Source: an uncultured Trueperaceae bacterium
GTDB lineage: Bacteria > Deinococcota > Deinococci > Deinococcales > Trueperaceae
NCBI GenBank assembly: GCA_963839375.1
Contig: CAWIUY010000008.1
Coordinates: forward strand, 1-64,000
DNA length: 64,000 nt
Reading direction: 5' to 3'
A program made the position numbers and the translations under genes. Of the stretch, positions 1 to 64,000 are shown piece by piece; within the stretch, counting starts at the first letter, position 1; every line of letters begins with the position of its first letter. Below the pieces are notes generated by a model. It was not told where the DNA came from. It did not search any database and was given only the letters and a program-made list of their open reading frames with translations.

Positions 1-158
1 GCCTCGGACCACAGGACGGTCATCTCGGGGGTGGCGTATCGCGCGATCATGGCGGGACGCTACCACCGGGGGCCGGACCGCTCGGCGGGCGCGTTCAGGC
101 GGGCGCGGGCCCCACGGCGCGCCCGTTCAGCCCGACCCGCGCCGCTCGACGGCCCCGT

Positions 159-1043
159 TCAGCGGCTCGCCAGCAGACGCGCGACCGCCAGGTCCTCGAG
201 CGCCACGCCGACCGACTTGAAGAGCGTGGGGCGGTCGTCGGCGGCCGTCAGGCGGCCGGTCAACAGGTCGGCCAGGTCGCCCGCCAGGGCGTCCCACGAC
301 CACCCCTCGGCCGCGGCCTGGATCAGGTCGCCGGCCTCGGCGCGGGCGGCGCCGACGATCGTCGACGACGACCTGCGCGCGTTCCACCGCGTCCGACGTC
401 GCTCTCGCGCATGGACGGGGTGAAGGCGCCGACCAGGTCGAGGTGTTGGCCCGGTCGCAGCCAGCGCCGTGCACGAGCGCCGCAGCGAGCGGTGGTCGCG
501 ACGCTCACGACGTCGGCCTCGCGCACCGCCGCCTCGAGGTCCGGCGCAACGTCGACCGCCGGCCGCACCGCCGCGCCCTCGAAGCCGGCGAGGATGCGCC
601 GCGACCACGCTCCGGCCCGTTCGGGGCGGCGGCCCCACACCCGCACGACTCTCGAAGGCGCGGACCTGCAGGTGCGCGCGCGCCAACCACGGCGCCAGTG
701 CGCCGGTGCCCACCACGAGCAGCGATCGCGCCGAAGGCGGCGCCAGCACGTCGGCCGCCAGCGCCGAGACCGCCGAGGTGCGCAGCTTCGTGAGCCCGCC
801 CGCGTCGACCCCCAGGACCGGGGCGCCGGTGGGGTCCATGAGCGTGTACCACGCCTGGACGCTCGGCCGTCCGGCCGCGGCGTTGGCGGGCAGCACGCTG
901 ACCTGCTTGACGCCGAACCAACCGTCGGCCGACGCACATGGCATCGCCAACCAGGCGCCATCGTCGGGCGCGTCGAGCTGCACGCGCTCGGTCCACTGGT
1001 ACGAGCCGCGCTGCTGGAAGGCGCTGCGGAGCGCCGCGAACAC
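159..1043 (-). pseudogene. ornithine cyclodeaminase / mu-crystallin family protein, frame disrupted twice (N- and C-terminal thirds in one frame, middle third in another)
   Basis: N-terminus [47 protein letters not shown] (Rossmann GxGxxA) and C-terminus [20 protein letters not shown] match the OCD family; the conserved middle ([15 protein letters not shown]...[10 protein letters not shown]...[21 protein letters not shown]) is only found in the overlapping ORF 323..1147; frame switches near 645 and 365. Confidence 0.6.
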
Positions 1044-1295
1044 GTCGCGCCAGGCGAGGCGGGCGACGTCGTCGTCGCGAGAGGAGTCGCATGCTCCAGC
1101 CTACGGGACCACGCGGCTGCCGGGCGGGCGCGCGGCGGCCCGGGCATCGTACCCGGGCCTCGTGGGTCCTGGACGGGGCCGACGGCGTCCGTCGCGAAGC
1201 GGGTGGTAGACTCGGCCGTTACCGCGGCGCCGTCGCCCTGCGGCCACCACCAGGGCCTCGGATCGAGGGCCGCATGCCACGTAGGAGGGCCCCCG

Positions 1296-3785
<2,490 letters not shown>

Positions 3786-3792
3786 GCCGCCG

Positions 3793-4733
3793 ATGACGGA
3801 GGGGCGTCCGGCGATCGTCCTCGACTGCGATCCCGGCCACGACGACGCGCTCGCGATCGCGGTGGCGGGCGTGCACACGGACCTCCTCGGCATCACCACG
3901 GTGGCCGGGAACGTCCCGCTCGACCTGACCACCCGCAACGCCCGGGCGATGGTGGAGGTGTTGGGCCTCGACGTGCCCGTCCACCGGGGCAGCCGGCGAC
4001 CCCTGGTGGCCGAGCCGCGCACGGCGGAGTTCATCCACGGCGCCTCGGGGCTCGACGGGCCCACGCTGCCGACCCCCACGCGCGACCTCGCCTCGGAGGA
4101 CGCCGTCGGGTTCCTGGTCGACACGGTGCGCGCCCGGCCCGGCGAGGTCTGGATCGTCGCCACCGGCCCGCTCACGAACGTCGCCCTGGCGCTGCGCACG
4201 GCGCCCGACGTGGCCGAGAAGGTCGCCGGGATCGCGCTGATGGGGGGCGGCGTGCCGTTCGGCAACGTCACCCCTTCGGCCGAGTTCAACGTGCTCGTCG
4301 ATCCGGAGGCCGCCGACATCGTGTTCCGCAGCGGCGCGCGGATCGTCATGGCCGGCCTCAACGTGACCCACCAGTGGATGATCGGTGCGCCGGTGGTGGA
4401 ACGCCTGCGCGCGGCACGGCGGTCGGGTGGCCGGCGTTCTGCGCCGACCTGCTCACCTTCTACGGCGAGGCCTACGCGCGCGCGTTCTCGGGCGTGGCCG
4501 AGGGGCCCTTGCACGATCCGGTGGCCGTCCTGGCCCTCACGCACCCGCACCTGCTCCAGACGCAGCGGTACCACGTGGTCGTCGAGCTCACGGGCACCCA
4601 CACGCGTGGCATGACGGTGGCCGACCTGCGCGGCGTGCAGCAGGGCGCCCCTGCCAACGTCGACGTCCTCACCCGCATCGACGCGGCGGCGGCGACCGAG
4701 GTGTTGATCGAAGCCCTCACCTCGTACGGCTAG
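3793..4733 (+). pseudogene. inosine-uridine preferring nucleoside hydrolase (IunH family), single frameshift near 4420-4435
   Basis: N-terminus ...VLDCDPGHDDALAIAVA... in ORF 3793..4614; conserved C-terminus (WPAFCADLLTFYGEAY...HDPVAVLALTHPHLL...) continues in ORF 4374..4733 in another frame. Confidence 0.6.
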
Positions 4734-4774
4734 CGCCCGCCGCCCCCACCCGCGCTCATCGCGGCTTCGGTAGG

Positions 4775-5464
4775 ATGCCAGCGGTGGTCGAGTTCCAGCA
4801 CGTCACGAAGACCTACGCCCGCACGCACACCCACGCGTTGCGGAACGTCGATTTCCGGATCCGCAAGGGCGAGTTCGTGTACATCACGGGCCATTCGGGG
4901 GCCGGCAAGAGCACCTTGTTGTCGCTCGTGCTGCGCCGGACCGTGCCCTCCGAGGGCGCGGTCGCCATCGCCGGCCAGGACCTCGCCAAGCTGCGAGAGG
5001 GCCAGTTGCCGCTGTTGCGGCGCCGCATCGGCATGGTGTTCCAGGACCATCGGCTGCTGCCCAAGCTGTCGGCGACCGACAACCTGACCTTCGCCCTGCG
5101 CGCCACGGGCGCCAGCGGTCAGCTCGAGCAGAAGGCGCTGGGCGCCCTGCGGCTGGTCGGCTTGGCGCACAAGCGCAAGGCCTTCCCCATCGAGCTCTCG
5201 TTGGGCGAACAGCAACGCGTCGCCATCGCGCGCGCGCTGGTCACCAACCCGCCCCTGCTGCTCTGCGACGAACCGACCGGCAACCTCGACCCCGACACCA
5301 GCTGGGAGATCCTGGAGCTGCTCGCCGACGTCAACATCAAGGGCACCACGGTCATCGTCGCCACCCACTCGCGCGACCTGGTCGACGCCATGAAGCGCCG
5401 CACCCTGGTGCTCCGCAACGGCGAACTCGTCCGCGACGACGACCGCGGCGGCTACTCGCTGTAA
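4775..5464 (+). CDS. ftsE: cell division ATP-binding protein FtsE (ABC ATPase)
   Basis: Walker A GHSGAGKST, Q-loop, signature LSLGEQQRVAIARAL, Walker B LLLCDEPTGNLD; ATG at 4775 within ORF 4385..5464; no ftsX follows. Confidence 0.85.
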   Translation: MPAVVEFQHVTKTYARTHTHALRNVDFRIRKGEFVYITGHSGAGKSTLLSLVLRRTVPSEGAVAIAGQDLAKLREGQLPLLRRRIGMVFQDHRLLPKLSATDNLTFALRATGASGQLEQKALGALRLVGLAHKRKAFPIELSLGEQQRVAIARALVTNPPLLLCDEPTGNLDPDTSWEILELLADVNIKGTTVIVATHSRDLVDAMKRRTLVLRNGELVRDDDRGGYSL

Positions 5465-5536
5465 TCGCCTGGCCCCCGCGGCCCCAGGTCCCCCACACGG
5501 TCCCGAGCGTCCCGACGCCCACCGGCACGGGCACGG

Positions 5537-5575
5537 CGGTTTCTAGCGTCGCGCCTTTGGCGACGCTAGAAACCG
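5537..5575. terminator. 16-bp perfect inverted repeat hairpin between convergent ftsE and phosphoesterase genes, followed by a second 7-bp hairpin (5579-5600)
   Basis: CGGTTTCTAGCGTCGC-gcctttg-GCGACGCTAGAAACCG seen directly; no canonical U-tract. Confidence 0.5.
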
Positions 5576-5602
5576 CAGGTGTCGCGTCTTCCAGCGACAC
5601 AC

Positions 5603-6352
5603 CTAGACCTGCGAGATCGAGTAGTCCAGCCGGTCTTCCGAGAGGATCATCTCGACGAACTGACGGTGCGCGAGCGCGTCGATCATCGCGAAGCCGTGGT
5701 CCTTGTCGAGGTAGACGCCTTCCTTCATGACCGTGTGGCCGTAGACACCGAAGCGGTGGCCGGCGTCGCGGACCAGCTCGGGCTTCTCGTACCACCAGGT
5801 CTTGGTGTCGGGGTCGTGATAGAAGAAATCGTCGAAGTACTGCATGCCGGGCGTCGGCCCGGCGTGCGCGAAGTGGACGCCGTGGTGGACGACCTGACGC
5901 GGGAACGACACCAGCCACGCCTTCAGGTCGTCGGGCAGCTCGACGCCGCCGCGCTCGCCGCAGAACTCGTCGTGTTTCAGGCCGCCGCGCGTGCCGAGCT
6001 CGTAGTTGTGCAGCACCGCCGCCTCGTCGTGGTTGCCCAGGATCACCTGCAGGTGGCCGTTGGCCTTCTCCACGAAGTCCTTGAACCGGTACAGCTCGCG
6101 GATCTGCGCCTTGGCGGCGCGGCGCAGGTGGTCGGGGTCGACGGGGTCGTAGGTCTCGGCACCGACGGCGACCGCGTACGCACGCTCGTCCTTGTAGTGC
6201 ACCAGGTCGCCGACGCACACCACCTCGTAGCGGCCCGACAGCACGGCGTCCGTCGGCTCGTATGTCGGCGTCGCCACGGCCGCCGCGCGCAACACCCGCC
6301 ACAACTCCGCCCACATGCCATGCACGTCACCGATCGCGACGACCTTGATCAC
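5603..6352 (-). CDS. metallophosphoesterase, PPP family (ApaH/PrpE-like Ser/Thr phosphatase or diadenosine tetraphosphatase-like)
   Basis: GDVHG ... GDLV ... GNHDE ... motif order typical of calcineurin-like phosphoesterases; start overlaps upstream gene stop by 4 nt. Confidence 0.75.
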   Translation of the reverse strand: MIKVVAIGDVHGMWAELWRVLRAAAVATPTYEPTDAVLSGRYEVVCVGDLVHYKDERAYAVAVGAETYDPVDPDHLRRAAKAQIRELYRFKDFVEKANGHLQVILGNHDEAAVLHNYELGTRGGLKHDEFCGERGGVELPDDLKAWLVSFPRQVVHHGVHFAHAGPTPGMQYFDDFFYHDPDTKTWWYEKPELVRDAGHRFGVYGHTVMKEGVYLDKDHGFAMIDALAHRQFVEMILSEDRLDYSISQV

Positions 6353-7140
6353 CCGCGACCCGCCGTGCCCTCACCGGCCGGGGCCGTCAACAGCAGCTCG
6401 CGGAGGTGGGCGTAGAGCTCGCGGGCGGCCTCCGGGTCCTTGCCGTAACCGCCGTACTTGACCAGCAGGCGTGCGGCCGCCAACCCCTGCCCCTCCCCCT
6501 TGAGCCGTTCGACCAAGCGATCGATCATCTGCTGGCCCGTCGGCTTGGCCGCGTTCCCGTCGGACGGGGCCAGGACGCCCGGCGCCTGAGCGGGCTCGAC
6601 GGGCGCAGGCGGCGCGTCGTCAGCGGCCGGGCGGTCGCCCGTCGGTTCCTGGGCCGCGTTCGGTGCCGCCGTCGTCGTCGGTGCCATCGCCACAGCGGGC
6701 CCGGCGCCCCCCGGGCCCACTTCGGCGAGCCCGTCCAGGTCCGGGGGATGCAGCGGCTCGAGCGTCTCGGGGTCGCACGGCAACCAGAACGACGCGCCAT
6801 GCGGCACGGGTGGACGCAGACCCAGCAGGTCGGCGGCAGCTGCGAACGCTACGTCGGCGGTCGCCGCGGCGCCGCCGACCACGCCCGGCGCCGCGACCGC
6901 GCCTTTGGTCACGCCCTCGACGATCAGATGACACGCGACCGCCCCGCCGACCAGGCCCTCGAAGCGGACGCTCCAGCCCGCGACGCCGAGCTCGTCGTCC
7001 AGGCGCTGGCGCAGGGCGTGGGGCGTGAGGTGCGCGATCACGTGCACCGACGTGCCACCCTCCGCCACCTCGATGGGTGACCAAGCGACGACATCGAGCG
7101 GAAACGGGGCAGCCAGACGCGACCAGACGTGCGCGGACAC
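6349..7140 (-). CDS. Rad52/22-family single-strand annealing protein, DdrA-like
   Basis: N-terminal ~130 aa (RLAAPFPLDVVAWSP...HVIAHLTPHALRQRLDDELGVAGWSVRFEG...) resembles the Deinococcus DdrA / Rad52 N-terminal domain as recalled from memory; low-complexity P/A-rich linker and a C-terminal helical tail. Confidence 0.55.
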   Translation of the reverse strand: MSAHVWSRLAAPFPLDVVAWSPIEVAEGGTSVHVIAHLTPHALRQRLDDELGVAGWSVRFEGLVGGAVACHLIVEGVTKGAVAAPGVVGGAAATADVAFAAAADLLGLRPPVPHGASFWLPCDPETLEPLHPPDLDGLAEVGPGGAGPAVAMAPTTTAAPNAAQEPTGDRPAADDAPPAPVEPAQAPGVLAPSDGNAAKPTGQQMIDRLVERLKGEGQGLAAARLLVKYGGYGKDPEAARELYAHLRELLLTAPAGEGTAGRG

Positions 7141-7260
7141 GCGCGCATGCTATCACGCCCTCTGCGGCACCCCGAGAGGCGAGATTCGCGCTGTAGCCGC
7201 GACTCACCGCGCTCCGCCGGCGTGCCAGAGGCGACCCCGCGGAGCGGTAAGCTGACGCCC

Positions 7261-9963
7261 ATGACCAGTGTCCATCGCCCCGCCCGTCTCATGCTCGCCC
7301 TGCTGGCGGTGCTCGTCGCGGCGACCCTCGGCTCGACCTGGGCCCAGATCGGTCCGACCGTCGCGCTGCTCGGCCCCGACACGGTCCGGCCCGGCGATTC
7401 GGTGCGGATCGAGGTCGAAGGTCTGCCCACCGACGTCGAGCACACCCTCCGCGTGGAGGCGCCCGGCGGCGGCGAGGTGACCCGCAACGTCACCCCCGTG
7501 CAGGGCCAGGTGGCCGTCGACGTCACCTTCGACACCGTCGGCCGGCACCTCATCTGGTTCGAAGGCCCCGACTTCCAGGCGCGCTTCGCCGTGGACGTCG
7601 AGGCTCCCGTCGACGCCACGGCACCCCCCGCCGACGCGCCACCCGCGGACGCACCGGAGGCCACCTCCCCGCCTGCCCTCGCGCCACCCGCCGACAGCGC
7701 CACGCCGGTCGAACCGGACCAGCCCCAGGGCGGCCAGCCCCAGGACGCCCAGCCCCAGGGCGCCCAGCCGCGCGACGTTCAGCCGCAAGCCCAGCCCGAG
7801 GCCCAGCCCGCACCGGCGCCCGAGGCCCAGCCCGAAGGCCAGCCCGCACCCGACGCCGCACCCGAGGCCGCACCCGACGCCGCACCCGAGGCCGCACCCG
7901 CGCCCGGCGCCGAGGCACCCCTCGAACAAGCGCCCGAGGCTGCGCCCGGACCCGCCCAGGCGGCCCCACCCGAGACCGAGTCACCCGCCCAACCGGCAGC
8001 GACGAGCGCCGACCAGGTCGCCCTGCTCGTCGAGGATGACGCCGTCGTCGCGCGCGAGCCCGACGGGAGCGTGCGCTGGCGTCTGTCGTTCGCGCCCTTC
8101 ACCGGCGGGCCGCAACTGGCGCTCACCCACCTCGGCCGCGGCTGGGTGGCGGTCGGCCATCAGGTCCTCACCGTCGACCTCGCCAGCGGCGTCGTCGAGG
8201 AACGGGTGCCCACCAGCGGGACCGTGGTCGACCTCCGTCCCGTGGGGACCGGTCTCTCCGTCCTCAGCGAGGTGGTGACGCCCGACCGGCGCCTGGCCGT
8301 CGAAGCCCGCCTCGCCGATGGCACGCTCACGCCCGTGGCCGTGTTCGACCCGACCAGCACCCTGTTCGACGCGTTGGTGAACGAAGCCAACGTGGCCGAT
8401 CCGAGCGCGCGCCTGGCGCTCGACCCCACCAACCCCTTCTTGCACCTGGCGGCCGCGCGCGCCGCCGCGACCGAGACCGACCGGGAGGCCTCGATCGAGG
8501 CCGCCTTGGAAGCCGCCACCACCTTCTACGACCTCGCCCGGCTCGCCCGCGCGTTCGCCGCCCAGGGCTGGTGGGAGGCCGCCGATCGAGCGATGGCGCT
8601 CGCCGCCGCCGACTTCCGCGAGCGCGGCTACGACCCGGCGCTGCTGACCTCCGCCGAGGTCCACGAACGCTACGGTTTCCCCCTGCAACCGCTGCAGAGC
8701 GCGCTCGGGCGGGGCGACCTGGTCGCCGCCGACCTATGGGCGCGCTGGACCTACGAGCTCTCGGGCCCGCACCTCCCGGGGGCCGGCGCTGCCCTGCGCG
8801 CGTACGCCGCCGCGCTCGCCAGCGTCGACGACCGCGCCGGCGCGGCGCTCTGGCGCGAACGCGCCGGCGAGCGCACCAACCCGGTCGTCGCCGACGTGAT
8901 CGCACGCGCCGCCCTGGCGCTCGGCAACGCCGGCCGCTACGCGGTCGTGGCGCTGCTGATCGCGTTCGTGGCGCTGCACCTGACCCTCATGGCGAAGTAC
9001 GCACGGGCACGTGCGCTGGCCATCCGCCAGGCGCACGAGGCCGGGCGCCGCGTACCCGCCTGGCCCTGGACGCGGTCGATCCGCTACGACGGACTCACCG
9101 AGAAGCTGGTGCTGATCCTGCTGCTCGTCAGCGTCGTCGTGGTCGTCGCGCTCGCCGGCTGGACGCAACGCACCGATCCCGTCGCCGACCTCGTCGCGGC
9201 CGGCCACCTCGACGCGCCCGGGTTGGCCGTCTACGGTCAGGACCCGCACGCCGACCCGGTGAGCGCCGCCTGGGTGGCCGCGTACCGTGCCGATCGCGAG
9301 GGCGACCCGGACCGCGCGCTCGAGGTCCTCGAAACCGCGGGCGTGTCCAGCGACCGCGCGCTGGCGGCGGTCGCCGCCGGTGAGCCCCTGCCGGCCCCGG
9401 CGCCCCACACGGTGCGCGCGGCGGCCGGCGGGACCTGGTACGCGGCGGTCGGCGAACCCTTCCGCGACCCGTTGTCGCTGCTCGACGACGACGCACGGCT
9501 CGACGGCATCGCCCGTTGGGCGTGGCCGGCGCTGGTCGTGCTGTTGGCCCTGCTGCTGCTGATCCACGTCCTGGCGCTGTTCGTGCCGCGGCCACGGCTG
9601 GCCCGTCACGCCCCGCGCCCGCTCGGGTACCACGTGTTGGCGCTGTTGCTGCCGGGCAGTGGTCAAGCCGACGAGCTGTACGGCATCTTGCTGCTCCTCC
9701 CCTGGGCGGTGTTCGGGATCGACGTGGTGGTGCAGCTCACCGGCGGCTCGACACTGCTGGGCATCCGCTTCGGGACCGGCGTGGTCGTCCTGGCGGTGCT
9801 CTACGCCTTCAACGTCATCGCCTGGGCGGTCGAGCTGGGCTCCGTGCGCAAGCGGCACCGCGAGCTGCGCGAGACCGAGCCCGAACTGGCGCGCGCGTAC
9901 GGGTTGGCGCCGGCGCCGCGGCGTCCCAGCGAGACCATCACCGTGCCCGAGCTCGAGGGCTAA
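7261..9963 (+). CDS. large hypothetical secreted/membrane protein with a Pro/Ala/Gln-rich repeat region and C-terminal multi-TM domain
   Basis: signal-peptide-like N-terminus MTSVHRPARLMLALLAVLVAATLGSTWA; low-complexity (APEAAPDAAPEAQP...) segment ~7600-7990; several hydrophobic helices in the last ~350 aa; ATG at 7261 within ORF 7129..9963. Confidence 0.6.
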   Translation: MTSVHRPARLMLALLAVLVAATLGSTWAQIGPTVALLGPDTVRPGDSVRIEVEGLPTDVEHTLRVEAPGGGEVTRNVTPVQGQVAVDVTFDTVGRHLIWFEGPDFQARFAVDVEAPVDATAPPADAPPADAPEATSPPALAPPADSATPVEPDQPQGGQPQDAQPQGAQPRDVQPQAQPEAQPAPAPEAQPEGQPAPDAAPEAAPDAAPEAAPAPGAEAPLEQAPEAAPGPAQAAPPETESPAQPAATSADQVALLVEDDAVVAREPDGSVRWRLSFAPFTGGPQLALTHLGRGWVAVGHQVLTVDLASGVVEERVPTSGTVVDLRPVGTGLSVLSEVVTPDRRLAVEARLADGTLTPVAVFDPTSTLFDALVNEANVADPSARLALDPTNPFLHLAAARAAATETDREASIEAALEAATTFYDLARLARAFAAQGWWEAADRAMALAAADFRERGYDPALLTSAEVHERYGFPLQPLQSALGRGDLVAADLWARWTYELSGPHLPGAGAALRAYAAALASVDDRAGAALWRERAGERTNPVVADVIARAALALGNAGRYAVVALLIAFVALHLTLMAKYARARALAIRQAHEAGRRVPAWPWTRSIRYDGLTEKLVLILLLVSVVVVVALAGWTQRTDPVADLVAAGHLDAPGLAVYGQDPHADPVSAAWVAAYRADREGDPDRALEVLETAGVSSDRALAAVAAGEPLPAPAPHTVRAAAGGTWYAAVGEPFRDPLSLLDDDARLDGIARWAWPALVVLLALLLLIHVLALFVPRPRLARHAPRPLGYHVLALLLPGSGQADELYGILLLLPWAVFGIDVVVQLTGGSTLLGIRFGTGVVVLAVLYAFNVIAWAVELGSVRKRHRELRETEPELARAYGLAPAPRRPSETITVPELEG

Positions 9964-9969
9964 GGCTCG

Positions 9970-10866
9970 GTGCGCCGCCCGAACGCGGCGACCGGCTACG
10001 GGCTCGTCTTCGTCGCCGCGGTCCTGTGGGGGCTGATCGGCCTGTTCTCGCGCACGATCCTCGACGCCGGCATCGGTGCGCTCGAGATCGCCTTCTGGCG
10101 CGCCGTCTTGGCCGGGGGGGCGTTCCTGCTCCACGCCGCCGTCGTCGGCCGTCTGCGGGTGCGGACCGTGACCGACGGCGCAGCGCTGACCGCGTTCGCC
10201 CTGGTGGGCGTGACGCTCTTCTACGCGTCGCTGAACCTGGCGATCGACGCCGGCGGTGTCAGCCTCGCGTTCGTCCTGCTCTACACCGCACCCGCCTTCG
10301 TGGCGGTCCTGGCGTGGCCGCTGCTCGGCGAACGGTTGACGCGTCGCAAGGCGTCGCTGGTGCTGCTCGCCGCTCTGGGCGTGGTGCTGGTCGCCCGGGC
10401 CGGCGGCGGCGGTGTGCACGCGACACCGGCCGCGCTGGGGTGGGGGCTCGCGGCCGGTGCCTCGTACGCCGCCTACTACCTCTTCGGCAAGTGGGTGCTC
10501 CACCGTTACGCGCCGGTGACCATCTTCGCGGTCGTGCTCCCGATCGGCGCCCTGGGCCTGTGGCCGTTCGTGACGTTCACCGCCAAGGACCCGGTGGTGT
10601 GGGCGTGGCTCGTCGCTTTGGGCCTGGTGTCGACCTACCTCGCCTACCTCGTCTACTACACCGGCCTGCGCGCGACCGAGGCGTCGCGCGCCGTGCTGGT
10701 CGCGACCGTCGAGCCCGTCGTCGCGGCGGCCTTGGCGGCGGCCGTGTTCGGCGAACGGCTCGGTCTCGTGGGCTGGTTGGGCGCCGGGCTCATCCTCGCG
10801 GCCGCGGCCGGGGCCGCGACCAGGCCGCGCGCCGTCGGGCGACGATCGGGTACGGCTGCCGGTTGA
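9970..10866 (+). CDS. EamA/DMT-family transporter
   Basis: 10 predicted TM helices with duplicated EamA-like halves (LWGLIGLFSR... / YAAYYLFGKWVL...). Confidence 0.7.
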   Translation: MRRPNAATGYGLVFVAAVLWGLIGLFSRTILDAGIGALEIAFWRAVLAGGAFLLHAAVVGRLRVRTVTDGAALTAFALVGVTLFYASLNLAIDAGGVSLAFVLLYTAPAFVAVLAWPLLGERLTRRKASLVLLAALGVVLVARAGGGGVHATPAALGWGLAAGASYAAYYLFGKWVLHRYAPVTIFAVVLPIGALGLWPFVTFTAKDPVVWAWLVALGLVSTYLAYLVYYTGLRATEASRAVLVATVEPVVAAALAAAVFGERLGLVGWLGAGLILAAAAGAATRPRAVGRRSGTAAG

Positions 10867-11066
10867 CCGCCCCCCGCGCCGGTGCTACCCTTCGGACCGT
10901 ATGCACGCGGTCTGCAAGGTCTTGCAGGCCGTTCGCCTTCACCCTCATGCCCCAGACGAACCAGCCCCGCCCCCGCGCACGACGCCGCTGAACCACCCGC
11001 ACGCAGGGTGGTCGGAAGCTCGTGCGCCGGTCCGGCGTGGCTCGTCGCTGCCGATCCGGAGGAACC

Positions 11067-12299
<1,233 letters not shown>

Positions 12300-12306
12300 G
12301 GCGATC

Positions 12307-12828
12307 GTGACGGACACGCTGGCGCCCCCCGCGGTGACCGGCCGGCCAGGACAGGCGTACGAGGCCTCGCGGATCCGCTTGGCCACGTCGAAGGACCTCG
12401 GGGCGCTGGTGGCGCTGTGGCGGCTCGCCTACCCGGACGCCGCCATCGGGCCGGCCGAGATGGCGAGCTGGCTCGAACATGGCGGGGCCTTGACCATGGA
12501 GGCCCGCGACCGCACCCTGCTCGCGGCCTTGCGGTGGCGCCACGAGGACAACGGTTGGCGCGTCGACCGCGTCGCCACCCGCCCGGACGAGCGCGGCCAA
12601 GGGTACGGGCGCTGGCTGACGACCAAGGTCGAGGCGCTGGCGATCAAGCACTCCATCTCGCACCTCAGCCTGACCCTCCCCGACGAAGACGACGACGAGC
12701 AGCTGGCCTACTACCAGCGGATGGGATACGCCCTCGCCGCCGACGACGCCGAGGGCCGCACCTTGCGGAAGGTGGTGGGCGGCGAGTGGCAGGTCAAGGC
12801 GCCCGCCCACCCCCCGGTGGAAGCGTGA
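12307..12828 (+). CDS. GNAT-family N-acetyltransferase
   Basis: acetyl-CoA binding motif RPDERGQGYGRWL; GTG start 6 nt after argG stop; stop overlaps argH start (GTGA). Confidence 0.6.
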   Translation: MTDTLAPPAVTGRPGQAYEASRIRLATSKDLGALVALWRLAYPDAAIGPAEMASWLEHGGALTMEARDRTLLAALRWRHEDNGWRVDRVATRPDERGQGYGRWLTTKVEALAIKHSISHLSLTLPDEDDDEQLAYYQRMGYALAADDAEGRTLRKVVGGEWQVKAPAHPPVEA

Positions 12829-14237
12829 GCGACACGACGCCCGACGCCACCCGGCGGATGTGGGGTGGTCGCTTCAGCGAGGCCACCGACGCCCTGGTGC
12901 AGACCTTCAACGCCTCGATCGACGTCGACCGTGCCATGGCGCTCGAGGACCTCGACGGTTCGATCGCGCACGCGACGATGCTGGGCGAACAGGGCATCCT
13001 GAGCGCGGCCGAGGCCGACGCCCTCGTCGACGGCCTCCGCGCACTCCGTCTGGAGGTCGAGGCCGGTGAAGTCGTCTGGTCCGAGGCGCTCGAGGACGTG
13101 CACATGAACCTCGAGCGGCGCCTGACCGATCGGCTCGGGCCCGTGGGCGGCAAGCTCCACACCGCCCGCAGCCGCAACGATCAGGTCGCCACCGACTTCC
13201 GTTTGGCCGTCCGCGCCCGCACCGAGCGGCTCATCGCGCTCCTGCGCGAGCTGCGCGGCGTGTTCGTGGACCTCGCCGAGCGCCACGTCGACGTGATCCT
13301 CCCCGGGTACACCCATCTGCAGGTGGCGCAGCCCGTCCGCCTCGGCCACCATCTGTTGGCCTACTTCGAGATGTTCACGCGGGACCAAGCCCGCCTGCAC
13401 GACTCGCTCGCCCGACTGGACGTGTCGCCGCTCGGTGCCGGCGCTTTGGCGGGCACCGGGTTCCCCATCGACCGCCACCGCACGGCGGCACTGCTCGGCT
13501 TCTCCGAACCCGCCGCCAACTCGCTCGACGCCGTTTCCGACCGTGACTTCGCGCTCGAGTTCCTGGCCGCGGCCAGCATCGCGATGATGCACCTGTCGCG
13601 CCTCTCGGAGGAGCTGATCCTGTGGTCGTCGCAGGAGTTCGGTTTCGTGGTGCTGCCCGACTCGCACACGACCGGCTCGTCGATCATGCCGCAGAAGAAG
13701 AACCCCGACGTCGCCGAGCTGGTGCGCGGCAAGACCGGACGCGTCTACGGCGCGCTGGTCGGCCTGCTGACGGTCATGAAGGGGCTGCCTCTGGCCTACA
13801 ACAAGGACATGCAGGAGGACAAGGAGGGCGTGTTCGACGCGGCCGCCACCTTGGCCGTCTGCCTGCGCCTCACCGCCGACATGCTGCCCAAGATGCGCGT
13901 CGACACCGTCCGCACCCGGCACGCGGCCGGGCGCGCGTACAGCAACGCCACCGACCTGGCCGACCATCTCGCCCGCAGCGGCCTCCCCTTCCGTGAGGCG
14001 CACGAGGCGGTCGGCAAGCTGGTGGCCATCGCGCTCGGCGAGGGCGTCGACCTCCAAGACCTGCCGCTGGCACGCCTGCGCGAGGTCGCCCCGAGCCTGG
14101 GCGAGGACGTCTACCGGGTGCTCGACGTCGAGAGCGTCGTCGACGCCCGCACCTCGTACGGCGGCACCGCCCGGCCGCGCGTGCTCGAACAGATCGCCCG
14201 CGCCCGAGCGGCGCTGGCGGCGGAGGCGGCGGCGTGA
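12825..14237 (+). CDS. argH: argininosuccinate lyase
   Basis: MWGGRFSE...SRNDQVATDFRL...GSSIMPQKKNPD (fumarase/lyase signature); GTG at 12825. Confidence 0.9.
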   Translation: MSDTTPDATRRMWGGRFSEATDALVQTFNASIDVDRAMALEDLDGSIAHATMLGEQGILSAAEADALVDGLRALRLEVEAGEVVWSEALEDVHMNLERRLTDRLGPVGGKLHTARSRNDQVATDFRLAVRARTERLIALLRELRGVFVDLAERHVDVILPGYTHLQVAQPVRLGHHLLAYFEMFTRDQARLHDSLARLDVSPLGAGALAGTGFPIDRHRTAALLGFSEPAANSLDAVSDRDFALEFLAAASIAMMHLSRLSEELILWSSQEFGFVVLPDSHTTGSSIMPQKKNPDVAELVRGKTGRVYGALVGLLTVMKGLPLAYNKDMQEDKEGVFDAAATLAVCLRLTADMLPKMRVDTVRTRHAAGRAYSNATDLADHLARSGLPFREAHEAVGKLVAIALGEGVDLQDLPLARLREVAPSLGEDVYRVLDVESVVDARTSYGGTARPRVLEQIARARAALAAEAAA

Positions 14238-14791
14238 GCGAGCCGAGGCTCGACCTGCGCGTCCGCCCGGCCCGCGCCGAGGACGTCGTGGCCATCTTCG
14301 AGAACATCGGCTACTGGGCGGGCCAGGGCAAGATGCTGGTGCGCCCCATGCAGAACATCTTCGAGAACCTGCGCGACTTCTTCGTGGCCGAGACCGTGGC
14401 CGCCGACGGGACCACCGCCTTCGCCGGCAACGGCGCCCTGCACATCCTGTGGGGCGACATCGCCGAGGTGCGCGGCCTGGCCGTGGCGCCCGGGGTCCAA
14501 GCCCGAGGCGTCGGCAAGGCGCTCGTCGAGGCGTGCGAGGCCGAGGCGTGCCGCATCGGCGTCCCCACCCTCTTCGCCTGGACCTACTCGGTGGGCTTCT
14601 TCGAGAAGTGCGGCTTCACGCTCATCGACAAGACCAAGGATCTGCACCCGCGGGTGTGGAGCGAGTGCTTGCGCTGCCCCTTCTTCGTGGGCTGCAACGA
14701 GAACGGCCTGGTCAAGCGGCTCGAAGGGGTGCCGATGCCCCAGAACCTGCCCGAGCCGCCGCCCACGCAGGTGCCGCCCGGGATCCGCTGA
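14234..14791 (+). CDS. argA: single-domain N-acetylglutamate synthase-like GNAT (short ArgA type)
   Basis: FFVAE...GNGALHILWGDIAEVRGLAVAPG...GVGKALVEA... closely resembles short actinobacterial-type NAGS as recalled from memory; translationally coupled to argH (GTGA). Confidence 0.6.
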   Translation: MSEPRLDLRVRPARAEDVVAIFENIGYWAGQGKMLVRPMQNIFENLRDFFVAETVAADGTTAFAGNGALHILWGDIAEVRGLAVAPGVQARGVGKALVEACEAEACRIGVPTLFAWTYSVGFFEKCGFTLIDKTKDLHPRVWSECLRCPFFVGCNENGLVKRLEGVPMPQNLPEPPPTQVPPGIR

Positions 14792-14819
14792 GCGACGAAG
14801 GCTCCCGAACGCGTCCTCG

Positions 14820-15302
14820 TCACACGCTCCGCCCACGGCCGCGAACCTCGGCGTCGACCCACGCCCGCCCGCGGCCGCTCGGATCCTCGATCAGATGCGG
14901 CGCACGCGCGAGCAGCTCGGCCAGGAAGCCGAGCCGGTCGGCGGGGCCGAGCTCGTAGCGCGCGCCGCGATGGGTGACCAGGATGAGTCGCCGCGAGGTC
15001 CACGCCGCCGTCGTCGAGGACAGGAAGCTGTCGCGCACCTCCACGCGGGCCAGGTCGCGCAGCGGGACGCGGATCCGGATCACGCCCGACCGCACCCGCA
15101 CCTCCTCGAGGTCGACCTCGTAGGCGATCGGGTAGGCGAGCAGGACCACGAGCCCCAGCGTGAGCGCCACCGTGGCCGCCGTGACCAGCGCCGCCCAGGG
15201 ACCGGCGTCGGGGTCGAGCGCCACCGCCACGACCGCGACGACCATGGCGACGGCGGCGAACGCGAGCACGGCGACGATCGGGCGGTCGACGGCCGGCCCC
15301 AT
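14820..15302 (-). CDS. bacterial PH-domain membrane protein (YdbS/YdbT-like)
   Basis: two N-terminal TM helices followed by a ~100 aa PH-like domain; likely start MGPAVDRP within ORF 14820..15467. Confidence 0.55.
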   Translation of the reverse strand: MGPAVDRPIVAVLAFAAVAMVVAVVAVALDPDAGPWAALVTAATVALTLGLVVLLAYPIAYEVDLEEVRVRSGVIRIRVPLRDLARVEVRDSFLSSTTAAWTSRRLILVTHRGARYELGPADRLGFLAELLARAPHLIEDPSGRGRAWVDAEVRGRGRSV

Positions 15303-15334
15303 GCGCACGACGGGTGGCGCCGACAGGACCTCGG

Positions 15335-15826
15335 TCACCGTCCGACCGCTCGGCGCGCGGCGCGTCGGGGGTCGATCAGACCGCGGCCGTAGGGTTCGAG
15401 GTGGGGCGCCCGCGCGGCCAGCTCCGCCAGGAAGGCGTCCCGATCGCGCGGCGCCACCTCGACCCAACCGCCACCGTCGAGCGCGACCCGGACGCGGACG
15501 AGCGACCAGGCCGGCCCCGACAACGGGCTCAGCACCGGCTGCGCGCGCACGATGTCGCGGTAGGCGAGCCGCAGCGTCAGCAGACCGGCGCGCACGGTGA
15601 ACCCCTGCGGTTCGAGCCGGTAGCCGACCGGCACCGACACGCCCAGCGTCAAGGCCAGGGCGCCGAGACCCATCGCCCCCACCACGCCCTTCACGAGCGG
15701 GGTGACGTCGGGGTCGAGCAGCAGGGGGCCGACGATCAGCCCCAACCCCACGAGCGCCACGACGACGACCGCGACGAGCCAGAGGTCGACCCGAGCGGGC
15801 ACGTTCACGGTGTGCGGGGGCGCCAT
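15335..15826 (-). CDS. bacterial PH-domain membrane protein, paralog of the downstream gene
   Basis: same architecture and recognisable similarity to 14820..15302 (e.g. ...RVALDGGGWVEVAPRDRDAFLAELAARAPHL vs ...ELGPADRLGFLAELLARAPHL); ATG at 15826. Confidence 0.55.
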   Translation of the reverse strand: MAPPHTVNVPARVDLWLVAVVVVALVGLGLIVGPLLLDPDVTPLVKGVVGAMGLGALALTLGVSVPVGYRLEPQGFTVRAGLLTLRLAYRDIVRAQPVLSPLSGPAWSLVRVRVALDGGGWVEVAPRDRDAFLAELAARAPHLEPYGRGLIDPRRAARRAVGR

Positions 15827-15883
15827 CCCGCCGAGGCTAGCATCGCCACGCTCGCCCCCGCGCCCCGACGGTAGACTCGCGCC

Positions 15884-16939
15884 GTGACCGACGCCGCGCT
15901 CCGCCCCGCCGCCCGTCGCCGCGTGGCCCTCGTCCACACCGGTGGCACGCTCGGGATGGTGCGGAACGCCGAGGGCGCGTACGCCCCGCGACGCGGCGCC
16001 CTCGCGGCCGCGCTCGCCCGCCTGCCCGAGTTCGAGGACCCCCGGCTGCCCGACGTGACGCTCGACGAGCTCGACGTCCTGCTCGACTCCTCGGACGTCC
16101 GCCCCGGTGACTGGCAGCGCTTCGCCGACCGTGCCGCGCAGGCGTTCCGGACCGGCGCCGACGGCGTGGTGCTGGTGCACGGCACCGACACGATGGCCTA
16201 CACGGCTTCGGCGCTGGCCTTCCTGCTCGACGGGCTGCCCGGGCCGGTGGTCCTGACCGGCTCGCAGGTGCCGCTCGTCGAGCTCCGCTCGGACGCCCGC
16301 GACAACCTCATCACCTCGCTGCTGCTGGCGGCGTCGCCGGGCTGGGCCGAGGTGGCCGTGTACCTGGGCGGCGGTCTGCTGCGCGGTTGCCGCACCACGA
16401 AGGTCTCGACCGACGGCTTCGACGCCTTCGCGAGCCCCAACCTGGCGCCGCTCGCCGACGTCGGCGTCGACGTCGCCTGGCGCCGCGAGCTCGTGCGCCC
16501 GCCGAGTCCGGGGCCGCTGCAGGTCCACCGCCTGGCCGACGTCGACGTGGTGGCGCTGCGGTTGTTCCCGGGCATCACCGCCGAGACGCTGCGCAACGTG
16601 CTGCGCGACCCGGTGCGAGGCCTGGTGCTCGAGACCTACGGCAGCGGCAACGCGCCGTCGCGCGACCCCGACCTGCTGGCCGTCCTCGCCGACGCCATCG
16701 CGCGCGGGGTCGTGGTCGTCAACGTCACGCAGTGCTTGCGTGGTGGCGTGCGGATGGACGCCTACGCTGCCGGCCGGGCGCTGGCGGCCGTCGGGGTCGT
16801 GTCCGGCGGCGACCTCACCGCCGAAGCGGCGCTGACCAAGCTGCTCGTGCTCCTGTCACGGGGCCTCGCACCCACCGAGGCCGCCGCCGCCATGGCGCGC
16901 GACGACGCCGGCGAGCGCACGTTGGCGGCGCGGTCGTGA
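15884..16939 (+). CDS. ansA: L-asparaginase (type I)
   Basis: VHTGGTLGM ... LVHGTDTMAYTASALAFLL ... GSGN motifs of the asparaginase/glutaminase family. Confidence 0.85.
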   Translation: MTDAALRPAARRRVALVHTGGTLGMVRNAEGAYAPRRGALAAALARLPEFEDPRLPDVTLDELDVLLDSSDVRPGDWQRFADRAAQAFRTGADGVVLVHGTDTMAYTASALAFLLDGLPGPVVLTGSQVPLVELRSDARDNLITSLLLAASPGWAEVAVYLGGGLLRGCRTTKVSTDGFDAFASPNLAPLADVGVDVAWRRELVRPPSPGPLQVHRLADVDVVALRLFPGITAETLRNVLRDPVRGLVLETYGSGNAPSRDPDLLAVLADAIARGVVVVNVTQCLRGGVRMDAYAAGRALAAVGVVSGGDLTAEAALTKLLVLLSRGLAPTEAAAAMARDDAGERTLAARS

Positions 16940-17367
16940 TCCCGCCCGGGTTCGCCGGCCGCCCGCTCGATCACGTGGCCATCGCGGTGGCGTCGCTCGA
17001 CGCCGCGGACACGTACGCGCTCCTGGGCTGGACGGCCATCGGCGACGACGAACGGGTCGCCGGCCAGGGCGTACGCGTGCGGCTGCTGCGCGGCGGAGCC
17101 GGCCCCGCGCTGGAGCTGCTCGAACCCACCGATCCTTCCGGGCCCGTCGGCCGCTTCCTGACCCGACGCGGCCCGGGGCTCCATCACGTCGCCTTCGCGG
17201 TCGACGACCTGGACGCCGAGGTCGAACGCCTGTTGGCGGCCGGCGCCCGTTTCGTCGACCCCACCCCGCGACCGGGCCACGGCGGCAGCCGGGTGGTGTT
17301 CTTGCATCCGAGCGGATCGGGTGGGGTGCTGGTGGAACTCGTCGAACACCGTAGCGACCGTGGCTGA
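16936..17367 (+). CDS. VOC-family protein (glyoxalase / methylmalonyl-CoA epimerase-like)
   Basis: LDHVAIAV...GPGLHHVAFAVDD...GGVLVELVE pattern; GTG overlapping ansA stop. Confidence 0.7.
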   Translation: MIPPGFAGRPLDHVAIAVASLDAADTYALLGWTAIGDDERVAGQGVRVRLLRGGAGPALELLEPTDPSGPVGRFLTRRGPGLHHVAFAVDDLDAEVERLLAAGARFVDPTPRPGHGGSRVVFLHPSGSGGVLVELVEHRSDRG

Positions 17368-17737
17368 CGGGGCGCGCCGCCCGAACTGGGCGTGGTGGGC
17401 GGCGCTGGCGTGGGCGGGGACGCTCTTCGCGCTCTCCGCCTCGTCGGGCGACGGCGGCGCTTTCGACTTCGCGTGGCGCTTCGCCGGCGACGACAAGCTG
17501 GTCCATGCGGCGCTGTACGCGGTCCTCGGGGCGATCTTGCGGGCCGCCAGCGGGCGCACCGGCTGGGCCATCGGGCTCGGCTCGGCGTACGGCGTCACCG
17601 ACGAGATCCATCAGGCCTTCGTGCCCGGCCGCCACGCCGACCCGCTGGACTGGCTGGCCGACACGGCCGGGGCCGCGTTGGGGGCGCTTCTCGTGGCGTC
17701 CTTCGCGCGGCGCGCCGAGAGGCGCACGGTAGAGTGA
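17360..17737 (+). CDS. VanZ-like family membrane protein
   Basis: conserved DKLVHAALYAVLG and GVTDEIHQAFVPGR motifs. Confidence 0.65.
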   Translation: MADGARRPNWAWWAALAWAGTLFALSASSGDGGAFDFAWRFAGDDKLVHAALYAVLGAILRAASGRTGWAIGLGSAYGVTDEIHQAFVPGRHADPLDWLADTAGAALGALLVASFARRAERRTVE

Positions 17738-17741
17738 TCGG

Positions 17742-18533
17742 ATGAAGCTCGCGATCGTGGGTGCCGGCAAGATGGGGGGCGCGGTGCTGTCGGGTGCCGT
17801 GCGGGCGTCCGTCATCGCAGCCGACGAGGTGGGCGTGTACCACCCCGACGCCGGCCGCCGCGCCGAACTGGCCGCCCGCTTCGGGGTCGCCGAGCTCGAC
17901 GACGACGGCGTCCATCAGGCCGAGCGGGTGCTCGTGGCGGTCAAGCCGCAGTCGTTCGAGGCGGTCGCGCCGCTCATCGCGCAACGCCACGGGTCCTTCG
18001 TCTCCCTCATGGCGGGCGTCACCACCGGCACCCTGGCCAAGCGGCTCGGCTCGCGCAAGGTGGTGCGCGCCATGCCCAACCTCGGCGCTGCGGTGGGGGC
18101 GTCGGCCACCGCGCTCGCCTGGCACCCGGAGACCCCGGAGGCCGACCGGGACTTCGCCCGCCGCCTGTTCCAGGCGGTCGGCACCGTCCACGAGGTCGCC
18201 GAGAGCCTGTTCGACGCCTACACGGGCCTGGCCGGCTCGGGTCCGGCGTTCGCCGCCGTGGTGGCCGAAGGGTTGGCCGACGGTGGGGTGCGGGTGGGGC
18301 TCTCGCGCAGCGTCTCGCGTGAGCTGGCGCGCAACGTGCTGTTGGCGACCGCCCGCCTGCTCGAGACCAAAGGCCCCGCCGACCTCAAGGACGAGGTCGC
18401 GTCGCCGGGCGGCACGGCCATCGCCGGTGTGCGCGCCTTGGAACGGCATCGCGTCCGCTACGCGGTGATGGACGCCATCGAAGAAGCCGCCGATCGCGCC
18501 CGGGCGCTGGCGTACGACCGGGAGGACGGGTGA
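17742..18533 (+). CDS. proC: pyrroline-5-carboxylate reductase
   Basis: IVGAGKMGGAV NAD(P) motif, ...VKPQ..., SPGGTAIAGVRALE C-terminal dimerisation motif. Confidence 0.85.
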   Translation: MKLAIVGAGKMGGAVLSGAVRASVIAADEVGVYHPDAGRRAELAARFGVAELDDDGVHQAERVLVAVKPQSFEAVAPLIAQRHGSFVSLMAGVTTGTLAKRLGSRKVVRAMPNLGAAVGASATALAWHPETPEADRDFARRLFQAVGTVHEVAESLFDAYTGLAGSGPAFAAVVAEGLADGGVRVGLSRSVSRELARNVLLATARLLETKGPADLKDEVASPGGTAIAGVRALERHRVRYAVMDAIEEAADRARALAYDREDG

Positions 18534-19129
18534 CCGCCCCGGCCGCAGCGCCGCGCGCGCGGCGTCGGGCCGGCCCGCTCGCCCACGTCCTCCTCGCGCT
18601 CCTGAGCGTCGCCGGGATCGCCGGCGCGAACGATTACTTCCCCGTCGCCGACGGTCTCTCCTGGACCTACTCGAGCGGCGAGACGCAGCTCATGACCGGC
18701 CCGCGCGACCTGGCCGGCACGGCCGTGATGGTGCTCACCCACTACCTGGGCGGCGTGCCCGTGTCCGAGGACTACCTGGTCTACGCGCCGGACGGGGTGT
18801 GGAGCGTGGGGACCGCGTCGGGGGGCGCCATCGTGCGCTACGACCCGCCGCTGCTGGTGTACGGGCCGGCGCCGCTGGAACCGGGCGCCACGTGGACGTC
18901 CACCACCTCCGTCGGCGGCGTGTCGATCACGATCACGTCGGAGGTCGTCGGCCTGCGCGGCGTGCAGACACCCGCCGGACGCTTCAACGCCATGCAGATC
19001 CGGCAACGCACCGTCACGTCCACCGGCGGCCAGACCCAACTCGACCTGTACGTGGTGCCCAGCGTCGGCGTCGTGCGGTTCGTGACCTCCGACGGCACCA
19101 CGATCGACCTCATCGAGCGCGTCTTCTAG
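18530..19129 (+). CDS. hypothetical secreted protein
   Basis: signal-peptide-like start, Ser/Thr/Gly-rich beta-rich composition; coupled to proC stop. Confidence 0.5.
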   Translation: MTAPAAAPRARRRAGPLAHVLLALLSVAGIAGANDYFPVADGLSWTYSSGETQLMTGPRDLAGTAVMVLTHYLGGVPVSEDYLVYAPDGVWSVGTASGGAIVRYDPPLLVYGPAPLEPGATWTSTTSVGGVSITITSEVVGLRGVQTPAGRFNAMQIRQRTVTSTGGQTQLDLYVVPSVGVVRFVTSDGTTIDLIERVF

Positions 19130-20430
19130 TCGGCCGATCGGACGGCCGCGAGCGCTTCGGGCAGATGGCCCAACCAGCGCTCGGCGACCGCGTCGAAGCG
19201 CCCCGTCGTGAGGCCCTCGCGGATCTCTTCCATGAACCGCGCCATGAAACGCAGGTTGTGGACCGTCACGAGCTGGGGCCCGAGCGGCTCGTCGGCCTTG
19301 AGCAGGTGGCGCAGGTAGGCGCGCGAGAAGCGGCGGCACGTCGAGCAATCGCAGCCGTCTTCGATGGGGCGGAGGTCGTCGGCGAAGCGCGCGTTCTGCA
19401 GGTTGAGACGGAAGTTGGCCACCGGCCGGCCGTCGTCGTCGGTGCGGACGAGCGCGCCGCCGTTGCGGGCGTTGCGGGTCGGCGCCACGCTGTCGAACGT
19501 GTCGATGCCGCGGGCGACCGCCGCCAGCACCGACGGCACGTCACCGATGCCGAGCAGGTGCCGCGGCCACCGGTCGGGCAGCTCCGGTAGCGTCCAGCCG
19601 AGCACGCGGTGCATGTCGGCGTGCGTGCGCCCCAGGTTGCCGCCCACGGCGACCCCCCCGAAAGGCAGCCGGCCGATGAAGCGGGCGCTGTCGCGCCGGA
19701 CCGCCTCGAAGGCACCACCCTGCACCACGCCGAAGAGCGCCTGCTCGTACCCGTGCCGTGCCGGCTGCGCGGCGAACGCCGCCAAGCAGCGCTCGGCCCA
19801 GCGATGGGTGCGGTCGGCCGACGCGCGGGTGTACGCCTCGTCGTGCAGGGGACTGGTGCACTCGTCGAACGCCAACATCACGTCGGCGCCGAGCTGGCGC
19901 TGCACCTCGACGCTCACCTCGGGCGTGAACACGTGCACGCTGCCGTCGACGTGGCTGCGGAAACGCACCTCGTCCTCGCCCACGACGACCATCGAGCCGC
20001 CGGCGGCCGACAGGCGTGGGGCGCCCACCGTCGCCCGCGCGTCGTCGCCCGGGAAGATGTTGGCCACCTTGCCCACGCCGTGGTCGATCGACGCCCCCAA
20101 CGAGAAGACCTGGAAGCCGCCCGAATCGGTCATCAGCGGCCGCTCCCAACCCATGAACGCGTGGAGGCCACCATGCGCGGCCACCCGCTCGGCGCCGGGC
20201 CGCAGGTACAGATGGTAGGTGTTGGCGAACAGGAGCTGCGTGCCGGTGGCGGCGACCCGCTCCGGGTCGACGGCCTTGACGCTCGCTTGGGTGCCGACCC
20301 CCACGAAGGCCGGTGTCTCGACGGTCCCGTGCGGCGTCCGCCAGCGGCCGCGGCGGGCGGAGCCCGACCGCGCCAGGACGTCGAAGTCGAAGCCACCGTC
20401 GTCGCGTCGGTCCACGCCGGATGCTATCAC
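19126..20430 (-). CDS. tgt: queuine tRNA-ribosyltransferase (tRNA-guanine transglycosylase)
   Basis: GSARRG...TPHGTVETPAF...MTDSGGFQVFSL...LAFDEC... and zinc motif CDCSTC...H; true start may be internal to the ORF (GTG near VDRRDDGG). Confidence 0.85.
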   Translation of the reverse strand: MIASGVDRRDDGGFDFDVLARSGSARRGRWRTPHGTVETPAFVGVGTQASVKAVDPERVAATGTQLLFANTYHLYLRPGAERVAAHGGLHAFMGWERPLMTDSGGFQVFSLGASIDHGVGKVANIFPGDDARATVGAPRLSAAGGSMVVVGEDEVRFRSHVDGSVHVFTPEVSVEVQRQLGADVMLAFDECTSPLHDEAYTRASADRTHRWAERCLAAFAAQPARHGYEQALFGVVQGGAFEAVRRDSARFIGRLPFGGVAVGGNLGRTHADMHRVLGWTLPELPDRWPRHLLGIGDVPSVLAAVARGIDTFDSVAPTRNARNGGALVRTDDDGRPVANFRLNLQNARFADDLRPIEDGCDCSTCRRFSRAYLRHLLKADEPLGPQLVTVHNLRFMARFMEEIREGLTTGRFDAVAERWLGHLPEALAAVRSAD

Positions 20431-20560
20431 GTAGATCGCGTGCTGGACGGCATTGCTCGTACGTCACACCGATCGATGATGGTTCGGTGTAGGCAATCTG
20501 TGTCCTGTCCCGTCTGCGGACGGGAACCGTCTGCTACCATCACGCGGTCAGGAGGTGCCG

Positions 20561-21220
20561 ATGGCGCACCCTCTCAGCGGCTTCGCGACGCTGCTCGGCC
20601 TCGTCGCGTTCGCCCTGGTCACCGCCTTCAGCGCTCCCGGGGGACCGCTCGTGAACGTCACCGTCCAACCGACCGTCGAGATCCTCGACCGGGTGGTGGA
20701 CCTCGAGGTGACCCCGACGCTGGCTCTGCTCGACGACCCAAGGGTCGTCGTCGACCACGTCGAGCCCGTGCTCGGACCTGTGGCCAACCTGTCGCTCACG
20801 GTCCGTGCCACCGCCTACAACTCCCTGGCGAGCCAAACCGACACGCAACCTCACATCACGGCGACGGGCGCCCGGACCGAATGGGGCATCTTAGCCGTGA
20901 GCCGCGATCTGCTGCGTGAAGATCTTCCCTATGGGTCGCTCGTGCGCTTGCGCGACCTGGGCAGCTTCCACACCGGTCGGGGCGCGGGCGCGTACCACGC
21001 CTTGCTCGACGACACGCTGTTCGTCGTCGAGGACACGATGCACGTGCGCAAGGTCAACCAGGTCGACCTCTGGTTCGCCGACTACGCCAGCGCGGTGAAC
21101 TGGGGCGTGCGCAAGCTCGAGGTCGAGGTCGTGCGTTACGGACGAACCGGTCCGATCCTCGATCCCGTGCTCGCCCACACCGCCTTCGAGGCCGAGCCCA
21201 CCTGGCTCGCCGCGCGCTGA
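20561..21220 (+). CDS. 3D-domain protein (MltA/YabE-like cell-wall-binding domain)
   Basis: C-terminal RATAYNSLASQTDTQPHITATG...AVSRDLL...GSLVRLRDLG...VVEDTM... 3D-domain pattern; N-terminal signal/TM; GGAGG RBS before ATG 20561. Confidence 0.65.
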   Translation: MAHPLSGFATLLGLVAFALVTAFSAPGGPLVNVTVQPTVEILDRVVDLEVTPTLALLDDPRVVVDHVEPVLGPVANLSLTVRATAYNSLASQTDTQPHITATGARTEWGILAVSRDLLREDLPYGSLVRLRDLGSFHTGRGAGAYHALLDDTLFVVEDTMHVRKVNQVDLWFADYASAVNWGVRKLEVEVVRYGRTGPILDPVLAHTAFEAEPTWLAAR

Positions 21221-21227
21221 TCGCCGC

Positions 21228-22409
21228 ATGCGCGCTCTGGTGCCCTTCCTCGCGGCGCGCCACGTTCGTTCGCGAGGGCTCCAGAGCGCGCTGACGATCG
21301 GGGGCGTCGCCGTCGGGGTGGCGGTGCTCCTGGTCGCGCTCTCGCTCACCAACGGCTTCGTCGACGAGTTGATCGGCTCGACGCTGCGGGCCACGCCCCA
21401 CGTCGCGCTGCAGCCCTGGTCGGCCGACGGCTCGCTGGCGGCCGACGACGCCACCCTCGAGAGCCTGCGGAACGAACCGGGTGTGGTGGCCGTGGCGCCG
21501 TTCGTCGCCGGCCAGGCGCTCATCGCTCGCCGCGCCGACGCCTCGCGCGGGATCAGCGGTCGCCAGGGTTTCGCCCAGTTGCTCGGGATCGACCCGCTGG
21601 CCCACGCCCGCGTCCTCGACCTCGAGGCGCTCGAGCGCGCCGCGCCGGCGTTCGGTCGTGACGAGGGTGTGGTGTTGGGGGCCACGCTGGCGGCGCAGTT
21701 GGGGGTGGTCGAGGGCGACACGGTCGTGCTCCGGGAACTGGGGGGCCGCACCCTCAGCCTGACGGTCGCCGGCACCTTCCGGGTGGGCAACGAGCTCATC
21801 GACGCGGTGACCGCCTACGTCCCGCTGGCGCGCCTGCAGGCCTACCTCGACCTCGACGACCGCTGGAGCGGCGTGCACGTCCGACTCGCCGACCCCAGCC
21901 AGGCGACCGCCGTGGGGGAGCGACTCGGCGACCGCTACGGGCTGCGGCCCACCTCCTGGGAACGTCTGTTCTCGGGCCTCCTGCAACAACTCCGGTTGCA
22001 GAAGGCGGTGATCTCGGTGGTGGTGTTCCTGATCGTGCTGGTGGCCGCCATGGGCATCGCCAACGTGCTGGTGCTGGCGGTGGCCGAGAAGACCGGTGAG
22101 ATCGCCGTGCTGCGCACGCTCGGCGCCAGCGCGCGTCAGGTGATGGCGGTGTTCACGCTCGAGGGGGCGGTCCTCGGCGGACTCGGCACCGTGCTGGGCG
22201 CCGGGCTCGGCCTGGCGATCGCCGCCTACTTCCGCTGGCAGCCGTACCCCCTGCCGGGTGACCTCTACTTCATCACGCAGCTGCCCGTCACGGTTCAGCC
22301 CTTCGACGTCCTGTGGGTGTGCGCGGTGTCGTTCGCGACGAGCGTGCTGGCGTCGCTCGTGCCCGCCCGACGTGCCGCCGCCCTGCGGCCCGCCGACGTG
22401 CTCCGGTGA
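21228..22409 (+). CDS. ABC transporter permease, FtsX/MacB/LolE-like family
   Basis: TM1, large periplasmic loop, then 3 C-terminal TMs (VVFLIVLVAAMGIANVLVLAVAEKTGEIAVLRTLGAS typical FtsX-like motif); no ATPase gene adjacent. Confidence 0.75.
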   Translation: MRALVPFLAARHVRSRGLQSALTIGGVAVGVAVLLVALSLTNGFVDELIGSTLRATPHVALQPWSADGSLAADDATLESLRNEPGVVAVAPFVAGQALIARRADASRGISGRQGFAQLLGIDPLAHARVLDLEALERAAPAFGRDEGVVLGATLAAQLGVVEGDTVVLRELGGRTLSLTVAGTFRVGNELIDAVTAYVPLARLQAYLDLDDRWSGVHVRLADPSQATAVGERLGDRYGLRPTSWERLFSGLLQQLRLQKAVISVVVFLIVLVAAMGIANVLVLAVAEKTGEIAVLRTLGASARQVMAVFTLEGAVLGGLGTVLGAGLGLAIAAYFRWQPYPLPGDLYFITQLPVTVQPFDVLWVCAVSFATSVLASLVPARRAAALRPADVLR

Positions 22410-22915
22410 CGCGCGCCGTCCGGGCGCCCCGACCGCTCGAGCCCGAACGTGCTTGGGACTACGCGCTCTGGCTGTTGGGACGCCAGGCGTACACGGCGGC
22501 CGAGGTGCGCGCGCGGCTGCTGCGCCGGTCGCTGCCCGAGGCCGACGCCGACCGCGTCGTCGACCGCCTGCTGGCGTTGGGCTTGCTCGACGATCGCGCC
22601 TACGCCCAGGCGTACGTCGAGCGGCGGGCGGCGAGCCGCGGTCGCCTGGCGCTGCTGCAGGAGCTGGCGCGCAAGGGCGTCGCCCGATCGTTCATCGACG
22701 AGGCCCTGAGCGAGCGTAGCGACGACGACCAGCGCGGCGCGGCCGTGGCGCTGCTTCGCAAACAGGCGTGGCGCTTCGAGGCCGTCGCCGGGCCGGATCC
22801 CACGGCGGCCGCCCGCGCGCGCGCCAAGGCCTACGCGCTGCTCGTGCGCCGGGGCTTCCCCCCCGACGCCGTGCGCGAGGCGCTCGACGAGGCGCTGCCC
22901 GCCGCCGACGAGTGA
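22406..22915 (+). CDS. recX: regulatory protein RecX
   Basis: three-helix repeat pattern WDYALWLLGRQAYTAAEVRARLLRR...VDRLLALGLLDDRAYAQAYVE...; GTG overlapping the permease stop. Confidence 0.75.
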   Translation: MTRAVRAPRPLEPERAWDYALWLLGRQAYTAAEVRARLLRRSLPEADADRVVDRLLALGLLDDRAYAQAYVERRAASRGRLALLQELARKGVARSFIDEALSERSDDDQRGAAVALLRKQAWRFEAVAGPDPTAAARARAKAYALLVRRGFPPDAVREALDEALPAADE

Positions 22916-23063
22916 GAGGCGGCGAACGAGGGCCAGTCACGGGCGGCGCGCAGCGGGCGCGCGGTGGGCGGCGCCCGGTGGGCGGCCCGCAGCGCGCTGC
23001 GGGCGGCGCGCAACGCCATACCTTGACCCCCTGCCGTGCGGCGGGCTACGATCATCAGTCGCG

Positions 23064-23143
<80 letters not shown>

Positions 23144-23145
23144 CT

Positions 23146-23180
23146 AGCGGCCCGGAGGGATGCCTCCGGGCCGCTCTTTC
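23146..23180. terminator. rho-independent terminator hairpin (12-bp GC stem, GATG loop, T-rich tail) between tRNA-Pro and the convergent SDR gene
   Basis: GCGGCCCGGAGG-gatg-CCTCCGGGCCGC-TCTTTCG. Confidence 0.7.
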
Positions 23181-23194
23181 GTCGTCCACACCGC

Positions 23195-23974
23195 TCAGCA
23201 GCGCACCAACGTGGTGGCCGCGTCGACCCACATCTCGGTGCCCGAGATGGCGCCCGCCTGGGGCGACAGCAGGAACCCGATCGCCTCCGCCACCTCGCGC
23301 GACGTCATCTGGCGACCGCCCAGGAGCGGGTTCATCTCCTCCGAGGGCTCGATGTCGATCGCATCGACGTGGCGGCGCTCGGTCTTGTCCTCGATGTCGG
23401 TCTCCGTCGCGCCGGGGCAGACGGCGTTGACGCGGATCCGGTGCGGCGCGAGCTCGATGGCCATCTTCTTGGCCAGCGTGACCTGCGCCACCTTCGTGCA
23501 CGCGTAGGCGGTCGAACCGGCCGTCGAGAACGTGCGCGTCCCCTGCACCGACGACACGATGACCACCGCGCCGCCGCCCGCCCGCTTGAGGTGGGGCACG
23601 GTGTGATGCAACGTCAGGTAGGCACCGCGCAGGTTGACGGCCATCGTCCGGTCCCACTCGTCGGGTTCCAGGTCGTCGATCGGCGCCCAGACCCCGTTGA
23701 TGCCAGCGTTCGACACCACCAGGTCGAGCCGTCCCCAGCGCTCGACCAGGGCGTCGACCGCCGCGTGCATGGCGTCGGCGTCGGTGACGTCGGCGATGAG
23801 CGGGTGGGCGGCGCTGCCGTCGTCGGAGAGTTCTTTCGCGGTCGCCTCGATCTCGTCTTCGCTACGTCCGAGCACGCCCACCTTGGCGCCCTCGTGCACG
23901 AGCAGTTCGGCGGTCGCCCGCCCGATGCCGGAATTGGCACCCGTCACGAGCGCCACTTGGTCCTCGAACCTCAT
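23195..23974 (-). CDS. SDR-family short-chain dehydrogenase/reductase
   Basis: TGANSGIGRATA cofactor motif, NAG, YACTK catalytic motif. Confidence 0.85.
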   Translation of the reverse strand: MRFEDQVALVTGANSGIGRATAELLVHEGAKVGVLGRSEDEIEATAKELSDDGSAAHPLIADVTDADAMHAAVDALVERWGRLDLVVSNAGINGVWAPIDDLEPDEWDRTMAVNLRGAYLTLHHTVPHLKRAGGGAVVIVSSVQGTRTFSTAGSTAYACTKVAQVTLAKKMAIELAPHRIRVNAVCPGATETDIEDKTERRHVDAIDIEPSEEMNPLLGGRQMTSREVAEAIGFLLSPQAGAISGTEMWVDAATTLVRC

Positions 23975-24054
23975 CGTCGCCTCCGTCCGCGGTCGTCGTC
24001 GGACCGACCTGGGACCACCTTAGGAGGGTGGCGGCGGGGCGAGCGGCGCCGCGG

Positions 24055-24684
24055 TCACGCGCCGGCTCCGATGACGATGACGTGCACCTCCCCCGGTCCG
24101 TGGACCCCGGTCACGAGCGTCATCTCGATGTCGGCGGTGCGGCTCGGACCGGTGATCTGCACCAGGGCGGCCGGCAGGCCGTCGCCGGCCGCGGCGTCGG
24201 CGTAGAGCTCCGTGAGCCCGGGCCGCAGGTCGTCGACCGCCAGGAAGACCAGGTGCACAGGGGGCAACAGCCCCGCCACGCGGCCGGCCTCGCTGCGCAG
24301 GACCACCGTGCCGGTCTCGGCCACGCCCCGCCAGGCGTGGGTGACGCCGACGTCGGCGCTGGCGGCGTCCCGCGCCGTCACGCCGTCGGCCGTCACGACC
24401 GCTCGGGCGAGGTCGCTGGCGTCGGCGACGGCCGTGGCCCCCCGCGCCCGGACGAGCTCGGCCGCCCGCGCCACCGCGGCGGGCGCGTCGAGGCAGACGT
24501 GGACGTGCGCCCCGACGGCTCGCGAGCGCGCCACGAAGCGGGCGGTGAGCGCATCGGGATCCAGACCGGCCACGCTGGGCGCCACCAGCTCGCCGGGGGT
24601 GGGCGGCGGGAGGGGCGCCACGGCATCTCCCGGCGCGCGTCCCAGCGCCCGCCGCACCCGACCCACGAACGCCTCGCGATTCAC
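24055..24684 (-). CDS. lutC: lactate utilization protein C (LUD/YkgG domain)
   Basis: C-terminal ...LVQITGPSRTADIEMTLVTGVHGPGEVHVIVI typical of LutC; GTG start overlapping lutB stop. Confidence 0.7.
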   Translation of the reverse strand: MNREAFVGRVRRALGRAPGDAVAPLPPPTPGELVAPSVAGLDPDALTARFVARSRAVGAHVHVCLDAPAAVARAAELVRARGATAVADASDLARAVVTADGVTARDAASADVGVTHAWRGVAETGTVVLRSEAGRVAGLLPPVHLVFLAVDDLRPGLTELYADAAAGDGLPAALVQITGPSRTADIEMTLVTGVHGPGEVHVIVIGAGA

Positions 24685-26141
24685 GGCGTCTCGCCCTCGA
24701 CGGCGACCGGCGGCCGCGCTGCCGGTCGCTCCTCGCGCAGCTCGCGCCGCCAGCGCTCGCGGAACGAAGGCCCGCCCGCGACCGCCAGGTCGCGCTCCGC
24801 GAGCCAGCGACGCAGCAGCGGGACCCAACCGCCCTGGAGGTGACCGTCGCGCGCCAACAGCGCCGCCGCGAAGCGCCCCGCCCCCGTGGCCGCGCGCCAC
24901 GCGAGCGGTCGCTCGGCCACGAACGCGAAGGCGCCGATCCCCGCCCGCTCGACGGGTTCGGTCAGGCGCTCGGCCACGGCGCGCTGCCGGTGGGTGAGCA
25001 ACAGCTCGGGGATCGGGATCTTGACCGGGCAGACGTCGGCGCACGCGCCACAGAGCGTCGAGGCCTGGGGCAGGTCACGCGTGGCGGGCAGCCCCAGCAG
25101 GCCCGGGGCCAGGATCGCGCCGATCGGGCCACCGTAGACCCAGCCGTAGGCGTGTCCGCCGATGCGGCCGTAGACGGGGCAGTGGTTGAGACAGGCGCCG
25201 CAGCGGATGCAGCGCAGCGCGGCACGCAGCTCGGGGTCGGCCAGCACCTCGCTACGACCCGCGTCGACCAAGACCACGTGCACCGCCTCGGGTCCCTCGG
25301 TCTCGCCGGCGCGGCGAGGACCGCTGAGCAGGTTGACGTACGAGGTGGCCGCTTGGCCGGTGGCGCTGCGCGCCAACAACGCCAGGAAGGTCGGCAGGTC
25401 GGCCAGACGCGGCAGCAGCTTCTCCAGCCCCATCACCGCCACGTGCACCCGCGGCAGGCTGGTGGTGAGGCGCGCGTTGCCCTCGTTCTCCACCACCACC
25501 AGCGTGCCGCTGTCGGCGCAGGCGAAGTTGACGCCGCTGACGCCCAGGTCGGCCGCCTGGAAGGCCCGACGCAGCTCGCGCCGCGCGGCGCCGGTCAACG
25601 CCAACGGGTCCGCGTCCAGCGGCGTGCCGAGGTGCTCGTGGAACAGGGCGGCCACCCGCTCGCGGGTCCAGTGCAGCGCCGGCCCGACGACATGGCTGGG
25701 GACGTCGTGGCCCAGCTGCAGGATGTACTCGCCCAGGTCGGTCTCGATGGGCACCACGCCGGCCTCCGCCAGGGCGTCGTTGAGCCCGATCTCCTCGGTC
25801 ACCATCGACTTCGATTTGACGACGGTACGGGCGCCCGCGGCGCGAGCGATGTCGACCACGGCCGCCCGCGCTTCGGCCGCATCGGCGGCGAAGTGCACCT
25901 CCACCCCGCGCGCTGTTAGGGCGTCGATCAGACGCTCCAGGTAGACGTCGAGGTGATCGAGCAGGTGGACCTTGACCGCGGCCGCGCGCTCGCGCAGGAC
26001 CTCGAAGCTGTCGAGGTCGGCCATGGCGCTGCGACGGTTGCCGACGAACGCCCCGAGGGCGCGGTCGAGCGCCGTCCGCAGCTGCGCGTCGACGAGCGCC
26101 GCCTTGGCGGCGACCTTCAGCTTCTCGGTGGCGATCTCCAT
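24681..26141 (-). CDS. lutB: lactate utilization protein B, iron-sulfur cluster-binding
   Basis: two 4Fe-4S ferredoxin motifs CIRCGACLNHCP and CGACADVCP, DUF3390-like tail; ATG overlapping lutA stop (ATGA). Confidence 0.85.
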   Translation of the reverse strand: MEIATEKLKVAAKAALVDAQLRTALDRALGAFVGNRRSAMADLDSFEVLRERAAAVKVHLLDHLDVYLERLIDALTARGVEVHFAADAAEARAAVVDIARAAGARTVVKSKSMVTEEIGLNDALAEAGVVPIETDLGEYILQLGHDVPSHVVGPALHWTRERVAALFHEHLGTPLDADPLALTGAARRELRRAFQAADLGVSGVNFACADSGTLVVVENEGNARLTTSLPRVHVAVMGLEKLLPRLADLPTFLALLARSATGQAATSYVNLLSGPRRAGETEGPEAVHVVLVDAGRSEVLADPELRAALRCIRCGACLNHCPVYGRIGGHAYGWVYGGPIGAILAPGLLGLPATRDLPQASTLCGACADVCPVKIPIPELLLTHRQRAVAERLTEPVERAGIGAFAFVAERPLAWRAATGAGRFAAALLARDGHLQGGWVPLLRRWLAERDLAVAGGPSFRERWRRELREERPAARPPVAVEGETP

Positions 26142-26896
26142 CAGCGAACCCCGGCGCGGGTCACGCCCTCCCACAAGAGCTCGGCCACGTGCACCACGCG
26201 CGGACCCGGTGGCGCACCAGCCGAAGCCGCACGCCGTAGGCTCCCCCCCAACTGCAACAGGCAGCCGACGTCGGTCGACGTGAGCACGTCGGCGTCGGTC
26301 GCGTGGAGGCCGTCGTGCTTGGCGCGCGCCATGGCGGCGGAGACCTCGGGCAGCTTGACCGCGAACAGCCCACCGAACCCGCAGCACGTGTCGTGGCCAT
26401 CGGCTTCGACGAGCTCGGCGCCGGCGCTGCGCAGCAGGCGCCGCGGCGCCTCGGCCACGCGCAGCGTCCGCAGCGCATGGCAGCCGTCGTGGTAGGTCAC
26501 CCGCGTCCCGTGCAGCTCGGCGCCCAGCTGTTCGCGGCCCAACACGTCGACGAGGAAGCTGGTGAGCTCGAACGTGCGTGCCGCCAGATCGCGAGCGGCC
26601 GCGCCCGCGGTCGCGTCGCCCTCCAACAGCCGCGGGTAGTGGCCGACGAGCATCGAAGCGCAGGATCCAGACGGAAGCACCACGTAATCGAACCCGTCGA
26701 ACACCTTCAGGTGGTGCTCGGCCAGCCGACGCGCCTCGGCCGCGTAGCCGGCGTTGTAGGCCGGCTGGCCACAACAGGTCTGCGCCTCGGGGAAGACGAC
26801 GTCGACGCCCTGATGACGCAGCAGGCGCCAGGCGGCGACCGCCGTATCGGGCGCTGCCTGGTCGGCCAGGCAGGTGGCGAACAGGGCGACGCGCAC
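26141..26896 (-). CDS. lutA: lactate utilization protein A, (Fe-S)-binding CCG-domain protein
   Basis: VRVALFATCL...CCGQPAYNAGY...DGCHALR...CCGFGG; GTG start with GGAGG RBS; upstream part of ORF 26141..27313 is not coding. Confidence 0.85.
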   Translation of the reverse strand: MRVALFATCLADQAAPDTAVAAWRLLRHQGVDVVFPEAQTCCGQPAYNAGYAAEARRLAEHHLKVFDGFDYVVLPSGSCASMLVGHYPRLLEGDATAGAAARDLAARTFELTSFLVDVLGREQLGAELHGTRVTYHDGCHALRTLRVAEAPRRLLRSAGAELVEADGHDTCCGFGGLFAVKLPEVSAAMARAKHDGLHATDADVLTSTDVGCLLQLGGSLRRAASAGAPPGPRVVHVAELLWEGVTRAGVR

Positions 26897-27081
26897 GTGG
26901 ACCTCCCCGGCGCCGTGTTCTCGGCGCGTCCGCCGATGGTACCAGCAGACGCCCTCGAGCCGCCCCGGCGTCGCGCGGCCCGGTCCCGGGCGGAGCCCGT
27001 CACCCACGCCGCCTCGTGGCGCGGGAGGCGTGCTAGCCTCGGCCCAGATCGCGCCCCGCGGGAGGTGACATACCGCGGGCC

Positions 27082-28053
27082 GTGGTGCGTTCTCGCCGCC
27101 GCCGACCCGTCGGTCCGGCTCCACCACCGCCCGGAGGACCCCCGTTGTCGAACGTCGCCCGTCCCATCCGTCCTGCGCTCGTGCTCGCCACCGCCGTGGC
27201 GGCGGGGCCCGCCTTCGCCAGCGCTCTCTTCGCGCTGGCCGGCTTCGGCGCGACGCCGCCGACGACGCTTCCCTGGACCGTGTTGCTGCTCGCAGGCGCG
27301 CTCCTGGCCGCACCCGCCGCGGCCGCCATGGCGCGGCTCCCGCAGCGCTCGTCGCTCGTCCTCGGCGCCGCAGCGGCCCTGATCGCCGCGTCGCTGAGCC
27401 TGGTGGTCGGGTTACCGACCGGCTACCTCATGACGTTGCCCGTGACCCTGGCGCTCGCGTTCGCGTTGCGGGCGCTGCCAGGTCCCCGCCCCGTGCTCTA
27501 CGGCGCCGCCCTGGTCTACGTCGGCTGCACGGTGCTCGCCAACTTCACGCTCGACTCGTTCGTGCCGATCGGCGACTTCTTCTTGCTCAACGTCGGCACG
27601 CTCTTCTTCGGGATCACGTTCACGCAGCGCGACCGCCTGCACGGCTTCGGACGCCGCGTCGTCTACCGCGTCATCGTGTTGGCCGCCGTGGCGAACGTGG
27701 GGGCGGCCTGGGCGGTGGGCACCCCCTGGCGCTACGTGGCGGTGAGCTTCCTCGCCATCATCGTCGCGGAGGCCGCCGACACCGAGGTGTACCACCGGCT
27801 CCTCCACCGCCGCTGGTTCACCCGGGTCGCCGGTTCGAACGCCGTCTCGGCGCCGCTCGACACGATCCTGTTCACCGTGCTCGCCTTCGCCGGCGCCCCC
27901 TTCGCGACCGGCGCCTGGATGACCCAAGTGATCGTCACCGACGTGCTGGTCAAGTACGGGGCCAGCCTGGTGGCCGCCGTGACGCTGCTGGGGCGCCCCG
28001 GTTGGCAACCGCGCGTGCCGATCGAGCCCTTGGCGCCCGCCCGCCGGACCTGA
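27082..28053 (+). CDS. queuosine-precursor transporter (YhhQ/DUF165, VUT family)
   Basis: FLLNVGTLFFGITFTQRDRLHGFG signature; start uncertain (TTG ~27142 or ATG 27328). Confidence 0.65.
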   Translation: MVRSRRRRPVGPAPPPPGGPPLSNVARPIRPALVLATAVAAGPAFASALFALAGFGATPPTTLPWTVLLLAGALLAAPAAAAMARLPQRSSLVLGAAAALIAASLSLVVGLPTGYLMTLPVTLALAFALRALPGPRPVLYGAALVYVGCTVLANFTLDSFVPIGDFFLLNVGTLFFGITFTQRDRLHGFGRRVVYRVIVLAAVANVGAAWAVGTPWRYVAVSFLAIIVAEAADTEVYHRLLHRRWFTRVAGSNAVSAPLDTILFTVLAFAGAPFATGAWMTQVIVTDVLVKYGASLVAAVTLLGRPGWQPRVPIEPLAPARRT

Positions 28054-28089
28054 CGGTCGCCGCGCCGTGAGAGCCCGGTCCAGACCGGC

Positions 28090-29484
28090 TTACCGGCTGC
28101 CGGCCGCCGCCTCGCCCAGCCGCGCTGCGCCCTGCCACACCCGAGCCGAGCCGGTCACGACGTACGTCGCCAGGGACAGCGCCAGACCGTCCTCACCGGC
28201 GGCGGTCGTGATCATCAAACCGACGGGCAGGCCCTGCGGATCGAGCCCGATGGGCACCGTGCTGGCCGGCGTCCCGAGCAGGTTGCCGATCGTCGTGTTG
28301 CGCAGCACCCGCGCGTTCGCGGCCAGGTACGCCTCGTCGCTCGCCTCCAGCGGCGCGATCGCCGGCGGCGCCACCGCCACCGTGGGTGCCAACAGCGCGT
28401 CGAAGGGCGCCATCTTCGCGGCCACCGCCGACCGCAGGCGCTCGCGCGCGTAGCCGAGCCGGATGTAGTCGCTCGCCGGCCGGCCGGCGGCGGCGCGGAT
28501 GCGCGTCACCACCCGCGTGTCCATCGCCGCCTCGTGCTCGCGCAACAGGTCCTCGTAGAGCGCCCACGCCTCGTGCGCGGCGAAGGAGCCGTAGCGCGCG
28601 TACAGTCCGTCGAGCTCGGCGAGTTCTGGGAGCGGGTCGCGGACGATCTCGTGCCCGGCGTCCTCCAGCGCCGTCAGCGCCGCCTCGAAACACCCCAGCA
28701 CGCCCGGCTCGACGCCCTCCTGCCAGACGGTGGGCGGCGCCCAGAAGCGGGCGACCGGGGGCGGCGCGGTCACGGGCGCCACCGGCAGCGCCGCCATCGC
28801 ACGCCACAGCGCCCACGCGTCGTCGACGTCGCGGGCCAGCGGGCCGAGGGTGTCGAGCGTCGTCGACAGCGCGACAGCGCCATCCGTGGGCAGCGCGCCG
28901 TCGGTCGTCTTGAGACCTACCAAGCCGTTGAAGGACGCGGGGATCCGCACCGATCCGCCGGTGTCGCTGCCGACGCCCGCTGCGGCCCAACCCCGGGCCA
29001 CCGCCACCGCCGTCCCGCTCGAGGAACCGCCCGGGACGCGGTCGCCATCGAACGCGTTCCCCGGCGTGCCGGTGTGCGGGTTGAGGCCGAGGCCGGAGAA
29101 GGCGAGCTCCGTCATCGTCGTCTTGCCGAGGAAGACCGCGCCGGCGGCGTCGAGACGTGCCACGACCGGGCAGTCCTGGGCGGCCGGCGGCGCATCGAAG
29201 AAGGCCGGCGAACCGGCGCCCGTCACGTCGCCCGCCGTGTCGACGAGGTCCTTGACGGCGATCGGTACCCCGTCGAGCGGGCCACCGAGATGCCCCTGCC
29301 GCCAGCGTCGCGACGCCGCGGCGGCCTGATGGCGCGCGCGGTCGGCGGTCACGAGCCGGTACACGTCGCCGGCCGATACCTTCGCCAGGTAGGCGTCGGC
29401 GACCTCGGCGGGGTCGAGCTCCCCCTCGCGGTAGGCGAGAGCCAGGGCATGCAGACCTAGGGTGGTGGGATCGACGCTGGCCAT
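28090..29484 (-). CDS. amidase (amidase-signature family)
   Basis: GGSSSGTAVAVA...GSDTGGSVRIPASFNG signature with Ser-cisSer-Lys catalytic residues. Confidence 0.85.
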   Translation of the reverse strand: MASVDPTTLGLHALALAYREGELDPAEVADAYLAKVSAGDVYRLVTADRARHQAAAASRRWRQGHLGGPLDGVPIAVKDLVDTAGDVTGAGSPAFFDAPPAAQDCPVVARLDAAGAVFLGKTTMTELAFSGLGLNPHTGTPGNAFDGDRVPGGSSSGTAVAVARGWAAAGVGSDTGGSVRIPASFNGLVGLKTTDGALPTDGAVALSTTLDTLGPLARDVDDAWALWRAMAALPVAPVTAPPPVARFWAPPTVWQEGVEPGVLGCFEAALTALEDAGHEIVRDPLPELAELDGLYARYGSFAAHEAWALYEDLLREHEAAMDTRVVTRIRAAAGRPASDYIRLGYARERLRSAVAAKMAPFDALLAPTVAVAPPAIAPLEASDEAYLAANARVLRNTTIGNLLGTPASTVPIGLDPQGLPVGLMITTAAGEDGLALSLATYVVTGSARVWQGAARLGEAAAGSR

Positions 29485-29585
29485 GGCCCAGCGTACCCGG
29501 AGGCGACGCAGGGCGCCCGGTCGGCGGCCGGAGCGACCGCGGTAGCATGCGGGGTCGCCCTGACCGGGCGCGCTTCGGAGGACGT

Positions 29586-29870
29586 ATGCAACGCACCCGC
29601 GCCGAGCTCGAAGCGATGAGCCACGACGACCTGGTCCACCGCGTGCTCGAGCTCCAGGACATGCTGCGCGAAGGGCTCGCCGTTCGCAGCACGCTCCACG
29701 CCGTGCTCAACGCGCTGCTGGCGGCCAAGGACGACGAGGTCGCGCGCTACGCCGACGCCGACGAGGCTGCCCTCTCGCTCGAGGAGCAAGAGCTCAAGCG
29801 TGCGTGGGCGGCCGCGCGTCACGCCGTGTCGAACCCGCTGGGAGCGACCCGCGCGCGTCAGGAAGCCTGA
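29586..29870 (+). CDS. small hypothetical helical protein
   Basis: ATG with GGAGGA RBS; sits upstream of the SPFH gene; no recognisable domain. Confidence 0.4.
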   Translation: MQRTRAELEAMSHDDLVHRVLELQDMLREGLAVRSTLHAVLNALLAAKDDEVARYADADEAALSLEEQELKRAWAAARHAVSNPLGATRARQEA

Positions 29871-29920
29871 ACCCACATGTGATGGGCGTCACAGCCTACA
29901 CTCGGTAGCGGAGGTTCTTC

Positions 29921-30856
29921 GTGAACATCGTCCTGCTCGTCGGGCTGGCCCTCGTCGTCCTCGGCGTCGGTCTGATCGCCCAAGCCCGCCAGCTCGCCCG
30001 TCCCGGCGCCCGCGCCGCCGGCTTCGCCTCGATCATCGCCGGCGCCGCCGTCGCCTTCTTGTCGTTCACCTTCGTCGTGATCCCCGCCGGCAACGTGGGC
30101 GTGCTGTTCAACGTCTTCGGCGGCGTCCAGGAGAACGAGCTGGGCGAAGGGTTCCACATCGTCCTCCCCGTGCTGCAACAGGTGACCCTGTACGACGTTC
30201 GCCAACAGGAGCTCACGCTCGCCAACACCGTCGGGGACCAGATCAACGCCCGTTCGTCCGAGGGTCTCGACATCGGCGTCGACGTCACCGTGCTGTACCA
30301 GGTGGCCGCCACCGAGGCGGCCGCCTTGCACCAAGACATCGGTCCGTCCTACGTCAACATCCGACTGCGTCCCCAGGTCCGCACGGCGGTGCGTGATGGG
30401 ATCGCCGAGTACAACGCGGCGGACCTGATCAGCAGCCAGCGGATGCAGCTCCAGCGCGGCATCGAGGCGGCCCTGTCGTCGAGCCTCGAGACCGACAACC
30501 TGCGCATCTTGGGTGTGCTGCTTCGCGACGTGCGGATCCCCACGCTGATCACGGACGCGATCGAGGAGAAGCAGGCGGCCGAACAGCAGGTCGAGGTCGA
30601 GGAGAACCGCCGCCGGCAGTCCGAGATCTCCGCGCAACGGCGCGTGATCGAGGCCGAGGGCGAGCGCGACGCGACCATCGCGCGCGCCGAGGGTGAAGCC
30701 CAGGCGCTCCAGCTCCGAGCCGACGCGCTACGTGGCAACCCGGACCTGATCCAGCTCGAGTTCGCCCAGCGCCTTGCGCCCACGGTCCAGACGATCATGC
30801 TGCCCACCGACGGCAACTTCCTGATGGACGTGCGGCAGCTGGCGCTCGGCAACTGA
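29921..30856 (+). CDS. SPFH/band-7 (prohibitin/HflC-like) membrane protein
   Basis: N-terminal TM, band-7 core, C-terminal E/Q/R/A-rich coiled coil. Confidence 0.8.
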   Translation: MNIVLLVGLALVVLGVGLIAQARQLARPGARAAGFASIIAGAAVAFLSFTFVVIPAGNVGVLFNVFGGVQENELGEGFHIVLPVLQQVTLYDVRQQELTLANTVGDQINARSSEGLDIGVDVTVLYQVAATEAAALHQDIGPSYVNIRLRPQVRTAVRDGIAEYNAADLISSQRMQLQRGIEAALSSSLETDNLRILGVLLRDVRIPTLITDAIEEKQAAEQQVEVEENRRRQSEISAQRRVIEAEGERDATIARAEGEAQALQLRADALRGNPDLIQLEFAQRLAPTVQTIMLPTDGNFLMDVRQLALGN

Positions 30857-30985
30857 ACGTGCTCGCGTGACAGCGGTGGACGGGCGTGCTAGCGTCCGTC
30901 CACCCGAACGCCGCCGGTTTCACTCGGGTCGGCCCAGCGTGGGCCCACGGCCGGACGAGCCTTACCGGGTGGGAGAAGGCTTCGC

Positions 30986-31501
30986 ATGGACGAGTCTGGT
31001 CGCACGTCGCCACCGATCTCAGCGCCGCAGACCTCGGCACCGCAGACCTCGGCGCCACGCTTCCTCGCTGCGGGGGAGGACCGCTTCGGCGAGGACCGCG
31101 GCCTGGGGATCAGTTCGATCGCCTTCAAGGTCACGCCCGCCGACGGGCCCGACGTTCTCGTCCTCGAGAACGTCTTCCACGCCCCCGGTGGACCGGCCCG
31201 GCACCTGCACCATGACCAAGACGAGTGGTTCTCCGTGGTCGCGGGTACGTTCCGGTTCGAGGTGGGCGACGCGCGCTTCGAGCTGACCGCCGGCGACTCC
31301 CTGTGGGGGCCGCGCGGCGTCCCGCACGTCTGGGCGTCCACGGGCGCGAGCGGGCGCATCGTCATCGGCTTCTTCCCGGCCGGCCGGATGGAGGCCTTCT
31401 TCCGCGAGGTCACGCGTGCGAACGCCATGCCCCCGCAGGACCCGGAGCTGTGGCGGGCCCACGGCATGGCGCTGACGGGACCGCCCTTGCTGGGCCGCTA
31501 G
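30986..31501 (+). CDS. cupin-domain protein
   Basis: G(X)5HxH(X)nE...PxGxxHxW-like cupin motifs (ARHLHHDQDEWF...GVPHVW); N-terminus has SAPQT tandem repeats. Confidence 0.65.
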   Translation: MDESGRTSPPISAPQTSAPQTSAPRFLAAGEDRFGEDRGLGISSIAFKVTPADGPDVLVLENVFHAPGGPARHLHHDQDEWFSVVAGTFRFEVGDARFELTAGDSLWGPRGVPHVWASTGASGRIVIGFFPAGRMEAFFREVTRANAMPPQDPELWRAHGMALTGPPLLGR

Positions 31502-31585
31502 CGAGCGTCCGATCGGCGGCGCGCCGCGCCGTCACCGGTCGTCTGCGGCGCGAGGACGGGGGCCCACCGCATAGGGTGCAGTGCC

Positions 31586-32293
31586 ATGATCCTGCTGACC
31601 CTCGTCATCACGCTCGGGTGGGCGGCCATCCACGTCTTCTCGGCCCGCTGGCTGCAGCTCGAGAGCGTCCCGCGCAGCATCTGGCTGTCGATGGCGGGCG
31701 GGGTATCGGTCGCGTACGTGTTCATCCACCTCCTGCCGGAGATCGCCGCCGCACAGGCGGTGCTCCGACAACAAGACGCCTTGCGGTGGTTGTCGCACCA
31801 CGCGTACCTGGTGGCGCTCGTCGGACTCTGCACGTTCTACGGGCTCGACCAACTGGCGCGGAGGACGCGCCGCGCCCCCGAGGCGGAGCGGCGCCCCGCG
31901 TTCTGGTTGCACGTCGGGTCGTTCGCGATCTACAACGGCCTCGTCGCGTACTTGCTGCTGCACCGTGAAGAGACCGGGATCTTGCCGCTGGCGTACTACG
32001 CCGTCGCGCTGGGGTTGCACTTCGTGGTCACCGATCACGGCTTGCGCGAGCACCACCGCGAGCAGTACCAGACCCACGGCCGCTGGGTCCTGGCCGGGGC
32101 CCTGCTGGTCGGCTGGGCGATCTCCACGGCCGTCGCCGTCCCCGAGTCCTGGCTGGTGGTGATCTTCGCTTTCCTCGCCGGTGGCGTGGTCCTCAACGTG
32201 CTCAAGGAAGAGCTGCCCGAGGACCGCCAGAGCCGCTTCTGGGCGTTCATGGTGGGGGCGGGCGTCTACGCGGTGCTGCTCGTCGCGCTGTAG
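31586..32293 (+). CDS. hypothetical polytopic membrane protein with His/Glu/Asp-rich motifs; metal-transporter-like, unassigned
   Basis: 7-8 hydrophobic helices; HLLPE and HFVVTDHGLREHH motifs. Confidence 0.5.
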   Translation: MILLTLVITLGWAAIHVFSARWLQLESVPRSIWLSMAGGVSVAYVFIHLLPEIAAAQAVLRQQDALRWLSHHAYLVALVGLCTFYGLDQLARRTRRAPEAERRPAFWLHVGSFAIYNGLVAYLLLHREETGILPLAYYAVALGLHFVVTDHGLREHHREQYQTHGRWVLAGALLVGWAISTAVAVPESWLVVIFAFLAGGVVLNVLKEELPEDRQSRFWAFMVGAGVYAVLLVAL

Positions 32294-32326
32294 GCGTTCC
32301 CGGGCTCGACGGCTTCAGGCCAAAAC

Positions 32327-32359
32327 GAAACGGACCGAACCCTAGGTTCAGTCCGTTTC
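32327..32359 (-). terminator. hairpin terminator downstream of tRNA-Asn
   Basis: GAAACGGAC...GTCCGTTTC stem followed on the minus strand by GTTTTGG. Confidence 0.6.
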
Positions 32360-32379
32360 CCATCTCCTGAGAGATGACA

Positions 32380-32454
32380 TGGCTCGGCGGGTAGGAATCG
32401 AACCTACGACCAATCGGTTAACAGCCGATCGCTCTACCGCTGAGCTACCGCCGA
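32380..32454 (-). tRNA. tRNA-Asn (anticodon GTT)
   Basis: reverse complement folds by hand: acceptor TCGGCGG/CCGCCGA, anticodon loop CTGTTAA, T-loop TTCGATT, CCA end. Confidence 0.9.
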
Positions 32455-32574
32455 ACGAGCGCTCGCGACCGCGACCGGCGGATCGCGTCGCGAGCGGCCA
32501 TCAGGCTACCAGAGGCGCGCGGGGCCTGTCCAGCGGCACGCGACGCCCACCGGCCGGCGTCGAGCGGAGAGCGT

Positions 32575-33609
32575 TCAGCGTGCGTCGGGCACGACCTCAC
32601 CCTCGTCGACGCCGGTGTCGCTCGCCGCCACGTCCAACTCCTCGCCCAGGGCCCGCCGCAGCGCCCGCAGTGCGGTGGCCAGCGCCGGATCGACGTCGGG
32701 CTCCACGATCACGCGCGTGAGATCGGCGACCGTCGCGGCTTCCCGCTTCGTCGCCACCGGAACGTCGGGGGTCAAGCCCCAACGATCGATGCTGCGTCCA
32801 TCGGGAAGCAGCCACGCGAACGTGACCAGGCGCAGCTCACCCTCGTTGGACAACGGCACGGTCGATTGCCCGACCCCCTTGCCGGCGGTCACGTCGCCGA
32901 ACAGCTGCGCTCGGCCGTACGTCTGCAGGGCGCCGGCCACGATCTCCGCGGTCGAGGCCGTGTCGGCGTCGACCAGGACCGCGAGCGGCAGGTTCAGAGA
33001 CCTTGGGTTGGCGAAACCGAGCGGCAACGCGCCCTGACCTGTGCTGCGGTACCCCAACACGACGTCCGACAGGAAACGGTCGAGCACCTGAAGACCCGTC
33101 AACACGAAACCACCGTCGTTGCCCCTCAGGTCGAGCACCAAGCCACGGACGCCGCGGACGACCAGCGCGTCGAGTTCGGTGGAGAAGCGTTCACCCGCGC
33201 GTTCGCTGTCGAACGACAGCACCCGCAGGTACCCCAGGTCGCCGAGGGTGGCGGTGACGATCACGTTCGGGTCACGACGGAGGGCCGCGTCCAGGTCCAC
33301 CTGTTCGGCGTCGAGGTACGTCACGTAGGGATCGTCGAGCGCATCCACCAGGCCCCGGATGGCGCCCCCGAGCAGGGCGTCGGTGTCGACCTCACCGCGG
33401 TAGCTGCGCGTCAGCGCGCGGTACGCCTCGAGGAACGCGCGCCCGGCCGGGTCGGCGAGCAGCGCGTCGACGGTGGCCTCGTAACCTGGCTCGACCGGTC
33501 CCTGCGCCGTCACGACGCCCCAGGTCGCCGGCGCCGAAACGGCGAGCAGCAAGACCAAGACCTGGGGGACCAGACGTCGAGATGCCTTCACACCTCCACC
33601 ATGTCGCAT
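32575..33609 (-). CDS. S41-family peptidase (C-terminal processing/tail-specific protease-like, no PDZ detected)
   Basis: signal peptide; catalytic-region motifs LVLDLRGNDGG and ...GDVTAGKG...; ATG at 33609. Confidence 0.7.
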   Translation of the reverse strand: MRHGGGVKASRRLVPQVLVLLLAVSAPATWGVVTAQGPVEPGYEATVDALLADPAGRAFLEAYRALTRSYRGEVDTDALLGGAIRGLVDALDDPYVTYLDAEQVDLDAALRRDPNVIVTATLGDLGYLRVLSFDSERAGERFSTELDALVVRGVRGLVLDLRGNDGGFVLTGLQVLDRFLSDVVLGYRSTGQGALPLGFANPRSLNLPLAVLVDADTASTAEIVAGALQTYGRAQLFGDVTAGKGVGQSTVPLSNEGELRLVTFAWLLPDGRSIDRWGLTPDVPVATKREAATVADLTRVIVEPDVDPALATALRALRRALGEELDVAASDTGVDEGEVVPDAR

Positions 33610-33665
33610 CGAACACCGTGTTTCGGTCACGAAGGACACAGCGACGCCGACGGATACCCTGGGCC

Positions 33666-34004
33666 ATGACCCTCGACGACTACCAACAGGGTGCCTTGCG
33701 CACCGCCCAGTACCCAGAGGCCGCACGCCTCCTCTACCCGGCGCTCAAGCTCGCCGGCGAGGCGGGCGAGGTGGCCGAGAAGCTCGGCAAGCTCATGCGC
33801 GACGAGGGCTGGCGCCCCGGCCTCGCCCTCGCCGACGACCAGCGCGACGCGCTCGCCAAGGAGCTCGGCGACGTCCTCTGGTACGTGGCCGTCCTGGCCC
33901 ACGACCTCGGCGTCCCGCTCGAGCAGGTGGCGGCCGGCAACCTCGCCAAGCTCGCCGACCGAGCGGCGCGGGGCGTGCTCGGTGGGTCGGGCGACGACCG
34001 CTAG
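33666..34004 (+). CDS. MazG-like nucleotide pyrophosphohydrolase domain protein
   Basis: EAGEVAEKLGK ... ELGDVLWYVAVLAHDLG (EExxE/D metal motif of the MazG all-alpha NTP-PPase family). Confidence 0.7.
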   Translation: MTLDDYQQGALRTAQYPEAARLLYPALKLAGEAGEVAEKLGKLMRDEGWRPGLALADDQRDALAKELGDVLWYVAVLAHDLGVPLEQVAAGNLAKLADRAARGVLGGSGDDR

Positions 34005-34142
34005 GTGGCGACGACCGCTAACCCGCAGCGACCCGCTCGGTGCACGCGGCCACGGCCGGCACCCGCGGTGCGACGCTGCTCAGCGGACTCCGCCGGCGAA
34101 CCGCGCCATCTGGGTCCCCCTCCCGCGGGCGTCCTCGTCGAA

Positions 34143-34171
34143 GACCGGTGCGACCTCGCGTCGCACCGGTC
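34143..34171. terminator. 12-bp perfect inverted repeat hairpin between the convergent mazG-like and nrdJ genes
   Basis: GACCGGTGCGAC-ctcgc-GTCGCACCGGTC. Confidence 0.55.
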
Positions 34172-34191
34172 CGCCGTTCACGCTTGCTGGC

Positions 34192-37100
34192 TCATCCGCA
34201 CTTGCTGAAGCCGCACGACTCGCACTTCATGCAGCCCTCTTCGAACCGCAGCGGCGCGCCGCAATCGGGGCAGCCTTTGCCGCGCTGCAGGACGTTCTCG
34301 ACACCGGCGGTCTCGAGTGCGACGGCGATCAGGTCGGCGCGGGAGGCCACCAAGCGCCCCTCGTAGGTGCCGTACATGCCGCCGTTGATGCCGCGGAGCG
34401 TCTTGACGACCGCCTCCGCCGGCACGCCGTACTGCAGCGCGATCGACACGACGCGGCCCAGCGCCTCGGAATCGGCGTTCGCTTCGTCGCCTGCCTTGCC
34501 GCTGGTGATGAAGACCTCCACCGGCAGACCGTCTTGTTTGTTGACCGTGACGTAGAAGCCGCGCTTCTCGCCGTCGGGCAGCGTCAGCTTCACGGCGTCG
34601 GTGAAACCGGTGAGCCGCAGCGGACGGTCGAACAGCGGCTCGCTGGGGAGGCGCTCGACGATCTGGCGACGCGTGGGTCCCGGTTGCGCCGAGGTCGCGT
34701 CGACCTTCGGCTCGGGGTTCGTGTTCGAAGTCGGTTCCACGTCGGCCTTCTTCCCCGTGCTCGTCGACAGCACCTGGAACTGTCGCGATCCGTCGCGGTA
34801 GACGGTGATGCCCTTGCAACCCGTGGCGAACGCGAGGCTGTAGGCGTCGTAGACGTCGGCCACGCTCGCCTCGTTCGGCAGGTTGATCGTCTTGGAGATC
34901 GAGTTCGCCACCATGGCGCCGCCCTCGTCGAAGGCGCTCTGGACCGTGCCCTGCATCAGGACGTGGTCGCGCGGTGAGATGTCGTGGGCGCAGACGAGGA
35001 CCGCGCGCACGTCGTCGGGGATGAAGGCAAGGCCCTGCACGCTGCCGTGCGCGTCCTGCACCGCTTGGACGACCTTGGCCCAGTCCCACGCGTCGCCGGA
35101 GCGGTAGTCGGGATGGGGCGGATGACGGTCGAGCAGTTCCTGGAACAGCGGTGCGATGATCGCGGCGTAGTCGGTGCCGATCTTGCGGTAGATGAACGGC
35201 GCGAAGATCGGCTCGACCCCCGACGAGACGCCCATCAGCATGCTCGTGGTGCCCGTCGGCGCGACGGTGAGCATCGCGACGTTGCGGCGCCCCTCCGCCA
35301 GCGCGGACTCGTGGAACCCGGGGAACGCGCCGCGCTCCTCGGCCAGCGCAGAGCTCGCCTCGGTGGCGGCCTCGCGCAGGTGGGTGATCATCGCGTGCAC
35401 CGCCCGCCGGCCCTCGTCGCTGTCGTAGCGGAAGCCCATCCGGATGAGCGCGTCCGCCAGCCCCATGATCCCGAGGCCCAATCGGCGCAGGTAATGGCTC
35501 ATCTCGCGGTTGTCCTCGAGCGCGAACTTGTTGACCTCGAGCACGTTGTCCAGGAAGCGGATCGTGGTCCGCACGTCGGCGCGGAAAGCGTCGGCGTCGA
35601 AGCCCTCGAGCCCCACCGCTTCCCGTTGGACGTAGGCAGCGAGGTTGATGGCGCCGAGGTCGCAGGGTTCGCCGGGAAAGAGCGGGATTTCGCCGCAGTT
35701 GATGAGCGACGAAGTCCATTTGCGATGAACGCGTGAGCCACGGGCTCCGTCATGTCGAAGACCGGCTCGACGCCGTCGGGGATGACGTTGGTCGACACGT
35801 GGTCTCGAAGCGCTGCGCGTACGACGGGCGCTGCTTGGCGTCGAGAGGGCTCTTCGACCCTGCGTTGCTTGGCCCGACGTCAGGAAGCCGATCTGCTCGA
35901 TGAACAGGTCACGGTGTCCGCTTGGCCAGCAGCAACTCGTACTGGGCGCGCACATGCGATACTCGTTGAGGCCGCCGCGGCCGTCCGGCAGGTCGCTTCA
36001 CCCGAGGCGCCGCCCGGTATAGCGTGGATGACGATCACCAGACCGAAGTTGGCGAGCAACAGTTGAACGTCTGGGAGGAGACTCGGCGAGGAGCTGGGCG
36101 AGCCGAACCGGCACGCTCTTCTTGCCTGGACTCGCCGTGCACGGACTCCGTCGGCCGTCGAAGAGGCCCTGGAGGAAGCCGACAGAACGGCTTCGCGCGG
36201 CGCTCAAGATGGCGTCGGTAACGCGCTTCGCACCGGGTCTGCACGTCGAAGGCCTCGAGGTTCGCCAAGACGGCGATGACAACGTGTCCGAAGCCAACCT
36301 GATCTGACTCAGCGTGCGCCTGTTCGACTGCCACAGAACCGACTCGATGAACCATGCCGATGCGCGCGTTAGAGCCTCATGGTCCGCGCGCTCGAGACGA
36401 GATGCCGGCACTGCTCGTCGCCTGATGAACCGTCGCCGACGAGCAGACGCCATGGGAGCACGGTACGGTCTAGAACGTGGCCATCGCCCACGAGCATGCG
36501 GCGAACAGTCGCAACGTCCGGTCCTCGGACGCGATTGCCGGCTCCTGACCGAGGCGGGCGCGCCGCGGTGCGTCGTGCAGGCGCGACCTAAAATCGTACC
36601 GTCGCCCGCAGCTTCGCCCGCTTCGAACAGCACTCCGTCTCGAGACGGTTACGAGTTCGTGCCGAACCACCCGGGTATGGAGCCGGTGATTCGCGCGTCA
36701 GAACGCAGTTCGAAACCAGCTTCGTCGTGGCGCGGAACACCCGCACGCACCGGACCTTGAACACCGTGACGGAAGAAACCCTGGCGTCTCGAGCGGGAAG
36801 CCGATGCCGTCCGATCAACGGCGCAGAGGTCGCGACTCGAAGAGTTCGGCGACCGTGCCGCGCGCCTGCGGTGGGTCATGACCCAGGTAGTCGGCAGGTG
36901 ACGCACGGGTTCGTGGCCTTGATGTCCCCCAACGACGCCCGCATCGGGTTGAACTCGTTGATGCGGTCCACGTAGATCAGGCCCGGCTCGCCCGTCTGCC
37001 AGGCGTGCTGGGCGATCTCCCAGAGGACGCCGCCCGGGCCGTCGGCCTGCGCCTGCTCCATGAAGTCGTCGGTCACGAGCACCGAGATGTTGAACGTGCT

Positions 37101-38180
37101 GATGTCGCCCTCGGCCTGCTCGCGCTCGAGGTCCTTCGAGGTGATGAAGTCGTGGACGTCGGGGTGAGTGATCGAGATCGTCGCCATCCCCGCGCCACGC
37201 CTCGTCCCGCCTTGCCTGATCACGCGCAGCGTGGGCGAGAAGACGTACCGCAGCGTCGCCACCGGTCCCGCGTGCGCCGCGCCGCCCAAAGCCGCCCAAC
37301 GGGCGAAGCTGTCGAAGACCTCCACGGCGAACGACGACGGCCCGCTCGACGTGCCGCCCGAGCCGTTGACGGGCGTCCCCTCGGCGCGCAGCGAGCTCAG
37401 GTCGAGGATCAGGTCGTCGCCCGCGAGCAGCGTCCGGACGACCTGCGCGGCCGCGGCCCAGATGCGCTCGACCGAGTCGCCCACCTGGGTCACGGGGATG
37501 CCGGGCGGGGTGTCGTGGTACTCGACGAAGCGCGCCGCGTGGTAGCCACGCGTGGTGTAGGTGCCGTGCACGAGGTCGAGGAAGGTGCCGTCGCGCACCT
37601 TCTCGTAGTCGGCATGACCGGGCGTGATCGTGAGGAACAGACGGCCCACCCGCCCTGCGAAGGCGCGCTTGGGCGGGAGTGGGTCGAGGTTGAGACCGTT
37701 GCCGCCGCCCACCTTGGTGACCACGGCCAGCTTGGTGGCCAGGTGGAGGACCCAGTCGTCGGTGCCCTCGGTCTCGGGGCGACCGTCCTGGACGAAGCAG
37801 TTGAGCACGTTGCCGTGGTTGGTGGCGGCGCCGGCCAGGACCCGTCCACCGGGGCAGAAGCGCTTGCCCACCATCAGGTCGAAGAAGCGGTCGGCTTGCG
37901 CGACGCGCAGCTCGGCCGGCTCGGGCTTCGCGACCCAATCGGCCACGCGTCGGAACATGCCCAGCAGGTCGCCGTCCCCGTCCAGGAAGTACTGCCGCTT
38001 GGCGATCGACACCGCGTGCTGGTCGAACGCGGCGAGGGCTTCGGTGCTGGGATTGGGAACGACGTCGGCCACGCTGGGCACCCCTTTTCGCGCGTACGAG
38101 CCCGGGAGGGTGGGGCCTCCGGGGCTCAGGTTCGCTCGGTCGAGTACTACATCTGGTACGTATCGATCTCCTACATACAA
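34192..38180 (-). pseudogene. nrdJ: class II adenosylcobalamin-dependent ribonucleotide reductase NrdJ, split at the NPC|GE active-site motif by a 1204-bp intein-like insertion with disrupted frame
   Basis: N-extein (36906..~38081) ...SIAKRQYF...VGKRFCPGGRVLAGAATN...GDIKATNP; C-extein (34192..35697) CGEIPLFPGEPCDLGAINL...GCPDCGAPLRFEEGCMKCESCG; exteins are in different frames, with stop codons between them; start probably GTG ~38081/38072 rather than TTG 38180. Confidence 0.8.
35698..36901 (-). mobile_element. intein-like insertion in nrdJ (intein block F/G motif and LAGLIDADG-like motif present; several frame breaks)
   Basis: lower GC than its flanks; one frame encodes ...PDGVEPVFDMTEPVAHAFIANGL (intein C-terminal splice motif) ending 1 nt out of register with N|CGE; another encodes GFLQGLFDG (LAGLIDADG-like); 4-nt TGCG (gene sense strand) repeated at both junctions. 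Confidence 0.6.
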
Positions 38181-38413
38181 GTCTCAGTGCACGGTCGATG
38201 CGATGTTCGCCACAAACCCGGCGTGTCCCGCGGACCGGGGATCGAGCGCGCTTCGCGAACGCGACGTAACGGCGATCCTAGCACGGGTACCAGATGTGGT
38301 GCTCGGAGTCACCACGCTCGCTAGCCATGGTATCTAGAGCGTCCTGGACGTGCTCCCTCGCAGCGGGACGCGAGGGGTCGCGTCCAGGACGCACGGCACG
38401 AATCGGGCCGTCT

Positions 38414-39934
38414 TCAGTGCCTGAAGTGACGCCGTCCCGTGAACACCATGGCCAACCCCTGCTCGTCGGCCGCGGCGATCACCTCGGGATCGCGCACCGA
38501 CCCCCCCGGTTGCACGACCGCCGTGGCCCCCGCGGCGGCGGCGGCGTCCAGGCCGTCGCGGAACGGGTAGAAGGCGTCCGAGGCGCAGGCGCCGCCGGCA
38601 GCGCGGCCCGCCGCCTTGCGTGCGGCGATCTCGGCGGCGTCCACGCGGCTCTGTTGGCCCGCGCCGATGCCCACGGCGCGGCCGTCCTTGACGAGGACGA
38701 TCGCGTTCGAGCTCACCGCCGCGCACACGATCCAGGCCATCGCCAGGTCGGCCCACTCCGCCTCCGTCGGCGCGCGCCTCGTCACCACCTGCCAGGCGTC
38801 GCGGTCGACGACGACGTCCTCGGGGCTCTGCACGAGGAAGCCGCCGTCGATGCGCCGCAAGCCGTACCGCAACGGCCCGGGCGCCGGTGCTTCGAGCACC
38901 CGCATCGCCTTGCGCTTGGAGGCGAGCACGGTGCGCGCCTCGTCGTCGTAGCCCGACGCGATGAGCACGTCGGCCTTGGGGTTGGCCATCAGCGCCTCCG
39001 CCAGGGTCCGGTCCACCACGCCGCGCAGCGCCACCACACCGCCGAACGCCGACTTGGGGTCGGCTTCGAACGCCCGCTCGTAGGCCGTGGCCAAGTCACC
39101 GGCGACCGCCACGCCGCAGGGGTTGGCATGCTTGACGACGACCGCCGCCGGGCCCGCCGGGAACGCGTGGACGAGACGCCAGGCGGCGTCGGCATCGAAC
39201 AGGTTGAGGTACGAGAGCGCCACGCCGCCATGCTGCGTGGCGTCGTCCCACCAGCCGCGTTGACCGGCTTCGCGGTAGCGCGCCCCCACCTGGTGCGGGT
39301 TCTCACCGTAGCGCAGGATCTCCGCGCGCTCGAGCGTGACGTGGCGCGTGGGCGGCAGTGGGTCGTCGCCGTCGAGGTACGCCACGATGGCGGCGTCGTA
39401 GGCCGCGGTGTGGGCGAAGGCGTCGCGCGCCAGGGCGCGGCGCCGCTCGAGCGGCAGCGGGCCGCTCCGCAACGCCTCGAGGGTCGGGCCGTACGCCGTG
39501 GGGTCGACGACGACCACGACCCGGGCGTGGTTCTTCGCCGCCGCCCGGATCATCGTGGGACCGCCGATGTCGAGTTGTTCCATCGCCTCGTCGTCGGTGA
39601 CATCGGGCTTCGCGACGGTGGCGCCGAACGGGTAGAGGTTGACGGCGATCAGGTCGATCGCCTCGAGCCCGTGCGCGGCCAACTCGGCCTCGTGCTCGGG
39701 CGTCGGCTTGGCCAGCAAGCCGCCGTGGATGGCGGGATGGAGCGTCTTCACCCGCCCACCCAAGATCTCGGGGGCGCCGGTCACCGATGCGACGCTGCGC
39801 GCATCGAGACCGGCCTCGACGAGCGCCTTGTGGGTGCCGCCGGTGGCGATCAGGTCGTAGCCGAGCTCCGCCAGCCCGCGGGCGAAATCGATGAGGCCGT
39901 GCTTGTCGGAAACGCTGAGGAGGGCGCGAGGCAT
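38414..39934 (-). CDS. purH: bifunctional AICAR transformylase / IMP cyclohydrolase
   Basis: [18 protein letters not shown]...GGTHKAL (MGS-like domain) and the AICARFT domain ...[11 protein letters not shown]... Confidence 0.9.
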
Positions 39935-40052
39935 GGCCGAAGGGTACCAGCGTCAGCGCCCGTCGGTACCCCCCAGGCGGGACGCAGCGGCGGGCCACGA
40001 ACGGGGGCTGCCCGCGAGGCACGAAGGAGACCCGCCCCAAGGGCACGCACGC

Positions 40053-40086
40053 GAGCGGCGCCAGGCAGGATCGCCCGGCGCCGCTC
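40053..40086 (-). terminator. hairpin terminator downstream of the PPIase gene
   Basis: GAGCGGCGCC...GGCGCCGCTC, 10-bp stem. Confidence 0.5.
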
Positions 40087-40133
40087 ACGTCAGCTCGACC
40101 TACCCGGCCGGCTGCTCCGATCGAACCCGTGCT

Positions 40134-42206
40134 TCAACCCGACCTCGTCACTGCGCCTCGGGGGCCGGGGTCTCCTCCGCCGGGGTCGCCTCGGCCGGCG
40201 TCGCGTCGGCCGGCGTCGCGTCGGCCGGCGTCGCGTCGGCCGGGCGTCGCGTCGCTGGGCGCCGCACCGTCCTCGGGCTGGACCGGCGTGGCCGTCGGAT
40301 CGACCTCGTCGGCGGTGTCGGTGACGGCGCCGTCGCCCACACCCAGGTCGAACGTGGGAGGCGTCGCTTCGACCAGCGTGGCCTCGACCGGGATCTCGGC
40401 GCGCAGCTCGTCCAGCCAGGCGTTGCGCAGCTCGGCGCGGCGCTGGGCGAGGACCGTGTCCGTGACCTGGCCGCGGACCTCCTCGAGCGGCCGCACGCGT
40501 TCCGGCGTCCGCTCCGCGACCAGGACGACGTAGCGTTCGACCGTCGTGGTCTGCGGCTCGGCCGCCGTCTCGGCGCTGGCCGCGTCCTCAGTCTGGGTGT
40601 CGACGGCCTCGGGCAGCGCGGTGACCTCGTCGGTCAGCGCCAGCACGTCGGAGACCTCCCAGGGCGTGCCCGGCACGGGTTCGAACGCGTCGGTGCCGAA
40701 CAAGGTGGTGTCGAGGACGTCCTCGAGCTGACCCGGACGGACGGTGCCGAGCTCTTCGACGCCGGCCTCCAACGCCGCGGCCGCCTCGACGTAGTCGGCC
40801 CCCTCGAGCAGCTGCGACCGGTAGGCGGCGGCGTCCTCGATCGACGCCAGGTCGACCCGGACCGTCACCGCCGACGCCGGCACCGTGAACTGCTGCTGGT
40901 TCTCCTCGTAGTACGCCACGACGTCCGCCTCGTCGACGGACGCGTCGCGGGCCACGTAGGCGAGCGCGCTCTGAGCCACCAGCGAGCGCGGCCCGACGAA
41001 CGGCACGTCGAGTCGCTCCGCGCCCTGGATCGCCAGTTCCTGGTCGACGAGCTGACCCTGGATGGCGGGCTTGAAGAAGGCCGTGATCAGCACCGCGTTG
41101 TCGGGCGACAGCGCCTGCTGGATCTGCGGGTTGGTGTACGTCGCGCGCACCACCTGCGAGCGCAGGATCTCGGTGTCGCCCACCCGTGCCACCGGTTCGT
41201 CCTGGTAGGTCAACAGGCTCTCGGCCGGCACCTCGATCCGCGCCGACTCGACCAGGTCGTTCACGGCCGCCTCGAGCACGCCCGACTGCTTGGCCGCCAG
41301 GGCGTCGTCGCGCACCACGTCGGCGACCTCTTCGAAAGGACGCGGCTCGGAGGGCAGGTACCCCTCGACGACGACCACGTGGAAGCGGTTGTCGGCTTCG
41401 ACGACCTCGGTCACGCCCTCCCCCTGCAGACCGAAGGCCGCGGTGGCGACGGCGGTGGGCAGCGCGGGACGGCCGACCGGACGCGGAGCGGTTTCGCCCG
41501 CGGCCGCGCCCAGGGCGCCGCCCCGGTCGGCGCGCTCGACCGACATCTCACTGGCCACGGTGGCCGCGTCCTCGCCCGCGAGGATGCGATCGCGCGCCTC
41601 GACGGCGGCCTCCAGCGTCTCGGTGACCAGATGGCGGGCCACGATGCGTTCCTCGCTGACGTAAGCGTCGCGGTTGCCCTCGAAGTAGGCGGCGACCTCT
41701 TCGTCGGTCACGTCGACGCCCTCGACGATGGACGCCTCCCAGCGCTGCTGGCGGAGTTGCTCGCGCAGGTAATCGCGGAACGTGGCGTCGTTGAAGCCGG
41801 AGCCGCCGATCAAGCGCAAGTAGGCGTCGTCGTTCGCGCGACCGTCCACGCCGCGGCTGGTGCGGAACTCGTTGACCGCGTTGCGCACGTCACCGTCGGT
41901 GACCCGCAGGCGGGCGCTGTCCTGCCGCACGAGCTCCTGCCGGATGACGGTGTCGACGAGGAGCAGGTCGAGGTCGTCACCCACCTCTCCCTCGGACACG
42001 GCGGCGAACAGGGGGTTGGACCGCGCCTGGGCGATCTCGAGCTCGTGGATCGGCTCACCGTTGACGCGCAGGGCGACCGCGCCGAGCTGGTTGGCGCCAC
42101 CGGTTCCCAGGCCGAGTGAGGGGGTGAAAGTGATGACCATCCCGAGCAGGAGCCCGATCGAGACGACCCACAGGATGATCGTGTTGGCACGGCGGCTGAG
42201 CTTCAT
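40134..42206 (-). CDS. periplasmic PpiC-type peptidyl-prolyl cis-trans isomerase (SurA/PpiD-like chaperone); C-terminal tail runs through a 15-bp tandem repeat with probable frameshift
   Basis: N-terminal TM anchor, SurA-N-like domain, parvulin-type PPIase region (...ADRGGALGAAAGETAPRPVGRPALPTAVATAAFGLQGEGVTEVVEADNRFHVVVVEGYLPSE...); alternative frame 40148..40342 gives a (PADAT)n tail. Confidence 0.75.
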   Translation of the reverse strand: MKLSRRANTIILWVVSIGLLLGMVITFTPSLGLGTGGANQLGAVALRVNGEPIHELEIAQARSNPLFAAVSEGEVGDDLDLLLVDTVIRQELVRQDSARLRVTDGDVRNAVNEFRTSRGVDGRANDDAYLRLIGGSGFNDATFRDYLREQLRQQRWEASIVEGVDVTDEEVAAYFEGNRDAYVSEERIVARHLVTETLEAAVEARDRILAGEDAATVASEMSVERADRGGALGAAAGETAPRPVGRPALPTAVATAAFGLQGEGVTEVVEADNRFHVVVVEGYLPSEPRPFEEVADVVRDDALAAKQSGVLEAAVNDLVESARIEVPAESLLTYQDEPVARVGDTEILRSQVVRATYTNPQIQQALSPDNAVLITAFFKPAIQGQLVDQELAIQGAERLDVPFVGPRSLVAQSALAYVARDASVDEADVVAYYEENQQQFTVPASAVTVRVDLASIEDAAAYRSQLLEGADYVEAAAALEAGVEELGTVRPGQLEDVLDTTLFGTDAFEPVPGTPWEVSDVLALTDEVTALPEAVDTQTEDAASAETAAEPQTTTVERYVVLVAERTPERVRPLEEVRGQVTDTVLAQRRAELRNAWLDELRAEIPVEATLVEATPPTFDLGVGDGAVTDTADEVDPTATPVQPEDGAAPSDATPGRRDAGRRDAGRRDAGRGDPGGGDPGPRGAVTRSG

Positions 42207-42267
42207 GGGTGTTGACGTCCTCCAAGGCGTGGTGCTAGCTTGACGTTTGCGTTCGTACGGTTCTCGC

Positions 42268-42344
42268 GCGCCCGTAGCTCAGTCGGATAGAGCGTTCGCC
42301 TCCGGAGCGAAAGGTCACAGGTTCGAATCCTGTCGGGCGCACCA
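42268..42344 (+). tRNA. tRNA-Arg (anticodon CCG)
   Basis: folds by hand: acceptor GCGCCCG/CGGGCGC, anticodon loop CTCCGGA, T-loop TTCGAAT, CCA end. Confidence 0.9.
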
Positions 42345-42506
42345 AACCACGGCGCAGCATCTCGAACGATGCTCTCGACCGTTCTGCAGCGTCGAAAAGT
42401 GTATCACGCACCCCGGATGAGGAGTTGAAGCCATCGTCCGGCAGACCGACGGAGACGCGCAGGGTTCACCGGGGTCGGACCCCGGACCCGCACGAACCCA
42501 CCACCT

Positions 42507-43943
42507 TCAGAAGAACCGGCCGGGCACGAACGGCAGCTCGCCCAACAGGCGCCGCGCCTCGGCCACCGGCGCATCGACCCCGCGCGCGAGCTCGCGCACC
42601 GTCGAACGGGCCTCGACGTCGGGCACCACCCCCCCGTCCAGCGACGCCTCGGAGGCGGTCGCCAAGTTGGCGATGGCGACGAGGACGCGGCTGCCGTCCG
42701 GCAGCTCGAACGCCCGCACCGCTTCGACGTTGCCCGCCGTTCGCTCGCCCACGACCCGAGCCCGACCCGCCTCCACCAGGGCGCCCGCCACCACCTCGGC
42801 CGCGCTGGCGTTCTCGGCACCGACCACCACCACGACCGGTCCCTCGAAGCGCAGCGGATCGACCAAGCGCACCTCGCTGAGGACGTCGCCACCGCGCCCC
42901 TCGAGGCGGGCGACGCCCTGCGGCACGCCGCGCGGACCGTTCTCGACGACGTAGACGCCGCGCCACGCCATCTCGCCGTGCACGGACGCGGTCACCCACG
43001 GACCCTCTAGGAAAGCTCCCAACGTCAGACCCGCTTCGAGCAGGCGTCCGCCCAGGTTGCCGCGCAAGTCGAGGATCAACGCCCGCGCCCCGGCCGCCGC
43101 GAGCTCGCGCAAGGCGGCGTGGACGTCGGCCGCGACGCCGTCCTCGTTGAACGTGGGTACGTGCAGGTACCCCACGGTCTCGTCGATCATGGTGGCGTAC
43201 GGGCGGGCGGCCAACCGTTCGAAGGCGATCACCGCGCCCGCCACCTCCACCGTGCGCGACACGGCGCCGCGGTCGACCGACAACACCGTCGACCCGAGCG
43301 CGAGCGCGTCGGCCAAGACCCCGTTCGCCTCGAACAGGCTGCCCGAACGACGAAGGTCGGTGTCGCCCACGCGGGTGATCACGTCGGCCCGGCGCAGCCC
43401 CGCCCGGTCTGCGGGCGTGCCAGGGTACACGCGCTCGACGACCAGGCCGCGATCCTCGACGTAGGCGAGCTGGACCCCCAGACGCGGCATCCCCGTGGTC
43501 GATCGATCCGGCTCCAGCGGCTGGCCGTCGTTGGCGAACGGCCGCCCCACCCAGGTCGAGTGTTCGTCGGCCAGCGAGCGCACCATGCGGGTGAGGACGG
43601 CGTCGAAGGCGGCGCGTTCCACGGCGGCGAGCGCCTCCTCGCGGTAGGCGGCGCCCCAGGCCGACCAGTCGCGGTAGGCGGGGTTCCAGTACTCGCGGGC
43701 GAAGAGGTCGACCACGGCGTCGAAGACCCGACCACGACCATCGGGACCGTCCCACAGCGTCGCTGGGACCTCGACCGTCGGCCGCGGGGGCGGCGTCTCG
43801 AGCGGCGGCTGACCCGCCGCCAGCCCCAGCAGCGCCAAGGCGAGCGCGAGTCCCCAGGTGCGCATCCACGCCCTCACCATCTCGGCAGGCCCCCGGCCGG
43901 CCGGCGCCATGGCCACGTCATCATCACGCCCTCGCCTCCCCAC
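42507..43943 (-). CDS. S41-family C-terminal processing peptidase with PDZ domain
   Basis: signal peptide (MVRAWMRTWGLALALALLGLAAG), PDZ-like GVQLAYVEDRGLVVERVYPGTPADRAGLRRADVITRVGD, catalytic LILDLRGNLGG...; likely start ~43880. Confidence 0.75.
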   Translation of the reverse strand: MGRRGRDDDVAMAPAGRGPAEMVRAWMRTWGLALALALLGLAAGQPPLETPPPRPTVEVPATLWDGPDGRGRVFDAVVDLFAREYWNPAYRDWSAWGAAYREEALAAVERAAFDAVLTRMVRSLADEHSTWVGRPFANDGQPLEPDRSTTGMPRLGVQLAYVEDRGLVVERVYPGTPADRAGLRRADVITRVGDTDLRRSGSLFEANGVLADALALGSTVLSVDRGAVSRTVEVAGAVIAFERLAARPYATMIDETVGYLHVPTFNEDGVAADVHAALRELAAAGARALILDLRGNLGGRLLEAGLTLGAFLEGPWVTASVHGEMAWRGVYVVENGPRGVPQGVARLEGRGGDVLSEVRLVDPLRFEGPVVVVVGAENASAAEVVAGALVEAGRARVVGERTAGNVEAVRAFELPDGSRVLVAIANLATASEASLDGGVVPDVEARSTVRELARGVDAPVAEARRLLGELPFVPGRFF

Positions 43944-44404
43944 ACGTCCACGGGTGCACCGTCGAGCCGAAGCTCGATGGCCTCGACGGCGCCCGGTTGG
44001 GTCAGCGTGTAGGTCAGCTGGGCCAACCGACCGATCATCGAGGCGCTGCCTCCGCCGCGCGCGACCTCACCGCTCAGGTCGACGACGAGCACCTCGTCGT
44101 CCCAGAAGACGTCCAACACCCGCGTGCTCGACGGCAGCTCGCTCGAGAGGCCGCGCGCGGCCTCGGCCGCGGTGGGGCCCTCGACCAACGCCTCGACCGC
44201 CGAACGGGCGCCGGCGACGTCGTCGGTGGGGCGCAGGCGGCGCACCACGCCCTCGAGCGTGAGCGCCCGGTCGTCGGAGCGGACCAGGTACACCACGGTA
44301 TCGGGCATGCGCTGCAGGCTGCGCGCGACGAGCGTCCCGACCAACACCAAGAGCAACAGCAGCGCCAGGCCCACCACCCGCAACGCGACCGTGCGGCCGC
44401 TCAC
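43874..44404 (-). CDS. GerMN-domain (sporulation/germination-like, LpqB-type) lipoprotein-like protein
   Basis: N-terminal TM, then GerMN-like ...VVYLVRSDDRALTLEGVVRRLRP...LVVDLSGEVARGGGSASMIGRLAQLTYTLTQ...; GTG overlapping TPR gene stop. Confidence 0.55.
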   Translation of the reverse strand: MSGRTVALRVVGLALLLLLVLVGTLVARSLQRMPDTVVYLVRSDDRALTLEGVVRRLRPTDDVAGARSAVEALVEGPTAAEAARGLSSELPSSTRVLDVFWDDEVLVVDLSGEVARGGGSASMIGRLAQLTYTLTQPGAVEAIELRLDGAPVDVWGGEGVMMTWPWRRPAGGLPRW

Positions 44405-45908
44405 GGTCCGCCGCCGGCCGACGGGTCGTCGACCTCGTCGACGGTCGGATCGTCCTCGGTCCAGCCGGCGCGCCAGGCGGAATCTTCGGCGAACCAGGCG
44501 ACGTCTTCGTCGTCGGGCAGGAGCCGCGCCGCCCGTTCGTAGGCCAAGGCGGCCTCCTCGAAATCCCGCTGGGTGTACGCCAAGCGGCCCAACCAGGCCC
44601 ACGCCAGGCCGGCCTCCGGGTCGGCAGCCACCACGGCTTCGAAACGCTCGCGGGCTTGCGCGAACTCGGCGCGCTCGAAGGCGGCGACGCCGGCGGCGAA
44701 GGCGTTGGCGGCCGGGTCGTCGTCGCCCGCGCCGTAGGCGAGTTGCTGGCGCAGCAGGTTCAGGAAGTCGCTGGCGCGACGGTCGGCCGGATCGAGCGCG
44801 ACCACCCGCGCCCAGGCCCGCTCGGCCGCGGCCAGCCGCCCCAGCTCCTGGCGCGTGCGGCCGAGCCACGCCCACGCCTCGGCGAAGGCGTCGTTGGCGG
44901 TCACCGCCTCTTCGAAGCGGGTGGCGGCCGTCTCGGGGTCGCCGAGTTCGTACGCCGACAGGCCCGCGAAGAAGGCGCGGCCCGCCTCGACCCCGAACGC
45001 GACCTGGGTCTCGGCGAGGCGCAGGAAGTAGCGCAGGCCGTCGTCGTCGGGCCGCAGCTCGACGGCGGCGGCGAAGGCGACGACGGCCGAGGCCGGGTCG
45101 CCGCGTTCGAGCGCGACGCGGCCCGCCCAGGCGTGCGCGTCGGCGAACGACGGTGCCGCGTTGCGCGCCAACTCGAACGACTCGGCCGCCCCCGCCAGGT
45201 CGCCGGCGGCGTACCGCGCGGCCCCCTCGCGGAACGCGAAGCTCGCCTCGGACCCGACGTCGACGGCGAGGCGGGCCTCGGTGAGGAAGAAGGTCGCGTC
45301 GGGATCGTCGGGTTGGAGCTCGAGCCAGCGTTCGAGGTGGGGCATGGCGCCGCTCGGGTCGCGCAGGTCGAGCAGCGCCCGAGCGAGCCAGCGGCGTCCG
45401 TCCGGGTCGTCGGGGAAGGCGGCCACCCAGCGTTCGAAGACCTGGGCCGCGCCCTGGAGGTCGTCCGCTTGGTAGCGCGCGAAGCCGAGGTTGCGGTAGG
45501 CGTCGGCCACGAGCGCGGCCGTCGTGGGGCCGGGCGGCACGGGCGGCTCCGCGTCCGCCCACGGCGCGTCGGGACGGAGGTCCACGAGGGTGTCGGCGGC
45601 GTCGAGCACCCGCACCCACCAGCCCACGGTGGCGTAGACGCGCGTCAACAGGCGCTGCGGGGCGGGGTGCTCGGGCGCCGCCGCCACGGCCGCGCGCGCG
45701 GCCCGCAGCGCGGTCGCCCACGCGTCGGCGTCCGGTGTCCACGGGTGCGGGGTGGTGCTCGCGAACTCGGCCGCCTCGACCGCCCGTGCCCAGACGTCCT
45801 CGACCCCCGCCGGCAACGGCGGGTCGCCCGGCGCCAAAGCGCTCTGGGCCGGGGCCGCCGCCATGAGCAGCGTCACCATGAGGACGAGGGTGTGACGGCG
45901 CACATCCA
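44401..45908 (-). CDS. secreted tetratricopeptide-repeat (TPR) protein
   Basis: signal peptide MDVRRHTLVLMVTLLMAAAPAQS; >10 TPR-like 34-aa repeats (…AW..LG........A...F..A..L.P..). Confidence 0.7.
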
Positions 45909-46107
45909 TAGGTAGGTTGTACCGGAACGCGATGACATGCGGGTGGGTTCGGCGTACGGTCGGGGCCGCCGGCGAGGGTGCCGACGCGACCGACGAGGTA
46001 CCTGCGCGGTTGACCCTCACCGGGTGCACGGGTAGCCTGGTCGCCCGGACGCCCGTGGAGCTCGATCCGTTCCGGATCTCCGCCTGGGGCGTTCGCGAGA
46101 GGATCCC

Positions 46108-47427
46108 ATGTTCCAGAGCCTCGGCGATCGACTCCAGAACGTCTTCGACGGCTTGCGCGGCCGCGGCAAGCTCAGCGAAGCCGACGTCAAGACGGCCTTG
46201 CGCGAGGTGCGCGTGGCGCTGCTCGAGGCCGACGTGAACCTGGACGTGGCCCGCGACTTCGTCGCCCGGGTCCAGGAGAAGGCGATCGGGTCCGAGACGC
46301 TCCTGTCGCTGAACCCCGATCAGCGCGTGGTCGCCATCGTGCACCAAGAGATGATCGACATCCTCGGCGGCAAGGCGGTGCAGCCGCAGCTGCGCAACGA
46401 GGGCAACGTGTGGATGCTGGTCGGCCTGCAAGGGGCCGGCAAGACCACCACGGCCGGCAAGCTCGCCTACCGCTACAAGGGCCAGGGTCGCCGCCCGCTC
46501 CTGGTGGCCGCCGACACCCAGCGACCCGCCGCCCGCGAGCAGCTGCGCATCCTCGGGCGTCAGATCGGCGTGCCGGTGCTCGAGGTCGAGGACGACGAGC
46601 CGGTGGCCGTCACCAAACGTCGGCTCGACGCCGCGCTGCGGGCCGACTTCCGCGACCTGGTCATCGTCGACACCGCCGGCCGCCTGCAGATCGACGAGCG
46701 CCTGATGGACGACCTCGCCGCCCTGCGCGAGGCCCTCCAGCCGACCGAGCGCGTGCTCGTCGTGGACGCCATGACCGGCCAGCAGTCGCTGCCGGTGGCC
46801 AAGACGTTCGACGAGCGCATCGGCCTCTCCGGCCTCATCCTCACCAAGATGGACGGCGACGCCCGTGGTGGCGCAGCCTTGTCGGCGAAGCACGTGACGG
46901 GCAAACCGATCATGTTCGCCGGCATGAGCGAGAAGATCGACGGTCTCGAGCCGTTCTACCCGGACCGGGTGGCAGGACGCATCCTGGGGATGGGCGACGT
47001 CCTCACCCTCATCGAGAAGGCCAAGGCGCTCGAGGGCGACGACGAGCCGCTCGAGAAGGGCAAGGGGCTGGCCGACTTCAGCCTGGCCGACATGCTCACC
47101 CAGATGCGCCGCATCAAGCAGATGGGGTCCTTCACCGACGTGCTCAAGATGATCCCGGGCGCCAACAAGCTCATGCCGCCGGGCGCCGAGATCGACGAGC
47201 GCGAGATCGGCCGGGTCGAAGCGATCATCTCCAGCATGACCGAACGCGAGCGCCGCGAACCCCGCCTGCTGAACGCCAGCCGCCGCAAGCGGATCGCGCG
47301 CGGGTCCGGTACCACCGTGCAGGACGTGAACCGCCTGATGAAGAACTACGAAGAGATGCGGACGCTCATGAAGCGCATGGGCAAGCGCCCGCCCGGTCGA
47401 GGGGGCCGTGGCCGACCGCGGCTGTGA
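46108..47427 (+). CDS. ffh: signal recognition particle protein Ffh
   Basis: NG domain [20 protein letters not shown], and M domain with basic C-terminal tail. Confidence 0.9.
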
Positions 47428-47610
47428 CGAGCGCAGCGGCGCTGCCACCCCACGCGTGGACAGGCGGCGCCGGACCGTGTAGCATCAGAGGTTGAGACGT
47501 TCGATCCGGGGGTCGCCGCGCGGCGTCCGGTCGATGCCATGGAACGAAGCCCGGCAGCTGCCGGTCCCCCGGTGCACCGCCCGGGGCAACACCCCAGGAG
47601 GGACACCACG

Positions 47611-47922
47611 ATGGTCAAGATCCGCATGATGCGCATGGGCGCCAAGAAGAACCCCCACTACCGCATGGTCGTCGTCGACGCGCGCGTCAAGCGCGGCGGC
47701 GATTACATCGAGTCGCTCGGCCACTTCGACCCGCGCGCCGCCGAGGGCACGCCGCTGGCGATCGACGCCGAGCGCGCTTCGCACTGGCTGGCGCAGGGCG
47801 CCCAGCCCACCGAGACCGTCCTGCGCCTGCTCGAGAAGGCCGGCGTCGCCGTGCCCGACGTGCGCGCGAAGCGCGGCCGCGGGTACGTCGCTCGCACCGC
47901 CGCGGCCCAGAGCCAGGCCTGA
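47611..47922 (+). CDS. rpsP: 30S ribosomal protein S16
   Basis: MVKIRMMRMGAKKNPHYRMVVVDARVKRGGDYIESLGHFDP; AGGAGGG RBS. Confidence 0.9.
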   Translation: MVKIRMMRMGAKKNPHYRMVVVDARVKRGGDYIESLGHFDPRAAEGTPLAIDAERASHWLAQGAQPTETVLRLLEKAGVAVPDVRAKRGRGYVARTAAAQSQA

Positions 47923-47933
47923 GCGTCGAGCGC

Positions 47934-48167
47934 ATGCCGCGCGAACTGGTCACCTACGTCGTCCAGAACCTGGTGTCGGACGTCGATGCGCTGGACGTGC
48001 GCGAGGTGTCCGACGCGCGCGGCGGCATCCGCATCGAGATCCGCTGCGACACCGCCGACGCTGGCCGCATCATCGGTCGCGGCGGCCGCGTGATCAACGG
48101 CCTGCGGACGTTGGCGCGGGCGGCCACCGACGGTCGCAAACGGGTGGACGTCCACCTGATCGAGTAA
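47934..48167 (+). CDS. KH-domain RNA-binding protein (YlqC/UPF0109 family)
   Basis: GRIIGRGGRVINGLR GxxG KH motif; conserved position between rpsP and rimM. Confidence 0.75.
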   Translation: MPRELVTYVVQNLVSDVDALDVREVSDARGGIRIEIRCDTADAGRIIGRGGRVINGLRTLARAATDGRKRVDVHLIE

Positions 48168-48170
48168 ACG

Positions 48171-48767
48171 GTGGTGGACCGACCTCAGAACGTCTCGAGC
48201 GCGCATCCACCTGACGGGTGGGTGCGTGTGGCGACGTTGGGTCGACCCTTCCAGGTGCGCGGCGCCCTCAAGGCGCAGGTGACCGACGCGGACGCCCAGA
48301 CCGCGTTGCGAACGCTGGCGCGCGACGTGGGGCCCGTGTGGGTGAGCGGCGTGGGCCTCACACGCCTCCGTGAAGCGCGCCCGGTGAGCGGCGGCTTGGC
48401 GCTCGCGTTCCAGGGCATCTACACGCCTGAACGGGCCCGCGACCTCGTGCATCAGAGCGTCTGGTGTTCCCCGGGTTCCCTGCCCGAGCCTGCTGACGAC
48501 GACAGCGTCGCCGTCGAGCGCCTCGAGGGCGCGCTGGTGACGGTCGACGGTGAGGCATACGGCCGGGTCGTGCACGTGGTGACGGGCGCCCAGGACCTGC
48601 TCGTCGTCGCTGGACCCGATGGCGAACGGTGGGTCCCGTGGGGCGCGCCGTACGTCACTTGGGACGGGGAGGCCGTTGACCTGGTCGACCCGCCACCGGG
48701 CCTGCTCGACCTCGACGAGGCCACGGTCGTGGCGCCGAGCGCCGATGACGCCGCCGATGCGGGTTGA
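48171..48767 (+). CDS. rimM: 16S rRNA processing protein RimM
   Basis: VRVATLGRPFQVRGALK... N-terminal beta-barrel plus PRC-barrel C-terminal domain; operon context. Confidence 0.8.
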   Translation: MVDRPQNVSSAHPPDGWVRVATLGRPFQVRGALKAQVTDADAQTALRTLARDVGPVWVSGVGLTRLREARPVSGGLALAFQGIYTPERARDLVHQSVWCSPGSLPEPADDDSVAVERLEGALVTVDGEAYGRVVHVVTGAQDLLVVAGPDGERWVPWGAPYVTWDGEAVDLVDPPPGLLDLDEATVVAPSADDAADAG

Positions 48768-48897
48768 GCCACGCACTCGCCGTCTCTTCTGTGACGCGGA
48801 ACGCTGGCGGCGACCTGCCGCTCGGGTCTCCGCCCCGTAAGCTGAACGGCAGAGTCCCGGCGTTCCGAGTGAGCCGGCGCCGACGAGGAGAACGCCC

Positions 48898-50073
48898 ATC
48901 GCCGAACCCCTAAGGATCGGGATCGTCACCGCCACGTACACGCCCTCGCGCAACGGCGTCGCGACCTCGACGGCGCTCTTCGTGCGAGGTCTGCGTGACC
49001 TCGGACACACGGTCCGGGTGTTCGCCTCCGACCACCCCCTGGCTCGGCCCGAGGTGGACGTCATCCGTCTGCCCGGCCTCCGGGCCAGCACCCTGCCCGA
49101 CTACCCGCTGCTCCTGCCGGTCGGCCCGATCGCCACGCGCCTGCTCCCGATCCGCGACTTCGACGTCATCCACACGATGCACCCCTTCGTCGCCGGTCGG
49201 ACCGCGCTGGCCTGGGCACGCCGCAGCCACGTCCCGCTGGTCTTCACCGCGCACACCCAGTACCACGCCTACGTCCATTACGCGCCGACGCCCAGCGGCG
49301 TCACCACCTGGGCGGTGCGGCGCCACGTGCGTGCCTTCGCGCACGAGGTCGACCTCGTGCTGGCGCCCGGCGCCGCGATCGTCGACACGCTGCGCGACTA
49401 CGGCTACGCCGGACCGATCGAACCGATGCCGAACCCGGTCGACCTCGCGAGTTACGAGGGAACGCCGGATCCCGCGCTGCGGGCGCGCTTCGGTGTGCCC
49501 GACGACGCCCTCCTGGCCGTCTACGTCGGCCGAATGGGCCACGAGAAGGGCCTTCCGCTCCTGCTCGAGGCCTTCGAGCTGGCGCGACGGAGCGAGCCGC
49601 GCCTGCACTTGCTCATGGTCGGCGACGGCCCGCTCCGAACGCCTTTGGCGGCGCGCGCGCAAGCGCACGTGCACTGGGTCGGCCCCGTCCCGCATCACGA
49701 GGTCGCCCACCATCTCGTCGCGGCCGACGTCTTCGTGACCGCGTCCGTCAGCGAGGTCCAGCCCATGACGTTCCTGGAGTCGTGGGCGGCCGGTACGCCC
49801 GTCGTGGCCGTCGACTCGGCCGCCGCGCGCGACCTCCGGGCGGGCCCTGCGTTGACGGTGAGCGCGGCCGACGCCGAGGACCTCGCCCGCGCGCTCCTCG
49901 CGATCGCCCGGGGCGCCGATCCACGGTCGCGGCGGATAGCGGCGCGGACGGCGGCCCTGGCGTTCGACGTCGGCGAGCGGGCGGCGGCCCTCGAAGCGGC
50001 CTACCGCCGGGTGATCGGTCGGCAGCCGGCGCCGAGGCCGCGGCCCGGGGCACGGGTCGGGACCCAGCTCTAG
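48898..50073 (+). CDS. GT4-family glycosyltransferase (start codon uncertain)
   Basis: GT4 N-terminal motif LRIGIVTATYTPSRNGVATS lies in frame upstream of the first canonical start (GTG 48982) and has no ATG/GTG/TTG before it; C-terminal ...VYVGRMGHEKGLPLLLEAF... EX7E-like motif ...TASVSEVQPMTFLESWAAGTPVV. Confidence 0.65.
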   Translation: MAEPLRIGIVTATYTPSRNGVATSTALFVRGLRDLGHTVRVFASDHPLARPEVDVIRLPGLRASTLPDYPLLLPVGPIATRLLPIRDFDVIHTMHPFVAGRTALAWARRSHVPLVFTAHTQYHAYVHYAPTPSGVTTWAVRRHVRAFAHEVDLVLAPGAAIVDTLRDYGYAGPIEPMPNPVDLASYEGTPDPALRARFGVPDDALLAVYVGRMGHEKGLPLLLEAFELARRSEPRLHLLMVGDGPLRTPLAARAQAHVHWVGPVPHHEVAHHLVAADVFVTASVSEVQPMTFLESWAAGTPVVAVDSAAARDLRAGPALTVSAADAEDLARALLAIARGADPRSRRIAARTAALAFDVGERAAALEAAYRRVIGRQPAPRPRPGARVGTQL

Positions 50074-50075
50074 CG

Positions 50076-50825
50076 ATGCGCATCACCGTCTACACGCTGT
50101 TCCCCCCGCTGATCGAGGCGTGGCGCGAGGAAGCGCTCGTCGGCCGCGCCGTCTCCCGCGGGCTGCTGGAGCTCGAGGCGCGCGACCTGCGCCGCTTCGC
50201 CGGCAACCGCACGGGTCGGGTCGACGACGCGCCCTACGGCGGCGGCGCCGGCATGGTGATCCGCGTCGACGTGGCGGCTGCGGCGATCGCCGAGGCGCGG
50301 GCCGAGGATCCCCCGCCCGACGAGGTGGTGCTCCTCTCCCCCGCCGGCGCCCCGCTCACCCAGCGCGTCGTGGAGGACCTCGCCAGCCGCCGTCACCTGG
50401 TGCTCCTCAGCGGCCGCTACGAGGGCTTCGACGCCCGCACCGAGGCGCTGGTCGACCGCGAGCTCTCGATCGGCGACTTCGTGCTCATGGGGGGCGAGCT
50501 CGCTGCGCTGTGCGTCGTCGAAGCCACCGCGCGCTTGCTGCCAGGCGTGCTCGGCGACGCCGACAGCCACCGCCAGGACTCGTTCACCACCGGTCTGCTC
50601 GATTACCCGGAGTACACCCGGCCGCTCGAGCACGAGGGGGTGGGGGTTCCCGAGGTGTTGCGCTCGGGCCACCACGGCGAGGTGGCGGCGTGGCGACGGC
50701 GCGAAGCGCTGAGGCGGACCTGGTCCCGGCGCCCCGACCTGATCGACGACGCCGCCCTGAACGAAGAAGACCGGCGCTGGCTGGCGCGCTTGCGCGCCGA
50801 GACCGAGCGCCGGTCCGAACCGTGA
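50076..50825 (+). CDS. trmD: tRNA (guanine37-N1)-methyltransferase
   Basis: MRITVYTLFP...DDAPYGGGAGMV...LSGRYEGFDAR... SPOUT knot motifs. Confidence 0.9.
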   Translation: MRITVYTLFPPLIEAWREEALVGRAVSRGLLELEARDLRRFAGNRTGRVDDAPYGGGAGMVIRVDVAAAAIAEARAEDPPPDEVVLLSPAGAPLTQRVVEDLASRRHLVLLSGRYEGFDARTEALVDRELSIGDFVLMGGELAALCVVEATARLLPGVLGDADSHRQDSFTTGLLDYPEYTRPLEHEGVGVPEVLRSGHHGEVAAWRRREALRRTWSRRPDLIDDAALNEEDRRWLARLRAETERRSEP

Positions 50826-50837
50826 CGGGCCGCGAGC

Positions 50838-51326
50838 CTACTCGAGCAGCGCGGCGACCTGTTCGGTGAGATCGAGACCGTCCGCGGCGTAGACCACGAG
50901 ACCGCTCTCGGCCGCCGCACCGATGTCCATGACCACGGCGATCCCGTTCTCGTCGGCCACCGTCTTGATGGCGGCGTTGACGGCTTCGATGGCGGGCCGG
51001 GCGGCGTCGTTGATGTCGGCCTGGTAGCGCGTCTGCACGGTCTGCAGCGTGGCGAGGAGGACGTCGAACAGCTCGGCCTCGTCGTTCGTGAGGCCCTCTC
51101 CCTGCCGCTTCGCCTGCAGCTCGTCGAGTTGCGCGCGGATGTCGCCGATCTCGGACGCCGCCAGCTCACGCAGGTCGTTGGCCGATTGGCCCGCCGGGTG
51201 TGCGGCGATGAGCGACTGGGAGTCGACGAACGCGAGTCGGCTCGGGGCCTCTTGGGCGCCGAGGTTGGCGCCGACCATGAGCGCCACGGCGAGGGTCGCG
51301 ATTAGGGGAAGGGTGAGTCTCTTCAT
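50838..51326 (-). CDS. skp: OmpH/Skp-family periplasmic chaperone
   Basis: signal peptide MKRLTLPLIATLAVALMVGA, long helical arms with LAFVDSQ...Q...L characteristic of Skp. Confidence 0.65.
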   Translation of the reverse strand: MKRLTLPLIATLAVALMVGANLGAQEAPSRLAFVDSQSLIAAHPAGQSANDLRELAASEIGDIRAQLDELQAKRQGEGLTNDEAELFDVLLATLQTVQTRYQADINDAARPAIEAVNAAIKTVADENGIAVVMDIGAAAESGLVVYAADGLDLTEQVAALLE

Positions 51327-51414
51327 AGCGTCGGGAAGCGTAGCACGGGCACGATGAGAAGCCGTTCCCCATGCCAAACCCCCCCGCTGTCGTCACCCCC
51401 GCCGTCCCCGCCCC

Positions 51415-52585
51415 GTGATCGCAGCCTGGATCGCCCTGTGCGCCGTCCTGGGGAGCCTCATCGGCTCCTTCGCCAACGTGGTCGTGTACCGCTGGCCGCG
51501 CGGCGAGTCGGTCGGTCGCACCGCGCTCGCGCTGCCCCGCCTGCGCCCGCACCCTGGGCCCGCTCGACCTGGTGCCCGTCGGCTCCTGGTTGGTGTTGCG
51601 CGGCCGCTGCCGCACCTGCGCCGCCCCCATCTCGCCGCGCTACCCGCTCGTGGAGGCGGCCTTCGCGATCGGCTTCGGCGGCCTCGCCTGGGCCTTCCCC
51701 ATCACCACGGCCGGCACCACGGTGGTCCCGCTGCTGGTCCTGTTCGCGATGCTCACCACCGCGGCGCTCATCGACCTCGACACGTACCTGCTTCCCGACG
51801 CCCTGACGCTACCGGCGACCGTGGTGGCGGTCGTGGGCGCCTTCTGGTACGAGCGCGGCACCGGCCTTCCCACACCGCTCGAAGCGCTCGTGGGTGCGGC
51901 GGTCGGCGCCGGGGTGCTGGTGCTCATCAACCGGATCGGAAGCCTGGTGCTGCGGCGCTTCGCCGACACCGAGGAACGCCTCTGGCCCTTCTCGCTCGAC
52001 ACGGTCAACGCCGCGGCGCTCGTCGGCGTGATGGGCGGGTGGACCTGGGCGCTCGGCGGCGGCGCGCTGCAGGCGCTCGCGAGCGCCGTCGCGCGGCGCC
52101 CCGTCCGCCTGCCGGAACCGGTGGTCTACGCCGCCTGGCTCGTGGCGCTCGTCTTGGTGGGCTCCGGCTGGGCGCTCGGTTGGGGCGTCGGGATCGTCGA
52201 GGGCGTCGCCGGGAGCACCATCGGCGCCGGCGCCTTCGCGCTCGTGGGCGCGGCCTGGTGGTGGGGGGTCGAAGCCCGGCAGGGTGAGCGCAAGCCGCCG
52301 CTCGCCGAAGCCGGGCCGCCCGAAGACGACGACGGCGAGCCCGTCGCGATGGGCTTCGGCGACGTCAAGCTGGCCGCCCCCCTGGGCGCCTTGCTCGGCT
52401 GGGACGGCTTCCTGGTGGGTCTGCTGTTCGCCGTGGTGGTGGGCGCCGTCCTGGGTGTGGTGCAACGTTCGCTGGGGGGCTCGCGCTTCGTGCCGTTCGG
52501 CCCGTACCTGGTCGTGGGGGCCTTCGCGGCCTTCTTCTTCGGCGACGCGCTCATCGGTTGGTACCTGGGCCTGCTCGGCGTCTGA
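51415..52585 (+). pseudogene. pilD: prepilin peptidase (A24 family, PilD) with a single frameshift near 51500-51515
   Basis: N-terminus MIAAWIALCAVLGSLIGSFANVVVYRWPRGESV in one frame; conserved ...SRCPACARTLGPLDLVPVGSWLVLRGRCRTCAAPISPRYPLVE... and the A24 catalytic domain (MGFGDVKLAAPLGALLGW) in the +1 frame (ORF 51572..52585). Confidence 0.7.
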
Positions 52586-52599
52586 TAGCATCGCGGCCC

Positions 52600-53541
52600 A
52601 TGGAACTCCCCATCGTCGACAGCCTCCACGGACGCGATCTCTTGTCGATCGCCGACCTCACGACCCCCGAGTTCCACGGCCTGCTGGACAGCGCCCTGTG
52701 GCTCAAGCGCGCATGGAAGGCCAAGGTCCGCCCGCGCCCCCTCGAACACAAGACGATCGCGATGATCTTCGAGAAGCAGTCGCTGCGCACGCGCTCGACC
52801 TTCGACATCGCCATGGTGCAGCTGGGTGGCCACTCGGTGCTCTTGTCGCAGAACTACATCGGCTGGGGGGTGCGCGAGACGATCAAGGACGTCGCGTACA
52901 ACCTCGAGCGGTGGGTGGACGGGATCATGGCGCGCACGTACGGCCACGGCACCCTCACCGAGCTGGCCCTCCACGCCGACGTTCCGGTCATCAACGGGCT
53001 GTCCGACCGGCTCCACCCCTGTCAGCTGCTGGCCGACTACCTCGCGCTGCAAGAGACCTTCGGTGAACTGGCGGGCCTCAAGGTCGCCTTCGTCGGCGAC
53101 GGGAACAACGTCTGTCATTCGCACGTGAACGCCGCCATCCACGCCGGCACCTCGCTCACGATCGCCTGCCCCGAGGGCTTCGATCCCGATCCCGACATCC
53201 TGTCGCACGCGCGCGAACGCGGCGCGGACGTGCGGATCGTGCGCGACCCACGCGAAGCGGCCGAGGGTGCCGACGCGCTCTACACCGACGTCTGGATCTC
53301 GATGGGCCAGGAAGAGGACACCGAACGGCGTCGCGAGGCCTTCGCCGGCTACACGATCGACTCGAGCTGGTTCGATGCGCTCTCGCCGCGCGGCGTGTTC
53401 ATGCACGACCTGCCCGCCCACTACGGCGAGGAGTGCACCGAAGAGGCCGTCTACCACCCGCGTTCGATCGTCTTCGACCAGGCCGAGAACCGCCTGCACG
53501 CCCAGAAGGGCGTGCTGTTCCAGCTCCTGCGGGACGCCTGA
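52600..53541 (+). CDS. argF: ornithine carbamoyltransferase
   Basis: STRTR carbamoyl-phosphate motif (QSLRTRSTF), HPCQ, DVWISMG... Confidence 0.9.
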   Translation: MELPIVDSLHGRDLLSIADLTTPEFHGLLDSALWLKRAWKAKVRPRPLEHKTIAMIFEKQSLRTRSTFDIAMVQLGGHSVLLSQNYIGWGVRETIKDVAYNLERWVDGIMARTYGHGTLTELALHADVPVINGLSDRLHPCQLLADYLALQETFGELAGLKVAFVGDGNNVCHSHVNAAIHAGTSLTIACPEGFDPDPDILSHARERGADVRIVRDPREAAEGADALYTDVWISMGQEEDTERRREAFAGYTIDSSWFDALSPRGVFMHDLPAHYGEECTEEAVYHPRSIVFDQAENRLHAQKGVLFQLLRDA

Positions 53542-53542
53542 G

Positions 53543-54604
53543 ATGACGCTGTCGGTGGGGGTCCTGGGGGCCACCGGCTACGGCGGCGCGGGCCTGATCG
53601 AACGGCTGCGGCGTCACCCCGAGGTCCGTCTCGCCGCCCTCGCGTCACGTCAGTACCTGGGCCAGACGGTCGACGAGGCCTGGCCCCACCTGGCGGGCCT
53701 GGTCGACCTCCGCTTCGTCGACAGCGACGAGGTCATCGACGTCTGCGACGTCGTCTTCTGCGCCACCCCGCACGCGGCCACGGCGCCGCTCGTGGACGCC
53801 GCCCGTCGCGCCGGCAAGAGCGTCGTCGACCTCTCGGCCGACTTCCGACTCGACGCCGACACCTACCGCACCTGGTACGGCCCGCACCCGTGCCCGGAGC
53901 GGATCCCGGAAGCCGTGTACGGCTTGCCCGAGCTGCACCGCGACGAGCTCGTGGGCGCCGCCATCGTCGCCAGCCCGGGCTGCAACGCCACGGCGGCCAC
54001 GCTGGCGTTGGCGCCGCTGGCGGCGGCCGGACTGCTCGGCGCCCACCCGGTCGCCACCATCGTGACCGGCACGTCGGGCGCCGGGCGCGGCCTCGACCTC
54101 GGCCTGCACTACGCGGAGGCCGACGAGAACGCCCGGGCTTACAAGGTCGCCGGCACCCACCGTCACACCGGCGAGATCGAAGCGAACCTGGGCCGAACGG
54201 CCGCCCAAGGCAAGCGGGCGCGCACCCACGGGCCCCGCGAACCGCTGACGTTGGCGTTCAACCCGGTGCTGGTGCCGATGGCGCGCGGCATCCTGGCCAC
54301 CACCGTCACCCACCCCGAGAACGACGCCAAGACCGACGCCGAACTGCTCGACATGTACCGGACGTTCTACGCCGACGACCCGCTGGTCCACGTGCAAGCG
54401 GCGTTGCCGCAGACGAAGGCCGTGTCGGGGTCCGACCGCGCGCTCGTCAGCGTGCGCGCCGACGCACGGAGCGGCGCCATCGTGGCCTTCGCGGCGATCG
54501 ACAACCTGGGCAAGGGAGCGGCAGGCCAAGCGGTCCAAGGGTTCAACGTCGCGCGCGGCTTCGAGGAGACCCTCGGCCTGCGCCTGGAAGGTCAATGGCC
54601 ATGA
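53543..54604 (+). CDS. argC: N-acetyl-gamma-glutamyl-phosphate reductase
   Basis: VGVLGATGYGGAGLIERL NAD(P) motif, catalytic PGCNATA cysteine motif. Confidence 0.9.
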   Translation: MTLSVGVLGATGYGGAGLIERLRRHPEVRLAALASRQYLGQTVDEAWPHLAGLVDLRFVDSDEVIDVCDVVFCATPHAATAPLVDAARRAGKSVVDLSADFRLDADTYRTWYGPHPCPERIPEAVYGLPELHRDELVGAAIVASPGCNATAATLALAPLAAAGLLGAHPVATIVTGTSGAGRGLDLGLHYAEADENARAYKVAGTHRHTGEIEANLGRTAAQGKRARTHGPREPLTLAFNPVLVPMARGILATTVTHPENDAKTDAELLDMYRTFYADDPLVHVQAALPQTKAVSGSDRALVSVRADARSGAIVAFAAIDNLGKGAAGQAVQGFNVARGFEETLGLRLEGQWP

Positions 54605-55752
54605 AACTCCCCACAGGCTTCCGTGCGGCCGGCCTCAGCGTCGGTCTCAAACGGTCGGGTCGTGCCGACCTCGCCCTCCTCGTCGGTGACGCGCCGCTCG
54701 TCTGGGCGCTGACCTCCACCGAGAACCTCGTGCGCGCGCCGTGCGTCGTCCGCAACCGCGCCCGCGCCGCGGCCGAAGGGCCCGTGCGCGCCCTCGTGGT
54801 CAACTCCGGCAACGCCAACTGCGCGACCGGCGACGCCGGCGTCTGGGACAACGAGGACATGGCGGCGGCCGCCGCCGCCGCGCTCGGCGGGCAGACGCGA
54901 CCTCAGGACGTCCTCACCGGTTCCACCGGGGTGATCGGCCGGCGCTTGCCGCTGGACGGCATCCGAGCCGGTCTCCCCCGTGTCGTCGACGCGCTCGGCA
55001 GCGACGTCGAGGGCTTCGCCGACGCCATCCTCACGACCGACCTGGTCCCCAAGACGACCGAGGTGCGCCTCGCCAGCGGCGCACGGGTGGTGGGGGTCGC
55101 CAAGGGCTCGGGCATGATCCACCCGAACATGGCGACGATGTTCGCCTTCGTCCTGACCGACGCGATCGCCGAGCCCGGCTGGCTGCGTCCGACCTGGTCG
55201 CGGATCGTCAGGCGCACCTTCAACCAGCTCACCGTCGACGGCGACACCTCGACCAACGACATGGCGATGGTGTTCGCCAGCGGGCGCATGCACGCCGACC
55301 TCGACGAGCTCGAGCAGGCGCTCACGCAGGTGGCCGCCGAGCTGGCGCGCGCGATCGCGCGCGACGGCGAGGGCGCCACCACGCTCCTGACCGTGAAGGT
55401 GCGAGGCGGTCGCTCTGAGGCCGAGGCGATGCGGGCCGCCCGCGGCGTGGCCGCCTCGAGCCTGGTCAAGGCGGCCGTCCACGGGCGCGACCCGAACTGG
55501 GGACGGGTGCTCTCGGCGGTCGGCCAATCGGGCGCCATCGCCGACATGGGCGCCGTGACCGTGGCGTTGCAGGGCACCGCCGTCTACCAGGGCCAACCGC
55601 TCGATTTCGACGCCACCGGCTTGTCGCAGGCCATGCGCTCCCCCGACGTCCTCATCGAGGTCGACCTCGCCGCCGGCGAAGCCGAGGGCGAGGCCTGGGG
55701 CTGCGACCTCACGGCCGACTACGTCAAGATCAACGCGCTGTATACGACCTGA
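54595..55752 (+). CDS. argJ: bifunctional glutamate N-acetyltransferase / amino-acid acetyltransferase
   Basis: ...VVNSGNANCATG..., self-cleavage region ATMFAFVLTDA (Thr nucleophile), C-terminal ...DYVKINALYTT. Confidence 0.9.
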   Translation: MAMKLPTGFRAAGLSVGLKRSGRADLALLVGDAPLVWALTSTENLVRAPCVVRNRARAAAEGPVRALVVNSGNANCATGDAGVWDNEDMAAAAAAALGGQTRPQDVLTGSTGVIGRRLPLDGIRAGLPRVVDALGSDVEGFADAILTTDLVPKTTEVRLASGARVVGVAKGSGMIHPNMATMFAFVLTDAIAEPGWLRPTWSRIVRRTFNQLTVDGDTSTNDMAMVFASGRMHADLDELEQALTQVAAELARAIARDGEGATTLLTVKVRGGRSEAEAMRAARGVAASSLVKAAVHGRDPNWGRVLSAVGQSGAIADMGAVTVALQGTAVYQGQPLDFDATGLSQAMRSPDVLIEVDLAAGEAEGEAWGCDLTADYVKINALYTT

Positions 55753-55763
55753 AGGCCGGCGGG

Positions 55764-55960
55764 GTCAGCGCTTCCGATTCGACGTATGGATCGCGGGCGA
55801 TCCCGGCACGGCTCAACGATGAAGTCACGTCAGCGCTTGCGATTCGACGTATGGATCGCGGGCGATCCCGGCACGGCTTCACCAGTCGAAGTCACGTCAG
55901 CGCTTCCGATTCGACGTATGGATCGCACGGCCGTGCGCCTGCTCGGCGGCTTCCATCATG
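55764..55960. repeat. tandem ~65-67-bp repeat (2 full copies plus a third copy that forms the 3' end of lpd)
   Basis: GTCAGCGCTT(C/G)CGATTCGACGTATGGATCGC... starts at 55764, 55829 and 55896; the first 30 nt of each unit are the lpd stop codon plus its last 9 codons. Confidence 0.8.
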
Positions 55961-57285
55961 GCTTCGGACAGGGTCGGGTGCGCATGTTGGGTGGCGGCGA
56001 TGTCTTCGAGCGTCGCTCCCATCTCCATCGCGAGCGTCGCCTCGGCGATGAGGTCGCCGGCGTACGGGGCGACCGCGTGGACACCGAGGACCAGGTCCGT
56101 GGCCGCGTCGGCGATCACCTTCACCAGACCGTCGGTCGCCTGGGTGGCGATCGCGCGGCCCGCAGCCCCCAAGGGGAAGGTCCCGACGCGAACCTCGAAA
56201 CCGGCGTCGGTGGCCTCGGCCTCGGTCATGCCGACGCTGGCCAGCTCGGGGTTGGTGTAGATCACCGCCGGGATGAGGGTGTCGAACGCGGCCGGCTTGC
56301 CCGCCGCGTGCTCGGCGGCCACCAGGCCCTCCTTCATGGCCTTGTGGGCCAGGAGCGGACCGCGAGCCACGTCGCCGATGGCGTAGATGTGGTCCACGTT
56401 CGTCTGCATCGTGTCGCTCGTCGGCACGTAGCCTCGCTCGTCGACGGTCACGCCGATCGCCTCGAGGCCCAGCCCCTTGCCGTTGGGCGTGCGACCGACG
56501 GCGATGAGCAGCTTGTCGACGACGATCGTCTCGCGCGCGCCGTCCTTGCCCTCGATCTCGACCTCGGTGCCGGCCTTCGTCTTCTTCTGCGAGAGCGCCT
56601 TCATGCCGGTCTTGAGCTGGAGGCCGCGCTTGGCGAGCGCCTTGTGGAGGACCTTCGACGCGTCGGCGTCGGCGGTCGGGGCGATCCGGTCGAGCAGTTC
56701 GACGACCGTCACCTCGCTGCCGAGCGCGGCGTAGATCTGCGCGAACTCGAGCCCGATGGCCGAGCCGCCGAGCGCCATGAAGCGCTTGGGCACCTCGGCG
56801 ACGAGCAGCGCACCGGTCGAGTCGACCACGCGATCGCCATCGACCTCGAAACCGGGAAGGCTGATGGGCCGCGAGCCGGTCGCGACGATGAACTTCTCGG
56901 CCGTGACCTTCCGGTCGCCGACCGTGATCGCGTGCGGTTCGACGAAGGCGGCCTCGCCCTCGAGGACGTCGACCTTGTGGCCCTTCAGGAGCTGTCGCAC
57001 GCCGCCGGTGAGCTTCTTGACGACGCCCGTCTTCCACGCTTCGAGCTTCTTCAGGTCGACGTTGGGCGCGTCGTACTCGACGCCGAACTCGGCGGCCTGC
57101 TCGCTCGACTCGAGCGTGTGGGCGACGTGGAGCAGCGCCTTGGTGGGGATGCAGCCGATGTTGAGGCAGACGCCGCCGACGTCGCCCTTCTCGACACAGG
57201 CCACCTTGAGGCCGACCTGGGCCGCGCGGATGGCGGCGTGGTAGCCGCCGGGGCCGGAGCCGATGACGATCACGTCGTAGTCCAT
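55897..57285 (-). CDS. lpd: dihydrolipoyl dehydrogenase
   Basis: MDYDVIVIGSGPGGY FAD motif, redox-active GGVCLNIGCIPTK, NAD GxGxxG, C-terminal HAHPTLSE dimer motif. Confidence 0.9.
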   Translation of the reverse strand: MDYDVIVIGSGPGGYHAAIRAAQVGLKVACVEKGDVGGVCLNIGCIPTKALLHVAHTLESSEQAAEFGVEYDAPNVDLKKLEAWKTGVVKKLTGGVRQLLKGHKVDVLEGEAAFVEPHAITVGDRKVTAEKFIVATGSRPISLPGFEVDGDRVVDSTGALLVAEVPKRFMALGGSAIGLEFAQIYAALGSEVTVVELLDRIAPTADADASKVLHKALAKRGLQLKTGMKALSQKKTKAGTEVEIEGKDGARETIVVDKLLIAVGRTPNGKGLGLEAIGVTVDERGYVPTSDTMQTNVDHIYAIGDVARGPLLAHKAMKEGLVAAEHAAGKPAAFDTLIPAVIYTNPELASVGMTEAEATDAGFEVRVGTFPLGAAGRAIATQATDGLVKVIADAATDLVLGVHAVAPYAGDLIAEATLAMEMGATLEDIAATQHAHPTLSEAMMEAAEQAHGRAIHTSNRKR

Positions 57286-57445
57286 GGTGCCTCCTCGCCG
57301 GGGGAAGGGGTGCGCTCGCGGTCGCCCGGCACGTCGGAACGCCGGCGAACCGACTCGAGGGCGGTCACCGGCACGTATGGCGCCATCCTACCGCCCCGTT
57401 CACGCGCACCCCGGTGGACGGCCACGTGCGCCCGATGGCCGTACG

Positions 57446-57817
57446 ATGACGGCGATGCCGCCCTCGATCGCCCCCGTGCCCCATCGCTCGCTGACGAGCG
57501 ACGACGTCCCGTCGCCGCGCGCCGACTTCGACGACATCGTCACCTTCGCCTACACCTTCGACGGCTACGAGCGTTTCGGGGTGGAGGCCTGCGGCGAGCT
57601 GGCCAACGCGACGCTCACGCGCTTCCTGGCCGACCGCACGTTGCCCGCCGACCTCGACGAACTGCGCGGCTGCCTGTTCTTCGAGGCGCGCCGCTGGATC
57701 GTCCTGGAGCGCGAGCCCGACACCCGCGCACGGCTGTACGTCGGCGCCCTGCTCGACCGCCTGGCCGAGCGGCTGGACGTGGCCCACGAAGGGGCCACGC
57801 CGCTGCCGATGGCCTGA
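57446..57817 (+). CDS. hypothetical protein
   Basis: ORF between lpd and leuS with coding-like composition (…DIVTFAYTFDGYERFGVEACGELANATLTRFLADR…); no recognisable domain; start uncertain. Confidence 0.4.
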   Translation: MTAMPPSIAPVPHRSLTSDDVPSPRADFDDIVTFAYTFDGYERFGVEACGELANATLTRFLADRTLPADLDELRGCLFFEARRWIVLEREPDTRARLYVGALLDRLAERLDVAHEGATPLPMA

Positions 57818-57848
57818 GGACGCGGTCGGGCGGTAGACTGCCCGGGTC

Positions 57849-60365
57849 ATGGAACCGACCACCACCGCGCCCCAGCCCGACGAGCGCTTCGAGCGATACG
57901 ACCCGAAGGCGATCGAGCCTCGCTGGCGGCAAGCGTGGCGCGACGAGGGGATCGACCGCGTCGACCTGAACGACGCTTCGCGGCCGAAGTTCTACTTCCT
58001 CACCATGTACCCCTACCCGTCCGGCGACCTGCACGTCGGGCACTGGTACGCCGAGGCGCCCGCCGACGCGGCCGCGCGCTACCGCCGCATGCGCGGCTAC
58101 AACGTGCTGTTCCCGATGGGGTTCGACGCCTTCGGCCTGCCGGCCGAGAACGCCGCCGTGCGCGCCGCCCGCGAGGGCCAGAAGGTCCACCCGGCCACCC
58201 TCACCTACGAACGCATCGCGCGCATGGAGCGCCAGTTCGAGCAGATGGGGGCGATGTTCGACTGGTCCAAGAAGGTCGTCACCTGCGACCCCTCGTACTA
58301 CCGCTGGAACCAGTGGATCTTCCTGAAGATGCTCGAGCGCGGGCTCGCCTACCGCAAGGAGAGCTACGTCAACTGGGACCCCGTCGACCAGACGGTGCTC
58401 GCCAACGAACAGGTCATCGACGGCCGCGGCGACCGTTCCGGGGCCTTGGTCGAGCGCCGACTGATGGCGCAATGGCACTTCAAGATCACCGATTACGCCG
58501 ACGAACTGCTCGACTTCTCGGGTCTGGATTGGCCCGACAAGGTCAAGCGCATGCAAACGAACTGGATCGGCCGCTCCGAGGGCGCCGAGGTGTCGTTCGC
58601 CACCGACGCCGGGCCCATCGACGTGTTCACCACCCGACCCGACACGCTGTGGGGGGCCACCTTCATGGTGCTGGCGCCCGAGCACCCGCTCGTGGAGAAG
58701 CTGACGACGGACGCCCAACGCGCCGAGGTCGAGGCGTACGGGGTGCTGGCGTCGCGCATGAGCGAGATCGATCGCCAGGCCGAGGGCAAGCCCAAGACGG
58801 GCGTGTTCACCGGCGCGTACGCCCTCAACCCCGTCACCGGCGAGCACGTGCCGGTCTGGATCGCCGACTACGTGCTCACCACGTACGGCACGGGTGCGGT
58901 CATGGCCGTGCCCGCCCACGACCAGCGCGACTTCGAGTTCGCGCGCACCTTCGGGCTCGAGATCCGACCCGTGGTCCAGCCCGAGGGCGAAGCGCCGCTC
59001 GACGGTGCGACGATGACCGAGGCGTACGCCGGCGACGGCGTGCTGGTGCGTTCGGAACCCTTCGACGGTCTGCACGTAGGCAAGGAGGCCGGCCTCGAGG
59101 GGATCGCGAAGGTCGTGGCCTGGCTCGACGAGCGCGGCCTGGGCCGCCGCCAGATCACCTACCGCCTGCGCGACTGGCTCATCAGCCGCCAGCGCTACTG
59201 GGGCACCCCCTTCCCCATCGTCTACTGCGACGACTGCGGCATCGTGCCCGAGGACGAGGCGAACCTGCCCGTCGTGCTGCCCACCGACGTCGACTTCCTG
59301 CCCACGGGTCAATCGCCGCTCAAGACGCACGAAAGCTTCCAGACCACCACGTGCCCCCGCTGCGGCGGTCCGGCGCGACGCGAGACCGACACCATGGACA
59401 CCTTCATGGATTCGTCGTGGTACTGGTTCCGCTACCTGAGCCCCGACCTCGCCGACGCGCCCGTCGACCGTGACCTGGTCGCCAAGTGGACGCCCGTCGA
59501 CCTCTACACCGGCGGCGTCGAGCACGCCATCTTGCACCTGCTGTACGCGCGCTTCTTCACCAAGGTGCTGCGCGACCTGGGCCTCGTGGACCACGGCGAA
59601 CCGTTCCAGCGTCTACGCAACCAGGGCATGATCCTGGGCGAGGACGGCGAGAAGATGTCGAAGTCGCGCGGCAACGTGGTCAACCCCGATCACCTGGTGG
59701 ACGCGTACGGGGCCGACGCGGTGCGCACGTACCTCATGTTCATCGGGCCGTGGGACCAGGGCGGGCCGTGGAACTACCAGGGCATCGAGGGCGTCAACCG
59801 CTTCTTGCAGCGCGCCTGGACGGCCGTGCTCGAGCCGGCGTCGACCTCGGACGAGGCCGACCCGGCGGTGCTCCGAGACCTCCGTCGGGCGGTGCACCAC
59901 GCCATCCGTGAGGTCACCGACGACCTCGAGGACTTCCGCTTCAACACCGCCGTCGCGGAGCTGATGACGCTCCAGAACGCGATGAGCAAGGCGAAGACCG
60001 CAGGCGCGGCCGGTTCGGCGGGCTGGACCGAGGCCTGTCGCACCTTCGCGTTGCTGCTGGCGCCGATCGCCCCCCACCTGGCCGAGGAGCTGTGGCACCG
60101 GCTGGGCGCGACCGCGTCGGTGCACCTCGAACGGTGGCCCGAGGCCGATCCGAGCGCGCTCGAGGTCGACGAGCTGACGATCGCGGTGCAGGTGGGCGGC
60201 AAGCTGCGCGGCGAGGTGACGGTGCCAGCCGAAGCCGACGCCGCCGCCATCCTCGCCGCGGCGAAGAGCGTGCCCAACGTCGCGCGCTACCTCGAAGGCA
60301 TGACGATCGTGCGCGAGGTCGTGGTCCCCGGCAAGCTGGTCAACCTGGTCGTCCGGCCGGCCTGA
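57849..60365 (+). CDS. leuS: leucine--tRNA ligase
   Basis: HVGH (HIGH) motif, KMSKS (GEKMSKSRGN), editing domain, ~838 aa. Confidence 0.9.
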   Translation: MEPTTTAPQPDERFERYDPKAIEPRWRQAWRDEGIDRVDLNDASRPKFYFLTMYPYPSGDLHVGHWYAEAPADAAARYRRMRGYNVLFPMGFDAFGLPAENAAVRAAREGQKVHPATLTYERIARMERQFEQMGAMFDWSKKVVTCDPSYYRWNQWIFLKMLERGLAYRKESYVNWDPVDQTVLANEQVIDGRGDRSGALVERRLMAQWHFKITDYADELLDFSGLDWPDKVKRMQTNWIGRSEGAEVSFATDAGPIDVFTTRPDTLWGATFMVLAPEHPLVEKLTTDAQRAEVEAYGVLASRMSEIDRQAEGKPKTGVFTGAYALNPVTGEHVPVWIADYVLTTYGTGAVMAVPAHDQRDFEFARTFGLEIRPVVQPEGEAPLDGATMTEAYAGDGVLVRSEPFDGLHVGKEAGLEGIAKVVAWLDERGLGRRQITYRLRDWLISRQRYWGTPFPIVYCDDCGIVPEDEANLPVVLPTDVDFLPTGQSPLKTHESFQTTTCPRCGGPARRETDTMDTFMDSSWYWFRYLSPDLADAPVDRDLVAKWTPVDLYTGGVEHAILHLLYARFFTKVLRDLGLVDHGEPFQRLRNQGMILGEDGEKMSKSRGNVVNPDHLVDAYGADAVRTYLMFIGPWDQGGPWNYQGIEGVNRFLQRAWTAVLEPASTSDEADPAVLRDLRRAVHHAIREVTDDLEDFRFNTAVAELMTLQNAMSKAKTAGAAGSAGWTEACRTFALLLAPIAPHLAEELWHRLGATASVHLERWPEADPSALEVDELTIAVQVGGKLRGEVTVPAEADAAAILAAAKSVPNVARYLEGMTIVREVVVPGKLVNLVVRPA

Positions 60366-60378
60366 CGCGACCGATCGC

Positions 60379-61161
60379 TCACGGTGGCGCGATGACCACG
60401 ACGTCGAGCGTCGTGGCCAGGTCGACGGCGGGCGCCACCAGGAAACTACGGCGCAGCTCGTTCGGGTCCTGCGGCAGCACCTCGACGACCACGCCCACGC
60501 GCAGTCCGCGCGGGAACAGACCTCCCACCGCGCTCGTCTCCACCACGTCGCCCACCTCGACCGGGTCTTCGGCGACGAACCGGTCGACGCGCACCCGGCC
60601 GTCGAGGTCGCCCACCGCCACGCCCTGACCGCCACGTTCCCGCACGGTCACCCCGACCCGCGAGCGGGGGTCGAGCAGCGTGCGGACGACGGCGCTGCGC
60701 ACCGTGACGTCGGTGACGAGGCCGACCAGGCCATCGGCGGTCGTGACGGGCATGGTGGCCATGAGCCCGACCCCGCTGCCGGCACCCAACGTGAGGGTGT
60801 CGCTCACCCCCGTGGAGCTGCGCCCGATCACCGGCACGCTCGCCACGGCGGCCGGCGACTGATCGCGCCGGGCGGCCAGCAAGCGTTCGAGCGAGGCGGC
60901 TTGCAGCTCGAGCCGGCGGTTCGCCTCCTCGAGCGTCACGACCCGCTGCTCGAGGGTCTCCACCCGCGACCGGTAGTCGTACCGCTCGAGCATGGCGGCG
61001 ACGCTCTCGCGCAGGTGCACGCCGGCTCGGTACAGCGCCACGTGCGGCAACTCGATGGCGGCCGACAAGGACGAGGGCACACGGCCGACGAAGGCGGTGA
61101 GGGCGAACGTCAGGAGCGCCAGGCCGACGAAGACGTACCAGGCGCGGACGAAGCTAGGCAA
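60379..61161 (-). CDS. mreC: rod shape-determining protein MreC
   Basis: N-terminal TM, coiled coil (…VETLEQRVVTLEEANRRLELQAASLERLL…), C-terminal beta domain with ...GDVVETSAVGGLFPRGLRVGVV... Confidence 0.7.
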   Translation of the reverse strand: MPSFVRAWYVFVGLALLTFALTAFVGRVPSSLSAAIELPHVALYRAGVHLRESVAAMLERYDYRSRVETLEQRVVTLEEANRRLELQAASLERLLAARRDQSPAAVASVPVIGRSSTGVSDTLTLGAGSGVGLMATMPVTTADGLVGLVTDVTVRSAVVRTLLDPRSRVGVTVRERGGQGVAVGDLDGRVRVDRFVAEDPVEVGDVVETSAVGGLFPRGLRVGVVVEVLPQDPNELRRSFLVAPAVDLATTLDVVVIAPP

Positions 61162-61741
61162 GCCGCACCCCCAACGACCGGGCCGCCGTCACGACGAGCG
61201 GCAAGGAGAGACCGACCACGGTGCCGTAACACCCCTCGATCCGGTCCACGAGCGCCGCACCCCGGCCTTGGATCGCGTATCCGCCGGCCTTGTCGAGCCC
61301 CTCGCCGGTGGCGGCGTACGCCACGACCTCGTCCTCGTCCAGCGCGCGGAACCGCACCAGCGTCGACCGCAGCTCGACGACGCTCCGCTCGCCGCGACGC
61401 ACGGCGTGACCGGTGTGCACGGTGTGCGTCCGCCCCGCCAGCCGACGCACGTAGACGGCGGCCTCGGCTTCGTCGCGTGGCTTGCCGAGCATCTCGCCGT
61501 CGATCACCACGGTGGTGTCGGCCGCGATGATGAGCGGCGCATCGGACGACGCTCCCCAGCGCTGGGCGACCGCATCGGCCTTCGTGCGGGCGAGGCGCAA
61601 CACCATCTCGTCCGGGGCCTCGTCGGCTCGCGGCGCTTCGTCCACGTCGGGCACCACCACCTCGAACGTGACGCCCAGACCCGCCAACAGGTCGCGACGG
61701 CGGGGGGATCCGGAGGCGAGGACGACGGCGGGAGCAGGCAC
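61154..61741 (-). CDS. maf: Maf-like nucleoside triphosphate pyrophosphatase (septum formation protein Maf)
   Basis: VVLASGSPRRRDLL...IIAADTTVV...DKAGGYAIQG motifs. Confidence 0.85.
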   Translation of the reverse strand: MPAPAVVLASGSPRRRDLLAGLGVTFEVVVPDVDEAPRADEAPDEMVLRLARTKADAVAQRWGASSDAPLIIAADTTVVIDGEMLGKPRDEAEAAVYVRRLAGRTHTVHTGHAVRRGERSVVELRSTLVRFRALDEDEVVAYAATGEGLDKAGGYAIQGRGAALVDRIEGCYGTVVGLSLPLVVTAARSLGVRLA

Positions 61742-61977
61742 GGCGTCAGTCTACCCAGGCGTCGTCGCTCAGCCGCCCTCGGGTCGACGCCGGGTGCCGG
61801 GGTCACCGCGGGGCAGGTGGGCCGGGGAGCGGCGCGCCGGTCGTCCACCCGGCGAACGGGTAGATTGGGCGCGGAACGGCCGTGGTGGCCCTCGACGCCG
61901 CGCGCGTGCGCCCGCCCTCGACGGAGGGCGCGCCCGGGCGCCGGACACCGGGCCGGAGACCGGCCCGAGGGGATCGG

Positions 61978-62727
61978 ATGAACGACATCGAACGCTCGAA
62001 GGCGCGCGCTGCGCACGCGGCGTTGGCCGAGGTCCGGTCCGGCATGCTCGTCGGACTCGGGTCGGGCAGCACCGCGTACCACATGATCGTCGCGTTGGGC
62101 CGGCGCCTGGCGAGCGGCGAACTGCACGACGTGCGCGGCGTCCCCACCTCGTTGGCCACGGAGCGGCTGGCGCTCGAGGCCGGCGTGCCGATCGTCGAAC
62201 TGCCCGCCAGCGGGCTCGACGTCGCCATCGACGGCATGGACGAGGTGACCCCGTCGCTCGATGCCATCAAGGGTTTGGGCGGCGCCTTGACACGCGAGAA
62301 GATCGTCGCCGAGAGCGCGAGGCGCTTCTTGCTCATCGGCGATGGCAGCAAACGCGTGACCGCGCTCGGACAGCTCGCCCCCGTCCCCGTCGAGGCGCTC
62401 GCCTTCGGCTGGCGTCGGACCGCCGAACGCCTGCGGGACCTGGGCGGCGAACCCACGGTGCGGCAGGTGCAGGGCGAGGTGGCGAGGACCGACAACGGTC
62501 ACCTGGTGATCGACTGCCGGATGCCGGCGGGCTTCGACGCGCGTCGCTTCGCGTGCGAGGTCGAGGCGATCCCCGGCGTCGTCGGCCACGGTCTGTTCCT
62601 GGGCCTGGCGGAACGCGCCTTCCTGGCCGACGGCGAGGACGTCGCCGAGCTCGTGCGCCCCGCCGACGAGAAGGCGGCGGAAGGGGCGACCGCCACCGGC
62701 CCCGTACCGTCCTCCGGCCGTTCGTGA
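61978..62727 (+). CDS. rpiA: ribose-5-phosphate isomerase A
   Basis: GLGSGST...DGMDEV...KGLGGALTREK...GDGS motifs; ATG 61978 within longer ORF. Confidence 0.85.
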   Translation: MNDIERSKARAAHAALAEVRSGMLVGLGSGSTAYHMIVALGRRLASGELHDVRGVPTSLATERLALEAGVPIVELPASGLDVAIDGMDEVTPSLDAIKGLGGALTREKIVAESARRFLLIGDGSKRVTALGQLAPVPVEALAFGWRRTAERLRDLGGEPTVRQVQGEVARTDNGHLVIDCRMPAGFDARRFACEVEAIPGVVGHGLFLGLAERAFLADGEDVAELVRPADEKAAEGATATGPVPSSGRS

Positions 62728-63101
62728 TCGTCGCGGTCGGACTCGACCTGGTCGAGCTCGAACGGATCCGACGGGTGTGGCAGGCGCATCCGGAACGCTT
62801 CCTGACGCGCTGCTTCACCCCCGAAGAGGTGGCGTTCGCGCGGTCTCATCGCGATCCGGTGCCGGCGCTGGCGGCCCGCTTCGCCGCCAAGGAGGCCTTC
62901 CAGAAGACCTGGCCGGTCACGATCGGCTGGCGCGACGTCGCCGTCCAGCGCAGTGCCCGTGGGGTCCCGTCGTTGGTGTTCGCCCCCGAAGTGGCGCGCC
63001 GGCTGGAGAACGAAGGTTGGCGGGCGCACGTGTCGCTCACGCATGCCCGTGGCCACGCGGCCGCCGTCGTGGTGCTGGAGACCGTCGCAGAGGCGGACTG
63101 A
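62724..63101 (+). CDS. acpS: holo-[acyl-carrier-protein] synthase
   Basis: VGLDLVELERI...FTPEE...RFAAKEAFQK... ~125 aa; GTG overlapping rpiA stop. Confidence 0.8.
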   Translation: MIVAVGLDLVELERIRRVWQAHPERFLTRCFTPEEVAFARSHRDPVPALAARFAAKEAFQKTWPVTIGWRDVAVQRSARGVPSLVFAPEVARRLENEGWRAHVSLTHARGHAAAVVVLETVAEAD

Positions 63102-63116
63102 AGCGAACGTCCAAGC

Positions 63117-63152
63117 GACGACGCCCGACCGTCGGCGCGGTCGGGCGTCGTC
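63117..63152 (+). terminator. rho-independent terminator after acpS (15-bp GC stem, 6-nt loop, T-rich tail)
   Basis: GACGACGCCCGACCG-tcggcg-CGGTCGGGCGTCGTC-TTGCTG. Confidence 0.7.
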
Positions 63153-63255
63153 TTGCTGCGAGCTTCGTGCCGTCGCGCGTGGTGTCGTCGTGCCCGGCTT
63201 CGCGCGGTCGCCCGGCTTCGCGCGGTCGTGCCGGCTTCATCCTGTCGCGCGCGGC

Positions 63256-63852
63256 TCAGAAGCCTTCGGCGACCTCGCTCAGCGCCTCGCGGTCGAGCAG
63301 CGCGATGCTGCGGTACCCGGAGGCGATCAGGCCCTCGGCGCGCAACTCGGTGACGATCTTCGAGACCGACTCCCGGGTGCTGGCGGTGCCTTCGGCCACC
63401 AGCTCGTGCGTGGCCGAGATCACCGGTCGACCGGCGGCGTCGAGGTGGGCGAGCGGCGTGTCGGCGAGCTTGAGCAGGTAGCGGGCCACACGCTGGCGCA
63501 GGTCGCCGGTCTGCAGGTGGTACTCGTAGTCGAGCAAACGCTGCATCTGGCGCGACAGCGACCACGTGATCGCCATCAGGTCCTGCTGGTTGATCATGGC
63601 GGGGTCGATGGCCTCGATCTGGGCCGACGTGAGCGCCTCCGCCACCTCTTCGCGACGACCGTCCATGAAGGCTTCCTCGCCGAAGAAATCGCCCGGCTCG
63701 AGGTGGCGCACCGTGAGCACGCGCCCTTCGGGCGTCATGCGGGTGATGCGGACCAAGCCGTCGCGAACGCGGAACACCGACTGCGCAGCGTCTCCCGAGT
63801 GGTAGAGGGTCTGGCGGCGCTGGAACGTCAAGGTCTGCACGGGGGCCTCCAT
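63256..63852 (-). CDS. Crp/Fnr-family transcriptional regulator
   Basis: cNMP-binding beta-roll (…GDFFGEEAF…) and C-terminal HTH (…RESVSKIVTELRAEGLI…); ATG at 63852. Confidence 0.75.
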   Translation of the reverse strand: MEAPVQTLTFQRRQTLYHSGDAAQSVFRVRDGLVRITRMTPEGRVLTVRHLEPGDFFGEEAFMDGRREEVAEALTSAQIEAIDPAMINQQDLMAITWSLSRQMQRLLDYEYHLQTGDLRQRVARYLLKLADTPLAHLDAAGRPVISATHELVAEGTASTRESVSKIVTELRAEGLIASGYRSIALLDREALSEVAEGF

Positions 63853-64000
63853 GGCGCGGTCGGCGTCGGAAGACGCGGTGGGGACGAGGGGACGCGGGGC
63901 GGCGGAACGGTCGGAACGGCTCGCGAGGGTCATCGGTGGACCTCCTGGGTCGATGCGGACCGGGGGCCGCGGGAGCGAGAGGCGGACGAGCGTGGGACGG

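Follow-up and report, generated by a model that had tools for sequence, protein, structure and literature searches.

In the 64,000-nt stretch of DNA that we analysed (the window), the minus-strand nrdJ gene of an uncultured Trueperaceae bacterium breaks off after ...KATNP, whose last base is 36906, and resumes with CGEIPL... at 35697; it is interrupted by what its motifs identify as an ordinary class 1 intein with a LAGLIDADG homing endonuclease domain. Most likely, the intein in the organism is an intact one of 365 codons in frame with both exteins, and the broken frame of the record is a local read or assembly error. The original prediction had left a choice between a decayed intein and an intact one obscured by indel errors. 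The latter is far better supported, although the homopolymer cause, the size and the number of corrections proposed with it were wrong.

The two halves of the gene are contiguous NrdJ exteins, as had been proposed, since their spliced product scores 530.7 bits on TIGR02504 NrdJ_Z (cutoff, 399.95), which is above the class II NrdJ equivalog threshold. The N-extein (36906..38072, minus strand; 389 codons) has a GTG start at 38072 with GAAAAGGGG upstream, matches the Pfam families Ribonuc_red_lgN, Ribonuc_red_lgC and RNR-II_ins_dom, and ends in ...GDIKATNP; the N-terminal ORF as recorded (36876..38180, minus strand) terminates ...GDIKATNP-CVTCRLPGS and a stop. The C-extein (34192..35697, minus strand; 501 codons plus a stop at 34192) starts with CGEIPLFPGEPC at 35697, also matches Ribonuc_red_lgC, and carries a TSCPD domain, likewise matched in Pfam, and a Cys-rich tail. 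Joining the halves (ATNP plus CGEIPL) restores the active-site N-P-C-G-E, which aligns with TNPCGEIGL of PDB 1xjk. The spliced exteins align with Thermotoga maritima NrdJ (PDB 1xje/1xjk) with an E value of 4e-64, its INSTNPCGEIGL facing KATNPCGEIPL of the window, and the junction falls directly before the Cys of the TNPCGEI motif aligned with C322, the thiyl-radical cysteine of the T. maritima enzyme. The insertion is thus located at the catalytic cysteine, as originally suggested. T. maritima NrdJ differs in having no intein, and the window protein is longer, with its TSCPD domain and Cys-rich C-terminal tail. Compared with the intein-free gene of the nearest relative, L001, the N-extein shows 90.8% DNA identity and is collinear up to 36902, while the C-extein shows 94.4% DNA and 98.8% amino-acid identity. 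The exteins contain zero frameshifts in 2670 nt and, with dN/dS values against L001 of 0.07 (N-extein; dS, 0.41) and 0.04 (C-extein; dS, 0.16), are under strong purifying selection.

The insert as recorded (35698..36905, minus strand) is of the LAGLIDADG type and measures 1208 nt compared with 1095 nt in intact relatives, its frame being broken by many short insertions. The gap of 1204 bp given previously delimits the right interval and is the same insert minus the TGCG shared by its two ends. Because 1208 is 2 modulo 3, the halves do lie in different frames. The TGCG is indeed present at both junctions, where it corresponds to the Cys codon plus the first G of the next codon at the start of the intein (TGC GTC) and of the C-extein (TGC GGC). 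It is not a target-site duplication. The empty allele of L001 overlaps by the same 4 nt. All three frames of the insert contain stops, as had been noted. As recorded, it offers no open frame running through from one extein to the other, and no fewer than 13 frame changes would be needed to restore one, a failure that we attribute to sequence error. The lower GC content of the insert is real though modest (0.655 versus 0.69–0.70 in the exteins and 0.72 in the window), and GC3 periodicity, which is 0.93–1.0 in the exteins, collapses within the insert over the longest such stretch in the window. The remainder of the window is 94% clean, coherent coding sequence, in which the nrdJ insert is the largest gap. 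A Pfam scan of the three raw frames of the insert returned no family even at E ≤ 10, and an ordinary tblastn with an intact intein recovered only two weak pieces, so that a frameshift-aware alignment was needed, for which we used seven intact same-site inteins. The absence of an intein HMM hit in any frame had been put forward as evidence against an intein; this absence holds for the raw frames, but hits return only after frame correction, so the test is too strict for a frame-broken insert.

Once its frame is corrected, the insert yields all 365 positions (227 of them identical to the consensus of the relatives) with no in-frame stop, and the splicing and endonuclease motifs are all present and in order. 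Block A (36864..36905, minus strand), C1-V-T-(A)-D-T-W-V-M-T-H, matches the CVTADTWV(M/Q)TH that is invariant among the relatives; residue 1, the nucleophilic Cys (TGC, 36903–36905), comes right after ...ATNP, producing the same CVT start as in the relatives, and insertions set in about 10 nt from the intein start. Block B, with its TxxH motif (36671..36717, minus strand; GFELRLTRDHRL), reads LTRDHRL and is spread over three raw frames, with T63, D65, H66 and R67 being invariant columns in the alignment (A1). The first LAGLIDADG motif (36472..36522, minus strand; GWLFGMLVGDGTF) contains GMLVGDGT, and the second (36140..36186, minus strand; GFLQGLFDADGS) contains GLFDADGS with two single-base insertions inside it. 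Blocks F and G (35698..35774, minus strand) read VFDMTEPVAHAFIANG-LVAHN, with the C-extein's +1 Cys coming next, and ...ANG-LVAHN/CGE, with its terminal His-Asn and Cys +1, appears after two single-base insertions are removed, in agreement with the ...VHAFDANGI(V/L)AHN/CGE of the relatives (a slash outside parentheses marks a splice junction). The C-terminal splice motif and the GFLQGLFDG segment pointed out in the original prediction are therefore present, and they align with block F/G and the second LAGLIDADG motif of the intact relatives. However, the splice motif is not one base out of register in an A-run, as was thought, and two separate single-base insertions (CTTC and CATC) instead lie between ...ANG and N/C. 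That the insert is intein-like with a LAGLIDADG element is borne out by the same-site intact inteins in relatives and by PF14528, which scores 62.3 bits (cutoff, 22.5) over residues 211–304 of the corrected sequence. PF14890 Intein_splicing gives 27.4 bits versus a cutoff of 35.8 and TIGR01445 gives 22.5 bits versus 24.5, and the intein of the intact relative L010 passes the cutoffs of PF14890, TIGR01445 and TIGR01443 with 40.7, 26.5 and 25.9 bits, respectively.

Eight related Trueperaceae genomes have an uninterrupted intein at exactly this site, of 1095 nt between ...TNP and CGE... in seven (L010, L011, L013, L014, L015, L021 and L022) and of 1059 nt in L018. More than 469 relatives were found in all, and the 33 metagenome loci inspected among 80 returned are all intact with 364–380 aa; across the eight genomes and these loci the intein is 353–380 aa long. 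The intact 365-codon genomic copies, together with L081 and other metagenome copies, share with the window the identical insertion point (TNP/C…HN/CGE), the CVTADTWV… start, block B, two LAGLIDADG motifs and the …AHAF(D/I)ANG…AHN end, and are 58–60% identical in amino acids to the corrected window sequence; unlike them, the window copy has its extra length, some 65 short insertions and no stop-free frame. The empty site of the nearest relative, L001, shows that the presence/absence polymorphism of the intein in this lineage is real. This site is also a candidate endonuclease target, with the same junction amino acids and one and four base differences in the 30 nt flanking it on either side. 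A 335-aa LAGLIDADG ORF (P0018) was considered as a further broken copy and rejected, since it belongs to an unrelated locus beside an IS21 element at a contig end. The bnrdE intein of Bacillus phage SPbeta (SPBc2; NC_001884.1, 122225–123379) occupies the homologous RNR active-site motif (KFSNL/CVTGETL…FNGIVTGN/CSEVL), has the same CVT start and a LAGLIDADG-type endonuclease domain, and aligns with the Trueperaceae intein over its full length, albeit with an identity of only 25%. It differs in that its host is a class Ib NrdE rather than a class II NrdJ, and it is 385 aa long and intact. The curated NCBIfam model NF006207 (PRK08332; 1684 positions), an intein-containing NrdJ of archaeal type, is matched by the intein at 929/941–1241 and by the C-extein at 1405–1575, which is compatible with the model having a homologous intein at this position or close to it; the window gene falls outside that equivalog, however, scoring 61–78 bits versus a cutoff of 2400. 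The intein family, a known one, is widespread in RNR large subunits at the N-[PL]/C-[GSA]-E motif of the active site, and RNR is the second most intein-rich bacterial protein (PMC4760082).

The indel spectrum of the window copy is unnatural. The alignment with the seven intact inteins contains 309 clean codons, 26 +1 events, 28 +2 events, 11 codon insertions and two −1 events, that is, about 65 short insertions versus two deletions and a net gain of 113 nt. Because intact but longer inteins such as L090, used as an alignment control, also yield spurious events, about 65 is an upper estimate; the floor is 13, since even a frameshift penalty of −20 leaves 13 or more frame changes, all insertions. 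The events run from nt 10–17 to nt 1205 of the 1208-nt insert, and the probability that 13 of them would all fall within the insert by chance is (1208/3878)^13, or about 3e-7. The three or four single-base corrections originally expected to suffice are too few (13 frame changes is the minimum and 55–65 the more likely number), and the expected intein of about 400 aa is in its intact form one of 365 aa. Homopolymer errors are not supported as the cause, since only seven of 20 resolvable single insertions repeat a base next to them, and among the 11 inserted triplets there is no copy of an adjacent triplet. Against the error reading, the ratio of insertions to deletions is more extreme than expected from the raw reads of any platform, although deletions adjoining insertions would be absorbed as mismatches in a frameshift-aware alignment.

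This spectrum bears directly on the view that the intein is truly frameshifted, which would leave nrdJ a pseudogene and the supply of dNTPs to an RNR of another class from elsewhere in the genome; we regard this view as unlikely. Genuine decay would account for the stops in every frame and the blank raw-frame Pfam scan, and it finds support in the corrected sequence itself, in which pN to relatives is raised (0.30 versus 0.19–0.22 among intact clades), GC3 is lowered (0.81 versus about 0.90) and only 110 of the 130 positions that are otherwise invariant survive, the 15% loss being in some part a product of mis-parsing at insertion sites. There is also a precedent in L080, an independent contig from JGI, Ga0645779_01139, in which the same intein has four frameshifts, at locus positions 4987/8, 5463, 5542 and 5909, and the exteins are intact, although this fits the same artefact as well and could also hint at something biological about the intein. 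However, a dead gene should decay throughout, and here 13–64 frame changes in 1208 nt are set against none in the exteins, whose dN/dS is not relaxed. Furthermore, prokaryotic indels are deletion biased (PMC2817411), which is the opposite of a spectrum consisting almost entirely of short insertions, few of which copy their neighbours. There is no large deletion, and after correction motif order is kept without an in-frame stop. Finally, substitutions close to saturation would normally be expected alongside this number of indels, but pS to relatives (0.55–0.68) is about within the range of intact clades among themselves (0.50–0.66). Together, the indel spectrum, the clean and constrained exteins and the 94% clean window mean that neutral decay does not fit.

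Most likely, therefore, a polymorphic mobile element has been recorded with uncorrected local errors that came from reads or from gap filling. Most of the sampled population may lack the intein segment or carry a divergent one, and the segment may then have been taken from a single uncorrected single-molecule read, or a few of them, or never polished, whereas the flanks would rest on a consensus at full coverage; the broken frame would then be insertion-type noise confined to the intein rather than biology. A near-identical intact allele was found neither by protein search (best match 42%, or 62% over a fragment) nor in a metagenome scan (best match 60%), so substitution errors are inseparable from real divergence. 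Judging by homology, a precursor translated straight through the intact 365-codon intein would be spliced by Cys1 and the +1 Cys of the C-extein—the future thiyl-radical cysteine—which would perform the acyl shift and transesterification, the terminal His-Asn would cyclise, and the mature enzyme would regain TNPCGEI. The endonuclease domain would cut intein-less alleles such as that of L001, allowing the element to spread.

A technical variant of this explanation, which we consider quite improbable, is that the record is a union of two co-assembled intein alleles in which both variants were written at each difference. Two alleles about 90% identical would give roughly the net excess seen, about 113 nt, several 4-mers look like a codon plus an alternative third base (GTGC, TTCT, CATC and CGCA), and related strains do differ in intein alleles and intein presence. 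However, allelic differences would be expected mostly at GC-rich third positions (GC3, about 0.9), whereas the inserted bases are 59% GC and 41% A/T, and insertions of 2 or 3 nt occur as often as single ones. It is highly improbable that the recorded sequence is correct and reflects a mutational process that peppers a selfish element with short non-templated insertions and spares the flanking essential gene; this could, for example, be a host process targeting intein DNA, or a minority defective allele could be kept alongside an intein-free one, and the frameshifts of L080 would then be a milder case. That the insert is no intein at all (a group I or II intron, an IS element, another insertion, or a naturally split gene or split intein) is effectively refuted. 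In its favour, the two halves appear as separate ORFs in the record, an in-frame ATG lies at 35955 upstream of the C-extein, and split nrdJ genes occur in other organisms such as Thermus phage phiYS40 (PMC3653736). However, codon after codon the insert lines up with 365-aa inteins that have exact NP/C...HN/C junctions, and this alignment shows no transposase or inverted-repeat signature. The frame breaks begin about four codons in and leave no usable N-terminal intein fragment, and an Rfam search of both strands of 33500–39000 at E ≤ 1 matched no family, neither intron nor riboswitch.

Reading the broken frame as a probable local sequence error in an intact intein has consequences that are mainly cautionary. 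Biologically, little is added, as the SPbeta bnrdE intein had already made this insertion point known and hundreds of intact same-site copies of the family are present in public metagenomes. What the case illustrates is that a patch of uncorrected sequence can arise at a mobile element that is polymorphic in its population. Such a patch makes an essential gene look like a pseudogene and defeats single-frame HMM searches, so that in the source genome nrdJ would be miscalled as split or missing by annotation pipelines.

The nrdJ gene of the window is interrupted by DNA in which no frame stays open. The N-extein ORF (minus strand, 389 residues from a GTG at 38072) ends at 36876, reading ...GDIKATNP and then CVTCRLPGS before a stop, and a second, downstream ORF on the same strand runs from ...N-CGEIPLFPGEPC... 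to a stop at 34192. The last base of the N-extein is 36906 and the first of the C-extein is 35697, which leaves an insert (35698–36905, minus strand) of 1208 nt; this length is 2 mod 3, so the two halves are out of frame, and stops are present in all three frames of the insert. The original prediction of a frame-broken interruption is thus borne out. The TGCG found at both junctions is a Cys codon plus G (TGC GTC at the intein start, TGC GGC at the C-extein start). GC content is 0.655 in the insert versus 0.69–0.70 in the exteins, and the extein GC3 of 0.93–1.0 gives way to the longest aperiodic stretch in the window, which is also the largest hole in a window-wide segmentation where coherent coding segments cover 94%. 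Both halves match Ribonuc_red_lgC in Pfam, with a TSCPD domain and a Cys-rich tail in the C half. When spliced, they score 530.7 bits on TIGR02504 (NrdJ_Z; cutoff 399.95) and align to Thermotoga maritima NrdJ (E 4e-64), KATNP+CGEIPL pairing with INSTNPCGEIGL and the junction Cys with C322 of that chain, which we take from T. maritima structures to be the thiyl-radical residue. Judged from these alignments, the two exteins are one nrdJ gene. Its tail, CPDCGAPLRFEEGCMKCESCGFSKCG (34192–34290, minus strand, after the TSCPD domain), is conserved in the nearest relative (L001) and resembles a zinc ribbon, with a weak IBR match (E 0.045). The intergenic region between purH and nrdJ, on the upstream side of the start codon at 38072, carries two exact inverted copies of CYACATCTGGTAC (38147–38159, plus strand; 38287–38299, minus strand), with a degenerate third copy, CTACATACAAG, nearby. 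At two mismatches or fewer this pattern has five matches in the window versus 0.66 expected, a number reached in 0/100 shuffles, and the copies resemble operators and may be NrdR boxes.

The insert is recognizable as an intein once its reading frame is repaired. No single raw frame gave a Pfam match. Aligned with frameshifts allowed to a profile of seven 365-aa relatives, the 1208 nt followed a best path in which 309 codons are clean, 26 have a single additional base and 28 have two, alongside 11 extra codons and 2 one-base deletions; the net gain of 113 nt equals the difference between 1208 and 1095. The corrected translation covers 365/365 positions (227 identical to the consensus) with no in-frame stop, and contains block A (CVT.DTWVMTH), block B (LTRDHRL), both LAGLIDADG motifs (GMLVGDGT and GLFDADGS) and block F/G (VFDMTEPVAHAFIANG-LVAHN). 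It matches the endonuclease profile PF14528 at 62.3 bits; on the splicing profile PF14890 it reaches 27.4 bits, short of the cutoff of 35.8, which the intact intein of a relative, L010, passes at 40.7. The predicted LAGLIDADG identity holds, with an intact length of 365 rather than about 400 aa. Far more than the three or four corrections first put forward for trial are needed: frameshift penalties of -10, -15 and -20 leave 36, 15 and 13 frame changes, nearly all insertions, and since intact but longer inteins, used as a control, give some spurious events in the same alignment, the true count should fall in the range from 13 to about 65.

The element and its insertion position are already well known. 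A scan of species-representative genomes placed the window in Trueperaceae. L001, the closest locus, is collinear on both sides (85–94% DNA identity) and has an empty site, window position 36902 being joined directly to 35697. Seven other loci (L010, L011, L013, L014, L015, L021 and L022) have an uninterrupted 1095-nt insert at exactly this position, and L018 has one of 1059 nt; these inserts encode CVTADTWV...VHAFDANGI(V/L)AHN, followed by CGE. One of them, L013 (DATHSP010000016.1, 3.3 kb), is labelled as a Thermoleophilia MAG; its nrdJ is Trueperaceae-like (82% amino acid identity), and the contig has probably been mis-binned. A metagenome scan with an alignment of the Trueperaceae inteins confirmed more than 469 relatives, and 33/33 loci inspected (of 80 returned) have intact inteins of 364–380 aa at TNP/C...HN/C[GA]E. 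By protein search, the same intein, with PF14528 and PF14890, occurs in NrdJ of Desulfobacteraceae, cyanobacteria, archaea and others. In phage SPbeta, the annotated bnrdE intein can be aligned from end to end (25% identity) and sits in the homologous class Ib motif, KFSNL/CVTGE...TGN/CSEVL. Ribonucleotide reductase ranks second in intein richness among bacterial proteins (PMC4760082). In some relatives the same gene holds a second LAGLIDADG intein, ~433–435 aa long, at ...RQGG/C...HN/TRRGAGM (L009, 4871–6175; L073, 4280–5578; L080, about 3421–4653), which is absent from the window and L001. Both inteins are patchily distributed among close relatives, as mobile inteins typically are.

Of the two alternatives originally proposed, an intact intein obscured by indel errors is much better supported, by the clean exteins and the bias towards insertions, and the apparent decay is most likely a local sequence-quality artefact. 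Genuine decay is improbable. It would make nrdJ a pseudogene, since no host protein can be made through a frameshifted intein, and the exteins would be expected to decay too. However, there is no frame change in their 2670 nt (by our arithmetic, the chance of 13 events all falling within the insert is (1208/3878)^13, about 3e-7), and nrdJ has been strongly constrained along this lineage, extein dN/dS against L001 being 0.07 and 0.04, at dS of 0.41 and 0.16 (N- and C-extein, respectively). This sharp dS difference across the site, with DNA identities of 90.8% and 94.4%, might be a trace of recombination or co-conversion beside the homing site. Small indels in prokaryotes favor deletion, tenfold or more by total length in most groups (PMC2817411), whereas here inserted nucleotides far exceed deleted ones, without a large deletion and with the order of motifs intact. 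Synonymous divergence also speaks against decay, as pS to relatives (0.55–0.68) is about the same as between intact clades (0.50–0.66). On the other side, pN is higher in the window copy (0.30 versus 0.19–0.22), GC3 of clean codons is lower (0.81 versus about 0.90), and only 110/130 positions invariant among intact inteins are kept; these three points favor real decay. Part of this is mis-parsing around insertions, an apparent A4C being a T inserted before GCC; another part may come from mismatch errors, from insertion-deletion pairs that stay hidden, or from real change.

The events run from about nt 10–17 to nt 1205 of 1208, reaching both splice junctions, with roughly exponential spacing and a higher density in the first 670 nt. 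Resolvable inserted bases (C31, G24, T22, A16) are 59% GC, compared with about 0.9 for GC3 and 0.70 for GC overall; a neighboring base is repeated in only 7/20 single insertions, and 0/11 inserted triplets repeat an adjacent one. This spectrum does not fit alternative third-position alleles, and the A/T-rich inserted bases disfavor a consensus that is the union of two intein alleles. Nor does it fit the homopolymer errors first suggested as one possible cause, or slippage duplication. An intron or riboswitch is dismissed since Rfam has no match in the nrdJ/insert region, and a split gene or split intein because the intein's frame is already broken about four codons from its start.

A sequence-quality artefact is the preferred reading of what is an insertion-type patch of noise, with clean surroundings, that begins and ends with a mobile element which the nearest relative lacks. 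Such a pattern would be expected if the insert rested on just one or a few single-molecule reads that had not been corrected. This could arise by long-read gap filling between accurate contigs ending at the branch point between intein-containing and intein-free sequences, or by polishing that fails where most reads lack the intein segment. Errors are known to be left after polishing where short reads align unreliably, e.g., in repeats (PMC8812927), and by analogy a polymorphic intein segment might behave likewise. L080 (JGI 3300076002, Ga0645779_01139), an independent 167-kb contig from a relative, has a 1097-nt same-site intein (4954–6050) with four frame breaks (near 4987/8, 5463, 5542 and 5909), called as three ORFs; its exteins, its other-site (first) intein and all neighboring genes are intact. 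These breaks count to some extent towards a biological cause, but they would also fit an artefact of this kind with fewer errors.

In sum, nrdJ carries at its catalytic-cysteine site a real LAGLIDADG intein of an ordinary kind, which belongs to a large and already known family, and the main use of finding it broken is as a warning for annotation.
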